A DNA stretch of 64,000 nucleotides from Alphaproteobacteria bacterium (GTDB taxonomy: Bacteria > Pseudomonadota > Alphaproteobacteria > MPNO01). Below are positions 1 through 64,000 of this stretch, piece after piece (within the stretch, counting starts at the first letter, position 1; each line of letters begins with the position of its first letter). The stretch spans positions 864,001 through 928,000 of the forward strand of contig OZ219865.1 in assembly GCA_964291675.2 (NCBI GenBank). Direction: 5' to 3'. The position numbers and the translations under genes are program-made. The notes beneath the pieces are model-generated. The model had not been told where the DNA came from. It made no database searches and saw only the letters and a program-made list of their open reading frames with translations.

Positions 1-443
1 AGGCCGCAAAACGCCTCCGATCCCATCATGCCCGGCGCGAAGCGCGAGCCCTCCTCGTTGAGCCAGGCCACCGCCTCGATCGGCCGCGCGGTCTCGATCC
101 CGGCAGCGTCCAGCGCCTGCAACGCCTCCAGCGCGGCGAGCACCCCGTAGGCGCCGTCGAACTTGCCGCCGGTCGGCTGGCTGTCGATATGCGATCCGGT
201 CAGCACCGGGGCGAGGGTCGGGTCGGTGCCCTCGCGCCGGACGAACAGGTTGGAGATGCCGTCGACCGTTACAAGGTAGCCGAGCTCCCCCGCCCATTCG
301 GCGAGCAGGGCGCGGGCGCGCGCCTCCTCGGCGCTCAGCGCCTGGCGGTTGACCCCGCCCTTCTCGGTCGCGCCGATCCGGGCCAGCGCCATGTGGCGCT
401 GCCAGAGCCGCTCCTCGTCGACCGCGGCGGCGGCTGCGCTCAC
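1..443 (-). CDS. Zn-dependent amidohydrolase, M20 family (allantoate amidohydrolase / N-carbamoylase-like); 5' part only, runs off window start
   Basis: Reverse-strand translation gives RLWQRHMALARIGATEKGGVNRQALS...LTGSHIDSQPTGGKFDGAYGVLAALE; GTG start at 443 overlaps the stop of the upstream gene (GTGA). Confidence 0.85.
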   Translation of the reverse strand, partial: MSAAAAAVDEERLWQRHMALARIGATEKGGVNRQALSAEEARARALLAEWAGELGYLVTVDGISNLFVRREGTDPTLAPVLTGSHIDSQPTGGKFDGAYGVLAALEALQALDAAGIETARPIEAVAWLNEEGSRFAPGMMGSEAFCG

Positions 444-1336
444 CCGCCGGGCTCCGCGTCGTGGAAGCCGGACAGCAGCGCCGAGGCGCCCTGCGCGAAG
501 GGGCGTGCGGTCCAGCGCCCGGCCTCGACGGTGGCGAAGAAATCGGCGAGCGCCTGGTTGAACAGCGCCGGCTCCTCCAGGTTCACCGCATGCCCGGTCT
601 TGGGCAGGATCAGCAGCGCCGCCGTCGGTATGGTGCGCTTGAGGTAGATCCCGGGCTCCAGGCACCAGTCGTCCTCGTCGCCGGCGACCACCAGCGCCGG
701 CACCGACATCTCCGCGAGCCCGTCCAGGCGCCACAGCGAGGGGCGGTGCTTCTGCACCCCCCGCATGGTGCGCGCCGAGCCTGCGGTGGAGTGCTCGGCG
801 AGCTGGTCGCGGAACTCGGCCCAGCCGCGCGGGTCCTTCTCCTTCAGCTGCAGGCGGTAGGCGCCGCTGGCGTAGATCTCCGCCACCTCGGCGGCGCCGC
901 GCGTCTCGTACTCGACCGCGATGGCCTCCGAATCGAGGGCGTATTGCGCGCTCTCCTCGGGCTTGGCGCCATAGCCGCAGGCGCCGACCACGATGGAGCG
1001 CGCCATGTCGGCATAGCGCAGCCCGAAATGGAGCGCCGCGAACCCGCCCATCGACATGCCGACGACATGCGCGCGCCCGATGCCGGCGCCCCGCATCACG
1101 GCGGCGATGTCGTCGGTCGCGATATCCTGCGAGTAGAGCGCCTGGTCGTCCGGCACCTCGGACGGCGGGTAGCCGCGCGCGTTGAAGGCGATGCAGCGGT
1201 AGCGGCGCGAGAAGTGTCGGACCTGCGGCTCCCAGCTTCGGCAGTCGCCGGCGAATTCGTGGACGAAGACGATGGCATCGCCCGCGCCCGCCTCCTCGTA
1301 GTAGAGCCTCGCCCCGTCGGCCTGGGCGAACGGCAT
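440..1336 (-). CDS. alpha/beta fold hydrolase
   Basis: VFVHEFAGD oxyanion region, GMSMGG nucleophile elbow, TGHAVNLEEP catalytic His. Confidence 0.9.
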   Translation of the reverse strand: MPFAQADGARLYYEEAGAGDAIVFVHEFAGDCRSWEPQVRHFSRRYRCIAFNARGYPPSEVPDDQALYSQDIATDDIAAVMRGAGIGRAHVVGMSMGGFAALHFGLRYADMARSIVVGACGYGAKPEESAQYALDSEAIAVEYETRGAAEVAEIYASGAYRLQLKEKDPRGWAEFRDQLAEHSTAGSARTMRGVQKHRPSLWRLDGLAEMSVPALVVAGDEDDWCLEPGIYLKRTIPTAALLILPKTGHAVNLEEPALFNQALADFFATVEAGRWTARPFAQGASALLSGFHDAEPGG

Positions 1337-1378
1337 CGGCGCCTCCCTTCAGTTCACCATGGAACGCACGCGGCCAGC

Positions 1379-1492
1379 CGTCCTTCGATACGCGGCTTCG
1401 CCGCTACTCAGGATGAGGGTGGGGCGTGGGGCAGCCCCGATCACCCGCCCTCATCCTGAGTAGCCCGCCGGAGGCGGGCGTATCGAAGGACG
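1379..1492. repeat. Inverted pair of REP-like palindromic units (family 1: CTCATCCTGAGTAGC-hairpin-GCGTATCGAAGGACG)
   Basis: Reverse copy 1379-1419 and forward copy 1448-1492; same unit recurs near 5201, 7069 and 29027. Confidence 0.85.
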
Positions 1493-1526
1493 GCCGCGCG
1501 GCACTCCCATCCATAACGGATACTCC

Positions 1527-2525
1527 CTACCGCTCGGCACCGGTCGTGGTCCGGGTGAGCTTGGCGCGGCGGTACTGCCAGGCGACCACCGGTTCGTGCT
1601 TCGGCGGCTCGCCCGGGACGCGGCAGCTCTCGATGCATTCGATCACCGCGTCGTAGTTGGGCTGGACGAAGAAGGCGACCGACTGGCGCCTGGCGCCGCC
1701 GGAGGCATCGGCCGGCGGGTTGACCACGCGGTGGAAGTTGGAAAGCCAGCGGTCGTTGGTCCAGGTCATCAGCAGATCGCCGATATTGACCACATAGGAG
1801 CCGGGCGGCGGCGACACGTCGACCCAGCGCCCCGAAAGGTCGCGCACCTGGAGTCCGCCGGGGGCGTCGTCGACCATGAGCAGCGTATGCGAGCCGAAAT
1901 CGGTGTGCGCGCCGCAGCGCAGCTGTCCAGGCACCGGCGGGGCGTCCTGCTCGGGATAGTCGATGGCACGCAATATCGAGGCGTGGCGGTCGAAATGGCG
2001 TTGCAGGAATCCCTCTTCCAGCCCGAGGGCGCATTCGAAGATCGCGAGCAGCAGCGCGTTCAGCCCTTCGAGCGCGGCGTAATACTCGCGCGCGGTCTCG
2101 GCCAGCCCCTCCACCTCGGTGGGCAGGATGTTGGGCTCGTAGGCGTAGGCCGCCTCGGGATCGCTGAAATAGGGATCGTCGTCAGGCACGTCGAAGCGGC
2201 CGAAGCCGAAGGTCTCGCGCCAGTCCGGCGGCGAGGCCCCGCCGGCCGAGGCGGCGACGAAATCCCGTCCGTAAGGCAGATAGCCCCGGTTCTTGCTGTT
2301 GGCCGTGGCGCCGTATTTCGCCTTCGCGTCCCCTGGCAGGTCGAAGAAGGCGGCGAGCCGCGCCTGGGTCCGCCGCATGAGGTCTTCGGGAACGCCGTGC
2401 CCGGTGACGGCGAAGAAGCCGATGGTCTCCACCGCCCGGGCCACCGCGCCGGCGATGTCCCGCCGTTCGGCTTCGCCGCCGCGGGCGAAGCCGGAAATGT
2501 CGATCCGCGGGACGCCGACGCCCAT
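1527..2525 (-). CDS. Isopenicillin N synthase family 2OG-Fe(II) oxygenase
   Basis: C-terminal part of track ORF 1527..3353; real start MGVGVPRIDISGF; GFFAVTGHG, HTD...H facial triad, RQSVAFF. Confidence 0.9.
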   Translation of the reverse strand: MGVGVPRIDISGFARGGEAERRDIAGAVARAVETIGFFAVTGHGVPEDLMRRTQARLAAFFDLPGDAKAKYGATANSKNRGYLPYGRDFVAASAGGASPPDWRETFGFGRFDVPDDDPYFSDPEAAYAYEPNILPTEVEGLAETAREYYAALEGLNALLLAIFECALGLEEGFLQRHFDRHASILRAIDYPEQDAPPVPGQLRCGAHTDFGSHTLLMVDDAPGGLQVRDLSGRWVDVSPPPGSYVVNIGDLLMTWTNDRWLSNFHRVVNPPADASGGARRQSVAFFVQPNYDAVIECIESCRVPGEPPKHEPVVAWQYRRAKLTRTTTGAER

Positions 2526-2536
2526 CCCCCCTCCCC

Positions 2537-3676
2537 TCAATAGAGCGCGCGCCCGCTGCGCCCGCGGTCGATCGCGGCGGCGGTAAGCCCGGGCAGCAGC
2601 GCGCAGAACCTGGCCGCATCCTCCTGCTGCACGGTGGTCGACACCTTGACGAAGCGGTCGGCGAACAGCTTCGACTGGTAGGCCGCCTGGCGGATCATGA
2701 TGCCCTGTTCGAGATACAGCTCGCAGAGCGTCTCCGGCGCGATCCCCGCGGCGCTCACGTCGATCGCCACGAAATTCCCGTTCGACGGGTAGACCGGCAT
2801 GTCGAGCCCGTTGATCGGCCGCACCGCCTCGTAAATCGCGTGCTGGTTGGCGCGCTGGATGCGGTTGACCTCGGGGAACCATTCGTCCCGGGTCCGCAGC
2901 CCGGCGATCGCGCCCCGCTGCGAGACCAAATTGGAGCCGAGGCTGTTGGGCTGGCCGTCGGACAGCATCTCGATTACCGACGGGCGGGCCATCAGGCCGC
3001 CCACCCGGAGCCCGGCGAGGCCGAGCCACTTGGAGAAGCTGTAGGTGGTGACGGTCTTCTCCGGGTAGTGGCGCCAGGCGAGCGTGTGGTCGTGCGCGAA
3101 ATGGCGGTAGGTGCAGTCGTGGATCAGCCAGGCCCCGGCCTCGCGCGCGATATTGGCGAAGGCCGCGATCTCGTCCGCCGAATAGCCGATTCCGAGCGGG
3201 TTGAGCGGATCGATCAGGTAGATCAGCCCGGCCCCGCCGGCCGCCACCGCCTCGGCAAGCTGGCCGGGCGTCAGCCTGAAACCCTGCTCGGCGCGGTAGA
3301 TGGGGAGCGCCACCACCTCGGCGCCCGACAGCCGGGAGAAGGCTTCCGGCCAAGGCCAGCCGGGGTCGGTCGCGATCATCCGCTGGCCGGGGCGCAGCAC
3401 GTGGCGGCAGGCATGGTACAGCCCCTCGACCGCGCCGTCGGTGATCAGCACGTCGGCATCCTCGACCGCGAAATCTTCCAGGATCAGCCGGCGCAGCTCC
3501 TCCAGCCCGGTCGGCGGCGCGTAGGCGTGGTAGTCCTCATGCTCGATCGCTTCGATCATCGCGCGCTTGACCGCGGGGTGGGTGGGCAGGTGGTTGGTGT
3601 TCTGCCCCATCCAGACCGTCCCGCGCCGTTGCGCGAGCGCCTCGAAATGCCGGTTCCGCTCCTGGTAAGGTTGCAT
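2537..3676 (-). CDS. PLP-dependent aminotransferase, class I/II
   Basis: DPLNPLG, HDCTY, SFSKWLGLAGLRVG (PLP lysine motif); start taken at MQPYQERN. Confidence 0.85.
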   Translation of the reverse strand: MQPYQERNRHFEALAQRRGTVWMGQNTNHLPTHPAVKRAMIEAIEHEDYHAYAPPTGLEELRRLILEDFAVEDADVLITDGAVEGLYHACRHVLRPGQRMIATDPGWPWPEAFSRLSGAEVVALPIYRAEQGFRLTPGQLAEAVAAGGAGLIYLIDPLNPLGIGYSADEIAAFANIAREAGAWLIHDCTYRHFAHDHTLAWRHYPEKTVTTYSFSKWLGLAGLRVGGLMARPSVIEMLSDGQPNSLGSNLVSQRGAIAGLRTRDEWFPEVNRIQRANQHAIYEAVRPINGLDMPVYPSNGNFVAIDVSAAGIAPETLCELYLEQGIMIRQAAYQSKLFADRFVKVSTTVQQEDAARFCALLPGLTAAAIDRGRSGRALY

Positions 3677-3768
3677 CGCGCAAGTGTAGAGCATAAGCGC
3701 CCGCGCCGCTGGAAAACGGAGGCGTCCCGGCGCTACCATGCGCATCGTCCAGAGCGCCGGGGGAGGAG

Positions 3769-4779
3769 ATGGCCGAGCACCCCGTACCCACCATCGACAT
3801 CGCGCCCTTCGTCGAGGGCGGCGAGGCGGGGCGCGACGCGGTGGCCCGCGCCGTCGGGCGCGCCTGCGAGGAGACCGGCTTCTTCGCGATCGTCGGCCAC
3901 GGCGTGGCGGAGGAGGAGATCGAGGCGCTGCGCGCCGAGGCCGTCCGTTTCTTCGCCCTGCCGGAAGAGCGCAAACGCCTCGTCGAGCGCCCGGCCGACC
4001 GCATCAGCCGGGGCTGGAATTCGCTCTGCGACCGCTCGCTCGCCTATTCGCTCGGCAAGGAGACCCCGCCCGATTTGCAGGAGAGCTTCGCCATGGGGCC
4101 GGTCGCGGTGCCGGACGAGCCCTACTTCACCTGCGAGCGTGCGCGCGCCTTCTTCGCGCCCAATCTCTGGCCGGAGGGGCGGCCCGCATTCCGCCGGGCG
4201 ATGGAGCGCTACTACCGGTCTATGGAGGGGCTCTCGCAGACGGTGATGCGCATCTTCGCCCGCGCGCTCGGGCGGGACGACGGCTATTTCGACGGCCGCA
4301 TCGACCGGCACTCGTCGAGCCTCCGCCTGATCCGCTACCCCGGGCGCGTCGACGGCGCGGCGGACGGCCAGCGCCGGGCGGGCGAACATCACGACTACGG
4401 ATCGCTCACCATCTTGCGCGGCGACAACCTGCCGGGCGGGCTCCAGGTCAAGCTGCGCCATGGCGGGTGGATCAACGTGGTCAGGCCCAACGGCGGGTTC
4501 ATCTGCAATATCGGCGACGCGATGATGCGCTGGACCAACGACCGCTGGGTGTCGACGCTGCACCGCGTCGGCCTGCCGGAAGGGCCGGACAGCCCCGACC
4601 GGATCTCGCTCGTGTTCTTCCACAACCCCAACTACGACGCCGAGATCCGCTGCATCGCGGCCGACGGCGAGGCGGCGCGCTACCCGCCGTCGGCTTTCGA
4701 TTCCTTCTATGTCGACAAGCTCAGGCGCGGCTCGTTCGGCGCCGCCATGCCGGCGGGGCTTGCAACGCGGGCCGACTGA
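3769..4779 (+). CDS. Isopenicillin N synthase family 2OG-Fe(II) oxygenase
   Basis: VPTIDIAPF, GFFAIVGHG, HHDYGSLT, STLHRV, RISLVFF; GGAGGAG RBS. Confidence 0.9.
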   Translation: MAEHPVPTIDIAPFVEGGEAGRDAVARAVGRACEETGFFAIVGHGVAEEEIEALRAEAVRFFALPEERKRLVERPADRISRGWNSLCDRSLAYSLGKETPPDLQESFAMGPVAVPDEPYFTCERARAFFAPNLWPEGRPAFRRAMERYYRSMEGLSQTVMRIFARALGRDDGYFDGRIDRHSSSLRLIRYPGRVDGAADGQRRAGEHHDYGSLTILRGDNLPGGLQVKLRHGGWINVVRPNGGFICNIGDAMMRWTNDRWVSTLHRVGLPEGPDSPDRISLVFFHNPNYDAEIRCIAADGEAARYPPSAFDSFYVDKLRRGSFGAAMPAGLATRAD

Positions 4780-4933
4780 TGCCAAGAAAGCGCCGGATGG
4801 CGCAAAATACCAAGACGTATCTTGTTAGGCTCTAACCGCGTCTTATCAAGCTGCTCCTGGACTTGACCATCTCGATAACGTCCGCCGCGGGCGAGCGTCC
4901 GGGCGGATCGGCGACAACGCGAAAGGAGTAGCG

Positions 4934-5143
4934 ATGCCTACCGGTACGGTGAAATGGTTCAACGCGACGAAGGGCTACGGCTTTATTCAGCCGAGCGACG
5001 GGTCGAAGGACGCCTTCGTGCATATCTCCGCGGTCGAGCGGGCGGGCCTCAACGGCCTTCGCGAAGGCCAGAAGATCGAGTACGAACTCGTCCCGGGCCG
5101 CGACGGCCGGACGTCCGCGGAGAACCTCGTCGCCCTCGACTGA
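4934..5143 (+). CDS. cspA: Cold-shock protein
   Basis: GTVKWFNATKGYGFIQP and DAFVHISAVE RNP motifs; AAGGAG RBS. Confidence 0.95.
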   Translation: MPTGTVKWFNATKGYGFIQPSDGSKDAFVHISAVERAGLNGLREGQKIEYELVPGRDGRTSAENLVALD

Positions 5144-5200
5144 CCGGCCGGGGCGGGTGCCCCGCGCACCCGTCTCACGGCTTCCTTCCCTCCTTGACCG

Positions 5201-5291
5201 ATCCCTCGATGCGGCGTCTCGCGCCTGCTCGGGATGAAGAGAAGAACACAACCTCATCCTGAGTAGCGGCGAAGCCGCGTATCGAAGGACG
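5201..5291. repeat. Inverted pair of family-1 REP-like units between convergent genes
   Basis: TCCCTCGATGCGG...GCTCGGGATGAAG followed by CTCATCCTGAGTAGCGGCGAAGCCGCGTATCGAAGGACG. Confidence 0.8.
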
Positions 5292-5296
5292 GCGCC

Positions 5297-6532
5297 TCAC
5301 GCCGCGCGCATCGTCTCCGGCGGGCAGACGTCGCGCAGCAGGCGGCGGTCGGGGACGATCTCCCTGCCCTCGCGGAACACCGTCTCCGGCACCAGCCGGC
5401 GCTCGACCGCGAGCTCCTCGCCCGTCGAATCGGCGAGCGTCCAGCGCCCTTCCGCCAGATCCAGCACCGTGATGTCGGCCCGGCTGCCGGGCGCCAGCGT
5501 GCCGATCTCGCCGGCCTCGCCCAGGATCAGGGCCGGGTTGAGCGTCGCCCGCGTCACCACGTCGGCGAGATCCATGCCGAGCGCCCACAGCTTCGACATC
5601 GCGCCGCACAGGCTGTAGTCGAGCTTCGAATCGTCGTGATAGGCGTGGAAGTCGGAATGCACGTCGCTGGAGATCGTGTTGGGCAGCACGCCTTCGGCCA
5701 TCATCCGGCGCGCGATGTCGAAGGAGAAATTGACCCCGTGGCCGATATCGAAGTGGATGCCGCGCTCCAGCGCCTCGTGGACCGCGCGCGGCACATCGTC
5801 GCCCTCCCCCATGATCCCGTCGGGCATGGTTGAGTAAACATGGGCGAGCGTGGTCCCGGGGTTCAGCACCGGCACGACCTCGGCGAGCACGCTTGCCGGG
5901 TCGGGTCGCCTCGCCTCGTCGACCGGGAACAGCTCGCCGGTGTGAACGTAGAGCGGCAGCCCGGTCGCCGCCCCGGCCTCGACCGCCATTCTCAGCACCT
6001 CCAGCCCCCAATGGGAGAGCCCGCCCGATTCGCCGTGGCTCTTGATGCCCTTGACCAGGTTCGGCCAGGCGGCGGCCGCCTCGGCGATGGCCTCGATGCG
6101 CATCATGCCGGGGTTGTGCAGCGTGGTCCCCTCCATGCCGCCCTTGAGCGCGCCGGCGAGGTTGGCGGAGACGAAGGCGCGCACGTCGGTCTCGGCCGGG
6201 CGCGCGACATAGGCGTCGAACCCGCCGATCGTCCAGGCCCCGGCGCTCCCCTGGTCGACGATCGTGGTGGCGCCCGAATGCACCCCCGCCTCGTCCGGGT
6301 GCAGGCCGAAATTGGTCACCCATTCGTAGACATGGACGTGCAGGTCGATCAGCCCGGGACAGACCAGCTTGCCGCGCGCGTCGAAATGCCGCGCCGCGCG
6401 GTGCGGCGGAAGCGCGGGCGCGAACGCCGCGATCCGCCCGTCGCTGACGGCGATCTCGGCGGGTCCGCGGAAGCCGCTGCCGGGATCGACCGCATCGTCG
6501 CAGGCGATGACGAGGTCGTAGGCCTCCGCCAT
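5297..6532 (-). CDS. Amidohydrolase / deacetylase (dihydroorotase-like) metallohydrolase
   Basis: PGLIDLHVH metal motif, GATTIVDQGSAG, FDIGHG, TISSDVH, NPA. Confidence 0.88.
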   Translation of the reverse strand: MAEAYDLVIACDDAVDPGSGFRGPAEIAVSDGRIAAFAPALPPHRAARHFDARGKLVCPGLIDLHVHVYEWVTNFGLHPDEAGVHSGATTIVDQGSAGAWTIGGFDAYVARPAETDVRAFVSANLAGALKGGMEGTTLHNPGMMRIEAIAEAAAAWPNLVKGIKSHGESGGLSHWGLEVLRMAVEAGAATGLPLYVHTGELFPVDEARRPDPASVLAEVVPVLNPGTTLAHVYSTMPDGIMGEGDDVPRAVHEALERGIHFDIGHGVNFSFDIARRMMAEGVLPNTISSDVHSDFHAYHDDSKLDYSLCGAMSKLWALGMDLADVVTRATLNPALILGEAGEIGTLAPGSRADITVLDLAEGRWTLADSTGEELAVERRLVPETVFREGREIVPDRRLLRDVCPPETMRAA

Positions 6533-6537
6533 CGCCC

Positions 6538-6972
6538 CTACTCCGCGGCTTCCGCCGTCGGCGCCGGCTCCGCGGCGGGCACGACCTCCTTGACCGCGCC
6601 CTTCCAGCCGTTCTCGGTGAGGTCGAAGATCTGGCCCAGAGGGTCGCGGTACTTGACCTCGTAGAAGGTGTTCGGGTTGCCGGTCGGCTCGCCCATCACA
6701 TGGGTGGCGCCCGCCGCCTCGACCTTGCGGCGCGCCTCGTCGATGTCGTCGACCCAGATGCCGAAATGCTCGATTCCGTAGAACGGCTCCTCGCCCTCGT
6801 AGCCGAGCGGGCGGCCTTCGCGGGCGAGCAGGGCGACGTTGATCGTGCCGTCCGACATGTAGACGCCCGAGCCGGCCTTGCCGACCGCCGTCATGTCGAA
6901 GGCCTCTTCGAAGAATTTCTGTGCGACCTCCAGATCGGCGACCGAGATCGCGATATGCCGCAGCTTGGCCAT
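6538..6972 (-). CDS. VOC (glyoxalase) family protein
   Basis: KLRHIAISVADLE...HFGIWVDD...EVKYRDPLGQIFDL. Confidence 0.88.
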   Translation of the reverse strand: MAKLRHIAISVADLEVAQKFFEEAFDMTAVGKAGSGVYMSDGTINVALLAREGRPLGYEGEEPFYGIEHFGIWVDDIDEARRKVEAAGATHVMGEPTGNPNTFYEVKYRDPLGQIFDLTENGWKGAVKEVVPAAEPAPTAEAAE

Positions 6973-7068
6973 GAGACTCCTCCCGTTGGGCCGGGCGATG
7001 CTCTCAGCCGCAAGCGGGGGTGTCAACGATTCGTGGAACGCGGGCCGCGCCGCTATGCCGCCGTCTGG

Positions 7069-7160
7069 CGTCCCTCGATACAGCGCTGGCGCGCCTGCTC
7101 GGGACGAGGGCGGTTTGCTGTTGCCCGCTCACCCCTCATCCTGAGTAGCCCGCCGGGCTG
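7069..7160. repeat. Inverted pair of family-1 REP-like units (second partial)
   Basis: CGTCCCTCGATAC...GCTCGGGACGAGGG and CCCTCATCCTGAGTAGCCCGCC. Confidence 0.7.
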
Positions 7161-7228
7161 CGGCGCCGGGCCCGGCGTGGTAGAGCAGTGCCGGGGCGGA
7201 CCGCCCCGGGGCATTACGGACGGCAGAT

Positions 7229-8140
7229 TTGACCTTTCCCGGCGGCGCGGCCGCCTTCCATGGCCTTCCGGGCGCGGTACGCGCCGCGTTCTGGTTCGTC
7301 GCGGCCGGTACGCTGTTCCTGCTGATGATGGCGCTGTCGCGGCTGGTGACCGACGAGCTCCACGTGCTGCTGGTCGTGTTCTGGCGCGCCGCGTTCGGCC
7401 TCGTCGCCATGGCGCCCTGGCTCGCCGGGCGCGGCATGGCGGCGATGGCAACGCGCAAGCTCGGCTTCCACGCGCTGCGCACCGCGCTCGGCTATGGCGG
7501 GCTGCTCTGCACCTTCTACGCCGTCACCATGCTGCCGATCGCCGACATCACCGCGATCACCTTCATCCGCCCGGTGGTCGCGACCCTGCTCGCCATCGCC
7601 ATCCTCGGCGAGAAATCGCGCGCCCGGCGCTGGACCGCCATCGCGGTCGGCATCGTCGGCGCGGCCATCGTCATCCGCCCCGGCTTCGCGGAGATCAATC
7701 CGGGCGTGTTCCTGGTGTTCGGGGTGGTGCTGTCGGGGGCGATGCATGCCATCCTCGCGCGCTATATCGTGCGCACCGATTCCCCCGACACCATGGCGAT
7801 GTACATGGTGCTGTTCCTGCTGCTGTTCTCGGCCGGGCCCGCGGTCGCGGTCTGGCAATGGCCGAGCCTCGACCAGCTCCCCTATCTGGTGGCGATCGGC
7901 GTGTTCGGCACCTTCAGCCAGCGCTGCCTCGCCCGCGCCTTCCATGCCGCCGATGCCTCGGTCGTGGTCTCGTTCGACTATCTCCGCCTGCCGATCGCGG
8001 CGGCGATCGGCTTCCTGTTCTTCGCCGAGATCCCGGACATCTGGGTGTGGGCCGGGGCGGGCGTGATCTGCGTCTCTTCGGTGCTGCTCGCGCGGCGCGA
8101 ATCGGCGGCCGAGCGCGCCGGCAGGGGATCGGCGCGGTGA
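7229..8140 (+). CDS. DMT/EamA family transporter
   Basis: About 10 hydrophobic segments; ILGEK..RRW..GAAIVIRPG; SFDYLRLP motif; start uncertain. Confidence 0.88.
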   Translation: MTFPGGAAAFHGLPGAVRAAFWFVAAGTLFLLMMALSRLVTDELHVLLVVFWRAAFGLVAMAPWLAGRGMAAMATRKLGFHALRTALGYGGLLCTFYAVTMLPIADITAITFIRPVVATLLAIAILGEKSRARRWTAIAVGIVGAAIVIRPGFAEINPGVFLVFGVVLSGAMHAILARYIVRTDSPDTMAMYMVLFLLLFSAGPAVAVWQWPSLDQLPYLVAIGVFGTFSQRCLARAFHAADASVVVSFDYLRLPIAAAIGFLFFAEIPDIWVWAGAGVICVSSVLLARRESAAERAGRGSAR

Positions 8141-9021
8141 CCGGGGACGCGTTCCGCCGCATGCCGGGCGCAATGCGGGGCGCGCTCTGGATGCTGCTCG
8201 CCGCCGCCTTCTTCTCGGCGATGACCGCCTGCATCCGCCACCTCGCCGAGACCGGCTTCCACCCGCTGATGACCTCGTTCTGGCGCAGCGTCATCGGCAT
8301 GGCGCTGCTGCTGCCCTTCTTCCTGCGGCAGGGCGTGGCCGGGCTGGCCACGAAGCGGCACGGGCTGTTCCTCGGCCGCGGTCTCGCCTCGGCGGCGGCC
8401 CAGGCGGCGTTCTTCCTCGCGGTCGCCTTCCTGCCGCTGGCGGACGCGGTCTCGCTCACCTTCACCGCGCCGCTGTTCGGCGCGCTGCTTGCCGTCCTGT
8501 TCCTCGGCGAGTCGGTCGGTCTGCGCCGCGCCGCGGTGCTCGCCGCGGGCTTCCTCGGCGTGCTGGTCATCCTCCGGCCGGGCTTCAAGGAGGTCGACTG
8601 GCAGTTCTCGATGCCGCTGGTCGCGGCGCTCGGCATGGCGACGATCTGGATACTGGTGAAGCGGCTGTCGGCGACCGAGCCGACCGAGCGCATCGTGTTC
8701 TACATGATCGCCTACACCGTACCGGTCAGCTTCGCGATGGCGCTGTTCGTCTGGCAGACGCCAACCCTCGAACAGCTCGCATGGCTGGTGGTCACCGCCG
8801 TGGTCGCCAATAGCGGCCAGTTCGCGATGACCAACTCCTACCGCGCGGCCGAGGCCACATCGGTCTTCCCCTTCGACTTCGCGCGTCTCCCGCTGACCGC
8901 GCTGCTCGCCTGGCTCGCCTTCTCCGAGAAGCCGGATTTCTGGACGTGGGCGGGCGCTGCGGTCATCTTCGCCGCCTCGGCGCAGCAGATGCGCGCCGAA
9001 CGGCGGCGCCCCGGTCCATGA
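8137..9021 (+). CDS. DMT/EamA family transporter
   Basis: C-terminal part of track ORF 6700..9021; GTGA overlap with previous gene; FTAPLF, FLGESVG, PFDFARLP. Confidence 0.88.
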   Translation: MTGDAFRRMPGAMRGALWMLLAAAFFSAMTACIRHLAETGFHPLMTSFWRSVIGMALLLPFFLRQGVAGLATKRHGLFLGRGLASAAAQAAFFLAVAFLPLADAVSLTFTAPLFGALLAVLFLGESVGLRRAAVLAAGFLGVLVILRPGFKEVDWQFSMPLVAALGMATIWILVKRLSATEPTERIVFYMIAYTVPVSFAMALFVWQTPTLEQLAWLVVTAVVANSGQFAMTNSYRAAEATSVFPFDFARLPLTALLAWLAFSEKPDFWTWAGAAVIFAASAQQMRAERRRPGP

Positions 9022-9878
9022 TGCTGGAGCGCATCCGCGCCCTGCCGGGCAACGCGCAGGGCGCGGTCTGGATCCTCGTCGGATCGCTGTTCCTGTCGGC
9101 CAACGACGCGGTGGTGAAGACGCTGGGCGCCGATTTCCACCCGATCCAGATGGCGCTGTTCCGCTATGCGATCGGCATGGCGCTGCTCGCCCCCTGGTTC
9201 GTGAAGGCGGGGCGCGAGAGCTGGCGGACCGAGCGCCTCGGCACCCATCTCGCCCGCGCCGTGGTCGCCGGAATCGGCCAGGCCGCGGTCTATTACGGGG
9301 TGATCCACCTCTACCTGGCCGATGCGACCGCGGTCGCCTTCAGCCGTCCCCTGTTCCTGACCCTGCTCGCGGTGCTGATCCTCGGCGAGGTGGTCGGCTG
9401 GCGGCGCTGGGCGGCGACCGCTTTCGGCTTTCTCGGCGTCCTGGTGATGGTGCGCCCGGGCGGCGCGCCGTTCGACATCGCCTGGGCGGTGGCGCTGCTG
9501 GCGGCGGTGCTGTTCGCGCTCGGCATCGTCTTCATCCGCACCCTCGCGACCACCGAGCCGCCGATCCGCATCCTGTTCTACTACCACGTCTTCGGCATCG
9601 CGCTGTTCCTCGGGCCCGCCATCGCGCTCTGGCAGCCGCCGGAGCCGGGACAGCTCGCCCTGCTCGCGCTGATCGGCGCGCTGACCTGCGCCGGGATGGT
9701 CTGCTTCGTGCAGGGTTTCAGCGTCGGCGAGGCGAGCTTCGTCGGGCCGTTCGAGTATCTCCGGCTGATCTACGCCGCGTCGATCGGCTACTACATGTTC
9801 GCCGAGATCCCCTCGGTCTGGACCGGGGTCGGCGCGCTGATGATCATCGCCAGCGCGCTCTACATCGCGCGCCGGTGA
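9018..9878 (+). CDS. DMT/EamA family transporter
   Basis: ATGA overlap; FSRPLF, ILGEVVGWRRW, PFEYLRLI; third tandem paralog. Confidence 0.88.
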   Translation: MMLERIRALPGNAQGAVWILVGSLFLSANDAVVKTLGADFHPIQMALFRYAIGMALLAPWFVKAGRESWRTERLGTHLARAVVAGIGQAAVYYGVIHLYLADATAVAFSRPLFLTLLAVLILGEVVGWRRWAATAFGFLGVLVMVRPGGAPFDIAWAVALLAAVLFALGIVFIRTLATTEPPIRILFYYHVFGIALFLGPAIALWQPPEPGQLALLALIGALTCAGMVCFVQGFSVGEASFVGPFEYLRLIYAASIGYYMFAEIPSVWTGVGALMIIASALYIARR

Positions 9879-9964
9879 GGCCCGCCGGCCACGCCCCGTC
9901 GGCAGCCGTCCCGCGCGGGCCGCCGGTTTCGACCGGGGGCGTTCGCGCCCGCGCCCGGCCGGGT

Positions 9965-10975
9965 TCAGCGCGCCCGTGAACGGGCCGATCCGCGGAAGCT
10001 CACCATCCGGTCGCGATCCTCGTCCCACAGAACCAGGCGCAAGGCCGCGAGCCCCTCGCGCAAGGTGAGTGCCGGAACGTCGCAATGCGTGGCGACCCGC
10101 TCGTGGCATTTCTGGAGCCGGTAATTGGGCACGCGCGGGTTCAGGTGATGCACGTGATGGAACCCGATATTCCCGGTGAACCATTGCAGCACCGCCGGCA
10201 GGCGCAGATAGGTCGCCCCCTGCAAGGAGGCGGAGGTCCGGTCCCAGGCATGGTGACGGGCCCATCGAGTCCTTTCGCTGCGGTGCTGCACCGAGAACAG
10301 CCAGACGCCGATGATCGCCGCCAGAACCACGACCGGCGCCTGGACCGCCGCGACCGACCCGTAGCCGAGCGGCAGGCCGGCGACGCCGACGGTCGCGGCG
10401 ACCGCGAGCGTGGTCAGATGCACCATGCGCCGTTCCCGCCGCCAGGATTTCGGCATGTCGAACGGCAGGCGGTAGAGCAAGGCGAACACCAGGGGCGGCA
10501 GCAGGATGTTGGCGACCAGCGGATGCCGCAAGGCGCGGTAGCGCCAACGCCTCCCCGGGGTCAGCGCCCGGTATTCGGCGACGGTCAGGCAGGAGGAATA
10601 GATGTCGACGCCGCTTTGGCGCCGGTCCAGATTGTTCCATGCGCTGTGGTGATCGGCGTGCTGCCGCCGCCAGGACGCGAAGGGCGTCAGCGTCAGAAGG
10701 CTGCACGCGAAGCCGACGATCTGGTTTGCCCGGCGTGCGCGGAAGAACGCCAGATGGCCGCAATCGTGCTGAATGATGAAGATGCGCACCAGAAACCCGG
10801 CGGCCAGCGGCGCGAGCGCGGGCGCCGCCCAATGCGACAGGTCGGTGACGGCGTACATCGCCGCGCACGTGGCGAAGAACCCGCCGAACGAGGTTGCGAT
10901 CTGCGACAGGCTCTTGCGCAGGATGGGCGTCTGAAACCGCGCCACCTCGCGGCGCAGATGCGATTTTGCGATCAT
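9965..10975 (-). CDS. Membrane fatty acid desaturase (Des-like)
   Basis: Three His boxes: HDCGH, HADHH, HHVHH. Confidence 0.92.
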   Translation of the reverse strand: MIAKSHLRREVARFQTPILRKSLSQIATSFGGFFATCAAMYAVTDLSHWAAPALAPLAAGFLVRIFIIQHDCGHLAFFRARRANQIVGFACSLLTLTPFASWRRQHADHHSAWNNLDRRQSGVDIYSSCLTVAEYRALTPGRRWRYRALRHPLVANILLPPLVFALLYRLPFDMPKSWRRERRMVHLTTLAVAATVGVAGLPLGYGSVAAVQAPVVVLAAIIGVWLFSVQHRSERTRWARHHAWDRTSASLQGATYLRLPAVLQWFTGNIGFHHVHHLNPRVPNYRLQKCHERVATHCDVPALTLREGLAALRLVLWDEDRDRMVSFRGSARSRAR

Positions 10976-11250
10976 GTGCGGGATTCCGTGGTTGAAGTGG
11001 CAAGGGCGCGCGGCCCGGCTGGCGGTCAGCGGGCCCTCCCCTCCGCGACTATCCCTGGCGGCCGCCGGCGCCCCGTCGCGTATCGCATTATACTACCGCA
11101 ACCCGGCGGACCCGGCGAGGCGCGCACCCCGCCGTTCCCCCGCCGCCACCGCGAACCCGAGCCGGGAGCCTCTGCCGGAACGGGGCCGGGGTGGCGGCTT
11201 CGGGCTCCGCGGCAATGCGGCCGATCGCCGGGCGTCGTGGAGAACGCCGC

Positions 11251-11895
11251 TCAGCCCGCCGGGCTCCAGACGACGACGCGGATCGGGGTCGGGTTGTAGT
11301 CGTTGACCGGGTTGTTGATCTGCGGGCAGTTGGAGATCACCGCGAGAACGTCGTTCTCGGCCCTGAGATCGACGTAGTCGCCGGGCTTGGACAGGCTCGG
11401 CCCGACATCCATCTCGCCGTTTTCGCGCACCGGCACGTACATGAAGAAATTGACGTTGGCGACGATGTCGTCCTTGCCCATGCCGTGCCTGCCGAGCTCG
11501 GCGATGAAGTTGTCGCGGCAGTTGGGCTGGTGGGGCGTGCCGTAGCGGAAGGCGTTGATCGGCGCGCTGCAGCACCCGCCGATGGTGTCGTGGAAGCCGC
11601 AGCTGTCGGCGACGATGGTAAAGAGCGGCGTGACCTCGACGCTGTAGAGCACCGTGCCGGTGGTGAGGTAGATGCCCGCCGCGTTGACCTTCATCGTGTC
11701 GGCGGCGGCGTAGCGATCGCTCGGGTCCTTGGCGTTGTAGCACAGGAAATCGACCGCCTGGCGGCCCTCCAGGTCGACGATCCGCAGCATTTGGCCCTTC
11801 TCGATCACCCGGCTCCACGGAGCCCGCGCGGCGACCACGGTGTCCTCGACGACGGTGCCGTCGATCGCCGATCCCGCTATGTCGGAGGCGGCCAT
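11251..11895 (-). CDS. DUF1989 urea-carboxylase-associated family protein
   Basis: LRIVDLEGRQAVDF, HDTIGGCCS, NCRDNF, NFFMYVPV, SNCPQINNPVN motifs. Confidence 0.85.
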   Translation of the reverse strand: MAASDIAGSAIDGTVVEDTVVAARAPWSRVIEKGQMLRIVDLEGRQAVDFLCYNAKDPSDRYAAADTMKVNAAGIYLTTGTVLYSVEVTPLFTIVADSCGFHDTIGGCCSAPINAFRYGTPHQPNCRDNFIAELGRHGMGKDDIVANVNFFMYVPVRENGEMDVGPSLSKPGDYVDLRAENDVLAVISNCPQINNPVNDYNPTPIRVVVWSPAG

Positions 11896-11911
11896 GGCGT
11901 GCCCTCCCGGC

Positions 11912-14242
11912 TCAGTCCACCAGCTCGGATACCTTGTCGGGGTCCGAGCCGCTCTTCTTCGGACGCTTGGGCTTGGCGGGCACCGGCTCGACGAAATCGA
12001 AGGTCAGCCGGTCGTCCTTGAGGTCGACCTGCACGGTGCCGCCCTTGGCGAGCCTGCCGAACAGGAGCTCGTCGGCGAGCGGCGTCTTGATGTGCTCCTG
12101 GATGCGCCGGGCGAGCGGCCTGGCGCCATAGGTCGCGTCATAGCCGGTCCTGACCAGCCAGTCGCGCGCCGCGGGCGTCAGCTCGATGGTGACGTTGCGG
12201 TCCTGGAGCTGCGCCTCGAGCTGGATGATGAACTTGTCGACCACCCGGGCGACGATCGCCGGCGGCAGCGAGGCGAACTGGATGGTCTTGTCGAGCCGGT
12301 TGCGGAACTCCGGCGTGAACATCCGCTTGATCGCCTCCTCGTCCTCGCCGACCCGGGCCTCGCGCTCGAAGCCGATGGCCGGCCTGGCGAGCTCGGCGGC
12401 GCCGGCATTGGTGGTCATGATCAGGATCGCGTTGCGGAAGTCGACGCTCTTGCCGTTGTGATCGGTGAGCTTCCCGTGATCCATGATCTGCAGCAGGATG
12501 TTGAACAAATCGGGATGCGCCTTCTCGATCTCGTCGAGCAGCAGGACGGCGTGCGGGTGCTGGTCGATCGCATCGGTCAGCAGCCCGCCCTGGTCGAATC
12601 CGACATAGCCCGGCGGCGCGCCGATCAGCCGCGAGACCGAGTGGCGCTCCATGTATTCCGACATGTCGAAGCGGATCAGCTCGATGCCCATGGTCATGGC
12701 GAGCTGGCGCGCGACCTCGGTCTTGCCGACCCCGGTGGGGCCGGAGAACAGGTAGCAGCCGATCGGCTTCTCGGGCTCGCGCAGCCCGGCGCGGGCGAGC
12801 TTGATCGCCGATGTCAGCGCCTCGATGGCGCTGTCCTGGCCGAACACGACCGTCTTGAGGTCGCGCTCCAGGTTCTGCAGCGTCTCCTGGTCGTTGCGCG
12901 AGACCGATTTGGGCGGGATGCGGGCGATCTTGGCGACCACCGCCTCCACGTCCTTGACCGTGATCAGCTTCTTGCGCCGGCTCTCGGGCACCAGGTTCTG
13001 GGCCGCGCCGGTCTCGTCGATCACGTCGATCGCCTTGTCGGGCAGCTTGCGGTCGTTGATGTAGCGGGCGGCCAGCTCGACGGCGGTGCGGATCGCCTCC
13101 GCCGTGTAGCGCACCCGGTGATGCTTCTCGTAATAGGGCTTGAGCCCGCGCAGGATCTTCACCGCGTCGTCGATCGAGGGCTCGATCACGTCGATCTTCT
13201 GGAACCGGCGCGCCAGCGCCCGGTCCTTCTCGAAATAGGAGCGGTATTCCTTGTAGGTGGTCGAGCCGATGCAGCGCAGCGTGCCCGATTGCAGCGCCGG
13301 CTTGAGCAGGTTGGAGGCATCCATCGAGCCGCCGCTGGTCGCGCCGGCGCCGATCACGGTGTGGATCTCGTCGATGAACAGCACCGCGCCGTCATAGGCT
13401 TCGAGCTCTGCGACCACCGCCTTGAGCCGTTCCTCGAAATCGCCGCGGTATCGCGTGCCGGCGAGCAGCGCGCCCATGTCGAGGCAGAAGATCGTCGCGT
13501 CCTGCAGGACGTCCGGCACCTCCGACTTGACGATGCGCCGCGCCAGCCCCTCGGCCAGCGCGGTCTTGCCGACGCCGGAATCGCCGACATAGAGCGGGTT
13601 GTTCTTGGTGCGGCGGCACAGCACCTGGATGGTGCGCTCGATCTCGGCCTCGCGGCCGATCAGCGGGTCGACCTTGCCCGAGGCCGCCTTCTCGTTGAGG
13701 TTGACGCAATAGGTGGCGAGCGCCTCGTTCTGGCGCTTCCCCGGCTTGTCGGGCTTGTCGTCTTCGGCCTGGCGGGTGCCCTGCACGCTGCGGCTCTCCG
13801 AACGGCCGGGCACCTTGGCGATTCCGTGCGAGATGTAGTTGACCGCATCGAACCGCGACATGTCCTGTTCCTGAAGGTAGTAGACGGCGTGCGACTCGCG
13901 CTCGGAGAACATCGCCACCAGGACATTGGCGCCGGTCACCTCCTGACGCCCCGAGGACTGCACGTGGATCGCCGCGCGCTGGACGACGCGCTGGAAGCTC
14001 GCCGTGGGCTTCGGGTCCTCGCCCGAGCTGACCACCAGGTTGGACAGCTCCTTGTCGAGATAGGTCGTCAGATCCTTGCCGAGACGGTCGATCTCGACCC
14101 CGCAGGCGCGCAGGACCGCGACCGCGTCCTGGTCCTCGGTCAGCGCCATCAGCAAATGTTCCAGCGTCGCGTATTCGTGGCTTCGCGCGCTGGCGAGCGC
14201 CAGGGCTCTGTGCAGGCTCTTCTCGAGATTGCGCGACAACAT
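11912..14242 (-). CDS. clpA: ATP-dependent Clp protease ATP-binding subunit ClpA
   Basis: Clp N-domain, GDSGVGKT and GPTGVGKT Walker [27 protein letters not shown] loop; follows clpS. Confidence 0.97.
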
Positions 14243-14247
14243 CGGGG

Positions 14248-14613
14248 CTATGCCTTCTCAAGGGTACATTGAAGAGGATGCTGGTGCTGGCGGGCAAGGT
14301 CCATCACCTGCGACACTTTGGTTTCCGCGATCTCGTAGGTATAGACGCCGCAAATGCCGACCCCTTTCTGGTGCACGTGCATCATGATGTGGGTCGCCTC
14401 GTCATGCGACTTGTTGAAGAACCGTTCCAGCACCATGACGACGAACTCCATCGGCGTATAGTCGTCGTTGAGCATGACGACCTTGTACATCGACGGTTTC
14501 TTGACCCTGGCCGCGGGTTTGACCGCGACGCCGGTGCCGGGCCCCCGCTCGTCGTCCCCCGCGCCCCGTCGGCTGAGACGGATATCCGATCCGTGGCCGG
14601 GCCGTCCGGTCAT
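14248..14613 (-). CDS. clpS: Clp protease adaptor ClpS
   Basis: [17 protein letters not shown]...[11 protein letters not shown]; start approximate. Confidence 0.95.
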
Positions 14614-14744
14614 CCAAGGCACCTCCTGCAACCATGATATGAGAAGCGTCTGAGCGAGGCAAAGCGGTTTGCGCGCGACCACCGCGCCCGGATTCGCTTT
14701 GGTGTAGACTGGCATACCGGGCCGGCCGCAAGGGACATCGCGCG

Positions 14745-15023
14745 ATGCTCTACGTACTCCACATGATCGACAAGCCGGGCGTGCTCGACAAACGCATGGC
14801 CGCGCTGCCCGCGCACCGGGACTACCTGGAGCAGGCGCCGATCGAGGTCGTCATGTCGGGCCCGCTGCAGGCGGAAGACGGCGAGACCATCGTCGGCAGC
14901 CTCTATCTGGTGGAGGTCGAGAAGCGCGAGGACATCGACGCCTTCCTCGCCGAGGACCCGCTCGCCAATGCCGGGGTGTGGGACCGGGTCGACATCAACC
15001 GGTTCTTCCGCCGCGTCGGCTAG
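14745..15023 (+). CDS. YciI family protein
   Basis: [27 protein letters not shown] motifs. Confidence 0.85.
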
Positions 15024-15035
15024 CCCCACCCCCTA

Positions 15036-15578
15036 CGTCATGGCCGGACTTGGTCCACTGCTGTCCGGTTTGTATGAGCTGGACCGGGCGCAAGGCCTTG
15101 TTCCGGGCCGGATATCGGCCCATCCGCCGGATCGGGACACGGATCGCCGCACGCCCGCACTTGCCGTCCCTGCCCCTCCGTTGTCACGCCGGCCTCGTTC
15201 CGGGCACCAACGGGCGGGGCGGGCCGCACCCGGCTCCCGTGCTTCTCCACCGCCACCCCCACCCCGTCATGGCCGGACTTGATCCGGCCACCCATGCGCG
15301 GACTTGATCCGCGCAACCACTGGCGCCACCGGTACAACGCCCCGTCGGGAAGAGCGGCGGCGCCAGTGGATGCCCGGATCAAGTCCGGGCATGACGATGG
15401 GGGGAGGCATGGTGATGGGGCGGAAAACGCCGGGCGCGACGCGCGTCGAAGGCTAAACCGGACAGCAGTGGACTTGGTCCGGGCATCTCTCTCCGCAAGG
15501 CCCGCCCGTCGCCGGGCGAACGCGTGGATGGCCGGAGCAAGCCCCGGACTGCGATCCGGGGCAAGTCGGGCCATGACG
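15036..15578. repeat. Cluster of family-2 REP-like palindromes (CGTCATGGCCGGACTTGATCCGGCCA-type)
   Basis: Copies near 15036, 15265, 15367 (reverse) and 15525 (reverse); another at 42421. Confidence 0.8.
15056..15470. mobile_element. Non-autonomous MITE-like element (16-bp TIR) inserted in a family-2 REP
   Basis: TIR CACTGCTGTCCGGTTT (15056-15071) / AAACCGGACAGCAGTG (15455-15470); flanking direct repeat GACTTGGTC (15047-15055, 15471-15479). Confidence 0.75.
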
Positions 15579-15648
15579 GGGTGGGTCGCTGGGCGCAGGA
15601 TTTCCCCGCTCCGGTCGAAGTGACGCGGGGCGCCGCGCTTGAGCCGCC

Positions 15649-16758
15649 CTACCGGTCCCAGAACGGGTAGTCGGTGTAGCCCTCCGCCCCGCCGCCGTAA
15701 TAGGTCTTGCGCACCGGCTCGTTGAGCGGCCCGCCGCCGAACAGCCGTTTCGGCAGGTCGGGGTTGGCGAGGAACAGGGTGGCGTAGGACACCAGATCGG
15801 CCTGCCCCGCCTCCAGCACCGCCTCGCCGCGCGGGCCGTCATAGGCCGAGTTGACGATCAGCGCGCGGCCGAATTTTTCGCGCAGCGTGCGGAACAGCGG
15901 CGGACGGGCGGCGACGAACTCGCGCGGCTCGCTCGCTTCGGCGTCGCGCCCGGGCGCATCCGATTCGACGACGTGGAGCCAGGCGATGCCCAGGCGATCC
16001 AGCGCCCCGGCCAGCGCCGCGAAGGTGGAATCGGGCGCGCTGTCCGTCATGTCGTTGAAGCGCTGATAGGGCGAGATCCGGTAGCCCACCCGGTCGGCGC
16101 CCCAGATCTCCGACACCGCTTCCGCGACCTCCAGCGGCAGACGCAGCCGGTTGGCGAGCGTCCCGCCATAGGCGTCGCGCCGCGCGTTGGTGCCGTCGCG
16201 GACGAACTGGTCGAGCAGGTAGCCGTTGCCGCCATGGATCTCGACCGCGTCGAACCCGGCCTCCATGGCGTTGCGCGCGCCCTGGCGGAACTGCTGGACG
16301 ATGCCGGGGATCTCGGCGGTCTGGAGCGCCCTCGGCGTCTCGAAGGGCTGCATGCCGGCGAAGGTCATGGCCTCTCCCGCGGCGGCGATCGCCGACGGCG
16401 CCACGGGCAACGCCCCGCCGGGCTGGAGCGAGGAGTGGGAGATCCGCCCGACATGCCAGAGCTGCAGCGCGATCCGCCCGCCGCCGCGGTGGACCGCGTC
16501 GGTCACCGCCCGCCAGCCGGCGACCTGCTCGGGCGAATGGATGCCGGGCGTGAGCGGGTAGCCGACGCCCTGCTCGCTCACCTGCGTGGCCTCGGTGATG
16601 ACCAGCGCCGCCGATGCGCGCTGGCGGTAGTACTCGGCATTCAGCGCCTGCGGCACATTGCCGCTTCCGGCCCGGTTGCGCGTCATCGGCGCCATCGCGA
16701 CCCGGTGCGGCAGCTCCAGCGGGCCGATACGGCAGGGCCGCGCCAGCGCCTCGCTCAT
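15649..16758 (-). CDS. Old yellow enzyme family alkene reductase (NemA-like)
   Basis: MAPMTRNRA, QLWHVGRISH, EIHGGNGYLLDQF, ANPDLP. Confidence 0.93.
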   Translation of the reverse strand: MSEALARPCRIGPLELPHRVAMAPMTRNRAGSGNVPQALNAEYYRQRASAALVITEATQVSEQGVGYPLTPGIHSPEQVAGWRAVTDAVHRGGGRIALQLWHVGRISHSSLQPGGALPVAPSAIAAAGEAMTFAGMQPFETPRALQTAEIPGIVQQFRQGARNAMEAGFDAVEIHGGNGYLLDQFVRDGTNARRDAYGGTLANRLRLPLEVAEAVSEIWGADRVGYRISPYQRFNDMTDSAPDSTFAALAGALDRLGIAWLHVVESDAPGRDAEASEPREFVAARPPLFRTLREKFGRALIVNSAYDGPRGEAVLEAGQADLVSYATLFLANPDLPKRLFGGGPLNEPVRKTYYGGGAEGYTDYPFWDR

Positions 16759-16773
16759 CGCCGGCGACCCGCC

Positions 16774-17556
16774 CTAGAGCAGGAAATCACGCAGCGCGGC
16801 GGTGTAGCCCTCGGGCTGCTCGACGTTCGAGAGATGGCCGGCGGGGGAGAGCTCCACATACCGCGCGCCCTCGACCAGCCCGGCGATGCGGCTCATCGTC
16901 GCCGCCGGGGTCGCCCCGTCCTCCTTGCCGGCGATGAACAGCGTGCGCGTCCTGATCTCGCCCAGGCGCTTCTCGAAATCGAGCCCCTGGAGCGCGCGGG
17001 CGCAGCCGATGAAGCCGCCGGATGGGGTGGCGGCGACCATCGCGCGCAGATCTTCGAGCACCGGCGTCGCCGAATCGAGGAAATGGTCGGACGACCAGCG
17101 TTCGACCGTCGGCTGGGCGAGCGCCTGCATCCCCTGCTGCTCGACGATGGCGATGCGCTCGTCCCAGGCGGCGACGAAGGGCGCCGGCGCCTCGGCGATG
17201 GCGTTGGAGATCACGATGGAGTTCAGCCGGTCGGGGTGGTCGAGCGCGAGCCCCATCGCCGTCATGCCGCCGATGGAGAGCCCGACGAAGTGGCTATTTT
17301 CGATACCGAGCGCGTCCCACAGACCGATCACGTCGCCGACCAGCATCGAGAAGTCGTAGGCGCCGTCCGGCACGTCGCTCCCGCCGTGGCCGCGCTTGTC
17401 GTAGCGCAGGATGCGGAAATCGTCGGCGAGCGCGGCGGCCTGGTCGTCCCACATATGGAGGTTGGTGGCCAGCGAGTTCGAGAAGGTGAGCCAGGGCGCG
17501 CCCTCCCTGCCCTCGACCTCGCAGTTCAACGCCACCCCGTTCGCCTCGATTTTCAT
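16774..17556 (-). CDS. 3-oxoadipate enol-lactonase-like alpha/beta hydrolase (PcaD-like)
   Basis: FSNSLATNLHMWDDQ, RYDKRGHGGS, GLSIGG, GHLSNVEQP. Confidence 0.82.
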   Translation of the reverse strand: MKIEANGVALNCEVEGREGAPWLTFSNSLATNLHMWDDQAAALADDFRILRYDKRGHGGSDVPDGAYDFSMLVGDVIGLWDALGIENSHFVGLSIGGMTAMGLALDHPDRLNSIVISNAIAEAPAPFVAAWDERIAIVEQQGMQALAQPTVERWSSDHFLDSATPVLEDLRAMVAATPSGGFIGCARALQGLDFEKRLGEIRTRTLFIAGKEDGATPAATMSRIAGLVEGARYVELSPAGHLSNVEQPEGYTAALRDFLL

Positions 17557-17679
17557 CGCCGCGCTCCGCCGGTTGTCCCGATTCGCGGCGCCACCATAGG
17601 GATGCCCGCACAGGGTGTCACGGGGCGGCGGCGTTCTCCGGTCTGCGCCCCGTCCTGCGGAGCGGAGCGGAGCCGACCG

Positions 17680-18096
17680 TCACGAAGACCGCAACAGGTT
17701 GTGGAAGGGCTCGGTGTCCTTCCAGCGATACGCGTCGAAATCGCGCCAATCGGTGGAGAGTATCCGGCCGTCGCCGCGCTCGGTCGCCGCAAGAACGAGC
17801 GTGGCGTCTGCCAGGTCCATCGGAAGACTCGCGTATTTCTCCATCAACCTGCGGATCGCGCCGAGATGCGCATGGCCGATGCCGTGGATTTCGACATTTT
17901 GCGAAATCTGTTCGACGAAGCGCGACTGCGCCGTCGCGCCCAGACGGGTCAGGATCAAATGGCAGGCCTCGGTAACGACCGGCCATGTCACGACCAGCGT
18001 GTCGTCGAGCTCCCGGCTGGCCGCCACCGCCGTCTCGTGCCAACGATCCCGGGCATTGGCCAGCGCCACCCAGTAGCCGGTATCAGCCAGCGCCAT
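17680..18096 (-). CDS. PIN-domain (VapC-like) toxin
   Basis: ADTGYWVAL, VVTEACH, MDLADATLV, ILSTD acidic PIN residues. Confidence 0.88.
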   Translation of the reverse strand: MALADTGYWVALANARDRWHETAVAASRELDDTLVVTWPVVTEACHLILTRLGATAQSRFVEQISQNVEIHGIGHAHLGAIRRLMEKYASLPMDLADATLVLAATERGDGRILSTDWRDFDAYRWKDTEPFHNLLRSS

Positions 18097-18343
18097 GCTT
18101 GTCGTCGAGGCTTCGCGTGAGATAGCGCTTGTAATCGCTGGCGAGATCTTCGGGGCCCTCGGCGCAACCGATGAAATCGCTGGACAGCAGGTCGTCGATC
18201 TTCTTGCGCGATTGCTCCGCCCTCTGCCGATGCAGGAGGTCTATGGCCTGCCTGACGATTTCGCTCGTGCCGAGACGCGTCGAGGTCTGGATCTGCTTCA
18301 GCTTCTCGGCCCGCTCTTCATCAAGCCTGGCGTTGATCCTCAT
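18083..18343 (-). CDS. CopG/RHH-type antitoxin
   Basis: MRINARLD...SEIVRQAI; overlaps the PIN toxin start. Confidence 0.8.
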   Translation of the reverse strand: MRINARLDEERAEKLKQIQTSTRLGTSEIVRQAIDLLHRQRAEQSRKKIDDLLSSDFIGCAEGPEDLASDYKRYLTRSLDDKHGAG

Positions 18344-18368
18344 TCCTCGACCCTTCCATTCGAAACTG

Positions 18369-18409
18369 CCGATACCGGTTGTATGACATGGTCATACAAC
18401 CGGTATCGG
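18369..18409. promoter_or_regulatory. Perfect 19-bp-arm inverted repeat upstream of the TA operon (probable operator)
   Basis: CCGATACCGGTTGTATGAC-atg-GTCATACAACCGGTATCGG, about 25 bp upstream of the antitoxin start. Confidence 0.7.
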
Positions 18410-18460
18410 TCAACGTCCTCCGGCGATGGAGATGCGCGAACGGGCGATTCTGCGCGGAAC

Positions 18461-19597
18461 CTATCTGAGCCCCGCCTCGACCATCAGCGGGTAGGTGTCG
18501 ACGGCGAATTCCGCCATCCCCTCCTCGTAGCGCGCCCAGGAGGTCAGCACGCCGTCGATCCCGGTGTCGGCGAGCTTGAGATAGGTGTCGACGATCTGCT
18601 CGCGCGTGCCGATCACCGGCCAGCCCGCCCAGCCGGCGATGAAGTGCTCGCGCAGGAAGTCGAGCGCCTCGGGCGGCACGGTCTGGGCGTTGATGCCGAG
18701 CCCCTCGGTGAGGTTGGTCGCGGCCTCCCAGTCGCCGTGCTGGTGGACGTAGTAGTCGTAGAAGTCGCGCGCGTCCTTCTCGGTGTCGCCCTGGACGATA
18801 TAGGTGTGGGTCCACACCGCCACCTCGCGGCCGTATTCCCTGCGCGCGAGGTCCTTGTAGGTGGCGATCTGCGCCGCCAGATCGTCCATGTCGTGGTTGA
18901 CCACGACGATGAACGCGACGTCGCAGTACTTGGCGGCGAAATGGCGCCCGCGCTCCGACCCGCCGGCGTTCATGAAGGGCGGGCGCGGCGACTGGATCGG
19001 CTTGGGGAGGAGCTGGCCGCCGCCGATGCGATAGAACTCGCCCTCGTAGTCGAACAGCTCGTGCTCGGTCCACAGCCGGCGGATGATCTCGACCCACTCG
19101 ACCGCCATGTCGTAGCGCCGGTCGTGGTCCGGCACGTCGATGCCGAACAGCCGGAACTCGGACTCGTTCCACCCGGTCACCACGTTGAGCACGAAGCGCC
19201 CGCCCGAGATGTGGTCGATCGTGGTGGCCTGCTTGGCCGCCATCACCGGGTGGACGGTGGGCACGTGCGAGGTCGCGAATATGGCGGAATTCTCGTTGAC
19301 CCCGGCGATCCCGGCGGCCCAGGAATAGCACTCGAACCCGGCGCCGTTGAAATCGGTGGTCCCGCCGAAGCCGCGCCAGCGCCCGACCGGCACCAGGGCC
19401 TCGTAGTCCATCCGGTCGGCGAGCTCGGCGAGCGCCACCGTCGCCGGCCAGGTCGCCTCCAGCGTGCCCTCGATCGAGGAGATGGCGCAGCCCTGCTTCA
19501 GGTTGGAGCAGAACGTCCCCATCTTGAGCCGGCGGTCGCCGAACAGCGGGTTGGTCGCCGGCGGATCGGCGAGCAGGCTCGGGACCTCCGGTTTCAC
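18461..19597 (-). CDS. LLM class flavin-dependent monooxygenase
   Basis: C-terminal part of track ORF 18461..20779; GTG start overlapping upstream stop; HPVMAAKQATTIDHISGGRFVLNVVTGW, PKPIQ. Confidence 0.88.
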   Translation of the reverse strand: MKPEVPSLLADPPATNPLFGDRRLKMGTFCSNLKQGCAISSIEGTLEATWPATVALAELADRMDYEALVPVGRWRGFGGTTDFNGAGFECYSWAAGIAGVNENSAIFATSHVPTVHPVMAAKQATTIDHISGGRFVLNVVTGWNESEFRLFGIDVPDHDRRYDMAVEWVEIIRRLWTEHELFDYEGEFYRIGGGQLLPKPIQSPRPPFMNAGGSERGRHFAAKYCDVAFIVVVNHDMDDLAAQIATYKDLARREYGREVAVWTHTYIVQGDTEKDARDFYDYYVHQHGDWEAATNLTEGLGINAQTVPPEALDFLREHFIAGWAGWPVIGTREQIVDTYLKLADTGIDGVLTSWARYEEGMAEFAVDTYPLMVEAGLR

Positions 19598-20700
19598 TCG
19601 GCCGCCTCGTCGACGCCGATGGCCGCGTTCAGCCGCGGCATCACCTCGTTCGCCATCAGATCCATCGAGCGCCGCGACAGCGCCTTGTCGACCCAGTCGT
19701 GCCCGGCATAGACCAGGGTGCCGAAATCGCCGATGAATTCGCGGAAGGCGAGGAGCTGGTCGACCACGCTGTCGACCGTGCCGGCGATGACCAGCCGGTC
19801 GGTCACGTAGTCCAGCGTCACCGCCTCGTCGGGCATCGACTGGTCGTGCTTGAACAGGTTCGACCGCCCGGCGCTGATCAGCTTCTGCATCAACTGCCTG
19901 TAGTAGAAGCGGTAGGGGCCGTTCGCGTTCTCCAGCGCGTATGCGCGCGCCGTCCTCTCGTCGTCGGCGACGAACACGCTCTTCGCCACCCGCCAGTCGG
20001 CGGGGTCGGCGACGCGCCCCGCCCGCTCGCACCCCTCGACGTATTTGGGCCAATGCGTCCGGACCCATTCCGGCATCAGGAAGTTGGCCGAGATCGAGGT
20101 CCAGCCGCGCGCCGCCGCCTCGACCAGCCCCTTCGAATAGGGCGCCACCACGGTGACCACGATCGGCGGGTGCGGCTTCTGGTAGGGGCCGACGATCACC
20201 CCCTGGCCGATCTCCTCGATCAGCGACTCCTCGGTCGTGATGGTCCAGTACTTGCCCTTGAGCCGGTAGGGCGGGTCGGTCGACCAGATCGCCAGCACGT
20301 GGTCGATCGATTCCACGAACATCTCGTTCCTGTCCCGGTGCAGGATGCCGAGCGCCTCGGCGTCGGATTTGAGCGCGCCCGGGCTGATCCCGAACAGGAA
20401 CCGGCCTTCGAGGATGTTGTCGATCATCGCCACCTGGCCGGCGATGATCGCCGGGTGGTTGAGCGACATGTTCACCGTGCCGCTGCCGAGCACGATGTCG
20501 CGCGTGTCGTGCGCGAGGCTCGCGATGAACATCAGGCACGAGGTCACCGTCTCGGCGCGGTCGGTGACATGCTCGCCGATGAACGCCTCGGCGAAGCCGA
20601 GCCGGTCGGCGAGCAGGATCGCCTCGCGGTCCTCCTTCAGCGTCTCCGCGTAGTTCCGCGACGGCGGGTGCAGCGGCATGGTGAAATAGCTGAGCTTCAT
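19594..20700 (-). CDS. LLM class flavin-dependent oxidoreductase
   Basis: FTMPLHPP, AFIGEH, GRFLFGISPG, PYQKPHPP, ANEVMP. Confidence 0.88.
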   Translation of the reverse strand: MKLSYFTMPLHPPSRNYAETLKEDREAILLADRLGFAEAFIGEHVTDRAETVTSCLMFIASLAHDTRDIVLGSGTVNMSLNHPAIIAGQVAMIDNILEGRFLFGISPGALKSDAEALGILHRDRNEMFVESIDHVLAIWSTDPPYRLKGKYWTITTEESLIEEIGQGVIVGPYQKPHPPIVVTVVAPYSKGLVEAAARGWTSISANFLMPEWVRTHWPKYVEGCERAGRVADPADWRVAKSVFVADDERTARAYALENANGPYRFYYRQLMQKLISAGRSNLFKHDQSMPDEAVTLDYVTDRLVIAGTVDSVVDQLLAFREFIGDFGTLVYAGHDWVDKALSRRSMDLMANEVMPRLNAAIGVDEAAE

Positions 20701-20730
20701 CAACGCTCCTCCCGGCGCCGCGGGCGCCGC

Positions 20731-21672
20731 CTATTCGGTGGCGTGGGCGACGAACTTTTCCGGGATCGGCTCGCCCCATTGCGAGTTGAGCCCGTCCTCG
20801 AAGGCGATCAGATTGGCCGGCGTGTCGCTGTTCAGGCGGTCGGAATCGGTCCAGTGCTCGTGCACCCGGCCCCAGGGGTCCGCCCAGTAGTCATAGACCT
20901 GGCTCCCCAGGACATGGCGGCCGAGCCCCCAGAAATGCTCGTACTTGTCGAGCGTCCGCATGTGCTCGTGCCCCATGATCACGTCGTCGATGTCCTGCAC
21001 CTCGAAGGCCATGTGGTTGAGCCCGGCCTTGGGCCCGTCGATATAGAGGAACACGTGGTGGTCGACATATTCCTTGCCCTTGTCGATCCGGTTGAAGGAC
21101 AGGATGATGTTGTCCTTCTCGCCGGCATAGACGTCGTCCGAGCACACCAGCCCGAGGGTCGCGCGCACCCAGGCGATGGATTTCTTGAGGTCGGGCGTCA
21201 TCATCACCGCGTGGCCGATGCGCTTGACATGCGACGGACCGCGGTCGATGCGCGTCAGCTCGCCCTTCCGCGCCAGCCGCTCGGGTCCCATGTTGAGCGC
21301 GAAACGCGGGATCTCGATGGGCTCCAGCATCTCGATCCCGTGCACGATCTCGATGGTGTAGCCGTTGGGCTCGCTGAGCCGCACCCGCCTGCCGCCGCCC
21401 GGCTCGTCCATCTCCTCGACCGGCGAGGCGCCGTCGATGCGGGCGGCCTTCTCCAGCTCGTCCGCGCTGTCGACGTTGAAGGCGAGCGAGACGAAGCCCG
21501 GATCGCCGAGCTCGGTGACGTGGATGTGGTGCTCGGGATCGGTGCCGCGCATGTAGAGCGCGGTCTTGGTCCGCTCCGCCCGCACCATGCCGAAATTGGT
21601 CAGGAACTCCTCCTGCCGGTCGAGGTCCGGAGACCGTATCCGGCCATAGGCGACATCGCTCACCTTGATCAT
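20731..21672 (-). CDS. Two-domain VOC / extradiol-dioxygenase-like protein
   Basis: Start MIKVSDVAYGRIRSPDL; YVDHH, NHMAFEV, WGLGRHVLGSQVYDYWADPWG. Confidence 0.85.
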   Translation of the reverse strand: MIKVSDVAYGRIRSPDLDRQEEFLTNFGMVRAERTKTALYMRGTDPEHHIHVTELGDPGFVSLAFNVDSADELEKAARIDGASPVEEMDEPGGGRRVRLSEPNGYTIEIVHGIEMLEPIEIPRFALNMGPERLARKGELTRIDRGPSHVKRIGHAVMMTPDLKKSIAWVRATLGLVCSDDVYAGEKDNIILSFNRIDKGKEYVDHHVFLYIDGPKAGLNHMAFEVQDIDDVIMGHEHMRTLDKYEHFWGLGRHVLGSQVYDYWADPWGRVHEHWTDSDRLNSDTPANLIAFEDGLNSQWGEPIPEKFVAHATE

Positions 21673-21825
21673 CGCTGCTCTCCCGATCTTCGATTTCGGC
21701 GATATTAGGTGCACCCGCGCGATACCGAAAGGTCTATCGGCTGCGTCCGGCGCCGCGACTTCGCCCTGTTGCGTTACCCCCGCCGGAAGTATGGAATGCC
21801 CCGCGACCACGACAGGGAGGACGAC

Positions 21826-22611
21826 ATGGATCTCGGTCTCAAGGGACGGAAGGCGGCGATCTCGGGCGCGAGCGACGGGCTGGGCTACGCGGCGGCGCTG
21901 GCGCTCGCCGGGGAGGGTTGCGACATCGCGATCTCGGCGCGCGGCCAGGAACAGCTCGACAAGGCGGCGGCGTCCATCGAGGCCAGGGGGGTGAGCGCCG
22001 TCGGAATCGCCTGCGACATGTCGAGCGAGCAGGGCTGCGCGGCGTTCGTGAACCGGGCCGCCGACGGGCTCGGCGGGATCGACATCCTGATCAACTGCGT
22101 CGGCGGCATGACCCCGGGCAACCTGGATTCGCTGAGCGCCGACAACTGGGACGAGATCGTCAACCGCAACCTGATGGCCTACGTCCACACCACCAAGGCG
22201 GCGGTGCCGCATCTGGAGAAGTCGGACGCGGCGCGCGTGCTCAACGTCTCCGGCATCTCCGGCAAGCAGCTCATGCCGGGCTCGTTCTCCACCGCGATCC
22301 CGAATGCCGGCATCAACGCGTTCACCAAGCTGATGGCGGGCGAGCTGGCGGCCCGGGGGATCCTGGTCAATAATCTCTGCCCGGGCATCGTGGATACGCC
22401 GCGCTGGACGCCGCGCCGCGAGGCGATGGCCAAGGTCAGGGGCGTCACCGCGGACGAGGTCGAGAAGCAGTTCGCGGCCAACGCCATGCTCGGCCGCTGG
22501 GGCAAGCCGGAGGAGATCGGCGACGTCGCCGCCTTCATGGTCTCGCCGCGCAACAGCTACATGACCGGCTCGACGGTTGAAGTCTGCGGCGGCTGGGGCA
22601 AGTATTTCTGA
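21826..22611 (+). CDS. SDR family oxidoreductase
   Basis: MDLGLKGRKAAISGASDGLG, DILINCVG, VNNLCPG, GRWGKPEE; GGAGG RBS. Confidence 0.9.
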   Translation: MDLGLKGRKAAISGASDGLGYAAALALAGEGCDIAISARGQEQLDKAAASIEARGVSAVGIACDMSSEQGCAAFVNRAADGLGGIDILINCVGGMTPGNLDSLSADNWDEIVNRNLMAYVHTTKAAVPHLEKSDAARVLNVSGISGKQLMPGSFSTAIPNAGINAFTKLMAGELAARGILVNNLCPGIVDTPRWTPRREAMAKVRGVTADEVEKQFAANAMLGRWGKPEEIGDVAAFMVSPRNSYMTGSTVEVCGGWGKYF

Positions 22612-22634
22612 TCCAACCAAGGACGGAGGACACG

Positions 22635-23150
22635 ATGGCGGAACAGGCTGAACTGCCGGCGGTCGAGACCGCGGCCGAGCCCGCGCTCAAGCTCAACTTC
22701 CTGTCGCACGGCACGCTGGAGTCGAAGAACCTGGAGCGCGCGCGCGAGTTCTACACCGATTTCCTCGGGCTCCAGGTGGTCCGCACCAGCCCGATCTCCC
22801 TGCTCATCCGCCTCGGCGGGCCCAACACGATCGCCGTGGTCGAGCAGAAGAACCGCACCGAGGAAATGCCGATGCTCAACCACAACGGGCTCGACGTGGA
22901 GACCCAGGAGGAGGTCGACGCGGCGCACGGGACCGTGGTCGCGGAGGCCGAGAAATGGGGGCTGCACCGGATCTCCAGGCCCAAGCTGCAGCACGGCACC
23001 TACAGCTTCTTCTTCTGGGACATGGACAACAATTGCTGGGAGATCCTGACCAACCCGCAGGGCGGCTACAGCTGGCTGTTCGAGAAGGGGGACCTCGCCG
23101 GCAAGGGGCATCTCGACCGGAACTTCGAGCGCCCCGGCATGCGCGAGTAG
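22635..23150 (+). CDS. VOC family protein
   Basis: LSHGTLE, HNGLDV, SFFFWDMDNNCWEI. Confidence 0.85.
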   Translation: MAEQAELPAVETAAEPALKLNFLSHGTLESKNLERAREFYTDFLGLQVVRTSPISLLIRLGGPNTIAVVEQKNRTEEMPMLNHNGLDVETQEEVDAAHGTVVAEAEKWGLHRISRPKLQHGTYSFFFWDMDNNCWEILTNPQGGYSWLFEKGDLAGKGHLDRNFERPGMRE

Positions 23151-23432
23151 CCATCCGCCTCCGGCTCCGCACGGGAAGTCGTGCGGCCACCGGTTCGCAC
23201 GCCGACGCGCAATCTATGGTGAAAGTGCAGGCAAGCGGGCAAGTCGGGGGCGTGGATAGAATCCAGGGCGCGCGAGTATCGGTATGCCTGCAATGGGAAG
23301 GCGCAAGAGACCGCCACGGTGGCAGGAAGGCAGCCACGAGTTTGAAGTCGCCATCCCCGTAGAAGAGGCCGGGGCGTCGAAGAGGGAACGGTCCGGGTCG
23401 GGATCGCCTGGAAAGTACCCCGGAGCAGGTCG

Positions 23433-24953
23433 ATGAACGCCCGCGAGGAGACCCTGTGGGAAATCGACCGTGCCCAGCACGAGATGGCGATCGTCCGGGC
23501 CTCGCTGAACGAGGACCAGGAGGAAATGACCGTCCGGCAGGCGGACGGTCTCCACCGGGCTCTCCTGCACGCGTGCCGGGCCTGGTGCAGGACGCACCTG
23601 CGCTGTAAAGACGCGAGACAAGACAACGAAGCCATCTATTCGGCCTTACTCCAGAAAGCTCCGGAAGACCTGCGGCAAGCGTTCGCCGAAGCCTTCGCAA
23701 TGACGTCTTTCGCAGTGCGCTGGGCCTCGACCGCGGAGGCCCTGACGGCGGTACAGAGCGCGGTGGACGCCTTGCTGGAGGCTGCCTCCAACCCGCCCCG
23801 AAACCGCCGCCGGTTTCCGGCGAATCTCAGGACCAATCGTCCCATTCGAAAGCCCCGCGCGGGGCCGGGAAGCATGATCGATACCGGGCGCTACCGGCCG
23901 GCCGTGGTCGTCGAGACGACACCCGAACCGCCTCACGTCATGAAACTGTCCTACGGCGATGAGATCGACGAGGATTTTCGCCCGCACATCTCCGACTGGA
24001 AGTCGGTCCGCAAGCGGAAGCGGCTTCCGTCGCTCCGGGACGTATTCTCGCCCGGCGACTGGATCCGCCACCCCTATTCCGGGTTTGGCCGGGTTGTCGA
24101 GGTACGAAATTCGACCATGGACGTGGACTACCGGGGTAGAACTGCGACCGTCGCCCCGCCGGCCGATCTGTCGCGATTCGAAAAAGTGGACGATCCCGGC
24201 CCCGAAGACTCCTCGCCGGTTGCCGAACGCTTGCCGCCGGGCACCTGGATCGAGCAGGACCGCTTCGGCCGTGGCGTCGTTCTCGCCGTCGAAGACGACG
24301 TACTCAGCGTGCTCTTCAACGACCGAGTCGTTCGAATCTTCGAACCCGGGGACCGGGAGGGGCCGGTTATCTGGAAGCTGGACACGGCACCGCTCGATCT
24401 GCGCACGCCTTGGGGCCGACGGTGGGTCTGGTGGTGGCAACACACGGATATCTGCCCCGAAACCGTGTGCCCATGTTGCGGGTATCCCAATTACGGTTCG
24501 GGCGATAGGAGCTCAGAACCGCGCGAATGTATCATCTGCGGATATCCCGATTTCGGAACCGGGATCGAATGCGACGATGAGCCACTCGTCCTCAGGGACG
24601 GGGTCTGGTGGGAACATATCGACGATTACTATCATACGGAACCGGAAGAATCGGAACCTACGTTCGTCGGTCCGACCCGTCGAGATTGGGAGACTTCGGG
24701 GTACAGCCTGCGGGAAGCCCGGCGCAACTTCGAGCGCACGGGCACCATGTTTCGCCCGGGAGACGACGACGCTTTGGCCTTCGGTAAGTCGGCGGGTCTT
24801 CGCCGATCGCTGGTCGGGCTCTTGGAGGAGACGATGGCCGAACCCGCCCGCTGGAACGAGGGAGTCGGCGAGACCGTGGAACGGGTCAAGCGGGAGATCC
24901 TCTCGGAACGAAAATGGGGGGCCGCGGCCGCGCGGAACGGGACACGCTCATGA
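23433..24953 (+). CDS. Hypothetical multidomain protein: helical N-terminus, three Tudor/SH3-like repeats, CPCC Cys-rich domain
   Basis: 506-aa ORF with lower GC than neighbours; repeats PGSMIDTGRYRPAVV, PGDWIRHPYSGFGRVV, PGTWIEQDRFGRGVV; CPCCGY...CIICG...SLREARRNF. Confidence 0.7.
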   Translation: MNAREETLWEIDRAQHEMAIVRASLNEDQEEMTVRQADGLHRALLHACRAWCRTHLRCKDARQDNEAIYSALLQKAPEDLRQAFAEAFAMTSFAVRWASTAEALTAVQSAVDALLEAASNPPRNRRRFPANLRTNRPIRKPRAGPGSMIDTGRYRPAVVVETTPEPPHVMKLSYGDEIDEDFRPHISDWKSVRKRKRLPSLRDVFSPGDWIRHPYSGFGRVVEVRNSTMDVDYRGRTATVAPPADLSRFEKVDDPGPEDSSPVAERLPPGTWIEQDRFGRGVVLAVEDDVLSVLFNDRVVRIFEPGDREGPVIWKLDTAPLDLRTPWGRRWVWWWQHTDICPETVCPCCGYPNYGSGDRSSEPRECIICGYPDFGTGIECDDEPLVLRDGVWWEHIDDYYHTEPEESEPTFVGPTRRDWETSGYSLREARRNFERTGTMFRPGDDDALAFGKSAGLRRSLVGLLEETMAEPARWNEGVGETVERVKREILSERKWGAAAARNGTRS

Positions 24954-25064
24954 ACCGCAAACTTCGCGTTCGACGTTGCATCGGTGCATCGACGACTCAA
25001 ATCGGACCGCCCCGACTGCGCGAGAAACCGGCCTGGGCGGGCCGGAACTCGGAAAGGAACATGG

Positions 25065-26759
25065 ATGGCCAGTGACGCGCGCGACGGCGCGAAACGGTAC
25101 TCCATGCGCGTCGATTCGGGCGTCTGCGTCACCATGCGCGACGGCACGCGCATCGCGCTGCGCATCTACCGCCCGGACGGGGACGGCGCGCACCCGGCGC
25201 TGTTCGCCGCCTCGCCCTACATGTACGCGACCGACGACATCCCGCATTCCCGCCTCTTCCTGTGGCGCGAGGTGGGGCCCGTCCAGTGGTACGTGGAGCA
25301 GCACGGCTATGCCTATGTGCATGCCGACGTGCGCGGGTCGGGCGAGTCGGAGGGGGTCTACAACTTCCTCGACAGGGAGGAGCAGCAGGACCTCTACGAG
25401 CTGATCGAGTGGATCGCGCGCCAGCGCTGGTGCGACGGCAATGTGGGCGGCATCGGCCAGTCCTACTACGCCTGGTCGCAGTGGTTCATGGGCATCGTCA
25501 ACCCGCCGAGCCTCAGATGCATCGCGCCCTATGACGGCGCCGTCGACCCCTATCGCGGGACCGCCTATCACGGCGGGATCTACTGCGAATTCATGACCTG
25601 GTGGTACAACCTGGTGCGGGTCAACAACCTGCACCGGGCCGCCAACGACCCGTCGGGCAAGGCGATGCCGCTCGACATCGGCTGGGAGTTCCAGCGCCGG
25701 CAGACCTATGACGACTGGTGGCGCGAACGCACGCCCTGGGAACGGCTGGACGAGATCGAGGTGCCGGTGCTGTCGATCGGCCACTGGGGCAAGATGGGCC
25801 TCCACCTGCGCGGCAACATTTTGGGCTACGAGGAGGTGCGCGCGCCCAAGCGGCTGGTCATCACCGGCGCCAGCGACGTGTTCGAGGCGCACGACTACTT
25901 CGACCGGATCGACTACCACGAGGCCGAGCTGCTGCCGTTCTACGACCGCTACCTCAAGGGCAAGGACAACGGCTACGAGCGCCAGGCGCCGGTCAAGCTC
26001 TACGTGCGCGGCGCCGAGGCGTATCGCGAGGAACGGGAATGGCCGCTGGCGCGGGCCCGGATGACGCCGTTCCACCTCGCCGCCGGGCCGTCGGCAAGCC
26101 TCGCCTCGCTCAACGACGGCCGGCTCGCCGCGGAGCCGCCGCCCGCCGACGGCGGCGCCACCGGCTACACCTATCCCGACGACGGCTGGAAGCTCGGCGT
26201 CGTCGCGATGGGGCCGCAGGGCCCCGACCCGATCCGCCGCGTGCTCACCTTCGTCACCGACCCGCTGGAGGAAGACCTCGAGGTCACCGGGCCGGTAGTC
26301 CTCGAGCTCTACGCCTCCTCGACCGCGACCGACACCGACTTCGTGGTCAGGATCGCCGACCAGCACCCGCAATCCGACGAGGACCGCGCGGCCGGTCTCC
26401 AGCCCGCGTCGGTCAACGTCTCGAAGGGCTGGCTGAGGGCGTCGCACCGCGACAGGGACGAGGCGCGGAGCACGCCGCACCGGCCGATCTACACCCACGC
26501 CGACCCGCAGCCGATCGAGCCCGGACGGGTCTATCGCTACGAGATCGAGGTGATGCCGTTCTCCAACGTCTTCCGCAAGGGACACCGCATCCGGCTGGAG
26601 ATCGTCAACGGCGATTCGCCGCTGACCGACTCGATCTTCACCCACCAGTATCTCTGGTACAAGGTCGGCACCGACACGTTGCACCACGACGCCGAGCGTC
26701 CCTCGCGGCTATGGCTCCCGGTGGTGCCGGCGGAGGCGGGTCAGACTACTGCGCCTTGA
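25065..26759 (+). CDS. CocE/NonD family hydrolase
   Basis: MRDGTRIA, DVRGSGESEG, GQSYY nucleophile, PepX-type C-terminal domain (KGWLRASHR, GHRIRLEI). Confidence 0.92.
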   Translation: MASDARDGAKRYSMRVDSGVCVTMRDGTRIALRIYRPDGDGAHPALFAASPYMYATDDIPHSRLFLWREVGPVQWYVEQHGYAYVHADVRGSGESEGVYNFLDREEQQDLYELIEWIARQRWCDGNVGGIGQSYYAWSQWFMGIVNPPSLRCIAPYDGAVDPYRGTAYHGGIYCEFMTWWYNLVRVNNLHRAANDPSGKAMPLDIGWEFQRRQTYDDWWRERTPWERLDEIEVPVLSIGHWGKMGLHLRGNILGYEEVRAPKRLVITGASDVFEAHDYFDRIDYHEAELLPFYDRYLKGKDNGYERQAPVKLYVRGAEAYREEREWPLARARMTPFHLAAGPSASLASLNDGRLAAEPPPADGGATGYTYPDDGWKLGVVAMGPQGPDPIRRVLTFVTDPLEEDLEVTGPVVLELYASSTATDTDFVVRIADQHPQSDEDRAAGLQPASVNVSKGWLRASHRDRDEARSTPHRPIYTHADPQPIEPGRVYRYEIEVMPFSNVFRKGHRIRLEIVNGDSPLTDSIFTHQYLWYKVGTDTLHHDAERPSRLWLPVVPAEAGQTTAP

Positions 26760-27592
26760 GCGCGCCACACCACGGGGAACAGGTCGTCGTCGGCGGGGAA
26801 GGCGCCGACCTCCAGAACCGCCTCCGCGGCGCCGGGGATATTGAACCGGGTACGGGGGCCGTACCAGGTGATGTCGCCGCCGAAGAACCGGCACGACAGC
26901 GCCACTCTGCGGACCGCGTCGGACGGGTTGCCGCCCGCGCCGTGCACCGCCAGCGGATGGTGAACGATGCAGTCGCCGGGCTCCATGTCCCAGGAGAGGA
27001 AGCGGTAGGCCGGGTTGTCGAACTCCTTGTGGAACATCGGGCAATCGGGAAACGCGTCGGCCTCGGCGAGCGCGAAGCCCTCGCGCGGCACCGCGGGTAC
27101 GGGACGGTACATCCCGCCCCACCTGTGCGAGCCCGCGACATAGACCAGCCCGCTGGTCTCCCGCGTCACCGGGGTGAACGCGAGCCAGACCGAGGCCACG
27201 TGGTTGCCCGCGAGCGGCCAGAACGGCAGGTCGTGGTGCCACGCCGTCGGCATACGGGTGCCCGGTTCCTTGACGAAGAGCTGGTCGTAGAAGAACCGCA
27301 CCTCGTCGAGCCGCATCAGCCGCGCCGCGATCTCCCGCGCCGGCGAGGTCTTCACGAAGTCCATGAACGCGGGGTTGCCGCGCGCCATGTGCGAGTTGGC
27401 GATGACCTTGCCGGGCTCGTCGTCGCCCGAGGCCAGCACGGTGCCGGCAGGGTTCTTCAGATTGGCGTCGATGACGGCCAGCATGCGGTCGATCCATTCC
27501 CGGTCGAACTGGCCGCGAATGCACACCGCGCCGTCGTCGGCATAGGCGCGGATCTCGTCGCCGGCGATCGGCCGCAGCAATTCCCGGTTCAT
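26741..27592 (-). CDS. Phytanoyl-CoA dioxygenase (PhyH) family 2OG-Fe(II) oxygenase
   Basis: DQLFVKEPG, WHHD, GSHRW, EPGDCIVHH...HGA. Confidence 0.88.
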   Translation of the reverse strand: MNRELLRPIAGDEIRAYADDGAVCIRGQFDREWIDRMLAVIDANLKNPAGTVLASGDDEPGKVIANSHMARGNPAFMDFVKTSPAREIAARLMRLDEVRFFYDQLFVKEPGTRMPTAWHHDLPFWPLAGNHVASVWLAFTPVTRETSGLVYVAGSHRWGGMYRPVPAVPREGFALAEADAFPDCPMFHKEFDNPAYRFLSWDMEPGDCIVHHPLAVHGAGGNPSDAVRRVALSCRFFGGDITWYGPRTRFNIPGAAEAVLEVGAFPADDDLFPVVWRAQGAVV

Positions 27593-27741
27593 GGCGCTCC
27601 CCCGCCGCCGCGGACTTCCTCCCGCACCGGGGCGCAGCATATCATCCGCAGGGTGGCATAGCGGGCGCAACCGCTATATGTCTTTTGCCTTGCGCCGTTC
27701 CGCCGAGCCGGCGGGCGGGAGGAACCGGTGGGGTCGGCGAC

Positions 27742-28215
27742 ATGCAGCTTACGCGATACAGCGACTATTCCCTGAGGGCGCTGATCTATCTCGGCCTGAA
27801 CGGGGACCGGCGCTGCACCATCCGGGAGATCGCCGACGCCTACGGCATCTCGGACAACCACCTGATGAAGGTGATCCACCGGCTCGGCCGGGAGGGCTAC
27901 GTCGCGACGACCAGGGGCCGGAACGGCGGGCTGGAGCTGGCGATGCCGGCGAGCGAGATCAACCTCGGCGCGGTGGTCAGGGCGACCGAGGGGACTCTCG
28001 ACCTGGTCGAGTGCTTCGCTTCCGGGGAGAAGAACGCCTGCCCGATTTCCGGGCCCTGCGCGCTCACGCATATCCTGGAGACGGCGCTGGAGGCCTTTTT
28101 CGACGTGCTGGACCGGCACACGCTGGAGGATCTGCTGCGCCCGGCCGACGCGTTGAAGCTCATATTCGCCGCCCGCAACCGGCACGCCCTGACGGAAGGC
28201 CCGGTCGCGGGGTAG
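27742..28215 (+). CDS. nsrR: Rrf2 family NO-sensing repressor (NsrR-like)
   Basis: MQLTRYSDYSLRALIYL, NHLMKVI, RGRNGG, three Fe-S Cys (LVECF, CPI, C); adjacent to nirV-nirK. Confidence 0.8.
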   Translation: MQLTRYSDYSLRALIYLGLNGDRRCTIREIADAYGISDNHLMKVIHRLGREGYVATTRGRNGGLELAMPASEINLGAVVRATEGTLDLVECFASGEKNACPISGPCALTHILETALEAFFDVLDRHTLEDLLRPADALKLIFAARNRHALTEGPVAG

Positions 28216-28217
28216 CT

Positions 28218-28994
28218 CTACGACTCCCTGACCACGCGGAAGCCGAAATTGCCCGGCATCGGTCGTACCGAACACCCGCCGCTGCCGATGTCGCGGACGA
28301 AGCTCGGCATCGGGCTGCGGTGCTCGCCCTGCAGGATCCTGACCCCGCAGTTCTTCTTCGACACCGTGCGGCCCCCCGCATCGTAGGTCTGCACCCGGCA
28401 GGAGTCGGTCCACTCCCAGACATTGTCGCGGGTGCCGAACACGCCGAACCGGTTGCCCGCGCCGGAACCGACCGGTTCGGTCCGCCTGGTCCGGCGCGGG
28501 GTGAGCGCATAGCTGGCGGCCCAGGCGAGGCGCGGGTCGGTGAACAGCGGCGGCTTCCCGGCCGGGGCACCCGCGCCCGCGCGCGCGGCGTATTCCCATT
28601 CCTCCTCGCTCGGCAGGCGGTAGCGCTCGCCGGTGGCATCCGACAGCCAGTCGAGATACTCGGCCGCGTCGTCCCAGCTCACGTCGATGACCGGGCGCCC
28701 GCCGCGCCCCCACCCCCTGTCCCTCGGCCTGTGTGTGCAGCCTCCGGCGCGGTGGCAGTAATCCCACTGCGCGAAGGTGACCTCGTACCTGCCGATCAGG
28801 AAGGGGCGCTCGAACGCCACGCGCCGCGAGCCGTCGAGCGTCATCTCGCCGGCCGGGACCAGCACCAGCTCCGGCAGGTATTCTTCGGGAACCGGCGCGC
28901 GCAGGAGGGCGCCCGCCGCGAGGACGGACACCCCCGCGACGATCGCAAGGATGCCGCCCGCCATCAGCATGCGCCGCCCGGTGAGCCCCGCCAT
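28218..28994 (-). CDS. nirV: NirV-like FGE-sulfatase (SUMF1) domain protein
   Basis: RYEVTFAQW, PVIDVSWDDA, RLPSEEEWEYAAR, NVWEW, GFRVVR; directly downstream of nirK. Confidence 0.8.
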   Translation of the reverse strand: MAGLTGRRMLMAGGILAIVAGVSVLAAGALLRAPVPEEYLPELVLVPAGEMTLDGSRRVAFERPFLIGRYEVTFAQWDYCHRAGGCTHRPRDRGWGRGGRPVIDVSWDDAAEYLDWLSDATGERYRLPSEEEWEYAARAGAGAPAGKPPLFTDPRLAWAASYALTPRRTRRTEPVGSGAGNRFGVFGTRDNVWEWTDSCRVQTYDAGGRTVSKKNCGVRILQGEHRSPMPSFVRDIGSGGCSVRPMPGNFGFRVVRES

Positions 28995-29026
28995 CGCCTG
29001 CCCAGCCCTATCTCGCTCCACCGGGC

Positions 29027-29135
29027 CGTCCCTCGATACGCGGCTTCGCCGCTACCCGGGATGAAGAGACTTCGGTTGCCGCACCGTACGACCCCTCATC
29101 CCGAGCAGCCCCCGCAGGGGGCGAATCGAAGGACG
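29027..29135. repeat. Inverted pair of family-1 REP-like units between nirK and nirV
   Basis: GTCCCTCGATACGCGGCTTCGCCGCTACCCGGGATGAAG and CCTCATCCCGAGCAGC...GCGAATCGAAGGACG. Confidence 0.75.
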
Positions 29136-29145
29136 GCAACCGGTC

Positions 29146-30267
29146 TCAGGCGGGGATCGGCCCCGGCTTGCTCACCTGGGTCATCAGGTCGTCGTCCCAC
29201 TTGCCGTCGACCACGAAATGGGCCAGCGCGCCGAGCTGCACCGCCTCGATCAGGTTGTGCGAGAGATAGGCGTAGACCCCCGGCTGGAGGAAGGTGTAGA
29301 GCGCCGCGCCCGCCGAGCCGCCGCGGATGAACCAGGTCTCCAGCCCCTCCTCCGGCGGGTCGGCGAAGGAGCCCGCCTCCCAGACATAGTCGCCATGGCC
29401 GCCGATCAGATGCGGCCTGGAATCGCGGTTGGCCTGGGAGTGGACGATCAGCACGCTCTCGCCGACCTTGGCCTTCATCGCGCCGTCGCCGGTGAGCGCG
29501 CCGACCTTGCCGTTGAGCACGACGTGGCTCGGGGTGAGCGTGCGCATCACCTCGAAGACCTCCTCCATCGCCTCGGCGTGGGTTTCGAAGTTCCTGTAGT
29601 TCCCCTCGGCGTCGCGCGGCACGTAGAAATCCTGCTCGCCGACGTAATAGACCCGGTCGTAGCTGAGCCGCTTGCCGGCGCGGTCCCTGAGCCCGTCCTT
29701 GGGCAGCACCATCACCGCCCCGCTCATCCCGGAAACCACGTGGTAGGGGATCATCACCCCGCCCGGCGCGCAGTGATAGATGTAGGTGCCGGGCTTGGTC
29801 GCCTTCCAGCGCAGCACCACCTGCTGGCCCGGCTCGACCAGAGTGAGCCCGCCGCCGCCGAGCGCGCCGGTCGACGCGTGGAAGTCGATATTGTGCTCCA
29901 TCACGTTGTCCGGCGAATTCTTGAGGGTGAGCTCGATGTAGTCGCCCTCGTGGCAGATCATCAGCGGCCCCGGGATCGACCCGTTGAAGGTCGAGGCGTT
30001 GATCTCGGTGCCGTCGTCGTCGACCGCCCACTTCATCTCCTTGGCGACCAGCTCCACCTCGACGATCTTGGCACTCCCCGAGTACTCCTGGTCGTAGTCC
30101 GGCGCGAACGGCGGCGCGACGAGCGTCTGCTTGACCCGCTTCATGCCGCTCATCTCGGGCTTCACCGCGGCATCGCTCTTGGCCGCCATCACCATCGGAC
30201 TCACAGCCGACACGACACCCAGCGTGCCGCCGGCCTGCAAGACCTGACGCCTGTTCAGCTTCTGCAT
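29146..30267 (-). CDS. nirK: Copper-containing nitrite reductase
   Basis: Tat signal NRRQVL; HNIDFHA, YHCAPGG...[20 protein letters not shown] copper ligands. Confidence 0.96.
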
Positions 30268-30362
30268 GGCACGTACCTCCTGTCTCGATCTGCCCCGCGG
30301 CCGCAACCGCGGCGTGCATCCTCCACCAGCGCATGCGACGCCCCGCGCAAGCGGGGAATCTA

Positions 30363-30397
30363 AAGAAGTATTCTGAATGAAGGTTTTCGGGCGTCAA
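30363..30397 (-). promoter_or_regulatory. Putative nirK sigma70 promoter with overlapping NsrR-like box
   Basis: Minus strand TTGACG-N16-CAGAAT; imperfect 11-1-11 repeat AAGAAGTATTC-T-GAATGAAGGTT at 30363-30385. Confidence 0.5.
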
Positions 30398-30454
30398 GCG
30401 GGATTCGGCGTGCGGCCGGATATCGGCGGTCTCCCGAAATATCCCGACCGACCG

Positions 30455-30490
30455 CCTCCAAATTCGGGGGCAACCCTCCCGTTTGGGAGG
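30455..30490. promoter_or_regulatory. Tandem CCTCCC-N4-GGGAGG-type palindromes upstream of luxR
   Basis: CCTCCAAATTCGGGGG (30455-30470) and CCTCCCGTTTGGGAGG (30475-30490); same motif at 31827. Confidence 0.55.
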
Positions 30491-30613
30491 GGGCGCCGAA
30501 ACACCGGGTCACTATGATCGAGTCGGTGGACAATTATGGTGGGCATTTTGGCATGCGGTCGGAGCCCGACGGTCACGACCTTTGTCCGTTGCCGGCCTAT
30601 TGGCGGAACCGTC

Positions 30614-31765
30614 ATGAGCAACCACGAGCTGTTCGAGCGCATTCTCGGATCGTTGCACGAAGCCGCCTTCGATGACGCGCGCTGGCCGGCAGTCTCCGGC
30701 TTGATCGACGAAGCCTGGTCGTCCAAGGGCAATTCCCTGACCTTCGCCGACGGCGTGTCCCCGGACAGTACCGAGGTCTTCTTTGCACGGTTCTGCAACC
30801 GCGGCCAGCGTCGCGAGGACCTGGAGCGGTTGTATTTCGAAAGCTACTACGCGCTTGACGAGCGCGTCCCGCGATATTGGCAACTGCCGGACAGCCGCGT
30901 GGTACCCGGCAGCTCGCTCTATACGGAAGAAGAGAAGAAAGCCTCGCCGGTCTTTAACGAGTTGTTGTCCTTCACGCAGGGACAAGACGGTCTGATCGCG
31001 CGTCTCGACGGGCCGTATGGCGGCAGAATCGGCGTAGTGATCGGCGACCCCGCCGATGACGAGGGATGGTCCGCCGCCCGGGTCGAGACGGTCGTGCACC
31101 TGCTGCCCCACATCCGGCAATATGTGCGGGTAAGACAGGCGCTGGTGGATGCGCGCGCGCTGGGATCTTCGGTCGCCGCGCTGCTCCAAAATACCAAGTG
31201 CGGGCTTGTCCAGCTCGACCCGCGCGGCCGGATTCTGGCGGCGAACGAGCCGGCCCACGACCTGCTCCGCAGGGGCGACGGGCTGGTGGATCGCCGCGGC
31301 CTGCTGTCGGCCGTCTTCGCTGACGACGACGACGCGCTCCAAGCGCTGCTCGCCCGCGCCCTGCCGCGCTTCGGGGGTCCGGGGGAAAGCGGCTCGATCA
31401 CGGTGCGACGCCGCGCGGTGTCGCCCCGGCTGGTGCTGCATGCGAGCCCTGTAGGCGGCGCGGGGCTGGATGCGCGGGCAGGCCGCGTGGCCGCGCTGGT
31501 GCTGGTTGTCGACCCGGCGATGCGCGGCATCGTCGATCCGGGTGTGGTGGGCACCGTCCTCGGCCTCACGCCGGCGGAAAGCCGGATCGCCGTGCTGCTG
31601 GCCCAAAGCCGCACCATCCGCGACATCGCCGTCGCCACCGGCCGCAGCGAGGGAACCGTCCGCTGGCACGTCAAGCGGGTCCTCGGCAAGCTCGGCCTCT
31701 CCCGCCAGATGGAGCTGGTGCAGCTGGTGATGTCGTTGTCCAACGTCCCGCGGCCACGATCCTGA
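30614..31765 (+). CDS. LuxR-type C-terminal HTH transcriptional regulator with PAS-like region
   Basis: C-terminal GLTPAESRIAVLLA...TVRWHVKRVLGKLGLSRQMELV; LDPRGRILAAN PAS-like segment. Confidence 0.88.
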   Translation: MSNHELFERILGSLHEAAFDDARWPAVSGLIDEAWSSKGNSLTFADGVSPDSTEVFFARFCNRGQRREDLERLYFESYYALDERVPRYWQLPDSRVVPGSSLYTEEEKKASPVFNELLSFTQGQDGLIARLDGPYGGRIGVVIGDPADDEGWSAARVETVVHLLPHIRQYVRVRQALVDARALGSSVAALLQNTKCGLVQLDPRGRILAANEPAHDLLRRGDGLVDRRGLLSAVFADDDDALQALLARALPRFGGPGESGSITVRRRAVSPRLVLHASPVGGAGLDARAGRVAALVLVVDPAMRGIVDPGVVGTVLGLTPAESRIAVLLAQSRTIRDIAVATGRSEGTVRWHVKRVLGKLGLSRQMELVQLVMSLSNVPRPRS

Positions 31766-31826
31766 CGCGCGCCGCGCGCGCCGGATAGCCGTCAGGCCCA
31801 GGCCTTTCGCAATTTTCGATTGAACA

Positions 31827-31842
31827 CCTCCCATCTGGGAGG
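31827..31842. promoter_or_regulatory. Palindrome CCTCCCATCTGGGAGG downstream of luxR (probable target operator)
   Basis: Perfect 7-bp-arm inverted repeat matching the motif at 30475. Confidence 0.55.
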
Positions 31843-32044
31843 CGCGGGGCGAGGCGCGGTCTGGATAGGGTTTCTCCTGCGCACAGGACGCCATGTCTTT
31901 CAGTGCGCTGCATCCGTTTCGAAGTAAGCGTTCGGGGTAGCCGCCCTTGTCAGGGGTAGGTTCGGGACCGCAGTCTCTGTTCCGGGATTTGGCGGCCGAT
32001 AGTGTCCATTATCGGCTAATGGACACTATCGTTGGGGGGCTGCG

Positions 32045-32392
32045 GTGGCGCGTCGTGTACGCCGGTTCTGGTCGGACGATGAGAAGCGCCGGATTGTTGC
32101 GCAGAGCTACGCGCCCGGGGTTTCGGTGTCGGTTGTGGCGCGTCGCTACGACGTGAACTCCAACCTGATCTTCACTTGGCGGCGCGATCCCCGCTACAGG
32201 CCGGCGGCGGATGGCGAGGGTGCGCCGTCCTTCCTGGCGGTGGAGGTGGTGCCCGATGCGCCGCCGTCAGAGCCGTCTGCGGCATCGGAGGGTCGGATCG
32301 AGATTGCGTTGTCGAGCGGCCACCGGGTGAGCGCGATCGGGGCGTTCGACGTGGACGCGCTGTGTCGCGTGGTGCGGGCGCTGGGCGGATGA
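32045..32392 (+). CDS. tnpA: IS66 TnpA (HTH accessory protein)
   Basis: RRFWSDDEKRRIV...VARRYDVNSNLIFTWRR; ATGA overlap with tnpB start. Confidence 0.9.
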   Translation: MARRVRRFWSDDEKRRIVAQSYAPGVSVSVVARRYDVNSNLIFTWRRDPRYRPAADGEGAPSFLAVEVVPDAPPSEPSAASEGRIEIALSSGHRVSAIGAFDVDALCRVVRALGG

Positions 32393-32544
32393 TCCCGGTT
32401 GAGCAGGCGCAGGCTTTCAGCGGGGATTGGGGGCTGATCCGCTTGGATTAATCGAGGTTTTGGGGAAGGTGCCCCCCGGCGATCTTGCAAGAAGGCCGCC
32501 GGAGGGCTTGTCTCGGTGACAGCTACATCAACTGAGACGCCCCA

Positions 32545-33159
32545 ATGTCGCACAAGCTGTTCCGTCACTCCATCCTCTGCAACGCCCGGGTTTGGGACTT
32601 TCTGAAGCAGGTCGACGCAGCCGAGGCGGAGGCCTGCCGTGCGGTGGGCTGTCCTCACTGCGGCGGGACGCTTCACAGCGCGGCCTACCCTCGCAAGCCG
32701 TACGGTCTGGCGGCGGATCTTCGGGACGATGTGCGGCGCTTCAGCCTGTGCTGTTCGGTGTGCAGGCGCCGGGTGCGTCCTGCCTCGGTGCGTTTCTTCG
32801 GTCGGAGGTTCTACGTCGGTGCGCTGTTCCTGCTGGTGAGCGCACTGGCGCTGACCGGCGGGGTGCGGTTGCAGACGATCGCGCGGCGCTGTGGGGTTCC
32901 GGTCTCGACGCTGAAGCGCTGGCGTCGCTGGTGGCTGGACGCCTTCCCGGCGACCCCGGAGTGGGCGGCGAAGCGGGGCGAGCTGGCGACACCGGCCGGG
33001 GAAGCGCCTGTGCGCCGGCTGCTGCGCCTGATGCGGGGCCGGGGCCTGCGGGCGCGGCTGCTGCGGAGCCTGGTCTGGCTGATGCCGTGGACCGGTTCTT
33101 GCGCGCTCGGCGCCGGGCCGGCTTCGCCCGCAGAAAGCGTTTCTGTCATGAACGGATAG
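32545..33159 (+). CDS. Zn-ribbon plus HTH protein of the nested transposon
   Basis: CPHCGG...FSLCCSVCRRR Cys pairs; VPVSTLKRWRRWW HTH-like segment. Confidence 0.7.
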   Translation: MSHKLFRHSILCNARVWDFLKQVDAAEAEACRAVGCPHCGGTLHSAAYPRKPYGLAADLRDDVRRFSLCCSVCRRRVRPASVRFFGRRFYVGALFLLVSALALTGGVRLQTIARRCGVPVSTLKRWRRWWLDAFPATPEWAAKRGELATPAGEAPVRRLLRLMRGRGLRARLLRSLVWLMPWTGSCALGAGPASPAESVSVMNG

Positions 33160-33208
33160 GGGCTCTTACACCGGCATCTCCCCAACAGGGCGAGGGAGGG
33201 ATGCCGGG

Positions 33209-34663
33209 ATGGACAGCAACGACGGGAGCGAGCGTCGCGACCGGTGGGCGCGGCTGCGCTTCGCGGTGGTCGGGCCGCTTCTGGCCTCGCCGCCGCCGAA
33301 GGGGAAGCTGCGGGCCGAGCTGGAGCGGCTGGCCGGACGCGAGTGGGAACATCCGTCCGGCAAGGGGCCGGTGCGCTTCTCGGCCTCCACGATCGAGCGC
33401 TGGTACTACCAGGCGCGGGCGCAGGAGCAGGACCCGGTCAAGGCGCTTCGCCGAAAGCCACGGGCCGACATCGGCCGCGAACGGGCGATATCGGCGGCAC
33501 TGATCGAGGTGTTGCGCGATCAGTACCGGGCGCATCCGTCGTGGTCGGCACAGCTGCACCATGAGAACCTGGCGGCGCTGGTCGCGGCCGATCCGGCGCT
33601 CGGCCCGATGCCGTCCTATGCGACGCTCACCCGGGCGATGCGGGCTCGCGGGCTGGTGCGCAAGCGCCGGCGCAAGTGGCACGAGAGCGAGGCGCGGCCG
33701 CCTGTCCAGGCCCGCGAGGTACTGAGCTACGAGGTCACGCGCAGCCACGCCCTGTGGCACAGCGATATGCATACCGCCAAGTGTCGTGTGCTGACGGCCT
33801 CGGGCGAGTGGAAGACGCCGATCCTTCTGGGCTTTCTCGACGACCACTCCCGGCTCGGCTGCCACCTTCAGTGGTATCTCGCCGAGACCGCAGAGGTCTT
33901 CGTCCATGGGCTGTGCCAGGCGTTGATGAAGCGGGGCCTGCCGCGGTCCCTGCTGACCGACAACGGCTCGGCGATGACCGCCGGCGAGGTCGAGGAAGGG
34001 TTGCTCCGGCTCGGCATCGCGGGGGTCACGACGCTCGCGTACAGCCCGCATCAAAATGGAAAGATCGAGACTTTCTGGGGCACGGTCGAATCACGCCTGA
34101 TGGCCCAGCTCGAAGGCGTCGACGCGCTCACCCTGAAGATGCTCAACGACGCCACCGTCGCCTGGCTGGAGCAGGACTATCACCGCCGCGAGCACCGCGA
34201 ACTCGGCATGTCGCCGCATCGGCGCCTCGCCGGGAGCGTCGACGCATCGCGGCCCTGCCCCGGCGCGGCCGAGCTCAAGGCGGCCTTCCGCATCACGAGG
34301 AAGCGCATGCTCCGGCGCTCGGACGGCACCGTCTCGGTCGAGAACATCCGCTACCAGATACCGCCGCCGTGGCGCCACCTGCGCGAGGCCTGGGTCCGCT
34401 ATGCGCGCTGGGACCTCAGCAGCGTCGATCTGGTCGACGGCCGGGGCGGCGAACGGCTGTGCACGCTCTATCCCCTCGACAAGCGCGGCAACGCCGATGG
34501 TGTGCGCCGTCCCATCGGCCCCGGCGACGACGATGGCAAGGGCGGCGAGGGGACAGGCGGACTGCCGCCGCTGCTCAAGAGCATGCTCGACGCGCAGGCT
34601 GCAACCGGCCTGCCGCCGGCATGGCTTGCCTTCGATGACACCCGCGATGATGGAGAACGCTGA
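33209..34663 (+). CDS. DDE-type integrase/transposase (rve core, Mu/IS481-like)
   Basis: LWHSD, FLDDHSR, LTDNGS, YSPHQNGKIE; N-terminal HTH STIERWYY; C-terminal RSDGTVSV. Confidence 0.9.
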   Translation: MDSNDGSERRDRWARLRFAVVGPLLASPPPKGKLRAELERLAGREWEHPSGKGPVRFSASTIERWYYQARAQEQDPVKALRRKPRADIGRERAISAALIEVLRDQYRAHPSWSAQLHHENLAALVAADPALGPMPSYATLTRAMRARGLVRKRRRKWHESEARPPVQAREVLSYEVTRSHALWHSDMHTAKCRVLTASGEWKTPILLGFLDDHSRLGCHLQWYLAETAEVFVHGLCQALMKRGLPRSLLTDNGSAMTAGEVEEGLLRLGIAGVTTLAYSPHQNGKIETFWGTVESRLMAQLEGVDALTLKMLNDATVAWLEQDYHRREHRELGMSPHRRLAGSVDASRPCPGAAELKAAFRITRKRMLRRSDGTVSVENIRYQIPPPWRHLREAWVRYARWDLSSVDLVDGRGGERLCTLYPLDKRGNADGVRRPIGPGDDDGKGGEGTGGLPPLLKSMLDAQAATGLPPAWLAFDDTRDDGER

Positions 34664-35496
34664 TGAACCGCGAACACCTCACCCTGTACGGGCTCAAGTG
34701 GAACCCGTTCGCCCCTGACCTCCCGGTCGACAGCCTGATGGCGACTGGCGCCGTCGACAGCTTCTGCCTCAGGATCGAACGCCATCTCGTGCGCCACGGC
34801 GGCTTCGCACTGATCGCCGGAGAGCCCGGAACCGGAAAGAGCGTTGCCCTGCGCCTGCTCGCCCACCGGCTCGGGCGATGCGACGGGCTCAGGGTCGCCG
34901 CCATCACCCACCCGTCCTCGAGACTGTCGGACTTCTACCGCGAGATCGGCGAGCTGTTTGGCGTCGACCTGCTGTACAACAATCGCTGGGCCAGCTTCAA
35001 AAACCTGCGCCAGCGCTGGCTCGCGCATCTCGATGACACCCGCATGCGCCCGGTGTTGCTCATCGACGAGGCCCAGGAACTGCTGCCCTCGGTGTTCTCC
35101 GAGATCCGCCTGCTCGCGTCGACCGACTTCGACTCGCGCGCCATCCTCTCCGTCGTCTTCGCCGGTGACAACCGCCTGCTCGACCGGCTCCGCCAGCCCG
35201 ACCTGCAGCCCATCGCCTCGCGTATCCGACAGCGTCTGCTGATGACCCGGACCGAGGACGCCGACCTGGCCGGCCTGCTCGACCATCTGCTCGAAGAGGC
35301 CGGCAATCCGGCGCTGATGACCGCCGGGCTCAGGGACACCCTCGTCACCCATGCCGCAGGAAACCCCAGGGCACTCACCGTCATGGCTGATGCCGTGCTC
35401 GCAGCCGGTGCCGAGAAGGATCGCGAGGTGCTCGACGAGAAGCTCTTCATCGAGACCCTCGGCGAGGCACCGCCAGCCAGGCGGGCCCGGCGATGA
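34663..35496 (+). CDS. ExeA-like AAA ATPase (transposition helper)
   Basis: YGLKWNPF, GEPGTGKS Walker A, LLIDEAQ Walker B, GNPR. Confidence 0.88.
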   Translation: MNREHLTLYGLKWNPFAPDLPVDSLMATGAVDSFCLRIERHLVRHGGFALIAGEPGTGKSVALRLLAHRLGRCDGLRVAAITHPSSRLSDFYREIGELFGVDLLYNNRWASFKNLRQRWLAHLDDTRMRPVLLIDEAQELLPSVFSEIRLLASTDFDSRAILSVVFAGDNRLLDRLRQPDLQPIASRIRQRLLMTRTEDADLAGLLDHLLEEAGNPALMTAGLRDTLVTHAAGNPRALTVMADAVLAAGAEKDREVLDEKLFIETLGEAPPARRARR

Positions 35497-36482
35497 CCGG
35501 CTTCCCGACACGGCCACCGGCCGAACTCGAGGAGCGGCCGCGGGAGCGGCAGTGGCTGGTCGATGCCCTGTGGAGCGAACAGGGGGTCGGCATCGTCGGC
35601 GGCGAGCCCAAGTGCGGCAAGTCCTTCCTCGCGCTGGACCTCGCCGTCGCGGTGGCTGCAGGAGTGCCCTGCCTGCGCCACTTCCGCCCCGCGGCAAGCG
35701 GCACCGTGTTGCTCTTCGCCGCCGAGGACGCCGGTCACATCGTGCGCGACCGCCTCAAGGGCATCGCCCGGGCCGCCGGCGCCGACTTCGAGGCCCTCGA
35801 CATCGCCGTCATCGACGTGCCCACGCTCCGCCTCGATCATCGCCTCGACCGGCAGCGGCTGCTGGAGACCGTCGAACGGATCGGACCGCGCCTCCTCGTC
35901 CTCGATCCCCTGGTCCGCCTGCATGGCGTCGACGAGAACGCGGTTGCGGAAGTCGCTCCCATCCTCGGCTTCCTGCGCGACCTGCAGCGCCGCTTCGGGA
36001 CCGCTGTGCTGCTCGTCCACCACGCTCGCAAGAGTGGCGCCAGCCGCCCCGGCCAGGCGCTGCGCGGCAGCAGCGAGCTGCATGCCTGGGGCGACAGCAA
36101 TCTCTACCTGCGCCGGCGCGACGGGCAGATCGTCATGACCGCCGAGCATCGCGCCGCACCCGGCCTCAACAATATCGAGATCGAGCTTGCCGATGACGGC
36201 GAAGGACCAGCGCTGCAGCTCCGGCGGACAGGACCTCACCAGGCTCCGCCGCAGCCGGACAGCGCCGAACAGCGGATCGCCCAGGTGCTCGCGACAGCCG
36301 AATCCCCACTCGTGCAGTCCGAGATCCGAAAACGCGCCGGGGTACGCAACGCGACTGTCTCCGCGGCACTGCACGGGCTTGTGCGCGAGGGACGGGTCGA
36401 GCGCGGGACGGGAGGTCGCTACCGCTTCCTCGGAACCGCGGCGAACCAAGCCGACAACCCGACGGACAGCCACAACCCGTAG
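35493..36482 (+). CDS. RepA-like (AAA_25 / SF4 helicase-like) ATPase with C-terminal winged HTH
   Basis: WLVDALW, GGEPKCGKS, AAED, LLVLDPL, VHHARKSG, RGSSEL. Confidence 0.82.
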   Translation: MTGFPTRPPAELEERPRERQWLVDALWSEQGVGIVGGEPKCGKSFLALDLAVAVAAGVPCLRHFRPAASGTVLLFAAEDAGHIVRDRLKGIARAAGADFEALDIAVIDVPTLRLDHRLDRQRLLETVERIGPRLLVLDPLVRLHGVDENAVAEVAPILGFLRDLQRRFGTAVLLVHHARKSGASRPGQALRGSSELHAWGDSNLYLRRRDGQIVMTAEHRAAPGLNNIEIELADDGEGPALQLRRTGPHQAPPQPDSAEQRIAQVLATAESPLVQSEIRKRAGVRNATVSAALHGLVREGRVERGTGGRYRFLGTAANQADNPTDSHNP

Positions 36483-36497
36483 GCGAAGCAGCCCCTC

Positions 36498-36551
36498 TTC
36501 CCGTTCCCGTTCCGGCGAACCCTTAAGCGTTGCAGGGAACGGGAACGGGAA
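36498..36551. repeat. Inverted array of GGGAAC hexamers (origin-like hairpin)
   Basis: TTCCCGTTCCCGTTCC-N22-GGAACGGGAACGGGAA perfect 16-bp arms just after the AAA stop. Confidence 0.7.
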
Positions 36552-38571
36552 CACCAGCGCACAATGCCCCACGAAACTGCCTGAAGCGATCGGCCAATGG
36601 CCGAAAGCTCTGCTTACGGCCATGGCAGCCCTCTGGCGCGGGGACGGCGGCGGGTCACCCGAAGGGCCGTAGCGGAGCGAAGGAGCCGCGAAGCGGCTTG
36701 AAGCGCCGACGGCCTCGCGACACTCCCCGCCCGGCCTTCCTGCAAACGGCAGACGATCCCCATCGAATAACGCGAAATCCGCACCATCAAACAACGTGCG
36801 CGCGCTCACCGGTCCCGTCCTCGACCCGGGTATGGCTGGCCTGCGGGGTGACCGACATGCGCAAGGGGTTCCCGGGGCTTGCGGCGCAGGCGGAGCGGGT
36901 GTTGAAGGCGGATCCGCATTGCGGCCATCTCTTCATCTACCGGGGCCGTCGGGGCGACCTGATCAAGATGATCTGGTGGGACGGCCAGGGAGCGTGCCTG
37001 TTCTCGAAGCGTCTTGAGCGCGGCCGTTTCGTGTGGCCGTCGGCGTCGGAGGGCAAGGTTTCGGTGACGCCGGCGCAGCTGTCGATGCTGTTGGAGGGGA
37101 TCGACTGGCGGGCGCCGGTTCGCACCTGGCGGCCTTTGGCGGCGGGATGATTCATCGTTTATATACAATAGGTTGACTCCTATCCGGGCTTCCCTTTGGC
37201 GGCCTTTTCCTGTAGGCTGCGGTCATGCTCGAAGAGGCGCATTCCCTGCCTGACGACATCGCCGCACTGAAGGCGATGGTGCTGTCCTCGCGGGCCGAGG
37301 TGGCGGCGCGGGACGCCGAGTTGCGCAACCGTGACCTTCTGATCGAGAAGCTCAAGCACCAGCTTGCGGGTCTGCGCCGCCAGCGCTTCGGCGCCACTTC
37401 GGAGGCCCTCGATCAGCTTGAGCTCGGGCTGGAGGACGAGGAGATCGCGCGCTCGGCCGAGACGTTTGCCGAGCCAGCCCCGGCGGCAAAGAGACAGCCC
37501 AAGCGCCGTCCCTTGCCGGACCACCTGCCGCGCGAGGAGACGCATCTCGCGCCTTCAGGCGATCGCTGCGCGGACTGCGGCGGTCGCCTCAAGCGTCTCG
37601 GCGAGGATGTGACCGAGGAGCTGGAGTACATCCCCGGCCGCTTCGTGGTGAAGCGCATCGTGCGCCCGCGCCTGGCCTGCGGCGGCTGTGAGACGTTCCA
37701 CCAAGCGCCGCTGCCGTCGCGGCCGATCGAGCGCGGCCGTCCGGGCCCGGGCCTTCTGGCGCATGTGCTGGTCTCGAAGTACTGCGATCACCTGCCGCTC
37801 TACCGTCAGTCGCGTATCTTCGCCCGCGATGGCGTCGATCTCGACCGCTCGACGCTGGCCGGCTGGGTGGGCAAGGCGACGGCGCTGCTGGAGCCCCTGG
37901 CCGATGCCGTCGGGCGCCATGTTCTGGGCGGCCAAGCCCTGTTCGCCGACGACACCCCGGTCAAGTTGCTGGCGCCGGGGACCGGCAAGACGGCGACGGG
38001 TCGGGCCTGGACCTATGTCCGCGACGAGCGTCCGTGGAAGGGCGAGGCATCGCCGGCGGCGTGGTATCGCTTCTCGGCCGACCGCAAGGCGGCGCATCCG
38101 AAGAGCCATCTCGCGGGCTACGCCGGCTGGATGCACTCGGACGGCTATGCCGGCTTCGGCGCACTGGCGCGCGCGGGGCCGGTCCGCGAGGTCGCCTGCC
38201 TGGCCCATGTGCGGCGCAAGTTCTTCGACGTCCACGCCGCTCAGGGCTCGGCGGTCGCCGCCGAGGCGCTGGAACGGATCGCCGCGCTCTACGCCATCGA
38301 GAAGGAGGTCCGCGGGCAGCCCCCAGAGCGCCGCGTCGCGATCCGCCGCGCCAAGGCCGCGCCGCACCTCGATGAGTTCGAGCGCTGGCTGCAAACGCAA
38401 CTGCCGAAGCTCTCCGCCAAGACCCCGCTGGCGGCGGCGATCCGCCATGCGCTGACCCGGCTGAAGCGCCTGCGGCCCTATATCGAGCACGGCTTCCTCG
38501 AGATCGACAACAACCCGGCCGAGCGCGCGATGCGCCCGATCGCGACGATGGAGTCATTCTGCACCCCTTCT

Positions 38572-40644
38572 TCAAGTGTCTGAAAACATTGACATCTGAT
38601 CCCGACATGAAGCGCGACGCGGGTCTTTCCGCAGTGCCAGGGCGTTGGCGACCCGCTCGGAATGGAGGTCTTTGGCCCTGATTTGCCAGGGCGCTCCGGG
38701 AACGAGTTGCGTGGCAGGTAGCGTTCCATCCTCGATCAGGCGCCTGAGGGTATGGCTGGTCGTGCCCAACTCTTTCGCCGCCTCGGTCATGGTGCGCCAG
38801 TCGCCCTGCTTGTCCGCTGAGAGGTAGCCGTCGATCCCGTTCACACGCCGGATCGATCCGACCCGGTGAGCGGTCCAACTCTTGTGCTGCCCGGTCCGCA
38901 TACCCATCCGGTTGAGCGACGCGGCGATATGTTCGTCCGACCATCGCCCGGCCATGCTGCGTATCACTGCCAGAGCTTCCTCGGGCGTTCGGCAGCCATG
39001 TTCGCCGCTCTTGGGCTTGCGGACCCTGAGACGGGAATGACGGCCACCCATCCAGTGGATCGTCAGCAGGACGTCACGCGCCTCTTCGTCGACATCGACG
39101 ATTATGCCCATGATCAGGGTGCGCACGAGACGCTGGCGGGCGCGCATGCTCACCCCGGGCGCGTTCCAGGCGGCCTTCAGGTCGTCGGCAAGTCCGGCCA
39201 GGTCGGGGACAGTGGGCCGCGGCGACGGCATCGCGCCCAGCCTTGCTTCGCACGCCTGGACGCGTCGAAGCGCTGCCTCCCAACTCTTCTCCAGCTCGGC
39301 GGCGATCAGCCGGTTGTCCGGATCGCAGGCGGCGTAGCGCCGCTCGGCGAGCGCCGCCTCGTAGCGGGCTTGCTGCAGATCCAGCTCGGCCACCCGTTGC
39401 TGTTCGGAAAGACCCTCCGCGTTCATCCGCTCGGCTTCCAACGAGGCTTCCACCGCCATGGGCTCCACGACGCGGAGGATCTCATCGGCAACGGCCGCAT
39501 CCACACGCGCACCCCCGAACCCCAGACAGGGCTCTAGCTCGAGCTGGAGGTGTCGCCGATTGCAGCGGTAGACAGGATTGCCGGGCGTGCGACCGGAATA
39601 GGCAACGCTCATCGTGCGTCCGCAGCGTGCGCAACTGAGGAGGCCGCCAAGAAGCGCCCGCCCGCCGCGCCCCGACTTCGTGCCCCCCGCCTTGCCGAAG
39701 GCATTGGCGGCGAGCTGCGCCTGGTTGCGCTCGAACTCCGGCCAGTCGATGTAGCCCTCGTGATGGTCCTTCAGCACGACCTCCCATTCCGCCATCGGCT
39801 TGCGGTGTCCATAGCTCTTGCGCACGCGCCCGTCGACGATCTCGGTCCGCCGCTCGCTTTTGCCGTAAGCGTAGACCCCGGCGTAGAAAGGGTTCTTCAA
39901 CACCGAAATTACGTTGCGATAGCGGATCGGCGTCCAGTCGAAGGAGACCATTGTCCTGCCATCCGACGGGCGTGGGAAGCAAAGCTTCTGCCCGCTCAGC
40001 GCCAGCAACACCTGCCGCGCGCTGCCAAGCTCGCGAAACCGGGCGAATACCTGACGGATCGCTTCCTGAACCCGAATGTCGGGGTCCAGCCCCAGCCCGG
40101 CCTCGGGATGCCAGACGTAGCCGATCGGGACGCTGATGCGAAGCTCGCCGCGGGCGGCCTTGGAGCGGGCGGCCTCGAACATCCGAGCGCGCAGAACGCC
40201 GAGTTCGAACTCGCTGATCTGGCCCTTCATGCCGAGCAGCAGACGATCGTTGGGGTGGCGAGGATCGTAGATGCCATCCTGGTCGATGACGCGTGCCTCG
40301 ACGAGACCGCAGAGCTCGAGAAGATGGTGCCAGTCCCGGCCGTTGCGAGAGACCCGCGAAGCCTCGAAACAAAGCACGGCTCCAACGTCCCCGGCGCACA
40401 GCCAGGCGACGAGGCGCTCGAAACCGGGCCGCGCAACGGCACCGTCCGCCGACAGGCCCTGATCGTCGTCGATGACTTCGACCCGGGCAAAGCCGTGCCC
40501 GCGCGCCACATCGACGAGATCGTATTGGCGGCGCTGGCTCTCCAGATTGTTCCGCATCTGCTGGGGCGTGGACTGACGGACATAGACCACGGCCTTGCGC
40601 GTCAACACCGATCGCGGCAACGCTTCAGCGACGCCCATCGTCAT
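38572..40644 (-). CDS. Large serine recombinase (resolvase, recombinase, Zn-ribbon, coiled coil, C-terminal HTH)
   Basis: AVVYVRQS catalytic Ser, EASRVSRN, LKNPFYAG, CARCG...YRC. Confidence 0.93.
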   Translation of the reverse strand: MTMGVAEALPRSVLTRKAVVYVRQSTPQQMRNNLESQRRQYDLVDVARGHGFARVEVIDDDQGLSADGAVARPGFERLVAWLCAGDVGAVLCFEASRVSRNGRDWHHLLELCGLVEARVIDQDGIYDPRHPNDRLLLGMKGQISEFELGVLRARMFEAARSKAARGELRISVPIGYVWHPEAGLGLDPDIRVQEAIRQVFARFRELGSARQVLLALSGQKLCFPRPSDGRTMVSFDWTPIRYRNVISVLKNPFYAGVYAYGKSERRTEIVDGRVRKSYGHRKPMAEWEVVLKDHHEGYIDWPEFERNQAQLAANAFGKAGGTKSGRGGRALLGGLLSCARCGRTMSVAYSGRTPGNPVYRCNRRHLQLELEPCLGFGGARVDAAVADEILRVVEPMAVEASLEAERMNAEGLSEQQRVAELDLQQARYEAALAERRYAACDPDNRLIAAELEKSWEAALRRVQACEARLGAMPSPRPTVPDLAGLADDLKAAWNAPGVSMRARQRLVRTLIMGIIVDVDEEARDVLLTIHWMGGRHSRLRVRKPKSGEHGCRTPEEALAVIRSMAGRWSDEHIAASLNRMGMRTGQHKSWTAHRVGSIRRVNGIDGYLSADKQGDWRTMTEAAKELGTTSHTLRRLIEDGTLPATQLVPGAPWQIRAKDLHSERVANALALRKDPRRASCRDQMSMFSDT

Positions 40645-40810
40645 CCTCCTTCACCGGGGCGGTCGCCGCTTCCAGAAGCAACCCGGCCACTGCGCTCACC
40701 ACCGCGTCTCGTTCCTCCGAGCTCAGACCGCGCAGCGTCGGTGCGTCGAGCGGCATGCCGAGCTGTCGGGGTTCTCTCGGCGGTCGCGCTGTTACAGGCA
40801 AAGACTTCAT
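40625..40810 (-). CDS. Small hypothetical protein overlapping the recombinase start
   Basis: MKSLP...PRQLGMPLD...ERDAVVSAVAGLLLEAA; GGAGAGGAG RBS upstream. Confidence 0.6.
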   Translation of the reverse strand: MKSLPVTARPPREPRQLGMPLDAPTLRGLSSEERDAVVSAVAGLLLEAATAPVKEDDDGRR

Positions 40811-41120
40811 CGCGCTCCTCTCCGCTAACGGTTCCGTCATCGGGGGAGCTATGTCGAAAACCTTGGCCGACGAGAAGCTCGTGAAGTGCGGCGAGGGCGG
40901 CCGGGGAGGCACGCGGCGCGCCGATCTCCATGCCGGCGCATGACGCAGGATCAAGCATCCAGGCGGGTATCTTGATGATCAGCCCCGGCTCTACCTCGAC
41001 GGAGGCCATGAGGCCGTCTGCACGCTGTTCGATAACTTCAGGGCGTACTCGCCGACCGAACAGTGCGTGCCAGCGGTAGTGGATGACGCAATCCTGCCCG
41101 ATATGGGCAGAATGAATGCG
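40641..41120 (-). CDS. Element ORF open to the att boundary; start supplied by the other end after excision
   Basis: Open frame RIHSAHIGQDCVIHYRWHALFGRRV...IPAWMLDP with no stop or ATG between the att core and Met at 41009. Confidence 0.6.
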   Translation of the reverse strand, partial: RIHSAHIGQDCVIHYRWHALFGRRVRPEVIEQRADGLMASVEVEPGLIIKIPAWMLDPASCAGMEIGAPRASPAALAALHELLVGQGFRHSSPDDGTVSGEERDEVFACNSATAERTPTARHAARRTDAARSELGGTRRGGERSGRVASGSGDRPGEGG

Positions 41121-41434
41121 CGATCGCCTTGGGCCGGAAGAACTATCTCTTCATGGGCTCAGCCAGCGGCGGCCGGGCCGCCGCCATCGCCTACACCTTG
41201 ATCGAGACCGCAAGGCTCAACCACGTCGACCCGCAGGCTTGGCTTGCCCAGGTTCTCGAGCGCATCCCCGACTACAAGATCAACCGCGTCGAAGAACTGC
41301 TGCCCTGGAACTGAACGCCGACCGCAGATCAGGGCCAAATCGCCTGAACGCCCAGGGCGGCTCCGCCCAACGCTTACGTTTCGAACAACGCGGCGGCACC
41401 ACATCGCTGTTCGCCCCAATGGAGGAAGCAAGTC

Positions 41435-42313
41435 ATGAATCGATATTCCATGTCTGCTGCGATCGCCGGAGCTTCTCTTGTTCTCGCCGCATGCGGCGGC
41501 GGCGACGGAACAGACGGCGGCGGCCCTTCGCAGCCCCGGATACCGGCGAGCCATACCATCCAGCTACCGATGACAAGCGGACCCGCCGTATCCGGTGTGT
41601 ATGACGAAGACAGCGAGCTCACGGGGCTCATGGTCGGGGAAACCGCGGTCGGGTTGAACCAGCGGATAAGTGGGGTCAGCGGCGGCGGCGGGCGCGAGGT
41701 CGTGGGACCGGTGCTGCAAAGCGGGGAGGTCATCGTTCGCCATGTCACCGACCACTGGAACAGGCGGACCGATGCGGTCGCGGCTTTCGAATTCATGTCC
41801 TTCGGAGCCTGGGCGACGGGGACGACGGAATCGCTCCCGGGCGGCGGAGCGGAATTCAACTTCCAAAGCATCGGCAGCGCCTATCTGACGGCCCTTGACG
41901 ATGCGAGAACGCCAAACGCGGAAATGCCGGCGTCCGGAACGGCCAGCTATCTCGGGCAGTTTACCGGCTTCGTTCAAGCCCATGGGACCGATGTGGACAT
42001 CCGCCGCACCACCGGCGACGTCGAGATGACCGCCGATTTCGCGAACGCCGAGACGACCGTGGATATGCTGTCCACGAGAGGTAGCAGGTTGGTACTTAGC
42101 GGCGCCATCCAGGGCAGCGAGTTCTCGGGAACCGCCATCGATCAGATGTCGCCCAGCTCGTTGATCGAGTCCCAGGGCGCCACAGCGCGGTTCAGCGGCG
42201 GTTTCTACGGGACGGCGGCCGTCGAGGCGGGCGGCGTGTTCGAGGTCGTCGGAGGCCGCGCGCAGGATCCCGGCCGCCTGGTGGGCGCGTTCGGCGGACG
42301 CAAGGACCAGTGA
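41435..42313 (+). CDS. TbpB-like (transferrin-binding protein beta-barrel) surface lipoprotein
   Basis: Lipobox LVLAAC-GGG; ASYLGQF, MTADFA, FSGGFYG..AVEAGGVF, GAFGGRK; GGAGG RBS. Confidence 0.75.
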   Translation: MNRYSMSAAIAGASLVLAACGGGDGTDGGGPSQPRIPASHTIQLPMTSGPAVSGVYDEDSELTGLMVGETAVGLNQRISGVSGGGGREVVGPVLQSGEVIVRHVTDHWNRRTDAVAAFEFMSFGAWATGTTESLPGGGAEFNFQSIGSAYLTALDDARTPNAEMPASGTASYLGQFTGFVQAHGTDVDIRRTTGDVEMTADFANAETTVDMLSTRGSRLVLSGAIQGSEFSGTAIDQMSPSSLIESQGATARFSGGFYGTAAVEAGGVFEVVGGRAQDPGRLVGAFGGRKDQ

Positions 42314-42420
42314 TCATCCGCATGTGACTGTCGCGCGGCTCCAATCGAATCGGAGCCGCGCGACCTCCTCCCCACCCGTCATATCGACCGGAGCGGAGAA
42401 ATCCCTCGTCACCCCCACCC

Positions 42421-42497
42421 CGTCATGGCCGGACTTGTTCCGGCCATCCACGCCGCCCGCAAGGCAAGCCGGCCGCGAGAGATGCCCGGAACAAGCC
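42421..42497. repeat. Family-2 REP pair, second unit truncated
   Basis: CGTCATGGCCGGACTTGTTCCGGCCATCCA ... AGATGCCCGGAACAAG. Confidence 0.7.
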
Positions 42498-42516
42498 GGA
42501 GTCGATTCTCTGCCGA

Positions 42517-42669
42517 TTCCATAGTGCACTGAAATATCGCAATAAATGGCGTATACCCGAAGACGGAAATCCAGAATGTGCCGTTTCAGTCATCAAACCG
42601 AATGCAACATTTTTCAAAATTGAGACGGCAATCGACAGTGTGTGGCAGCGGATTACCATTTTCGAGCAT
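42517..42669. repeat. Dispersed 153-bp blocky conserved element, copy A (copy B at 56101-56253)
   Basis: Gapless alignment with three conserved blocks at identical offsets. Confidence 0.7.
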
Positions 42670-42993
42670 TGAGACCAAATCGTAATGCCGATGGGTGGCG
42701 ACTCGATGGACGGAAATTCAGGCGACAGGCGTTTGCGGCGAAGAAAAGCTTGGGCCTTCACGCTCGGTGATGGGCATTGCGGGTCAATTCGCATACGCGC
42801 TGAACGACGATTTGCGAGGTCTGGTCTCTAGCTTCTAGTCCGTAAGGCCACTACCCTCCGCGCCGCAGCCGATCTTGCGGCTTTGGCACCGCGACCTCAT
42901 GCCTGAATCAGGGTATCCGCCAACTCTCCGTGCCGCATCGCCACTTTGCTTTGCAACTCGGGACGTGCCGTCGGACCGGGTGGGAAAGGATCG

Positions 42994-43462
42994 ATGACCG
43001 TCAAGTTCATCCATACGTCGGACTGGCAGGTCGGGAAGGTCTTCCGCTTTGTCGACAATGCGACGATGGGGCTTCTCCAGGAAGCCCGACTGCGGGCCAT
43101 ATCGCGGCTGGGTGAACTGGCCGGGGAGCACGACGCGGACCATGTACTGGTGGCAGGCGACGTCTATGACATGGAGGCGCTGTCGCCGCGTTCGCTTAAC
43201 CAACCACTGGAGCGGATGCGTGGATTCCCCAGCGTCCGGTGGCATCTGTTGCCGGGCAATCATGATCCGCACCGCCCCAACGGGATCTGGGATCAGCTCC
43301 TCCGCATAGGTTTGCCCGAGAACGTCAGCGTTCATGTCGCGCCCGAGCCGGCGGTAGTTGAGAACGAGGACTTTGTCCTCTTGCCGGCACCGCTGCTTCA
43401 TCGCCGGACGCTCGACGATCTCACGGCCTACATGGACGACGTTGACTTGCCCGAAGGTCTAG
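42994..43462 (+). pseudogene. Mre11/SbcD-like metallophosphoesterase (DNA exonuclease), truncated by IS1380
   Basis: FIHTSDWQVG, VAGDVYD, LPGNHD; homology stops at the IS end before the expected HG motif. Confidence 0.85.
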
Positions 43463-45076
43463 TTCGGTCTATTCGGCACGGGGCGATGAAGTAGCGGCGA
43501 ACGTGGCGTAAGTCGTTGTCATAGGGTAGAAATTCGTTGTCCAGCGACCTTCTGCCCCGGCAACGAAAGCGCCACGCCCGCCATCACCGAAGTTAGCCTT
43601 CTCCCGTTCGATCTTCCAGCCGTACAACGCAAGAAGGTGACCGCCGATTTCGCGGGCGGCCTGATCTCTTCCGACGGCGGTCTGGTGCTGCTGGGCGCGG
43701 CGGAGCGCCGGCTCGGGCTGGCCGATGCGCTGGCCGGCTGCATCCGGGAGTGGCGCGACCCGGCGCGGACGGTGCACACGCTGGCGGCGATGCTGCGCTT
43801 CCGGATGTTCGCGATCGCCTGTAGGTACGAAGACGCCGACGACTGCGATGCGCTGCGCGGCGATCCGCTGTTCAAGCTGGCGGTGGGCCGGGCGCCGGAG
43901 AGCGGGCGCGATCTGTGTTCCCAGCCCACCATGAGCCGTCTGGAGAATGGGCCCTCGCGGATCGCGGTGGCGCGCCTGACGGCGGCGCTGGTCGACATCT
44001 TCTGTCGCTCCTTCCCGATCCCGCCGGCGGCGATCACGCTGGACATCGACGACACCTGCGACCGGGTTCACGGCCACCAGCAGCTCTCGCTGTTCAACGC
44101 GCATTACGACACGCGCTGCTTTCTTCCGGTCCATGTCTACCATGTCGAGAGCGGCAGGCCGGTGGCGGTTCTCCTGCGCCCCGGCAAGACGCCGTCGGGC
44201 GTCGAGGTCCGCACCCTGCTCAAGCACCTGGTGCGCCGCATCCGCCGGCACTGGCCGCGCACCCGGCTGACCGTCCGGGGCGACAGCCATTACGGCCGCC
44301 GCGAGGCGATGGACTGGTGCGAGGCGAACGGCGTCGACTACATCTTCGGCCTGGCCGGCAACGCCGCCCTGCACGCCCTTGCCTACGCCGTCGGCGACGA
44401 CCTCAAGCTGCGCCGCGCCGAGGCCGGGGTCGACCGGATGCGCGGCTTCGCCGACTTCGCTTACGCCGCCGGATCGTGGAACCGCGAACGCCGCGTCGTC
44501 GCCCGGCTGGAGGCCACCGCGCGCGGCTTCGACGCGCGCTACATCGTCACCTCGCTCGAAGGCTCGCCGCGCCGTCTCTACGAAGCGGTGTACTGCGCGC
44601 GCGGCCAGGCCGAGAACCTCATCAAGCAGCACAAGGTCCAGCTCGCCTCCGACCGCACCTCCTGCCAGAGCCCGACCGCCAACCAGTTCCGCCTGGTGCT
44701 CCACACCGCCGCCTACTGGCTGATGCTCGCGCTCCGCGACGCCGTGCCGCGCAGGATGCCGCTCCACTGGGCCGAGTTCGCGACCCTCCGCAAGAGCCTG
44801 CTCAAGATCGGCGCCCGCGTCGTCGAGAAGGCCGCGCGCATCCGCATCCACTTCGCATCGGCCTGCCCCGACGCCGCCCTGTTCCGCATGCTGGCCGGGC
44901 GGCTCGCGGCCTCGGGACCCTGACCGCCGGGGCGACGTGCCCCAAGAGCCCGAGACCCTTCAACCCCCAACCCTGACAACGAAAACCGCGGACCCCGACG
45001 CCCCAAAGGCGCCGAACGGTGGCCCTTGCGCGCTCGACATTAACCGTTAAACGCGCCGTCTCGCGAATAAGTCGGG
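43463..45076 (+). mobile_element. IS1380 family element
   Basis: Ends TTCGGTCTATTCG / CGAATAAGTCGGG flanked by CTAG on both sides. Confidence 0.8.
43583..44923 (+). CDS. IS1380 transposase (expected start appears as ATC at 43583; in-frame GTG at 43637)
   Basis: LPFDLPAVQRKKVTADFAGGLISSDGG, SQPTMSRLEN, LDIDDT, RGDS, YCARGQAENLIK. Confidence 0.88.
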   Translation: MTEVSLLPFDLPAVQRKKVTADFAGGLISSDGGLVLLGAAERRLGLADALAGCIREWRDPARTVHTLAAMLRFRMFAIACRYEDADDCDALRGDPLFKLAVGRAPESGRDLCSQPTMSRLENGPSRIAVARLTAALVDIFCRSFPIPPAAITLDIDDTCDRVHGHQQLSLFNAHYDTRCFLPVHVYHVESGRPVAVLLRPGKTPSGVEVRTLLKHLVRRIRRHWPRTRLTVRGDSHYGRREAMDWCEANGVDYIFGLAGNAALHALAYAVGDDLKLRRAEAGVDRMRGFADFAYAAGSWNRERRVVARLEATARGFDARYIVTSLEGSPRRLYEAVYCARGQAENLIKQHKVQLASDRTSCQSPTANQFRLVLHTAAYWLMLALRDAVPRRMPLHWAEFATLRKSLLKIGARVVEKAARIRIHFASACPDAALFRMLAGRLAASGP

Positions 45077-45261
45077 CTAGAGCGCGCTAAGGTACGCAAA
45101 ATTTCGACTGACGGTGACGTCGGCGCCGAGGCGGCCGACCAGTTCCGCGTGGTTCTTTCCGAAGGCCATGACGATCTCGGGCTCGGCGTGATCACAATCC
45201 CGGTCGTGGTGCTCGCGGGCCTGCTCGGACCGCTCCCGATGGCGGGCGGGGCCGTGGTGCT

Positions 45262-45339
45262 CAGCCTGGGAACGCCGGAGAAGAACTGCGAAACGTCGTG
45301 GCTGGGCGAGAGCGGCTCGGGCGGGCCTAGCGGTCCCAC
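45262..45339 (-). pseudogene. N-terminal remnant of GNAT (TacT/AtaT-like) toxin
   Basis: PEPLSPSHDVSQFFSGVPRL then unrelated sequence; overlaps the DUF1778 antitoxin end. Confidence 0.65.
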
Positions 45340-45584
45340 TGGGGCTGGCGCGCGTAACGCGCCTTTACGGCCGGATCGATCACCACCGGCGCGTCGAGCG
45401 CGGCGACGAAATCGTCCCAGGTCTCGTCGTCGAGTGCGATGACGGGGCGCTTGTTGAGGATCTCGATCGCCGCCGCCTCGCTCGACCGGAGCACGAACTC
45501 GGTTCGGGTCAGCCCCCGGATTTCGGCGGCACGGTCGATGACGGCCAGGCGCTCGCTGGACGTGCGGAAGTTTACCTGGGGCAT
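45327..45584 (-). CDS. DUF1778 (TacA-like) RHH antitoxin
   Basis: VNFR...IDRAAEIRGLTRTEFVL...WDDFVAALDAP; AAGGAG RBS. Confidence 0.85.
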   Translation of the reverse strand: MPQVNFRTSSERLAVIDRAAEIRGLTRTEFVLRSSEAAAIEILNKRPVIALDDETWDDFVAALDAPVVIDPAVKARYARQPQWDR

Positions 45585-45696
45585 GGCGGTCTCCTTCCTG
45601 CGCAAGGCGCGGGGTGTTGCCTCGATTTCAACGTATCGGATTTGTGTAGATGGTCGACAATCGGCCGCCCGCGGGCCGGCTGCGCAGCAGGACGGT

Positions 45697-45756
45697 GAGC
45701 GTCGGGTGATCGCCCGGCTCGAGGCCACCGCGCGCGGCTCCGACGCCCGCTACATT
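45697..45756 (+). pseudogene. Short IS1380 transposase fragment
   Basis: ERRVIARLEATARGSDARYI matches 44486-44545 of the neighbouring transposase. Confidence 0.7.
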
Positions 45757-45784
45757 CGGTGATGTTTCGTGGTCGGAACGATGT

Positions 45785-46234
45785 TCATCCAGGCTCGGCA
45801 GCCCAAGGATCTACGGTCTCGAGTCCGGTGTTACGGAACTCGCCCGTGTTCCGGGTCACGATTGCAAGTCCGCGCGTCGCCGCCACCGCCGCGAGGAAAG
45901 CATCTGGCACATGGTCGTCGAGCGGTTCGCCGCGCCGGCGCTTGTCCTCCATGATCCGCGCACAGGCCTGCGCATCGGCCTGGGACCAGTCGATGATCCG
46001 GTCTTCGAACAGCTCGTCGAGAAGATCCTGGAACCGGTCGGCGAGGTCGCGCCGTCGCCGGCCTGGATTGATCCGACCGATTCCGTCCAGCACCTCCCAG
46101 ACGGTGACAGAAGAGAGCCCGAGGCCTTCGTCGGCGATCGAATCCAGAAAGGCGGCAACCTGAGGCTCGGGCTGCGGCCGCATCATTTCGGAGACGACGT
46201 TCGTGTCTATAAGCCACGCGAGCGGTGCGGTCAT
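45785..46234 (-). CDS. PIN-domain VapC/FitB-like toxin
   Basis: LIDTNVVSE, TVWE, DAFLAA, IVTRNTGEF. Confidence 0.92.
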   Translation of the reverse strand: MTAPLAWLIDTNVVSEMMRPQPEPQVAAFLDSIADEGLGLSSVTVWEVLDGIGRINPGRRRRDLADRFQDLLDELFEDRIIDWSQADAQACARIMEDKRRRGEPLDDHVPDAFLAAVAATRGLAIVTRNTGEFRNTGLETVDPWAAEPG

Positions 46235-46488
46235 TCCTCCTCCTCAGGGGAGAATGACAGCGGCTTGTAGCCGCGACGCACCGTCGGTGGAAGCTCCACA
46301 CCGTGCTCTTCCCCGAAATGCCGCGCGAAGGCCTCGGACGGTTTCGGGCGGCGCTCGGTCTTTGTGCGCTTCTCATGGATCAGGCGGCGAACCAACTCTT
46401 CCATCGACACCCCAATTTGGCGGGCTTCGCGTCGGAGCCAGGACTTGTCGCCGGGATCGATATCGCGGACGGTAATGCTTGTGCTCAT
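46231..46488 (-). CDS. FitA-like RHH antitoxin
   Basis: SITVRDID...GVSMEELVRRLI; ATGA overlap with toxin. Confidence 0.85.
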   Translation of the reverse strand: MSTSITVRDIDPGDKSWLRREARQIGVSMEELVRRLIHEKRTKTERRPKPSEAFARHFGEEHGVELPPTVRRGYKPLSFSPEEEE

Positions 46489-46714
46489 TTCGGCGGCTCC
46501 GGCAGGGTCGAAAGTCTGTTCATAGGCTATCATGACAGCAAATTATGCTATCATGGCTTGCGGGTCAAAGTCTCGTGGCCGCCATTCTCGACCGAATATG
46601 CAGGGTACTCAGACAATGCCAGCTACAGCGACATGACTTTCGAGCAGAAGGTTAGTCACTACGCCAAGCAGAACCTGTTAGCCCAATCGCTACACCCCAT
46701 CGCCTACGAGAAGA

Positions 46715-46930
46715 GTAAGCGGTTCGAACGCCACACGTGGGTTTCAGCTTGACGAGCGGGCGAAGTTCCACGGGAGCAGTTCGTCGATGCGGTCGTTGGG
46801 ATGGCCAGCCGCGATGGCTTCGAGGGTGGCCTTGAGCCAGGCGTAGGGCTCGACGCCGTTCAACCTGGCCGTCTGGGTGAGCGAAGCGATCCGGCCCCAG
46901 GCGACCGCGCCTTCGTCATGACCGGCGATG
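46715..46930 (-). mobile_element. IS66 right-end remnant with tnpC C-terminus
   Basis: GTAAGCG terminus at 46715; AGHDEGAVAWGRIASLTQTARLNGVEPYAWL...IDELLPWNF. Confidence 0.85.
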
Positions 46931-46948
46931 CGGCGCGTCGATCAAGGG

Positions 46949-47155
46949 TTAGCCTCCGAGCGCGACGCCGACCGTCTCGGCGGCGTCGTGCATCATGGCG
47001 TCGGCGGTATGTGTGTATTTCAGCGTCGTTTCTGCCCTGCAGTGGCCGAGTAGCCTGCCGATGGCCAGCACGGTTTCGCCCCGCCTGGGCGCCAGGCTTG
47101 CCACCGAGTGCCGAAGGTCGTGGAGATGCACGTCCTCAAGCTCCGCCTCGGTGCG
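46949..47155 (-). pseudogene. Tyrosine recombinase C-terminal fragment
   Basis: HDLRHSVAS...LLGH...TTLKYTH catalytic motifs only. Confidence 0.8.
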
Positions 47156-47263
47156 GACATGGTGTGTGCGGCATAGCGCTGATCCTGTCCCTGGTGACCA
47201 GTCACGAAGATCGTCCCGTTCGGGTGGCGGCGTCCTACGTTTCTGTGTGCGGCGGGCGAGCGC

Positions 47264-48190
47264 CTACGCGGTGCGCCCGAGCGCGGCGTCGCGCACGGAC
47301 TGTTCGAGCATCCTGAAGGGCTCCAGATCCTCGGCCGAGCGGCGGGCGATGAATCCGGCGCGGTAGCGGCGTCGGCCGAAGTCGAAAGGCAGGGCCTTCA
47401 GCGGCGTTCCGGGCAGCCGGTCGAGCAGGTCGAGCGGTAGCCAGGCGAGCCACGGGCCGGCCGCGAGCAGGGTCAGGCCGGCCGAGCCGGCGCGGAGGAC
47501 GGCGCGCACCGGCCCGCCGGTGAGTTCGCGCAGCTCGTCGAGGACGGCGGCCAGAGACGGACGGACGGCATCGGCGCCGGTCCCGGCCGGCCCGTCGAAG
47601 TCGATCCAGGGCCAGCCGGCGAGGTCACGGGGCTCCGGCCCGGCGGCGTGGAGCGGATGGCCGCTTGCGGCGCCGACGCCCCCGGTCACGTCGAGGAAGC
47701 ACTCGCGCCTGAGGTGCGCCGGCAGGGCCTCGCCGGTGTCGAGGCCGCCGCAATGGAGATCGCTGCGGCCGTCGTCGAGCAGCCGGACGGCCTCGCGCCA
47801 GGCGGCGGTGCGGAGCCCGAGCTCGACCTCGGGGAAGGCGGCGTGGAACGCCTGGACGGCGGGCGCGACCGCGGCCTGCATCCAGAGCGGCGCCGCGGTG
47901 ACGCGGAACCGGCCGGTGGGCCCGGCATGGGCGGCGGGCACCGCCTCCTCGCCGTCCCCGATCTCGCGCAGGATTCGGCGCGCGTGCCCGACCACCAGGG
48001 CGCCGAGCCGGGTCGGGCGCACGCCGGCGCGAATGCGCTCGAACAGGCTGCCGCCGAACTCCCGCTCCAGGTGGGCGAGAATGCGGCTCAGCGCCGGCTG
48101 GGTCATCGCGAGCCGGTCGGCGGCGGTGACGACCCTCTTCGCGTCGGCGACGGCGAGCAGCCGGGCCAAATCGCTGCGCCGTTCGAACAT
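47264..48190 (-). CDS. LysR family transcriptional regulator
   Basis: AADRLAMTQPALSRILAHLE...LFER...PT HTH; FPEVEL substrate domain. Confidence 0.85.
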   Translation of the reverse strand: MFERRSDLARLLAVADAKRVVTAADRLAMTQPALSRILAHLEREFGGSLFERIRAGVRPTRLGALVVGHARRILREIGDGEEAVPAAHAGPTGRFRVTAAPLWMQAAVAPAVQAFHAAFPEVELGLRTAAWREAVRLLDDGRSDLHCGGLDTGEALPAHLRRECFLDVTGGVGAASGHPLHAAGPEPRDLAGWPWIDFDGPAGTGADAVRPSLAAVLDELRELTGGPVRAVLRAGSAGLTLLAAGPWLAWLPLDLLDRLPGTPLKALPFDFGRRRYRAGFIARRSAEDLEPFRMLEQSVRDAALGRTA

Positions 48191-48665
48191 GTCAGCGCGC
48201 CCCCGTGTCCGGACGGTCTGGCTGCTGACCAGACCGGCGGGCCGCATCGTGCCGTTTTCGTGTCCCGCGCCGTCCCATTGCGTATGCCGTCCGTGGGCTT
48301 CTCTCCGGTCGCAACCCTCGTGTGCGCGCCTTCCGCGAATACGGGGACGCGCGGCGGCGGCGTCCAGGAGCGTGTTCCTGTCGCGCGGATAGCTTCGCCC
48401 TATGGGACCGGGGGTTCCGGCGGGCGCGGGCGCCGGGACGCTTCCGAACGGGGCGCTGGAAGCGGCGGCCGGCCTCCCCGCCGCCATGCCCGGCCGGCAT
48501 GCAGATTCTCCGGATCGGCATTTCCAATTGCGCCCCCGAGCCCTTAATGGATCGGGTGCTGGACTCGGCAACGCGGCCGCCATGGCGGCCGGGCGGGACT
48601 CCGAAAAACCGCGACAAGAAGTTGCGCCCGACAGCGTCGGCTATCGGGCGCAAGGAAGGCGTGCG

Positions 48666-51600
48666 GTGAGCGTATTCCGGTCAGGTCTCCGCGAAGGCGG
48701 CGGCCGGCCGCGGGCATCCGCGGTCGCGGCGGCACTCAGGCCGTCTGGTTTCGGCCCCGTGCCCCCCGGCGCCGGCTTCGCGCGCACGCTACTCGCCGCC
48801 CTGGCCCTGCTGTTCGCGGCCCCCACCGCCGCAGAGGCGCAGACAGAAATCACCCTGGTTTCGAACACCGGGGAGACGGTCAACAACTCCCGCCTCGTAG
48901 GCCGCCACAGCTCGGGGGACAAGTATTCCCTGGCACAAAGGTTCACGACAGGAGGGCACACCTCGGGCTACGTGCTGACGAGCGTGGTGGCCAGACTCGG
49001 AACGGTAAGCTCGTCCGGCAATCCGCGCGTGAGCATCTATTCGTCCACGTCGGGCGGGCCCGGCACAAGCCTCTACGTGCTGACCAATCCGGGAACCATC
49101 AATAGGGGCTTGAGAACCTTCACTGCACCTGCGAATGCACAGCTCGACCCGGGCACCAACTACTTCGTCGTGTTCGAGCAAGCGGGGTCGGGGACATCGA
49201 TCAGCCACCGTTACCTCATGCGAGACACGAATTCGAACGGCGAGACGGCGGAGAGCGGCTGGAGCATCCGCGATACGCTTGTTTTTCGGAGTACGGACAA
49301 CGGCAGCTGGAGTACGGATACCGAGTCGCTCCATATCGCCGTCAAGGGCTTCCCCCGCCCGCCCAACAACGCGGCCACCGGCAAGCCCGGGATCGACGGC
49401 ACGCCGCAGGTGGGCCAGACCCTGACCGCGACCGCGGGCAACATGGCCGACGACGACAGCCTGCCGGCGACCACCTTCCCCGCGGGCTATTCCTTCCAGT
49501 GGGTGCAGGTGGACGGGACGACCGAAACCGGGATCGGCGGGGCGACGTCGCAGACCTACGACCCCGTGCCGGGCGACGTCGGCAAGACACTCAAGGTCAA
49601 GGTCACCTTTACCGACGGCGGCGGCTACGAGGAGACCCTCACAAGCGACGAGACCGATGCCGTGGCCGCCGCCCCGCCACCCCCTGTCATCCCGACGCTG
49701 GAATCCGCCGAAGCCTTGTTCGTCAATGGTGCCCTGCGATACCGGTTCGACCTCAGGCTGTCCGAAGGCGTGAGCATCCCGTTCCGGGAGATGCGCGATC
49801 ATGCCTTCAGCGTGACCAACGGGCGCATGGTCGAGGCCATCCGCGTTCACAAGGAGCGGAGAACCGAGAACGGCCGGCGGCGGACCTACAGCAATCACTG
49901 GCGCCTGTGGGTAGCGCCGGTCGACGAGACGAAGCCCGTTACCGTCACCCTGCGCGGAAACCGGCCTTGCAGCGAGAGGGGCGCTCTATGCGCCGGGAGC
50001 GGAGCCCGGCTCGACGGCTCGCCTGCGCTGACCCTGAGCACCGATGCGAACCCGCCCGACCTCGGCAGCCTGCCGAGCCTGTTGATCGCCGACACCAGCG
50101 GCACCGAGGATTCCGCCAACCTCGTCTTCGACGTCAGCCTGTCGAAGGCCGTGAGCGCGACCATCGCGGTCGACTTCCGCACCGTCTCGGGCGGCACCGC
50201 CACCGCGAACGCCGACTACCAGGAGGCGAGCTACCGGATCCTCTTTTCGGCAGGGGCAACAGTGCAACCGGGTTCAGTTGCACTGATTGAGGATACCGCC
50301 GCCGACGCCGGCGAGACGGTGAACGTCGAGATCACCAATGCGCGGGTGATCACGCCCCGGGGGACCGAGTTCGGACCACTGTCGATCACCAGGGGGCAGG
50401 CGACGGGGACGATCGACGCGCCCGCGAGCAGCACGACCCCGTTGTCGAACGTGAACATGCGGATCGAGAACACGGAGGGGAGTGAGGGAGGCCGCTGGCT
50501 GCGCTTCACCGTCAAGCTCTCACGGGCGCTGGACGAGCATGTCTGCTACGACTTCGAGACCCTCGACACCGGCACTGCGGCCGAGGGGGTCGACTTCGCG
50601 CAGCGTCCGAAGTCGACGCTGTGGCAGCCGCCCCGGGTCACCGAGTGGACTGAATTCGTCCACGTCTTCAACGACCCGATCGACGACGGCGGGGAGACGG
50701 TGAAGGTCAAGATCAGTGACGCGGAACTGTGCGACGACGCGTCGAAGACCATCACCGTCAGCCGGGGGGAGGCGATCGGCACCATCGTCAACTCGGACCC
50801 GATACCGGCTGCGTGGCTCGCACGCTTTGGGCGCACGGTTGCGGACCAGGTGATCGATGCGGTGGAGGGCCGGATGGGGGCGGCACGGGCTCCCGGCACG
50901 GAGGTGAACCTCGCCGGCCAACGGGTCGGCGCGTCCGGGGCGCCGGAGGACTTCGAGGCGCGCGTGGCGGAGGGCGGCCTTGACACCCTGGCGGACTGGC
51001 TGCGCGGCGCGGATGAGGAGACCGGGACCGCTGCATTGACGTCCCGCACGGCGAGCGGGCGCGAGCTGTTGAGCGGGTCCTCGTTCGCGCTGGCCGCGGG
51101 CTCGGCGGAGAGCGGGTTCGGCGCGCTGTGGGGCCGCGGTGCGCTGTCGCGCTTCGACGGGCGCGAGGGGGATCTCACGCTCGACGGCGAAGTTGCGAGC
51201 GCCCTGCTGGGCGCGGACTTCACGCGAGGCCGGGGCACCGCCGGCCTGGTGGTGGCGCACTCGCTCGGCGAGGGCGGCTACCGGAGCCCGAACGGCGGCG
51301 GCGAGGTGGAAACGACGCTGACGGGTCTTTACCCCTGGGGGCGCTACGCGGCGAGCGAGCGGCTGTCGCTGTGGGGGGTTGCGGGCTACGGCGCGGGGAC
51401 GCTGACGCTGACGCCGGAGGGCCAGGCGCCGATCGAGACCGACATGGACCTCATGATGGCGGCGCTGGGCGGGCGCGGGGTTGTTGCCGAGGCGCCGGCC
51501 GAGGGCGGTCTGGAGCTTAGCGTCACGTCGGATGCGCTGGTCGTGCGCACGACGTCGGAGGAGGTGCGCGGGAGCGGCGGCAGCCTTGGGGCGCCGGAGG

Positions 51601-52349
51601 CGGACGTGACGCGTCTGCATCTGGGCCTCGAGGGGACGTGGCGCGGCCTCGGGACGCTGGTGCCGACGCTGGAGGTGGGCGCGCGCCATGACGGGGGCGA
51701 CGCGGAGACCGGGTTCGGTGCGGATATTGGGGCAAGGCTCCTTTGGGCCGATCCCTCGCTCGGGATGCGGGCGGAGCTTGCCGCGCGGAGTCTGCTGACG
51801 CACGAGGACGGGAGCCTGAGCGAGCGGGGCTTTGCGGGCTCGCTGGCCTGGGACCCCTCGTCCGACACTGACCGGGGCCCGAAGCTGACGCTGCGCCAAG
51901 CGGTCGGGGCGGAGGCGACCGGCGGCATGGACGCGCTGCTGCGGCGGGACACGGCGCGCACGCTCGCCGCGGCGAACGACGACGGGCCGGATCGGCGCCG
52001 TCTGGAGGCGCGTCTGGGCTACGGCATCGCCCTGTTCGGCGGGGGCTGGACGGGGTTGCCGGAGGTCGGGTTCGGTCTCACGGAGGCGAGCCGCGAGTAT
52101 ATCCACGCCTGGCGTCTGCTGGAGGCGCGCGACGCGGGGCTGGTGTTCGGGCTCGACGTGGAAGGGGTGCGGAACGAGAAGCTGGACGGGGATGCGGCGC
52201 CCGAGCACCGGGTGGGGCTCGGTCTCGGCTGGGAGCTGGTTGGCGCGCGGCGCGAGGACCTCGAGCTGCGCCTCGAGGCCTCGCGGCTGCTGCCGGCCAA
52301 CGACAACCCCGAGAACCGCATCGGGGTCAGGCTCACCGCGCGATGGTGA
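48666..52349 (+). CDS. Large autotransporter-like surface protein (signal peptide, Ig-like and two Calx-beta-like domains, C-terminal beta-barrel)
   Basis: Signal ...LLFAAPTAAEA; TGKPGIDGTPQVGQTLTA module; VDFRT..GTATANADY Calx-beta-like; NSDPIPAAWLARFGR linker; barrel ending LTARW; start at GTG after AAGGAAGG is approximate. Confidence 0.78.
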   Translation: MSVFRSGLREGGGRPRASAVAAALRPSGFGPVPPGAGFARTLLAALALLFAAPTAAEAQTEITLVSNTGETVNNSRLVGRHSSGDKYSLAQRFTTGGHTSGYVLTSVVARLGTVSSSGNPRVSIYSSTSGGPGTSLYVLTNPGTINRGLRTFTAPANAQLDPGTNYFVVFEQAGSGTSISHRYLMRDTNSNGETAESGWSIRDTLVFRSTDNGSWSTDTESLHIAVKGFPRPPNNAATGKPGIDGTPQVGQTLTATAGNMADDDSLPATTFPAGYSFQWVQVDGTTETGIGGATSQTYDPVPGDVGKTLKVKVTFTDGGGYEETLTSDETDAVAAAPPPPVIPTLESAEALFVNGALRYRFDLRLSEGVSIPFREMRDHAFSVTNGRMVEAIRVHKERRTENGRRRTYSNHWRLWVAPVDETKPVTVTLRGNRPCSERGALCAGSGARLDGSPALTLSTDANPPDLGSLPSLLIADTSGTEDSANLVFDVSLSKAVSATIAVDFRTVSGGTATANADYQEASYRILFSAGATVQPGSVALIEDTAADAGETVNVEITNARVITPRGTEFGPLSITRGQATGTIDAPASSTTPLSNVNMRIENTEGSEGGRWLRFTVKLSRALDEHVCYDFETLDTGTAAEGVDFAQRPKSTLWQPPRVTEWTEFVHVFNDPIDDGGETVKVKISDAELCDDASKTITVSRGEAIGTIVNSDPIPAAWLARFGRTVADQVIDAVEGRMGAARAPGTEVNLAGQRVGASGAPEDFEARVAEGGLDTLADWLRGADEETGTAALTSRTASGRELLSGSSFALAAGSAESGFGALWGRGALSRFDGREGDLTLDGEVASALLGADFTRGRGTAGLVVAHSLGEGGYRSPNGGGEVETTLTGLYPWGRYAASERLSLWGVAGYGAGTLTLTPEGQAPIETDMDLMMAALGGRGVVAEAPAEGGLELSVTSDALVVRTTSEEVRGSGGSLGAPEADVTRLHLGLEGTWRGLGTLVPTLEVGARHDGGDAETGFGADIGARLLWADPSLGMRAELAARSLLTHEDGSLSERGFAGSLAWDPSSDTDRGPKLTLRQAVGAEATGGMDALLRRDTARTLAAANDDGPDRRRLEARLGYGIALFGGGWTGLPEVGFGLTEASREYIHAWRLLEARDAGLVFGLDVEGVRNEKLDGDAAPEHRVGLGLGWELVGARREDLELRLEASRLLPANDNPENRIGVRLTARW

Positions 52350-52419
52350 ATGTCAGGCAGGACCCGGCGATGGACAGCCGGTGGTAGTCCGGCGGGAGGA
52401 AAGGCGTAAGGAACTGCCT

Positions 52420-52486
52420 TCGCCGCGAGCCTTCGAGCCGGCGATCGTTTCGAAGGGCGAGCGCCGCCTCGACGGCTTCGACGAGG
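52420..52486 (+). pseudogene. IS256-family transposase fragment
   Basis: FEPAIVSKGERRLDGFDE resembles the IS256 FEPxIVPKxxRRLxGFD segment. Confidence 0.5.
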
Positions 52487-54401
52487 GTCGCGGTAGGGAC
52501 GCCGGTTTCCCGGCGCCCCCCGCACAGATCCGGACGTGGCCGTTAAGCCATCCGGCTCCTACCTCGGGTATTTGACGTCGAACCGCTGCCCCGGCCACGG
52601 GTGTCGGATCCATGGCTTGGGCCAGTATCGGTCAACCAGGGCTTGCAGCCGTTGCCAGCTGAAGCGATCCCGTTGCGACCGTCGGCGCAGCGCCTTCAGC
52701 CATATCCGTTTCAGGATGTAGGTGAAGCTTCGCAGGAAGCGGGCACTCGTCGGGACGGCGTAGTAGTTCAGCCATCCGTTGACTACCCGCCCCAGCCACC
52801 GGGCGACCTCGTGGAGGTCGTGGTGCCTGCGCCGCCGCAGAACCTCCGCGATGCGCTTCAGGGTGCGGCTCATCCGCTTTGCAACGGGCTTGCGTCCGAG
52901 CCCGAACTGCCCGCTCCTGGTCGTCCTGCAATAGTGCGTGAAGCCCAGGAAGTCGAACGTCTCCGGGCGGCCCAGCCCCCGTGCCCGGCGGTCCACTTCC
53001 GCGAACCTGCCGAACTCGATGAGCCGGGTCTTGGCCGGATGCAGGGCCAGATCGAACTGGCCGAGCCGTTCCCCAAGCGCATGCAGGAAGCGTTCCGCGT
53101 CCCTCTTGCGCTGGAAGCCGACGACCACATCATCGGCGTAGCGTACGATGATGGCATCGCCATCTGCCCTTTCGGGCCGCCACTTGCGATGGAACCAGAG
53201 GTCGAGGACATAGTGCAGATACACGTTCGCCAGCGTGGCTGAGACGATCGCCCCTTGCGGCGTGCCCTGCTGCGTGTCCTCCCACCGGCCATCGACCATG
53301 ACGCCGGCTTTCAGCCACTTGGCGATCAGCCGGATCACCCGCCGATCCCCGATCCGGTGCTCAAGGAACCGGACGAGCCAGTCCCGCGAAACAGAATCGA
53401 AAAACCTTTGGATGTCGCAGTCGACCACCCAGTTGACCTTCCGCCGATTGATGGCGACAGCAAGCGCGTCGAGTGCGTCATGCGCCCCGCGCCCCGGTCG
53501 GAACCCGTAGCTGAAGCCGAGGAAGACCGGCTCGTAGATCGGCGTCAGGATGATCTCCGTCACCGCCTTCTGGACGATCTTGTCCTCCAGCGCGGCGACG
53601 CCGAGCGGTCGTGTCCCGCCATCCGGCTTGGGTATCTCTACCCGCCGGACCGGCGGCGCCCGATACGCCCCGGACTGTACGCGCCGGTGCAGGTCGAGCA
53701 GCCGCTCTTCCAGCCCGTTCGCGTACTCGGCCCATGTCATGCCGTCCACCCCCGCCGCGGCGTCCCGCTTCAGCGCGTGGAAGGCCCAGCGCAGCGCGTC
53801 CGGCGTGACATGATGCAGGAGCGCCGTCAGTTTCTCCTGCGGTTTCCTCGTTGCAGCTTGACGTATCCGCTCGGCGGCCTGGGTCACGCTTTCCCGGCTC
53901 TGCGTCCGGCGCGTGCTTTCGCTTCGCGGATTCCCCTTGGTCGAGGCCCTTTCCTCCACGGACTCCGCAGAGGCTCGCGCCCCGTTGTTCGCCCGCTTCG
54001 ACGGTACTATGGCCCCGTCCGACTTCTTCACTCCGTTCATCTCAGGCTTCGGATACCTCCTTCCCTTCGCGGCCCCGATACGACCATCGGGGCAGTGTGA
54101 AGACCTCCCAGGTCCCGGTGGTGGGCTTACATGCGTGCATGGGGTCCCCGACGCCGCGAAGCTCCCCCACACCTCGCCATATTGCGGTGTGGACGATGTT
54201 GCCTTCGACGAGCTTAAACGTCTCGGCACTTCGGACCATCTCGTTTTCGGCGCTCAATATCCCTGCCCGCATGCACCGCTACCGACGCTTCACCCCCGGC
54301 CTCACGGCCGACGATGCACGGCTCGCGGAGAAACGTGGTTGGCTACTCCTTTCGTTTCGCGGGACTTTCACCCGCTACCCTTCCACCAGTTAGCCTGGCA
54401 C
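52487..54401 (-). mobile_element. Group II intron
   Basis: 5' GTGCCAGG at 54401; domain V/VI GAGCCGGATGGCTTAACGGCCACGTCCGGATCTGTGCGGGGGGCGCC...CCCTACCGCGAC ending at 52487. Confidence 0.9.
52559..53887 (-). CDS. ltrA: Group II intron reverse transcriptase/maturase, no endonuclease domain
   Basis: AAGVDG, IPKPDGGTRPLG, SYGFRPGR, GTPQG, RYADD, FDFLGF, GWLNYY; start approximate. Confidence 0.93.
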   Translation of the reverse strand: MTQAAERIRQAATRKPQEKLTALLHHVTPDALRWAFHALKRDAAAGVDGMTWAEYANGLEERLLDLHRRVQSGAYRAPPVRRVEIPKPDGGTRPLGVAALEDKIVQKAVTEIILTPIYEPVFLGFSYGFRPGRGAHDALDALAVAINRRKVNWVVDCDIQRFFDSVSRDWLVRFLEHRIGDRRVIRLIAKWLKAGVMVDGRWEDTQQGTPQGAIVSATLANVYLHYVLDLWFHRKWRPERADGDAIIVRYADDVVVGFQRKRDAERFLHALGERLGQFDLALHPAKTRLIEFGRFAEVDRRARGLGRPETFDFLGFTHYCRTTRSGQFGLGRKPVAKRMSRTLKRIAEVLRRRRHHDLHEVARWLGRVVNGWLNYYAVPTSARFLRSFTYILKRIWLKALRRRSQRDRFSWQRLQALVDRYWPKPWIRHPWPGQRFDVKYPR

Positions 54402-54402
54402 T

Positions 54403-54525
54403 CTAAGCCTCCGGCATAGGCCGCCCGTCGTCTTTGTCCTGGATCGGTGAGGGTTCTCGCTCTGGGATGGGCGCGCTGTAGGTGTCCATCAAGGATAAGT
54501 GGGCACTATGCTGTTGGTGGCACCC
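54403..54525 (+). mobile_element. Degenerate IS66 left-end remnant
   Basis: CTAAGCCTCCGGCATAGGCCGCCC resembles GTAAGCGTTCGGGGTAGCCGCCC at 31924; GTGTCCAT...GGGCACTAT resembles 32002-32029. Confidence 0.55.
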
Positions 54526-54532
54526 GTAAGTC

Positions 54533-55830
54533 GTAAGCGGTGCGGGAAGGGCACCCGGTTTTCAGCTTGACGGCGGGATGAAGTTCCAGGGGAGAAGTTC
54601 GTCGATGCGGCTGTTGGGGTGGCCGGAGGCGATTTTCCCCAGCGTGTCCTTGAGCCAGGCATAGGGCTCGACGCCGTTCATCTTGCAGGTCTCGATCAGG
54701 CTGGCGATGCGGCCCCATGCGCGCGCGCCCTCGTCGTGGCCGGCGAACAGCGCATTTTTCGCGGTGAGCTTGATCGGGCGGATTCGATTTTCGACGAAGT
54801 TGCTGCCCATCTCGACGCGCCCGTCGTGCAGGAAGACCAGCAACCCGTCCCACTGGTTGGCGATATAGGCGAGCTTCTCGCCGAGCCGGGACTTGGGCGA
54901 GACGAGCGAGCGCTGCACGGCGAACCACAGGCCGAAGGCGTTCACCAGCGGCGCGGTCTCGGTCCAGCGGACGAACTGGCGCGTCGCCGGCGGCTCGCCC
55001 CGGATCTTCTTCTCGATGGCATAGAGCTGCGCGATGCGGTCCAGTCCGGCCTTCGCGATCGGCGAGCCGTTGCTGTCGAACACCGTCTCCAGGCCCCGCC
55101 TGGCATGGACCCAGCATGCCGCCAGCGTCAGCGCTCCCCCCGGCCGCTCCGGCCGGCCGAGCCGGTTGTGGCCGGCATAGCCGTCGACCTGCACCGTTCC
55201 CCTGAAGCCCTGGAGAAGCCTCTCGCCATGCTTGCCGCTGCGCCCGGGCGCATATTCATACTCCACGCCCGGCGGGTCCGCCCCGGACCAGGCCCGCTCG
55301 TCGCGCGCCATCGTCCACAGGTAGCCGGTTTTGGTCTTGCCCCGGCCCGGGTCGAGAACCCGGACCGTGGTCTCGTCCAGATCCAGATTGTTCGACGTCT
55401 TCAGCGCCGCCTTCAGGCGGTCATACACGGGGCCGAGGTGGAACGCCGCCTTGCCGACCCAGCCGGCCAGCGTCGAGCGGTCCAGCTCCAGACCCGAGCG
55501 CGCATATATCCGGCTCTGGCGATAGAGCGGGGTATGGTCAGCGTATTTCGAGACCGGGACATGGGCGATGGCGCCCTCGGTCGGCAGCGCACCCTCGATC
55601 AGCCGGACCGGCGCCGGCGCCTGGGTGACGCCCTCTTCGCAGGTCCGGCAGGCGTATTTCGGGCGCACCGTGACGATCACCCGCAGCTGCGCCGGCACGA
55701 TGTCCAGACGCTCGCTGCGATCCTCGCCGATCCGCACCATCTCCCCGCAGCCGCAGGGGCAGAGCGTGCTCTCCGGCTCGATCACCTGCTCGATTCGGGG
55801 CAGGTGTTCCGGCAAATGGCCGAGATTGCG
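54533..55830 (-). pseudogene. tnpC: IS66 right end plus 5'-truncated tnpC
   Basis: GTAAGCG at 54533; LPEHLPRIE, CPCGC, DHTPLYRQ, LDETT, VDGYAG, CWVHARR, IDELLPWNF; N-terminal coiled coil and tnpA/B missing. Confidence 0.88.
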
Positions 55831-56100
55831 CGCCGGGCTCCTACACCACGTCTGGGGACACGACCGGCACATGGCGTCGAAACGTCATTCTGGTGCGTTG
55901 GGGGCAATGTTCACGCCGTCCTGGGTAGCAACTCGGTGAAGCGGTATCCGACCGACAGGAAATTGTCCCAAACCCATTGACCCACAACCATCCGGACGGG
56001 CGTGTCGAGACCGGTCCGACGGTGGCACCGGGGCGCCGCGTCGGAACCACCGCTCCCGGAGGAGCTAGCCCGCATTTTGGATTTCGACAACTTTGCTAAG

Positions 56101-56253
56101 TTCCATAGTGCGTTGTAATAATGCGGTAAATCACCTCCATTTCAGAGCCCTGGAACGCGTACTGCAGGACCGGTCATCAAACCGAATTCGATGTTTTTCA
56201 GTGTGCGGATGATCGCGGGCTCCAAGTGGCGGCGGATGACCATTCTTGCACAT
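56101..56253. repeat. Dispersed 153-bp blocky conserved element, copy B
   Basis: TTCCATAGTGC, GTCATCAAACCGAAT and GTGGC.GCGGAT.ACCATT at the same offsets as 42517-42669. Confidence 0.7.
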
Positions 56254-58423
56254 GCCGGGATTGTGTCCCCAGACGCGGTGGGCGATTTGCGGCATCCCCT
56301 GGGAGAGCGTCGGCGGCGCGATGGCGAGCCAAGCGCCGGCGGCCAGCGCCGCCCCCAGCGCCCGCCGGCCGCGCGTTTTTGCCCCTGGCCAAGCGACACG
56401 GCCCCCGGCTGGTTGAACGGACTCTCGATGCGACTTCAGGTGGCGTCCCTGTGATGCGCGGCGGATTGGCGCAGCGCCGCGGCGGGCCCGGCCGCTCAGA
56501 ACCGCACGTTCAGCCGTATGCCGAAGCTGTGCTCGGGCGGCTCGTCGTCGTTGGCGGGCTCTCGCCGCCTGCCCTCGATGCCGAGCTCGAAGGCGCCGCC
56601 GCTTCCGGTCGGGCCGCCGGTGAGCCGCCAGCCGAGGCTGTAGTCGCGGCCCGAGTCGGAGAACCCGGCGCCGGCCTCCGGCGTCAGGGTGAAGCGGTCG
56701 TCGAACACGGTGAGCCCGTAGCCGAGCTTGACCTCGAAGCGGCGGCTCCTGAGCTCGTCGCCCGGGTCGGCGGCGAGGCCGTCGAGCGTCGCCCGCGCGA
56801 GCAGCGCATCGGCGCCGCCGGCGGACGCGCCGCCGATGGTCTGGGTGAGCGACAGCGTCGCGCCGCGGTCCGAGCCCGGGCGCTGGTGCCAGGAGAGCGC
56901 GCCCGAGAAGCCGCGCTCGCGGAAGCCGCGCGATTCGTGGCTCAGCAGCCCGCGCCCCCGGATCTCGGCCTGCAGTCCGGCCTCCGGGGCGGACAGCGCG
57001 AGCCCGCCGCCGAGGTCGAGCCCGAACCCGGTCTCGGCGTCGCCGCCGTCGTGGCGCAGGCCGGTCTCCAGCGAGGGGGTGAACACCGCGCCGCCGCCGA
57101 GCATGAACGGCCGGCTCGCCTCGACCCCGAGGCGCAGCCGGGTGGTCGTCGCCCGGGCCGGTTCGAGGTTGCCGCCGTTCGCGCCCCGCCCGCGCCCGGA
57201 GGCGGTCTCGACCGCCAGCGCGTCGGTCTTGCCCGTCAGGGTGAGGTCCTCGCCCTCCAGCAGCGTGCCGCGCAGCCCGCCCGCCGCGATCTTCAGGTCA
57301 AGATCGGCGCGGATCGGCGCGCCTGCCCCGGACCCCGATTCGGGGCCTGCCTCGTCCGTGCTCGGGCGGCCCGGCGTGACCGTGAGCTTGCCCTGGCCGT
57401 AGCCGGCTGCGCCCCAGGCCTCCAGCCGCTCGGTGAGCGCGTGGCGCGCCCAGGGGAACGCGCCGGTCAGCTCGGCCTCCACCGTGCCGCCGGAGGCCGG
57501 CGCGTCGCCGTCCGATCCGGCATCCGCGGGCGCGCCGGACCAGCCACCCTCGGCGGTGCTGCGCGCGAGGATCAGCCCGGCGGTCCAGCGCCGGCGCATC
57601 CATTCCGCGCCCAGCATGCCGGTCACCAGCTCGCCGTCCAGCGTCAGCTCGCCCTCGCGCCCGTCGAAGCGCGACGACGCCGCCCGGCCCCACAGCGTGA
57701 CCAGGCCGCTTCCCGACGTGCCGCCGGTCAGCGCGAAGGACGAGCCGGTCAGCAGCTCGCGCAGCGCCACCGCGCGGCCCGATCCGGGGCCTGCCCCGGA
57801 CGCCGCTAGCGGATCGTCCGGATCGCCCGTCCCGGACCCCGATCCGGGGTCCTCGCCCTTGAACCAGGCGGCGAGGGCGGCGGCCTTCTGCCGTGCCTCT
57901 TCCTCGCGCATTGCCGCGTCGTTCAGTGCCTGGCCGCCGATCCGCTCGCCGGCGAGCGCCACCTCGGCGCCGGGGGCGGGGGTGGCGCGCAGCCGGCCCT
58001 GGATCGCCTCCAGCACCTGGTCGGCCACCGCGCGTCCGAAGCGCGCGAGCCACGCCCTGGGGATCGGGTCGCTGTTGAAGATCGTGCCAACGCCCTCGGC
58101 GTCGGAGATCGCCGCGCCGGCGGCGTTGGACAGCGCCAGCGCCATGGTCTCGCTGCCCTCGTCGTGGTCGTCGGGCAGCACGCGGACCAGGATCTCCTTG
58201 TAGCGCTCGCCGGGCTGGAAGGTGAGCGTGCCGGACGCCGCGACATAGTCGTCCCCGGCCACCGCCGTGATGTCGCGCGTCGCGTAGTCCACCGTCACGG
58301 CGCTCCCGGCGGCCTCGCTCAGCACCACGTTGTCCGACAGAGTGGAGCCGGGGATGTCATTCGGCGACGACAGTGCAGAGTATCCGTAAGCTCCGGGGCT
58401 GCCGCTAATTTGAATCGACGCAG

Positions 58424-60659
58424 CCCCAACCGTCACCAGCCCGGTCCACACCTGCTCGCGGCCCGCCAGGTCGGGCATGGCGCAGGCGGCGTCCGTGTTC
58501 CAGGCGATGGCGCCGAAATCGGGATACACCGCGCTCTCCAGCGTCTCGTCGTTGCCGATATGGTCCTCGAAGGCGACCTCGACCTTGACCGTCTTGCCGG
58601 CCTGGGCGGGCCTGAGCCGGTAGCTGCCGCGCGCGAGGTTGGTGGTCGAGCTGTGGATCGTGGTCTCCGTCCCGCCGTCGAGCGCGATCCAGGTGAAGGT
58701 ATAGCTGGGCGCCTCCGCGAGCCCGTCCCGGTCGGCGAGGTCGGAGAGTGCGGCGGTCAGGATCTGGCCGACCGTGGGCGTGCCCGAGATCGCGACCCTG
58801 CCGGAAGCGGGGTTGTTGTCCGCCGCCCCGGCGGTGACCGCGAGGTCGGCGAACGCCGCGGCGTCGTTGCCGGCGCGGTCGCGGAGCGCGGTCGCCGGCT
58901 GCGGCGCGTAGTCGAGCGTCACGTCGGCCGCGCCTTCGCGGATGGAGCGGGCCAGCGCCAGGCGGAGGATGCGCCGGTCGGCGGCGTCGATCTCCACCGA
59001 GCGCAAGGCGGGCTCCGCCGTCCCGCCGATTCTCACGGTGAACCCGCCCGAACCGGAAGGCGCCGAGGCGGCGTCGAGCGGCTCCGACCAGGTGAGTGTC
59101 AACACCGGCCCCGCGACCGAGGCGCTGCTCGCCGCCGGGCGCACCCCGTCGACGCGGCGCGCCGGGTCGCGCCGGGAGCGGTGGTCGAGCCGGACGTCCT
59201 CGCCGTCGTCGGAGGCGCGGATCGTGCCGCCGTCGAGCTCCAGGCTGTGCGCCACCACGGCGATGCCGTCGGCGTCCGCGTCGCCCTCGGCCACAACGTA
59301 CTCGAAGCGATGCATCGTCCCCGCGCTTTGGCCGGTCTTCCACGGCGCCAGCACGGTCTCCGCGCCGATGCGGAGTTGGAGCCGCGGCCGCCCGGTCACC
59401 GTCACGCTCTCGTCGAAGGTCAGGTCGACGCCGATGACGCCGCCGATGGCGTAGGTCGCCGCCGCGCCGGCGAAGGCCACCGCGTCCACATGCGGGCCCT
59501 CGGGGGTGAGGTTGCGGATGGGCACGGGCATGGCGTTGGCCAGGAACGTGGCGGCGTCGTTGCCGGCGAGGTCCTGGACCCTGCTCGCCGCCGTGGCGTT
59601 CGTGCCGTGAAACGACATCACGACCGTCTGCCCCGGCTCGGCCGGGGGATCGAGGGTCATGGCGACCTGGTTCCGGTTGGTCCCGACCCCGGCGCGGACG
59701 CCGGAGAGCGTGAACGTGTTGTCGCCCACAGCGACTCTAAACACCGGGTTCCCGCCACCCCCCACGGGGCTGGTCGCCTTGAGCGCCTCGTCATAGGTCA
59801 TGGTGAGGGTCGCGCCGTCGACCTCCATGGCGAGCAGCGTCGGCGCCGTCGTGTCGGCCTGCGACAGATAGACCCGCCGCGTCGCGTGCCCCGACCAGTC
59901 GAGGCCGGAAGAGGCCCAGGTGTAGTCGAAGTTCGGGCTGCCTGAGTAGGTCGCGTCGGAGAAGTCGAAGCTGTCGCCGCAGACATGCAGCCTGAGCGCG
60001 CTTGTCGCCGTCGCCGGCAGGTCCGTCGTGGTGCTGAAATCAAGGTCTCCGTCATTCCCTACGTTGAGGGCGCCGATCGCGTAGTCCGTCCCCCCGAGGT
60101 CGAACCTCGCGTCCGACAGGCCCGAGCCGGTGTGGTGGTTGCTGTAGCCGTACCCAACTATGTTTCCGCTTGCGACGAGCTCCCCAACCGTCACCCGCCC
60201 CGTCCACACCAGCTCGCGGCCGGCGAGGTCCGGCATGGCGCAGGCGGCGTCGGCGTTCCAGGCGATGGCGCCGAAATCGGGATACACCGCGCTCTCCAGC
60301 GTCTCGGCGTTGCCGATATGGTCCTCGAAGGCGACCTCGACCTTGACCGTCTTGCCGGCCTGGGTGGGCGTGAGCAGGGCGGTGGCGGTCGGCCCGGAGC
60401 CCGTCGAGGTGGCGAACCTCTGCTCCCTGTCGCCGTCGAGCGCGGTCCAGGTGAAGGTGTAGGACGGCGATGTTGCGAGCCCGTCCCGGTCGGCGAGGTC
60501 GGAGACCGTTGCGGTCAGCCGCTGGCCCACCGTGGGCGTGCCCGAGATCGCGACCCGCCCGGTCGCCGCGTTGTTGTCCGCCGCCCCGGCGGTGACCGCG
60601 AGGTCGGCGAACGCCGCGGCGTCGTTGCCGGCGCGGTCGCGGAGCGCGGTCGCCGGCTG
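58424..60659. repeat. Intragenic direct repeat of about 478 bp (58424-58901 and 60182-60659, offset 1758 bp)
   Basis: Near-identical QPATALRDRAGND...ESAVYPDFGAIAWN...VTVG coding blocks with a diverged centre. Confidence 0.85.
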
Positions 60660-61629
60660 TCCGCCGCCGCCCGGATCGCCCCGCCGTCGAGCGCGATCGG
60701 GCTCTCGCCGGCCGCCGCCCTGGCGGCAAGCGGATTTTCGCCGCCGCCGGTGAAGTCGCCCGCTTGCACGACGTACTCGAAGCGCAGCCTCGCCGTCCCC
60801 GAGCCCGAGACGTAGCGCATCTCCCGCTCCCCGGCCCCCGGCGCCTCCGCGGTCCCGTCGAGCGTGAACGCCAGCCGCGGCACGCCGCGCACGTTGACCG
60901 GCTCGGAGAAGGTCGACGCGATGACGATCCTCTCGCCGGCGCGGTAGATGCCGCCGTCCTCGGGCGTCGAGACGAAGGCGAGCGAGACCAGGACCGGCGC
61001 CGTCCGCAGCACCGGCGACAGGCCGTAGAGCCGGGCCGTGCTGATCCTGTCGAGCGTCACGACGCTGTCGTCGAGCGTCCGGGCGATCAGCGGGGTGCCG
61101 AAACGATCGTTCAGCCGTCCCATGGTGACCGCGAAGCGGTTGAATGCGGTAGGACTTCCGCCCAGCGGGCCGACGGACGCGACCCCCGCATCCGTGCTGC
61201 CGGACCAGACCGTCACCAAGGTGTTCACGCCGCTGCCGCCCGCCTCGGTGGTCCAGCGCTCGCTGTCCCAGGAGCCGTCGAGCAGGTCGGCGTAGTCGTC
61301 GGCGACCTTGGCGCCGCCGAGCCAGTAGATCGGCACCCCGGTGCCGGTGAGCCCGGCATTGTCCCTGGCGTCCACCGTCTCGGTGCTGGCGACCACCCGG
61401 AAGCCGCCGCTGAAGGCCCGGATCGCGCCGTGCCCGGCCGCGGCGTCGGCGATGACGTGGTCGTTGTAGTCGTCGATGTCGGTCGAGTTCGCGCGGGTCA
61501 ACGTAGACGGGATGAAGAGCAGCCGGAACTCCTCGCCCGAGCCCACCTCGTCGGGCAGCAGCGCCCAGTTCGACGGCACCCGTATCTTGATCCTGTCGGG
61601 GTCGGGCATCGGCGGGGCGACGAAACCCG

Positions 61630-63170
61630 GCATGCCGTCGACCTTGTGGCCGGGCTGGTTGCCGAGCTCGGGCAGGTCGAGCGGCGCGACGGCGGAGTCG
61701 CCCGTGGCCAGGATCGACCCGCCGGCGAGCCGGATCCGCCCGCAGCCCGGGTCGAGCGCCCGGTTGGCGCAGAGCGAGACCCCGTCGGTGTCGATGTCGG
61801 CGGTGACGACGGTATACGCGAAGTCGAGGCGGCGCGACCCGGTCCCCGAGGCGTAGACCGCCCGGCGCGCGTTCCCGCCCACGTCGAGCACCACATAGGG
61901 CGCGCCGGTCGCCCTCACCGTCTCGACGAAGTCGAGCCGCAGCCGGATCGTCTCGCCCGCGCTGTAGCCCGCGCCGCGAACCAGCGGGGTCGAGGAGACC
62001 GACACGCGCTTCGCCCCCGCGGTCGCGTCGACCTTGTGCCGGGACTGGTTGCGGAGCGCCGGCAGGGCGAGCGCCGGGACCGCGGAATCGGCCTGGATGA
62101 GGATCGACCCGCCGTCGAGCGTGATCGACCCGCAGCCCGCGTCCAGCGCGGTGTCGGCGCACAGCGAGACGCCGTTGTCGTCGGTCTCGCCGCGCGTCAC
62201 CGTGTAGGCGAAGGTCAGGTAGCGCGTCCCGGACCCGGACTCGTAGACCGCCCGGCGCGCCGTCCCGCCGATGTCGAGCACCACATGGGGCGCGCCGGTC
62301 ACCGTCGCCGCCTCGCCGAAATCCAACCGCACCCGGATCGTCTCGCCCGCGCTGTAGCCCGCGCCGGAGTTCAGCGGGGTCGAGGAGACCGACACGCGCT
62401 TCGTACCCGCGACCGCGTCGACGTTGTGCCCGAACTGGTTGCCGAACGCCGGCAGGTCGCGCGCGATCGCGGCCGAATCGCCCTGGGCGACGATCGACCC
62501 GCCGTCGAGCGTGATCGACCCGCAGCCGGCGTCGAGCGCGGTGTTGGCGCAGAGCGACACGCCGTTGTCGTCGGCGTCGCCGCGCGCCACCGTGTAGGCG
62601 AACACCAGGTGGTGCGTCCCGGTGCCGGACTCGTAGACCGCCCGGCGCGCCGTCCCGCCCACGTCGAGCACCAGATAGGGCGAGCCGGTCACCGTCATGG
62701 GCTCGCCGAAATCGACCCGAACCCGAATGGTCTCGCCGGTGATGTAGCCCGCGCCGCGGTCGCGCGGGTCCGACGAGATCCCCACATCCTTCCCCCGCGA
62801 CCTGCCGTCGACCGGGAACGGGACCAGGACGCCCGTGTCGGGGAGGTCGAGATCGGCGGTCGCCGAATCGGCCGCGGCGGCGATGCTCCCGCCGTTCAGC
62901 TCGATCTGCCCGCAAGCGGCGTTCTCGGTGTCGAAACACAGCGCCGGGCCGTCGCTGTCGGTCTCGCCGCGCACCACCGTGTAGGCGAAGGTCAGGTAGC
63001 GCGTCCCGGACCCGGACACGTAATCCGCGCGGCGCGCCGTCCCGCCGATGTCGAGCATCAGATAGGGCGTGCCGGTGACCGTCATCGCCTCGCCGAAATC
63101 GATCCGCACCCGGATCGCATCGCGGAAGTCGAAACGCCTGTCCGGGGGGGCCGTGGAGATCGCTACGCTG
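61630..63170 (-). repeat. Four tandem repeats of about 390 bp (130 aa), each with a Cys pair
   Basis: GETIRVRLDFGE...LDIGGTARRAVY.SGSGT...LC......CG.I.L.GGSI; matching bases at 61951, 62341, 62731. Confidence 0.9.
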
Positions 63171-64000
63171 GAGACCTCGACCGTGCTGGCGACCCGGAAT
63201 ACCGGCGACAGGGCGAACAGCGAGTAGGCGATCGAGCGGGACGCCCTGTCTGCGTTCAGCGTGCCGCTGTCCTGGAGCCGGACGAGGGTGGGCCGCGAGG
63301 TCCCGAGCGGGTGGCTCGAAGCGGTGCCGTCGTTGTCGCTGCCGGTCCAGACCCAGGCGTTGTCCGCATATCTGAGCCCGACCGTGGTCCGTCCCTTGCC
63401 GCGCTTGTTGTCCCAGGACCCGTCATAGAAGTCCTGGTAGTCGTCGGCGACCTTGTCGCCGTTGACCCACCAGATCGGCACCCCCTTCGCGTCGGCGGTG
63501 TAGGTGGTCGCGGTGTTGTCGCGGGCATCCGTCGCACTCGTGCTGGCGAGCGCCGTGAACTTCGACAGATGCGGCTGGAGCGCGGCATGGTATCCGCCGG
63601 GTGTGCCTCGCACGAAGCTGTTGTAGTCGGCGATGTCCGTCGCCCACGAGTTGCGACCGAACGGGGTGGCGCCGAGCAGCCGGAACGTGTCGCCGACGCT
63701 CAGCCCCGACGGCGTGAGCGCCCAGTTGCGCGGCACGTCGACGATGTCCTGCGCGGCGGCGGGCGGGGCCAGCGCCAGCGCCAGCGCGAGCGCCGCCAGG
63801 GCAAGGCCGCGGCGGGGACGGGGTTCGGGCGGTCTCTGCAAGCTGTCCAAGGCCGGCTCTCGCGACATCCTCCGACGCACCCCCGGACGGCACCGCCGGT
63901 TGTACGCGAGTCCATGATATGCAATCCCGGGTAACATATCCGAAACAAATATATGTCAGATCGCTTTTGCAACCCCTGATTTCACAGATCGCCGCCCGCA

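Follow-up and report, generated by a model that had tools for sequence, protein, structure and literature searches.

A Tn6049-type transposon with a portable module encoding a RepA-like helicase candidate

The window, a 64,000-nt stretch of an alphaproteobacterial contig, holds an active 4.4-kb transposon on a Tn6049-type backbone, in which a gene for a RepA-like helicase candidate (gene 4) and an adjoining hexamer array follow the three backbone genes (Table 1). We found that gene 4 forms an accessory module, portable but linked to transposons with a DDE transposase and an ATPase. It is not a universal core gene, and it is not sporadic cargo either; we give roughly even odds (about 0.5) to the reading that it encodes a replicative helicase serving the copying of the element in transposition.

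Table 1. Features of the transposon, given as positions in the window.
Feature	Position	Strand	Basis
Left TSD copy CCGGT	32395..32399	.	Flank reading; single copy at empty site C2:1233764-1233768
Whole transposon	32400..36808	+	4 identical copies, empty site, 4,414-base-skipping joint
Left terminal inverted repeat TGAGCAGGCGCAGG	32400..32413	+	Read from sequence; imperfect vs right end
Gene 1, 204-aa Zn-ribbon (C36, C39, C69/70, C73) + HTH_23	32545..33159	+	Pfam HTH_23 27.5 bits
Gene 2, 484-aa DDE (rve) transposase	33209..34663	+	rve 28 bits, HTH_32
Gene 3, 277-aa AAA+ ATPase, MuB/TnsC/TniB/ExeA class (helper/target ATPase)	34663..35496	+	AAA_22 76.8 bits
Gene 4, 329-aa RepA(RSF1010)-like RecA-fold ATPase (~27-245) + C-terminal winged helix (~257-312)	35493..36482	+	AAA_25 130 bits
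Inverted tandem-hexamer array (GTTCCC)n ... CTTAAG ... (GGGAAC)3	36498..36551	.	16 nt past gene-4 stop
Subterminal direct repeats CCATCGAATAACGCG (36760-36774) + CCATCAAACAACGTG (36784-36798)	36760..36798	+	Read from sequence
Right terminal inverted repeat ...CGTGCGCGCGCTCA	36795..36808	+	Read from sequence and copy ends
Right TSD copy CCGGT	36809..36813	.	Flank reading + empty site

The element is 4,409 bp long and ends in TGAGC...GCTCA, its left junction (32395-32407) reading ...ATGATCCCGGT / TGAGCAGG... and its right junction (36800-36816) ...GCGCGCTCA / CCGGTCCC, where the slash marks the boundary. Judged by reading the ends, the two terminal repeats are imperfect and agree at about 11 of 14 positions; the element ends at loci L060 and L061 are near-identical (TGAGCGCGCC.../...GCGCGCGCTCA). 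Four copies in the same genome are 100% identical over exactly element positions 1-4409, three of them with perfect 5-bp target-site duplications (TSDs; CCGGT/CCGGT, CCGGA/CCGGA and ACCCG/ACCCG) and the fourth with the flanks cctgt/ctgtt, which match over 4 bp only (CTGT). At an empty site in this genome (C2:1233369-1234168), the left flank (400 nt, closing with CCGGT) continues directly into 400 nt of right flank, and in an independent run (X2, three contigs) the joint skips 4,414 bases, that is, the 4,409 of the element plus the 5 of the TSD. The exact ends, the CCGGT duplication and the insertion into tnpB, all described in a first-pass annotation of this DNA, were therefore borne out by the copies and the unoccupied site. 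The disrupted gene is an IS66 tnpB (window:36815-37150 scores 130 bits against TnpB_IS66), and it is neighboured by tnpA (HTH_Tnp_1) and tnpC (DDE_Tnp_IS66, 300 bits). We saw no circle or tandem junction in the assembly or in the X2 contigs, from which rare forms could not be revealed. The subterminal direct repeats are likely transposase-binding sites, and relatives carry the CCATCRA...CG motif at their right ends as well, the PsJN element and elements without gene 4 among them.

The ORFs and their Pfam matches agree with the first-pass gene content of a Zn-ribbon/HTH protein, an rve-type DDE transposase, an ATPase and an AAA_25 protein with a winged helix, all four co-directional, with overlaps of 1 nt between genes 2 and 3 and 4 nt between genes 3 and 4. 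The backbone genes (Zn-ribbon/HTH, DDE transposase and AAA+ helper ATPase) are translationally coupled. Gene 1, presumably a DNA-binding protein, keeps the cysteines of its 4-Cys ribbon in a 21-row alignment; its fold model (pLDDT 69) returned no PDB match, and no likeness to TniQ was detectable. Gene 2 has a catalytic triad, D186/D251/E287, that is invariant in the alignment, and is IS481-like at a score under the family cut-off (114 bits on NCBIfam transpos_IS481, cut-off 224), while gene 3 matches phrog_296 'DNA transposition protein' (E 2.6e-20) and is weakly similar to ShCAST TnsC.

Genes 1-3 are colinear with ORF1, the transposase and the 'gspA' ATPase of Tn6049 (Cupriavidus metallidurans CH34; also on Pseudomonas aeruginosa plasmid pHS87a), at 41, 50 and 51% identity, respectively, which places the backbone in a named, uncharacterised family. 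We therefore rejected the earlier proposal of a wholly distinct family; its other half, that the family is poorly described, still applies, since Tn6049 was named in 2009-2010 and is not known to have been characterised in its mechanism. CH34 is reported to carry 12 copies of Tn6049, all without the gene-4 helicase. Tn6049 and the present element both have imperfect TG...CA terminal repeats, a CCATCGA-type subterminal motif and target duplications that are short, and both occur in many copies in a genome. Tn6049 is 3,517 bp long with a 71-aa ORF without Pfam match as its fourth gene, and has neither the AAA_25 gene nor the GGRAAC array, both of which are present here. TSDs measure 4 bp for Tn6049 in pHS87a (as reported), 6 bp in pMOL30 (CTATCG) and 5 bp in the present element.

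This variable TSD length across the Tn6049-type family sets it apart from Mu, Tn7 and Tn5053/Tn402 (MuA/MuB, TnsB/TnsC, TniA/TniB). The present element resembles these in pairing an rve-fold transposase with an AAA+ ATPase of its own and in its TG...CA ends, subterminal repeats and 5-bp duplications, but it has no TnsA, TniQ or resolvase, and its Pfam score for TniB is 16.5, below the cut-off of 22.4. We know of no helicase encoded by Mu, Tn7 or Tn5053/Tn402. The two-component DDE and AAA+ design likewise recalls IS21 (IstA + IstB), but gene 2 falls short of the transpos_IS21 cut-off (40 bits against 160) and gene 3 has no IstB_IS21 match. To our knowledge, classical IS21 has no third gene.

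By sequence and predicted fold, gene 4 is closest to the hexameric helicase RepA of RSF1010: 1g8y is its best PDB profile match (E 2.8e-15), and 1g8y_A is the top Foldseek match of its AF2 model (pLDDT 78), in keeping with the RepA-like label it had first been given. Its PHROGs matches are the helicase parts of phage primase-helicases, and every one with an annotated function belongs to a DNA primase, helicase or polymerase family; the best match (phrog_3123) has no functional annotation. K43 (the Walker A lysine), E78, D79, D138, H176, H177, K180 and R191 are invariant across 13 orthologues. The likeness to RSF1010 (IncQ; RepA, RepB' primase, RepC, oriV) extends to the pairing of gene 4 with a primase in some relatives and to the repeat array adjoining the gene, whereas the context is a transposon rather than a plasmid, a RepC homologue is missing, the primase is DnaG-type in relatives and absent from the present element, and RSF1010 RepA lacks the C-terminal winged helix, its 279-aa 1g8y chain aligning only to residues 31-197.

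The P-loop glycine that precedes the invariant lysine varies among orthologues (G/A/C/F/S), which is unusual for an active NTPase, and raises the alternative that gene 4 serves as an ATPase for target selection or regulation and does no unwinding, comparable to TnsE, TniQ and TnsD of Tn7-like elements, its winged helix and RecA-like oligomer recognising some structure or sequence in DNA, for instance replication forks or, for immunity, the repeat of the element itself. Rad51, RadA and KaiC, which are not helicases, are also among the Foldseek matches, distant phage homologues (26-31% identity) are annotated either 'RecA-like DNA recombinase' or 'DNA primase/helicase', and the 'fourth gene' slot is variable and exchangeable among backbones, as target selectors are. 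We nevertheless consider a targeting role quite unlikely: the best match in both sequence and fold is a replicative helicase, the four insertion sites compared in this genome have no evident motif in common, and in six loci of two lineages gene 4 is joined by a DnaG primase or the zinc-binding domain of one, company that fits replication and not targeting. A full DnaG-like primase (Zn_ribbon_DnaG + Toprim; 102 bits on TIGR01391, under the cut-off) lies past gene 4 in genomes G050, G158 and G174 and sits between the inverted repeats of a 5.5-kb contig (L127), and a 103-aa ORF with Zn_ribbon_DnaG only lies past the repeat in L091, L015 and L036, in L091 inside the right end.

We followed the module from two seedings, one with the transposase (80 genomic loci) and one with the helicase (62 metagenome loci with enough upstream DNA). 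A gene-4 orthologue (42-60% identity) comes after the ATPase gene in 26 of the 80 transposase-seeded loci, starting within ~130 nt of the end of the gene-3 match (350 nt in L021), and these loci span Planctomycetota, Verrucomicrobiota, Acidobacteriota, Gemmatimonadota and Alpha- and Deltaproteobacteria; the gene is missing from 15 of 41 scorable related loci among the 80, and probably from 21 more. In the helicase-seeded set, 57 of 62 loci have a gene-3 homologue immediately upstream. The five without a gene-3 match are read as IS21-type, and in the one that was scanned (L179), the helicase lies downstream of IstA (250 bits against a cut-off of 160) and IstB (204 bits against 200); compared with L179, two of the others match over their full length (L192, L194), one in the IstA/IstB part only (L197) and one not at all (L195). 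Some true IS21 elements thus carry a gene-4 orthologue and the hexamer array after istB, and an IS21-type unit of 4,613 bp with gene 4 is common to two contigs. In every multi-copy element checked (4,229-4,559 bp, and one of at least 4,734 bp), gene 4 lies within the ends. Among 401 genomes of the phylum, gene-4 matches of at least 100 bits occur only in G000, G050, G158, G222 and G174, the remainder scoring 87 bits or less, and where the locus reaches upstream (G050, G158, G222), a gene-3-like ATPase precedes gene 4. No orthologue-level match with enough upstream sequence in these 401 genomes lies outside such an element, and 72,556 plasmids yielded no match at E 1e-10.

Whether the AAA_25 gene is sporadic cargo, as the first-pass annotation had allowed, has a mixed answer: it is absent from Tn6049 and the 15 of 41 loci, yet conserved and syntenic in a large group of several phyla. 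This pattern of absences, set against synteny across phyla, a place within the ends and occurrence in other backbones, is the basis for calling it a portable accessory. Helicases that are 71-82% identical ride on backbones just 25-33% identical, which is accessory-like behaviour, and on a transposase tree of 113 rows at least seven gains or losses are needed to explain where gene 4 is present; where it is absent, unrelated small ORFs occupy the slot past gene 3. By these sequence comparisons, gene 4 and its repeat have moved among backbones as a module. In at least four kinds of ATPase-assisted DDE element, the module takes up one and the same position, between the helper-ATPase gene and the right end: Tn6049-like elements, the 25-33%-identical backbone, IS21-family elements passing NCBIfam cut-offs, and a lineage that adds a DnaG-type primase.

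Such swapping, the repeated gains or losses, the small ORFs in the vacant slot and the mobility of sister elements, including Tn6049, without the module would also suit selfish or hitchhiking cargo, a small-replicon remnant or maintenance function with no role in transposition that persists because the slot just inside the right end of an ATPase-assisted transposon can accommodate an insert. We hold this to be doubtful, as the elements are minimal (4.2-4.7 kb) and free of other cargo, defence-system models found no match, and the association is confined to DDE and AAA+ elements at all 62 helicase-seeded loci that could be assessed (five of them read as IS21-type), a restriction echoed by the empty plasmid search and the 401 genomes. 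The 4-nt overlap of genes 3 and 4, moreover, suggests co-expression.

The array was examined alongside gene 4. Tandem GGRAAC hexamers occur within 400 nt past the gene in 37 of 82 distinct loci, the strict motif being missing from the other 45; the 342,295 nt of sequence on the upstream side of the gene in these loci contain none, nor do 41 loci that lack the gene (an earlier count of the cis element gave 10 of 18 loci with gene 4 and 0 of 43 without). Folded as DNA, the array reaches -22.5 kcal/mol (z = -4.1, 0 of 200 shuffles equal), but a covariation test of the inverted repeat was not significant (76.0% paired against 74.9% when shuffled, with 56 of 500 shuffles as high) and no consensus structure came out of RNAalifold; a hairpin is therefore not established. 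The strict linkage of the array to gene 4 speaks for the origin-like reading first proposed, and we treat the array as a candidate loading/binding site or terminator. It begins 16 nt past the last stop codon and has a strong stem, as a mere operon terminator or a winged-helix autoregulatory operator might, and covariation lends no extra support to any particular role; still, such a function in place of an origin-like loading site seems rather improbable. The array has no T-run and a terminator scan of the element was empty, its arms consist of tandem 6-nt units that keep their sequence among orthologues only 55-60% identical and accompany gene 4 into IS21-type elements, and the motif follows the last gene in 0 of 41 gene-4-less elements. 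In L091, L015 and L036 the array precedes another gene, showing that it is not always the operon end.

If gene 4 is a replicative helicase, its winged helix would position it on the hexamer array inside the element, and the loaded helicase would unwind the transposon so that the host replisome copies it during transposition, with an element-encoded primase or primase zinc domain assisting in some lineages. The copying may belong to a copy-out step that gives a circular or abutted-end intermediate, or else it may act on a strand-transfer intermediate or on a circle that has been excised. Sister elements move without gene 4, so the family can do without the helicase for its basic mobility, and the helicase would act as an efficiency or autonomy factor that is not essential to DDE chemistry.

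A precedent for linking replication proteins to such elements is IEE, which one preprint describes as a fusion of an AEP PrimPol with a UvsW-like helicase that is encoded outside the IS, acts in trans and promotes excision, with IS21, IS3 and other families listed as circle-forming via copy-out-paste-in (bioRxiv 10.1101/2023.06.07.543989). The likeness is a primase/helicase-type replication protein functionally tied to circle-forming DDE ISs, whereas the present protein is a RepA-like RecA-fold ATPase encoded within the element. Casposons, Polintons and TV-Pol/D5-helicase elements bear their own replication enzymes (PMC2579912) and have polymerases, integrases of other kinds, and helicases of the AAA+ D5 type or others; the present element encodes no polymerase and joins a Mu/IS21-style DDE and AAA+ pair to an SF4-type RepA-like ATPase. 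In the literature we found no published description of an element that loads its own helicase to drive replicative transposition. Taken together, our analysis suggests that such elements supply part of their own replication machinery.

The element begins with TGAGC and ends with GCTCA, and CCGGT flanks it on both sides. In the assembly of this genome (two contigs, 4.8 Mb), exactly bases 1-4409 occur at 100% identity in four copies, three of them bounded by perfect 5-bp duplications (CCGGT, CCGGA, and ACCCG) and the fourth by cctgt/ctgtt, of which just 4 bp match. The gene interrupted in the window is the tnpB of an IS66-family sequence (TnpB_IS66, 130 bits), located between tnpA and tnpC, and an unoccupied version of this target, in which the left flank and a single CCGGT run directly into the right flank, was found on contig C2. 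From this uninterrupted IS66 stretch, we concluded that the transposon sits inside another mobile element, an insertion sequence. A joint skipping 4,414 bases (4,409 + 5) was also present in three contigs of X2, an independent public sequencing run. The identical copies, the duplications, the empty site, and the X2 joint thus bore out the exact boundaries and target duplication proposed in the first-pass annotation and confirmed recent mobility. Run X2, which comes from another study under another organism label, contained, at high depth, 89% of the sequence words sampled from the element, along with the empty IS66 site and diverged variants, so that the element or its host bacterium is present in more than one sampled source. 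A fifth copy (L005), 77% identical, lies on contig C1, where the contig end cuts gene 3 and a frameshift splits the transposase across two frames.

Coordinates of the features discussed; positions without a prefix are those of the window, C1 and C2 are contigs of the same genome, and L-numbers are homologous loci
Feature	Position	Description
Element	32400-36808	
Gene 1	32545-33159	Zn-ribbon/HTH protein; four conserved cysteines and HTH
Gene 2	33209-34663	rve DDE transposase; D186/D251/E287 invariant among relatives
Gene 3	34663-35496	AAA_22 ATPase
Gene 4	35493-36482	AAA_25 and C-terminal winged helix; 4-nt overlap with gene 3
Inverted hexamer array	36498-36551	GGRAAC units
Second stem-loop	36597-36623	ATGGCCGAAAGC-TCT-GCTTACGGCCAT
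IS66-family target (tnpA, tnpB, tnpC)	32045-32392 and 36814-38583	
Intact copy of IS66 stretch	C2:1233369-1234168	
Fifth copy (L005)	C1:13-2889, minus strand	
Tn6049 in pMOL30	L011 2610-6150	
AbiEi-antitoxin-like gene	L013:4301-4900	
Long gene-1 frames	L029:84-2258, L048:152-2017, L068:207-1565	453-725 aa, extending into the gene-2 stretch
103-aa ORF	L091:9352-9663, L015:9370-9675, L036:4288-4587	DnaG CHC2 zinc-binding domain only; three Planctomycetota elements

The transposase (gene 2) was closest to IS481, scoring 114 bits on the NCBIfam model transpos_IS481 against a cut-off of 224, and the element falls outside that family because gene 2 is under this cut-off and because four genes are present versus the one of a single-gene IS. 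It likewise falls outside IS21 (gene 2, 40 bits vs a cut-off of 160; gene 3, no IstB_IS21 match) and Tn7/Tn5053 (TniB, 16.5 bits vs a cut-off of 22.4), and its ORFs include neither a TnsA nor a resolvase. Gene 3 matched a phage "DNA transposition protein" family (E 2.6e-20), which places it in the MuB/TnsC/TniB/ExeA class. For gene 1, the fold model was mediocre (pLDDT 69) and without a match among solved structures. The idea that gene 1 is a TniQ-like selector was unsupported: Pfam gave only HTH_23, a PDB profile search gave nothing below E 0.3, and no Foldseek match to the AF2 model reached E 0.001. The long gene-1 frames seen at three homologous loci could stem from a fusion, from programmed frameshifting, or simply from chance.

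When plasmids were searched for distant DNA matches, only genes 2-3 were hit, in a Paraburkholderia relative and in Tn6049, a transposon of Cupriavidus metallidurans CH34 (pMOL30) that also occurs in pHS87a. By blastp, genes 1-3 were 41, 50, and 51% identical to those of Tn6049 over nearly their full length, in the same order and on the same strand. Like the element, Tn6049 carries a colinear ORF1 (Zn-ribbon/HTH), DDE transposase, and "GspA/ExeA-like" ATPase, is bounded by imperfect inverted repeats with TG...CA tips, and is flanked by a short target duplication. Unlike it, Tn6049 ends in TGTGC...GCACA rather than TGAGC...GCTCA, measures 3,517 bp in pMOL30 rather than 4,409 bp, and has as its fourth ORF 71 aa without a family, with no AAA_25 gene, where the element has an AAA_25 protein of 329 aa. 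Published accounts put Tn6049 at 3.5 kb, with 12-bp imperfect terminal repeats (TGTGCATAAGCA/TGCTCACGCACA), a 4-bp direct repeat in pHS87a, and 12 copies in CH34, all with the ATPase gene "gspA"; the literature covered contained no mechanistic study of the transposon. On protein comparison, we assign the backbone to the Tn6049 family, although it fails that family's size and fourth-gene description. The "distinct, poorly described transposon family" proposed earlier failed the thresholds of the curated IS481, IS21, and TniB models but, with its Tn6049-type backbone, is not wholly distinct. In pMOL30, the sequence CTATCG (6 bp) stands on both flanks of Tn6049. A fixed 5-bp duplication was not supported as a family trait, given 4 bp at one of the identical copies and 4 and 6 bp at Tn6049, and duplication length seems variable in the family (6, 4, and 5 bp). 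The flanks of copies from MAGs, which may be unreliable, have just 2-3 bp in common.

We found that gene 4 is most similar to the RepA of IncQ replicons, both by sequence and by fold, and it is a predicted helicase. A profile of 13 gene-4 orthologues gave RSF1010 RepA (1g8y) as its sole strong PDB match (E 2.8e-15), and Foldseek searches with an AlphaFold model (pLDDT 78) returned 1g8y_A at the top, followed by Rad51, KaiC, and DnaB. The residues that characterize SF4 hexameric helicases of the RepA/DnaB type, which have a RecA fold (Walker A Lys, catalytic Glu, Walker B Asp, His/Gln sensor, and Arg finger), are present; K43, E78, D138, H176/H177, and R191 were invariant in the 13 orthologues, and the P-loop glycine preceding K43 (Gly42) was variable. 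An IncQ replicon comprises RepA, the RepB' primase, RepC, and an iteron-bearing oriV, whereas the element in the window has only the RepA-like gene; a DnaG-type primase occurs in relatives only, and the window element contains no further ORF. As defence-system cargo, gene 4 had no PADLOC match. Another reading, which we regard as quite improbable, makes gene 4 a target selector or regulator. A Z-DNA-binding Zalpha domain was considered for the winged helix and set aside, the profile matches being weak (E ~3e-4), and the likeness is probably generic to winged helices. These matches fall in residues ~255-309, and the right tip of the element contains a 12-nt alternating purine-pyrimidine run (ACGTGCGCGCGC).

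The distribution of gene 4 was assessed among loci collected with the transposase as seed (one genome per species; at least 489 loci, of which the best 80 were analysed). An orthologue, 42-60% identical, was present in 26 of these 80, starting no more than ~130 nt (350 nt in locus L021) from the end of the gene-3 match, and it was absent from 15 loci with at least 1,200 nt downstream; the other 39 were too short to score, and for 21 of them 400 nt or more of downstream sequence contained no gene 4. The positive loci came from about 19 genomes labelled as Planctomycetota, Verrucomicrobiota, Acidobacteriota, Gemmatimonadota, Alpha-, and Deltaproteobacteria. Where a genome held several copies, gene 4 lay within the common block (4,540, 4,500, 4,229, ~4,559, and, in one case, at least 4,734 bp); elements without it measured 3,387, 3,441, and 3,517 bp. 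Synteny had been proposed as a check on whether the AAA_25 gene always lies within the ends, and the answer was mixed, since the gene is inside the common blocks of multi-copy elements but absent from Tn6049 and the 15 scored loci. At one relative without gene 4 (L013), an AbiEi-antitoxin-like gene is found at the 3' side.

Gene 4 was strongly clustered on a transposase tree of the 80 loci: one half contained 25 rows positive for it versus 3 negative, and the other half contained 33 negative rows along with the window, on a long branch. With 33 metagenomic rows added (113 rows), the window fell within a well-supported clade of eight gene-4 positives. A single origin of gene 4 on a Tn6049-like backbone was rejected, as it required at least four changes on the 80-row tree and at least seven gains or losses on the 113-row tree, whose deep branches are weak. 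Pairwise distances for genes 2 and 4 were correlated (Mantel r 0.82, with 1 of 5,000 permutations as high), and the Spearman coefficient was just 0.28, indicating that the correlation arises mostly from subclades. It is unlikely, in our view, that gene 4 and its repeat are passive cargo.

Sixteen nucleotides past the gene-4 stop begins a repeat of the form (GTTCCC)n ... CTTAAG ... (GGGAAC)3, which gave z = -4.1 when folded as DNA. Of 18 distinct genomic loci, 10 have an exact CCGTTCC...GGAACGG pair 3' of gene 4, and none of 43 loci without gene 4 has it 3' of gene 3. When the motif was relaxed to two tandem GGRAAC units in either arm, the repeat occurred no more than 400 nt 3' of gene 4 in 37 of 82 distinct loci, nowhere in the 342,295 nt upstream of gene 4 at these 82 loci, and in 0 of 41 loci without the gene. 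The hexamer unit differs by lineage (GGGAAC, GGAAAC, GGGAAG, or GGTAAC), with left arms that match. RNAalifold found no consensus structure on A5, the alignment of the repeat region, and a hand-drawn 15-pair helix did no better than column shuffles. Because no covariation beyond conservation was detected, we claim a conserved inverted repeat and not a proven hairpin; what stands of the "origin-like hairpin" in the first-pass annotation is this repeat and its linkage to gene 4, with a hairpin or a duplex binding site as candidate roles. Its position just 3' of the last gene would suit a plain terminator or operator, but the repeat lacks a T-run and a scan for intrinsic terminators returned no sites in the element, and we regard this reading as distinctly unlikely. 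A scan for sigma-70 promoters in the element returned none either. An Rfam search of the element gave only a chance-level miRNA match (E 0.8). Past the hexamer array and before the right end is a second stem-loop, whose stem is also the top-ranking inverted repeat 3' of the helicase gene in the close relatives L132, L133, L135, L136, L137, and L149.

In a metagenome search seeded with gene 4, from which 80 loci were kept, gene 4 was immediately preceded by a gene-3 homologue in 57 of the 62 loci that extend 900 nt or more upstream; gene 2 was present in 43 of 46 and gene 1 in 29 of 37. We interpret the five loci that lack gene 3 as elements of the IS21 type. In the one scanned, L179, IstA (250 bits; cut-off 160) and IstB (204 bits; cut-off 200) precede the helicase gene; L192 and L194 match L179 along their length, the match of L197 is confined to the IstA/IstB part, and L195 shows none. 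A 4,613-bp block common to two IS21-type contigs reaches ~240 nt beyond the helicase gene, and the hexamer array goes along with that gene into these elements. At eight further loci, the helicase was 71-82% identical to that of the window, with an ATPase and transposase just 25-33% identical; the one scanned (L138) has a second, IS481-like backbone with a Mu-transposase C-terminal domain.

Across 401 genomes from the phylum, matches to gene 4 at orthologue level (at least 100 bits) were confined to its own genome and four others, and the remaining matches (at most 87 bits) lay in longer generic AAA_25 proteins. A gene-3-like ATPase is upstream of gene 4 in three of these genomes (G050, G158, and G222), and the locus in G174 starts inside gene 4. 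No match was found among 72,556 plasmids at E 1e-10, and phage matches were distant (26-31% identical) with varied annotation. In a large protein collection, 7,828 of 8,000 scored clusters reached E 1e-20 or better against gene 4; the best 120 had identities of 73-100%, came mostly from contigs of 2-5 kb, and, if they had a name, bore only that of "AAA family ATPase". These comparisons show the RepA-like ATPase and the repeat behaving as a portable module, confined to DDE transposons of the ATPase-assisted kind.

A helicase gene adjoining a primase gene is the canonical signature of a replication module. In G050, G158, and G174, which belong to one genus, a DnaG-like primase (Zn_ribbon_DnaG and Toprim; 102 bits on TIGR01391, under the cut-off) follows the helicase gene, and on the 5,552-bp contig L127 the primase is enclosed by the inverted repeats TGTTACGCTGCACGCC ... 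GGCGTGCAACGCAACA. Three elements with a Tn6049-like backbone instead carry the 103-aa zinc-domain ORF 3' of the hexamer repeat, and at L091 it precedes a recognizable right end. A primase zinc domain without the catalytic domain is unusual. The element is an active transposon with a Tn6049-type core and a RepA-like ATPase/repeat module, which in some relatives comes with a primase.

The prevailing view is that replicative and copy-out transposition rely on replication restart by the host, and phage Mu is, to our knowledge, the only case in which replisome assembly on such an intermediate has been elucidated. We propose that the winged helix would position the gene-4 ATPase on the hexamer array, and that the ATPase, acting as a helicase, would open the element for the host replisome in a replicative step. 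This step may be a copy-out that yields a circle or abutted ends, as is assumed for IS21/IS3-type elements, or alternatively replication of the strand-transfer product or of a circle. We give this helicase-loading mechanism as a whole a probability of about 0.5. Counting against it are sister elements that manage without gene 4, the repeated gain and loss of the module, the variable P-loop glycine, and the lack of circle or tandem junctions in the assembly and the sequencing-run contigs, data in which such forms would not have shown; a predicted complex of genes 3 and 4 (score 0.00, run without controls) counts neither for nor against. More tentatively, and at somewhat less than even odds, we suggest that these elements form a widespread, undescribed class of DDE transposons with a portable replication-initiation cassette (a RepA-like helicase, an origin-binding winged helix, a cis-acting hexamer array, and sometimes a DnaG-type primase) that would drive the replicative step or circle replication and would have spread horizontally among IS21, Tn6049-like, and other ATPase-assisted families.

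Full-text searches of the open literature found no DDE transposon with a RepA-like helicase, and the cargo tables of large transposon surveys (for example PMC8649781) could contain cases. The conceptual neighbours are the IEE (bioRxiv 10.1101/2023.06.07.543989) and transposons carrying replication enzymes (PMC2579912).

With the present analysis, the Tn6049 family is described comparatively over several phyla for the first time. If the proposed reading is true, elements that encode a helicase and a candidate loading site, in some cases together with a primase, would open the replisome-assembly step to genetic study and would account for an abundant, unannotated family of "AAA family ATPase" genes. 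They would also represent a bacterial DDE counterpart of self-synthesising transposons, blurring the border between transposons and small replicons.

What the first reader, a model, noticed from the sequence alone, without database searches (positions are those of the whole stretch)
38537..41127. Serine-recombinase element with a gene that exists only in the excised circle
Seen: the 2.6-kb element sits in IS66 tnpC between duplicated CGATCGC cores. On the minus strand, just after the recombinase stop, the left end reads AGAAGGGGTGCAGA-ATG ACT CCA TCG TCG CGA TCG, i.e. RBS, ATG and 7 codons ending in the core. The right end begins with an open, start-less frame CGC ATT CAT TCT GCC CAT ATC GGG. 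Joining the ends at the core gives one in-frame ORF, MTPSSRSRIHSAHIGQDCVIHYRWHALFGRRV...IPAWMLDP, of about 166 aa. The joined site has 9-bp inverted arms (GCAGAATGA / TCATTCTGC) centred on a GC dinucleotide inside the core, as expected of a serine-integrase attP. Excision also restores tnpC (MRPIA-LGRKN). Inference: integration switches this gene off and excision switches it on, giving a head-to-tail circular three-gene operon. The product could be a directionality, targeting or circle-maintenance factor of a minimal IS-parasitising element.
Basis: partly seen in the sequence, partly recalled or inferred. Interest (0 to 1): 0.88.

Follow-up and report, generated by a model that had tools for sequence, protein, structure and literature searches.

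The report
Recombinase element with a split gene
A 2.6-kb mobile element sitting inside an IS66 transposase gene carries a conserved gene whose ribosome-binding site, start codon and first five codons lie at the opposite end of the element, so the gene is whole only when the element's ends are joined.

Summary
A 2,584-bp element (38544-41127) interrupts IS66 tnpC. On the minus strand it carries ORF A (no start codon), a 61-aa ORF B nested in ORF A's tail, and a 690-aa large serine recombinase (LSR).

A second copy in a different IS66 pins the crossover to one GC dinucleotide, flanked by 10-bp spacers and 9-bp inverted arms. Contigs from three runs hold the empty tnpC site.

The family is large: 414 genome loci and 2,559 protein clusters. 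In 50 of 51 loci a strong Shine-Dalgarno tract and an ATG follow the LSR stop. That ATG lies 27 nt, in frame, from ORF A's first conserved codon across the junction.

Of 55 integrated copies, 22 have a stop and no start upstream. Only 10 gain an ATG from the flank, and those lack a Shine-Dalgarno tract. The internal Met is unique to this copy (1 of 55).

One metagenome contig and seven database proteins carry the joined form.

ORF A folds as an SH3-like barrel. A complex prediction places it on the LSR's zinc-ribbon and coiled-coil base, where directionality factors bind (0.72; best control 0.00).

Not shown: circle formation in this organism, expression, or which recombination direction ORF A favours. 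The palindromic GC core with strongly biased insertion orientation is unexplained.

The parts
37225..38543 (+). IS66 tnpC, 5' part, up to and including the crossover GC (attB left arm)
   Evidence: Pfam DDE_Tnp_IS66, zf-IS66 and LZ_Tnp_IS66. Contigs join 38536 to 41121.
38542..38543 (.). Crossover dinucleotide GC at the junction next to the recombinase end ('far' junction)
   Evidence: Copy 3 and locus L052 share only GC between attP and attB. 27 of 35 loci have the same dinucleotide at both ends, and 22 of those are GC.
38544..38562 (-). Far half of attP: a 10-bp spacer (38544-38553) and a 9-bp arm (38554-38562). It holds the ATG (38557-38555) and the first codons of ORF A.
   Evidence: ATG is at this place in 50 of 51 related loci.
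38564..38570 (-). Purine-rich Shine-Dalgarno tract, 6 nt upstream of the far-end ATG, between the recombinase stop and the arm
   Evidence: Positions -13 to -7 are at least 95% purine in 43 distinct sequences. Median duplex energy is -9.3 kcal/mol over 37 windows.
38572..40644 (-). Large serine recombinase, 690 aa: resolvase, recombinase and zinc-ribbon domains, a coiled coil (379-471), and a C-terminal extension with an HTH_17/MerR-like helix-turn-helix (618-661)
   Evidence: Pfam, alignment A4, AlphaFold2 model.
40625..40810 (-). ORF B, 61 aa, with its own ATG and a Shine-Dalgarno-like tract. It lies in the +1 frame inside ORF A's tail and ends 17 nt into the recombinase gene.
   Evidence: Conserved at protein level in 41 sequences. 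No Pfam family.
40641..41125 (-). Body of ORF A (161 codons plus stop), with no start codon. Its stop overlaps the recombinase start.
   Evidence: Protein-level conservation starts at about codon 6 after the first His. Residues 4-97 fold as an SH3-like barrel plus helices.
41107..41125 (-). Near half of attP: a 9-bp arm (41107-41115, which encodes the His-Ser-Ala of ORF A) and a 10-bp spacer (41116-41125)
   Evidence: The six codons from the first His show synonymous diversity of 0.00-0.08 in 54 distinct sequences, which indicates DNA-level constraint.
41126..41127 (.). Crossover dinucleotide GC at the junction next to ORF A ('near' junction)
41126..41314 (+). IS66 tnpC, 3' part (attB right arm, Leu-Gly-Arg-Lys-Asn motif onward)
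   Evidence: Pfam DDE_Tnp_IS66_C and the empty-site joint.

Best explanation
This is a minimal mobile element of about 2.6 kb, driven by a large serine recombinase. It inserts at a 2-bp crossover in the conserved Ile-Ala-Leu-Gly-Arg-Lys stretch of IS66-family tnpC genes.

Its attP overlaps the 5' end of its first gene. The Shine-Dalgarno tract, the ATG and five codons of ORF A lie just after the recombinase stop at one end of the integrated element. The remaining 161 codons start at the other end. ORF A therefore has a proper translation start only when the ends are joined, in the excised circle or in any head-to-tail form. In that form the genes run ORF A (with ORF B nested), then the recombinase, then back to ORF A. 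ORF A's stop overlaps the recombinase start, and the recombinase stop lies next to or overlaps ORF A's start.

Shown here: the anatomy, its conservation across the family, the existence of the empty site, and the existence of the joined frame in assemblies.

Inferred: ORF A protein binds the recombinase at the base of its coiled coil and modulates recombination. I think it most likely favours or permits re-integration of the non-replicating circle, so that the state of the DNA itself sets which accessory factor is present.
For: Anatomy
- The crossover is pinned to GC by copy 3 in a different IS66 and by L052.
- Repeat-collapsed contigs L053, L063 and L101 begin and end at GC.
- The empty-site joint is present in 3 of 3 DNA runs laid.

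Far-end start signal
- With loci anchored only on recombinase C-terminal homology, 50 of 51 have ATG at the same place. The exception, L057, has ATA. With the stricter anchor it is 48 of 49.
- Median Shine-Dalgarno duplex energy is -9.3 kcal/mol (n=37). Flank-supplied ATGs give -1.0 to -6.3 (n=10). Random own-genome 17-mers have a median of -2.8, and 2.1% reach -9.3.
- In 8 loci the recombinase stop overlaps this ATG, and in one more it abuts it.
- In the far arm the ATGA is invariant while the other five positions vary.

No start inside the element
- The internal Met is present in 1 of 55 relatives. Only 3 of 55 have any Met within 45 residues.
- Of 55 integrated copies, 22 meet a stop before any start.

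ORF A is a real gene
- Synonymous diversity is 0.3-0.6 with conserved residues from codon 6 on.
- 2,559 cluster representatives match at E<=0.001.
- The AlphaFold2 model has pLDDT above 90 over residues 11-60.

Joined form exists as DNA
- L150 was the 1 true hit of 30 pattern matches.
- Database proteins P0023, P0064, P0134, P0138, P0175, P0177 and P0215 start 9 residues before the first His, with the pentapeptides that far ends encode.
- 36 of 36 virtual junction frames have no stop.

Binding to the recombinase
- The complex prediction scored 0.72 against a best control of 0.00. That mark was reached by 58 of 80 solved complexes and 2 of 110 mismatched pairs. The runs agree in at least 82% of contacts and the partner's pLDDT is at least 71.
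- The interface residues on the recombinase are 337-344, 388-405 and 476-538. These lie on the zinc ribbon and the coiled-coil base in the model.
- That is the region where directionality factors bind phiC31 integrase (10.1101/2025.05.02.651858, passages).
Against: - No circle joint ('goes back') was listed when contigs of four runs were laid on the locus. Contigs drop rare forms, so this is weak.
- The joined pattern was absent from the own genome and from five genomes with several copies.
- The in-frame relation follows from the fixed geometry of the site (4+10+2+10+1 = 27 nt). It is one shared feature, not many independent ones.
- The ATG is part of an inverted arm, so some of its conservation could reflect recombinase binding.
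- 10 of 55 integrated copies have an in-frame flank ATG. Many database proteins were called from such a start: 38 of 124 and 11 of 73.
- L150 carries an IS3 insertion in ORF A. It is therefore a stably kept molecule (a tandem or plasmid-borne form) rather than a transient circle.
- No promoter-like site was found.
- If ORF A acted like a classical directionality factor, making it in the circle would hinder re-integration. The direction of its effect is a guess.
Confidence: 0.72

Rival explanations
1. ORF A is normally translated in the integrated state from a start supplied by the target. The antisense strand of the conserved Lys-Ser-Trp codons of tnpC gives an in-frame ATG ten codons before the first His. 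The gene would then be completed by integration, not by excision.
For: Own copy 3 and L027/L030 read through from such an ATG. 10 of 55 integrated copies have it. 38 of 124 and 11 of 73 database homologs with the His-Ser-Ala-His motif start exactly there. Copy 3 even forms a complete ORF A-ORF B fusion from this ATG.
Against: It depends on synonymous codon choice in the target. 22 of 55 copies, the window's among them, have a stop and no start. The ten flank ATGs have no Shine-Dalgarno tract, with energies of -1.0 to -6.3 kcal/mol against -9.3 at the far end. It leaves the conserved far-end Shine-Dalgarno tract, the ATG and the stop-start overlaps unexplained. Gene callers need a start, so database counts are biased towards copies that have one.
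Confidence: 0.13
2. The far-end ATG and purine tract are only parts of the recombinase binding site (attP), and their likeness to a translation start is incidental. ORF A would then be made at low level from non-canonical starts or by read-through, in either state.
For: The ATG is the mirror image of the His codon in the other arm. The first six codons of ORF A are fixed at the DNA level. The frame relation follows from site geometry. A118 attP needs 50 bp (PMC3556126, abstract), so the purine tract could just reach into the site.
Against: The two half-sites are not symmetric beyond the 9-bp arm. In the far arm only ATGA is invariant while the other positions vary. The purine tract has real anti-Shine-Dalgarno affinity at the right spacing. 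In 8 loci the recombinase stop overlaps the ATG. No alternative start is conserved.
Confidence: 0.1
3. The window's copies are dead remnants, and ORF A lacks a start because it is decaying.
For: Copy 3 has a 1-nt deletion in ORF A. Two partial copies exist in the genome.
Against: The window copy and its twin have intact ORF A, ORF B and recombinase frames. The start-less layout is the family norm, not a defect of this copy.
Confidence: 0.03

Closest known systems
Tn4451/Tn4453 with the large resolvase TnpX (Clostridium)
   Same: A small element is moved by a large serine recombinase through a non-replicating circle. Joining the ends creates an expression signal that the integrated form lacks. 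[quoted passage not shown]
   Different: There a promoter for the recombinase gene is assembled. Here the ribosome-binding site, start codon and five codons of an accessory gene are joined to its body. The present element carries no cargo, targets one conserved motif of IS66 tnpC, and uses mostly a GC core.
SSV-type 'suicidal' tyrosine integrases of archaeal viruses and plasmids
   Same: The recombination site lies inside a gene of the element. That gene is fragmented by integration and is whole only in the circular form (PMC8371274, passages).
   Different: There the split gene is the tyrosine integrase itself, and that review calls the trait exclusive to archaea. Here the recombinase (serine type, bacterial) stays intact and a separate recombinase-binding candidate is split, only 5 codons from its start.
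Recombination directionality factors of serine integrases (for example phiC31 gp3)
   Same: These are small, sequence-diverse proteins that bind the zinc-ribbon domain and the hinge at the base of the coiled coil and switch the reaction's direction (10.1101/2025.05.02.651858, passages). ORF A is predicted to sit at the equivalent place.
   Different: No activity was tested. ORF A's supply is tied to the state of the DNA rather than to a regulatory circuit. If it is made only in the circle, it should favour integration, the opposite of a classical factor.
DUF5372 (PF17342) genes next to large serine recombinases, such as the second element in this genome (G000 C1 about 1134.5-1137.8 kb, locus L112)
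   Same: The gene order is a small SH3-like protein, then a small middle gene, then a recombinase of about 700 aa with a C-terminal helix-turn-helix. The element is inserted in a gene, and attP lies between the recombinase stop and the first gene.
   Different: In L112 the DUF5372 gene is whole. The crossover (CG) lies about 33 nt upstream of its ATG. The middle gene is a 152-aa HTH_32 protein, and the target is not IS66.
gin element in gerE of Bacillus cereus
   Same: It is a small, non-prophage, gene-intervening element (PMC5595907, abstract only).
   Different: It is a developmental excision element in a sporulation gene. No split element gene is reported in the abstract.

Membership tests
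Large serine recombinases | N-terminal resolvase catalytic domain with the conserved serine | tested here: met
   PF00239 matches at 2e-20 over residues 18-167. Arg23-Gln24-Ser25 is invariant in 23 aligned relatives. That this serine is the nucleophile is recalled knowledge of the family, not tested here.
Large serine recombinases | Recombinase domain, zinc-ribbon domain and a coiled-coil insertion | tested here: met
   PF07508 matches at 1e-17 and PF13408 at 2.5e-07. The AlphaFold2 model has two long helices, 379-439 and 445-471, after the ribbon strands.
Large serine recombinases | Exchange at a central 2-bp overlap between imperfectly palindromic attP and attB sites | tested here: met
   Copy 3 and L052 share only GC between attP and attB. 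The arms are 9 bp, each 10 bp from the centre.
Large serine recombinases | Asymmetric central dinucleotide that sets the orientation of integration | tested here: not met
   22 of 35 loci with both ends have the palindromic GC at both ends. Yet near flanks are 41 antisense to 1 sense tnpC, and far flanks are 28 to 6. This is a property of most studied members (PMC3556126). Failing it makes this an atypical member but does not exclude it.
DUF5372 (PF17342) | Match to the Pfam model above its cut-off | tested here: inconclusive
   P0001 has no hit, and 1 of 55 relatives matches at E=0.0026. The profile-profile comparison with five true members gives probability 25.5% and E=7.5e-4 over 65 columns. 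Language-model features: 29 of 30 nearest clusters carry DUF5372, score 0.94. The motif pattern and gene neighbourhood are the same.
Recombination directionality factors of serine integrases | Binds the integrase at the zinc-ribbon and coiled-coil base and changes which att sites recombine | tested here: inconclusive
   The binding place is predicted only: 0.72 against a best control of 0.00. The effect on recombination cannot be tested with these tools.
IS66 family (the target) | TnpB_IS66 gene followed by a tnpC with DDE_Tnp_IS66 and IS66_C domains | tested here: met
   41 of 51 related near flanks and 28 of 39 far flanks are tnpC pieces in the window's arrangement.
Elements whose circle junction creates an expression signal | A signal that is split in the integrated form and complete in the joined form | tested here: met
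   The Shine-Dalgarno tract and ATG are at one end and the gene body at the other. The joined frame is seen in L150 and in 7 database proteins. Use of the signal in cells was not tested.

The most novel reading that the evidence does not exclude
ORF A is a 'reverse' directionality factor. It binds the serine recombinase at the coiled-coil base but is synthesised only from the joined attP form. The topology of the element's own DNA, not a regulatory circuit, then decides the direction of recombination: excision without ORF A, and fast re-integration with ORF A plus translationally coupled recombinase. This would be a self-contained directionality switch for a three-gene parasite of IS66. It might also explain how a palindromic core still gives one orientation.
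Probability: 0.3. Interest if true: 0.85.

Novelty: new variant of a known kind. Interest (0 to 1): 0.72.

Why it matters
Serine integrases are unidirectional unless a directionality factor is present. How minimal elements without regulatory circuits time that factor is an open question.

Here a widespread family, with no description found in the searched literature, appears to solve it by placing attP inside the 5' end of a recombinase-binding candidate gene. The family comprises 414 genome loci, 167 plasmid records and 2,559 protein clusters. With this layout the gene's translation start exists only in the joined form.

This extends two known ideas to a new case. One is the circle-junction promoter, as in Tn4451. 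The other is the archaeal integrase gene that is split by integration. The new case is a bacterial serine-recombinase element and an accessory gene.

It also explains why annotation pipelines miss or truncate this gene. It offers a compact, sequence-specific integrase and cofactor pair with a defined 50-bp target that can be tested directly. Finally, it identifies a parasite of IS66 elements whose excision restores tnpC exactly.

Tried and rejected
Searches that gave nothing useful

- The repeat finder did not show the 7-bp core or the 9-bp arms among the families and pairs it listed. I confirmed them by reading and by script.
- Megablast of the element against plasmids found no match.
- The promoter and terminator scan of 38300-41400 found 0 sites. 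Where the operon's promoter lies is unknown.
- Fold searches for ORF A gave only generic SH3/KOW/Tudor barrels: Foldseek had no match at E<=0.001, and VIA gave Z up to 6.3.
- ORF B has no Pfam family. NCBIfam hits of the recombinase were all far below their cut-offs.

Looking for the circle or joined form

- Read laying on four runs (all Logan contigs) listed no circle joint, only the empty-site joint. The RNA run X18 covered parts of a roughly 95% relative in integrated form. It shows neither strand nor expression.
- The junction pattern gave 0 matches in 125 held loci, 0 in the own genome and 0 in five multi-copy genomes.
- In viral contigs, 15 stretches matched and none was real. In metagenome contigs, 30 matched and 29 were chance or unrelated genes.
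- blastn of L150's junction region against plasmids found no match.

Ideas rejected

- Internal Met at 41009 as the start: 1 of 55 relatives has it.
- A flank-supplied start as the general rule.
- A conserved protein read outward from the far-end ATG into the flank. Those frames are Arg/Cys-rich, with a median of 28 codons and a range of 5-198.

My own errors, corrected

- I first read a 6-bp repeat as the core of the second element (L112), with its ATG inside the core. Empty paralogs show the crossover is a CG about 33 nt upstream.
- My first far-end finder picked false arms in rows with 3 mismatches. I replaced it with anchoring on recombinase homology.
- The position table is blurred by 9 mis-anchored sequences.

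Left unresolved

- The boundaries of the 4.7-kb DUF5372 element of genome G239.

- The look-up of encoding contigs is announced as closed and I did not call it. I therefore could not fetch the DNA of the contigs behind the seven junction-type proteins.
- I did not ask for supplements of papers.

Full report
**What is there**

- IS66 tnpC is cut after its Met-Arg-Pro-Ile-Ala codons and resumes with Leu-Gly-Arg-Lys-Asn. Pfam finds DDE_Tnp_IS66 in the left piece and DDE_Tnp_IS66_C in the right piece, and TnpB_IS66 lies upstream.
- Between the pieces lie 2,584 bp. On the minus strand they hold three genes:
  - an open frame without a start (ORF A, 41125 down to 40641);
  - a 61-aa ORF B (40810-40625) in the +1 frame inside ORF A's tail;
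  - a 690-aa large serine recombinase (40644-38572). It has resolvase, recombinase and zinc-ribbon domains and an extra C-terminal helix-turn-helix.
- After the recombinase stop come a purine tract, an ATG (38557-38555) and four and two-thirds further codons, and then the 7-bp repeat.

**Ends and crossover**

The genome holds three full copies and two partial relatives:
- the window's copy;
- an identical one with the same IS66 flanks on contig 2;
- a 97% copy inside a different IS66.

In the third copy the two junctions share only GC with the target. Locus L052 pins the same two bases. attP is therefore arm (9 bp), spacer (10 bp), GC, spacer (10 bp), arm (9 bp). The window's 7-bp 'duplication' is GC plus chance likeness between attP and this attB.

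Further support:
- Repeat-collapsed contigs from isolates begin and end exactly at GC.
- Of 35 related loci with both ends, 27 have the same dinucleotide at both ends: GC 22, AC 2, and AG, TT and CA 1 each.
- Element length is 2,581-2,623 bp.
- When contigs of four public runs were laid on the locus, the three DNA runs each held a contig joining 38536 to 41121. This is the uninterrupted tnpC, at greater depth than the element.
- No circle joint was listed. These were assembled contigs, which drop rare forms.

**The family**

- ORF A has 55 homologs in a first search and 370 at E<=1e-10 with a profile.
- It matches 2,559 cluster representatives at E<=0.001.
- 414 genome loci were found, of which 80 were kept.
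- 167 plasmid records match, mostly rhizobia. The gene there is often uncalled or called from an internal start.
- It is patchy among near kin: 5 of 20 genomes of the family and 5 of 78 of the order at E<=1e-10.
- The target is nearly always IS66 tnpC. 41 of 51 near flanks are the antisense 3' part of tnpC, 1 is the sense 5' part and 9 are unassigned. 28 of 39 far flanks are the antisense 5' part, 6 are the sense 3' part and 5 are unassigned.

**Is ORF A a gene, and where does it start?**

ORF A is under protein-level selection. From about the sixth codon after the first His, residues are conserved while synonymous diversity is 0.3-0.6. The six codons from that His are fixed at the DNA level (0.00-0.08 in 54 distinct sequences). 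This marks them as part of the recombinase's binding site as well. AlphaFold2 folds residues 4-97 with high confidence as an SH3-like barrel plus helices, and the tail 98-162 is disordered.

No start is conserved inside the element. The window's internal Met is unique (1 of 55), and only 3 of 55 relatives have any Met in the first 45 residues.

Upstream, in the integrated state, lies the antisense of tnpC. Among 55 integrated copies:
- 22, including the window's, meet a stop before any start;
- 10 have an ATG ten codons upstream, created by the antisense of Lys-Ser-Trp codons;
- 6 have a TTG or GTG three codons upstream;
- 2 have a GTG five codons upstream;
- 14 have only distant starts;
- 1 has neither a start nor a stop within the sequence held.

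The common N-termini of database homologs are this flank-derived reading. The flank ATGs have no Shine-Dalgarno tract.

**The other end**

I anchored loci only on homology to the recombinase's last 110 residues. Of the 51 with a readable far end, 50 have ATG at the same place, and L057 has ATA. It is preceded by a purine tract at the right spacing:
- median duplex energy with an anti-Shine-Dalgarno 9-mer is -9.3 kcal/mol over 37 distinct windows;
- only 2.1% of random own-genome 17-mers reach that value.

In 8 loci the recombinase stop overlaps this ATG, and in one more it abuts it. In the far arm the four bases ATGA are invariant while the other five vary.

The distance from this ATG to the first His codon across the joined site is 27 nt by the site's geometry. 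None of 36 virtual junction frames holds a stop. ORF A's own stop overlaps the recombinase start in nearly all loci. In the joined form, translation of the three genes is therefore linked head to tail.

Read outward into the flank, the far-end ATG gives only short, unconserved frames.

**Does the joined form exist?**

- A pattern made of the two arm motifs 22 nt apart matched none of 125 held loci.
- It also matched nothing in the own genome or in five multi-copy genomes.
- Among 30 metagenome matches one is real. L150 runs from the recombinase 3' end through the stop, purine tract, ATG and junction into an ORF A relative, which is then cut by an IS3 element.
- Among database homologs whose N-terminus reaches the motif, 10 start nine residues before the first His (5 of 124; 5 of 73).
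- Seven of those 10 begin with the pentapeptides that far ends encode. Two match exactly and five match in 4 of 5 residues. Two of their contigs are 2,712 and 2,731 nt long, close to one element plus an assembly overlap.

**What ORF A may do**

- A complex prediction of ORF A (residues 1-100) with the recombinase scored 0.72 against a best control of 0.00. The runs agree in at least 82% of contacts and the partner's pLDDT is at least 71. That mark was reached by 58 of 80 solved complexes and 2 of 110 mismatched pairs.
- The contacts fall on the zinc ribbon (337-344), the foot of the two coiled-coil helices (388-405, 476-495) and the following small domain (502-538) in the recombinase model.
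- This is where directionality factors bind phiC31 integrase. It is a prediction, not a measurement.
- ORF A resembles DUF5372 in motif and neighbourhood, but membership is inconclusive.
- A true DUF5372-HTH-recombinase element elsewhere in this genome has its crossover about 33 nt upstream of a complete DUF5372 gene. The split gene is thus a derived, more compact state of a common layout.
- Two natural ORF A-ORF B fusions (copy 3; P0011) suggest that the two small proteins work together.

**Mechanism, with steps marked**

Shown:
- site-specific insertion at a 2-bp core in IS66 tnpC;
- exact empty sites;
- a conserved translation start at one end and a start-less conserved gene at the other;
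- the joined frame in assemblies.

Inferred:
- The element excises as a circle.
- Only then is ORF A made efficiently, and its translation is coupled to the recombinase's.
- ORF A binds the recombinase and biases the reaction. I favour a bias towards re-integration, because a non-replicating circle must re-insert quickly. This parallels junction promoters of other elements.

A classical excision-promoting role fits less well with synthesis in the circle.

**What does not fit**

The GC core is palindromic. In studied serine integrases this abolishes orientation. Yet junction types are strongly biased: 41 to 1 on the near side and 28 to 6 on the far side. The minority types show that the other orientation does occur. 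The rarity of the sense-tnpC-into-ORF A junction could mean selection against read-through from IS66. This is unexplained.

**Comparison and novelty**

The closest known cases are:
- Tn4451/Tn4453, whose circle forms a promoter for TnpX (title seen in a reference list);
- archaeal SSV-type integrases, whose own gene is split by integration.

Literature searches found no description of this family or of a split accessory gene in a serine-recombinase element. The searches covered IS66 with serine recombinase, circle junction with start codon, and DUF5372. That library lacks many subscription papers. I rate the finding a new variant of a known kind.

Noticed in passing
G000 contig C1 about 1134470-1137830 (locus L112, about 3467-6834); a near-identical region near the end of contig C2 (about 3649400-3652760): A second, unrelated serine-recombinase element: a DUF5372 gene (108 aa), an HTH_32 protein (152 aa) and a 718-aa recombinase. 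It is inserted at a CG in a Cys-rich gene that has uninterrupted paralogs at C2:3227333-3227896 and C2:1613597-1614166.
   Followed up: partly
G000 contig C2:3465908-3468712 (copy 3 of the element): A 1-nt deletion fuses the folded part of ORF A in frame to ORF B. The flank of this copy supplies an in-frame ATG, giving one complete A-B fusion frame. Database protein P0011 is a similar fusion.
   Followed up: partly
window 38542-38543 and 41126-41127; related loci L030-L109: The crossover dinucleotide is the palindrome GC in most family members, yet insertion orientation relative to tnpC is strongly biased. Six loci (L042, L065, L066, L087, L092, L096) have the sense 3' part of tnpC after the far end. 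L048 has 5' parts of tnpC on both sides. These look like chimeric or rearranged copies.
   Followed up: partly
window 40625-40810 (minus strand): ORF B is a conserved 61-aa protein with an acidic end. It is encoded entirely within the +1 frame of ORF A's disordered tail and overlaps the recombinase start by 17 nt. It has no known family.
   Followed up: partly
locus L150 (metagenome contig, 2,389 nt): The one contig with the joined arrangement has an IS3-family element (two transposase frames, 217-1745) inserted in the ORF A relative. The molecule was therefore stably maintained rather than a transient circle.
   Followed up: no
locus L024 (genome G017 contig C9): A relative of the element lies in the opposite orientation in tnpC. 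About 2 kb is inserted between ORF A and the recombinase gene.
   Followed up: no
window 42946-44923: A metallophosphoesterase-like frame (42946-43494) is followed directly by a DDE_Tnp_1_4 transposase gene (43637-44923). This may be another insertion. A TbpB-like beta-barrel lipoprotein gene lies at 41435-42313, and an AAA_25 gene at 35493-36482 lies just upstream of the IS66.
   Followed up: no
G000 contigs C1 and C2: The IS66 with its element (3.4 kb, 100% identical) and the second recombinase element each occur on both contigs. Estimated contamination is 6.7%. Some of this duplication may come from the assembly rather than from biology.
   Followed up: no
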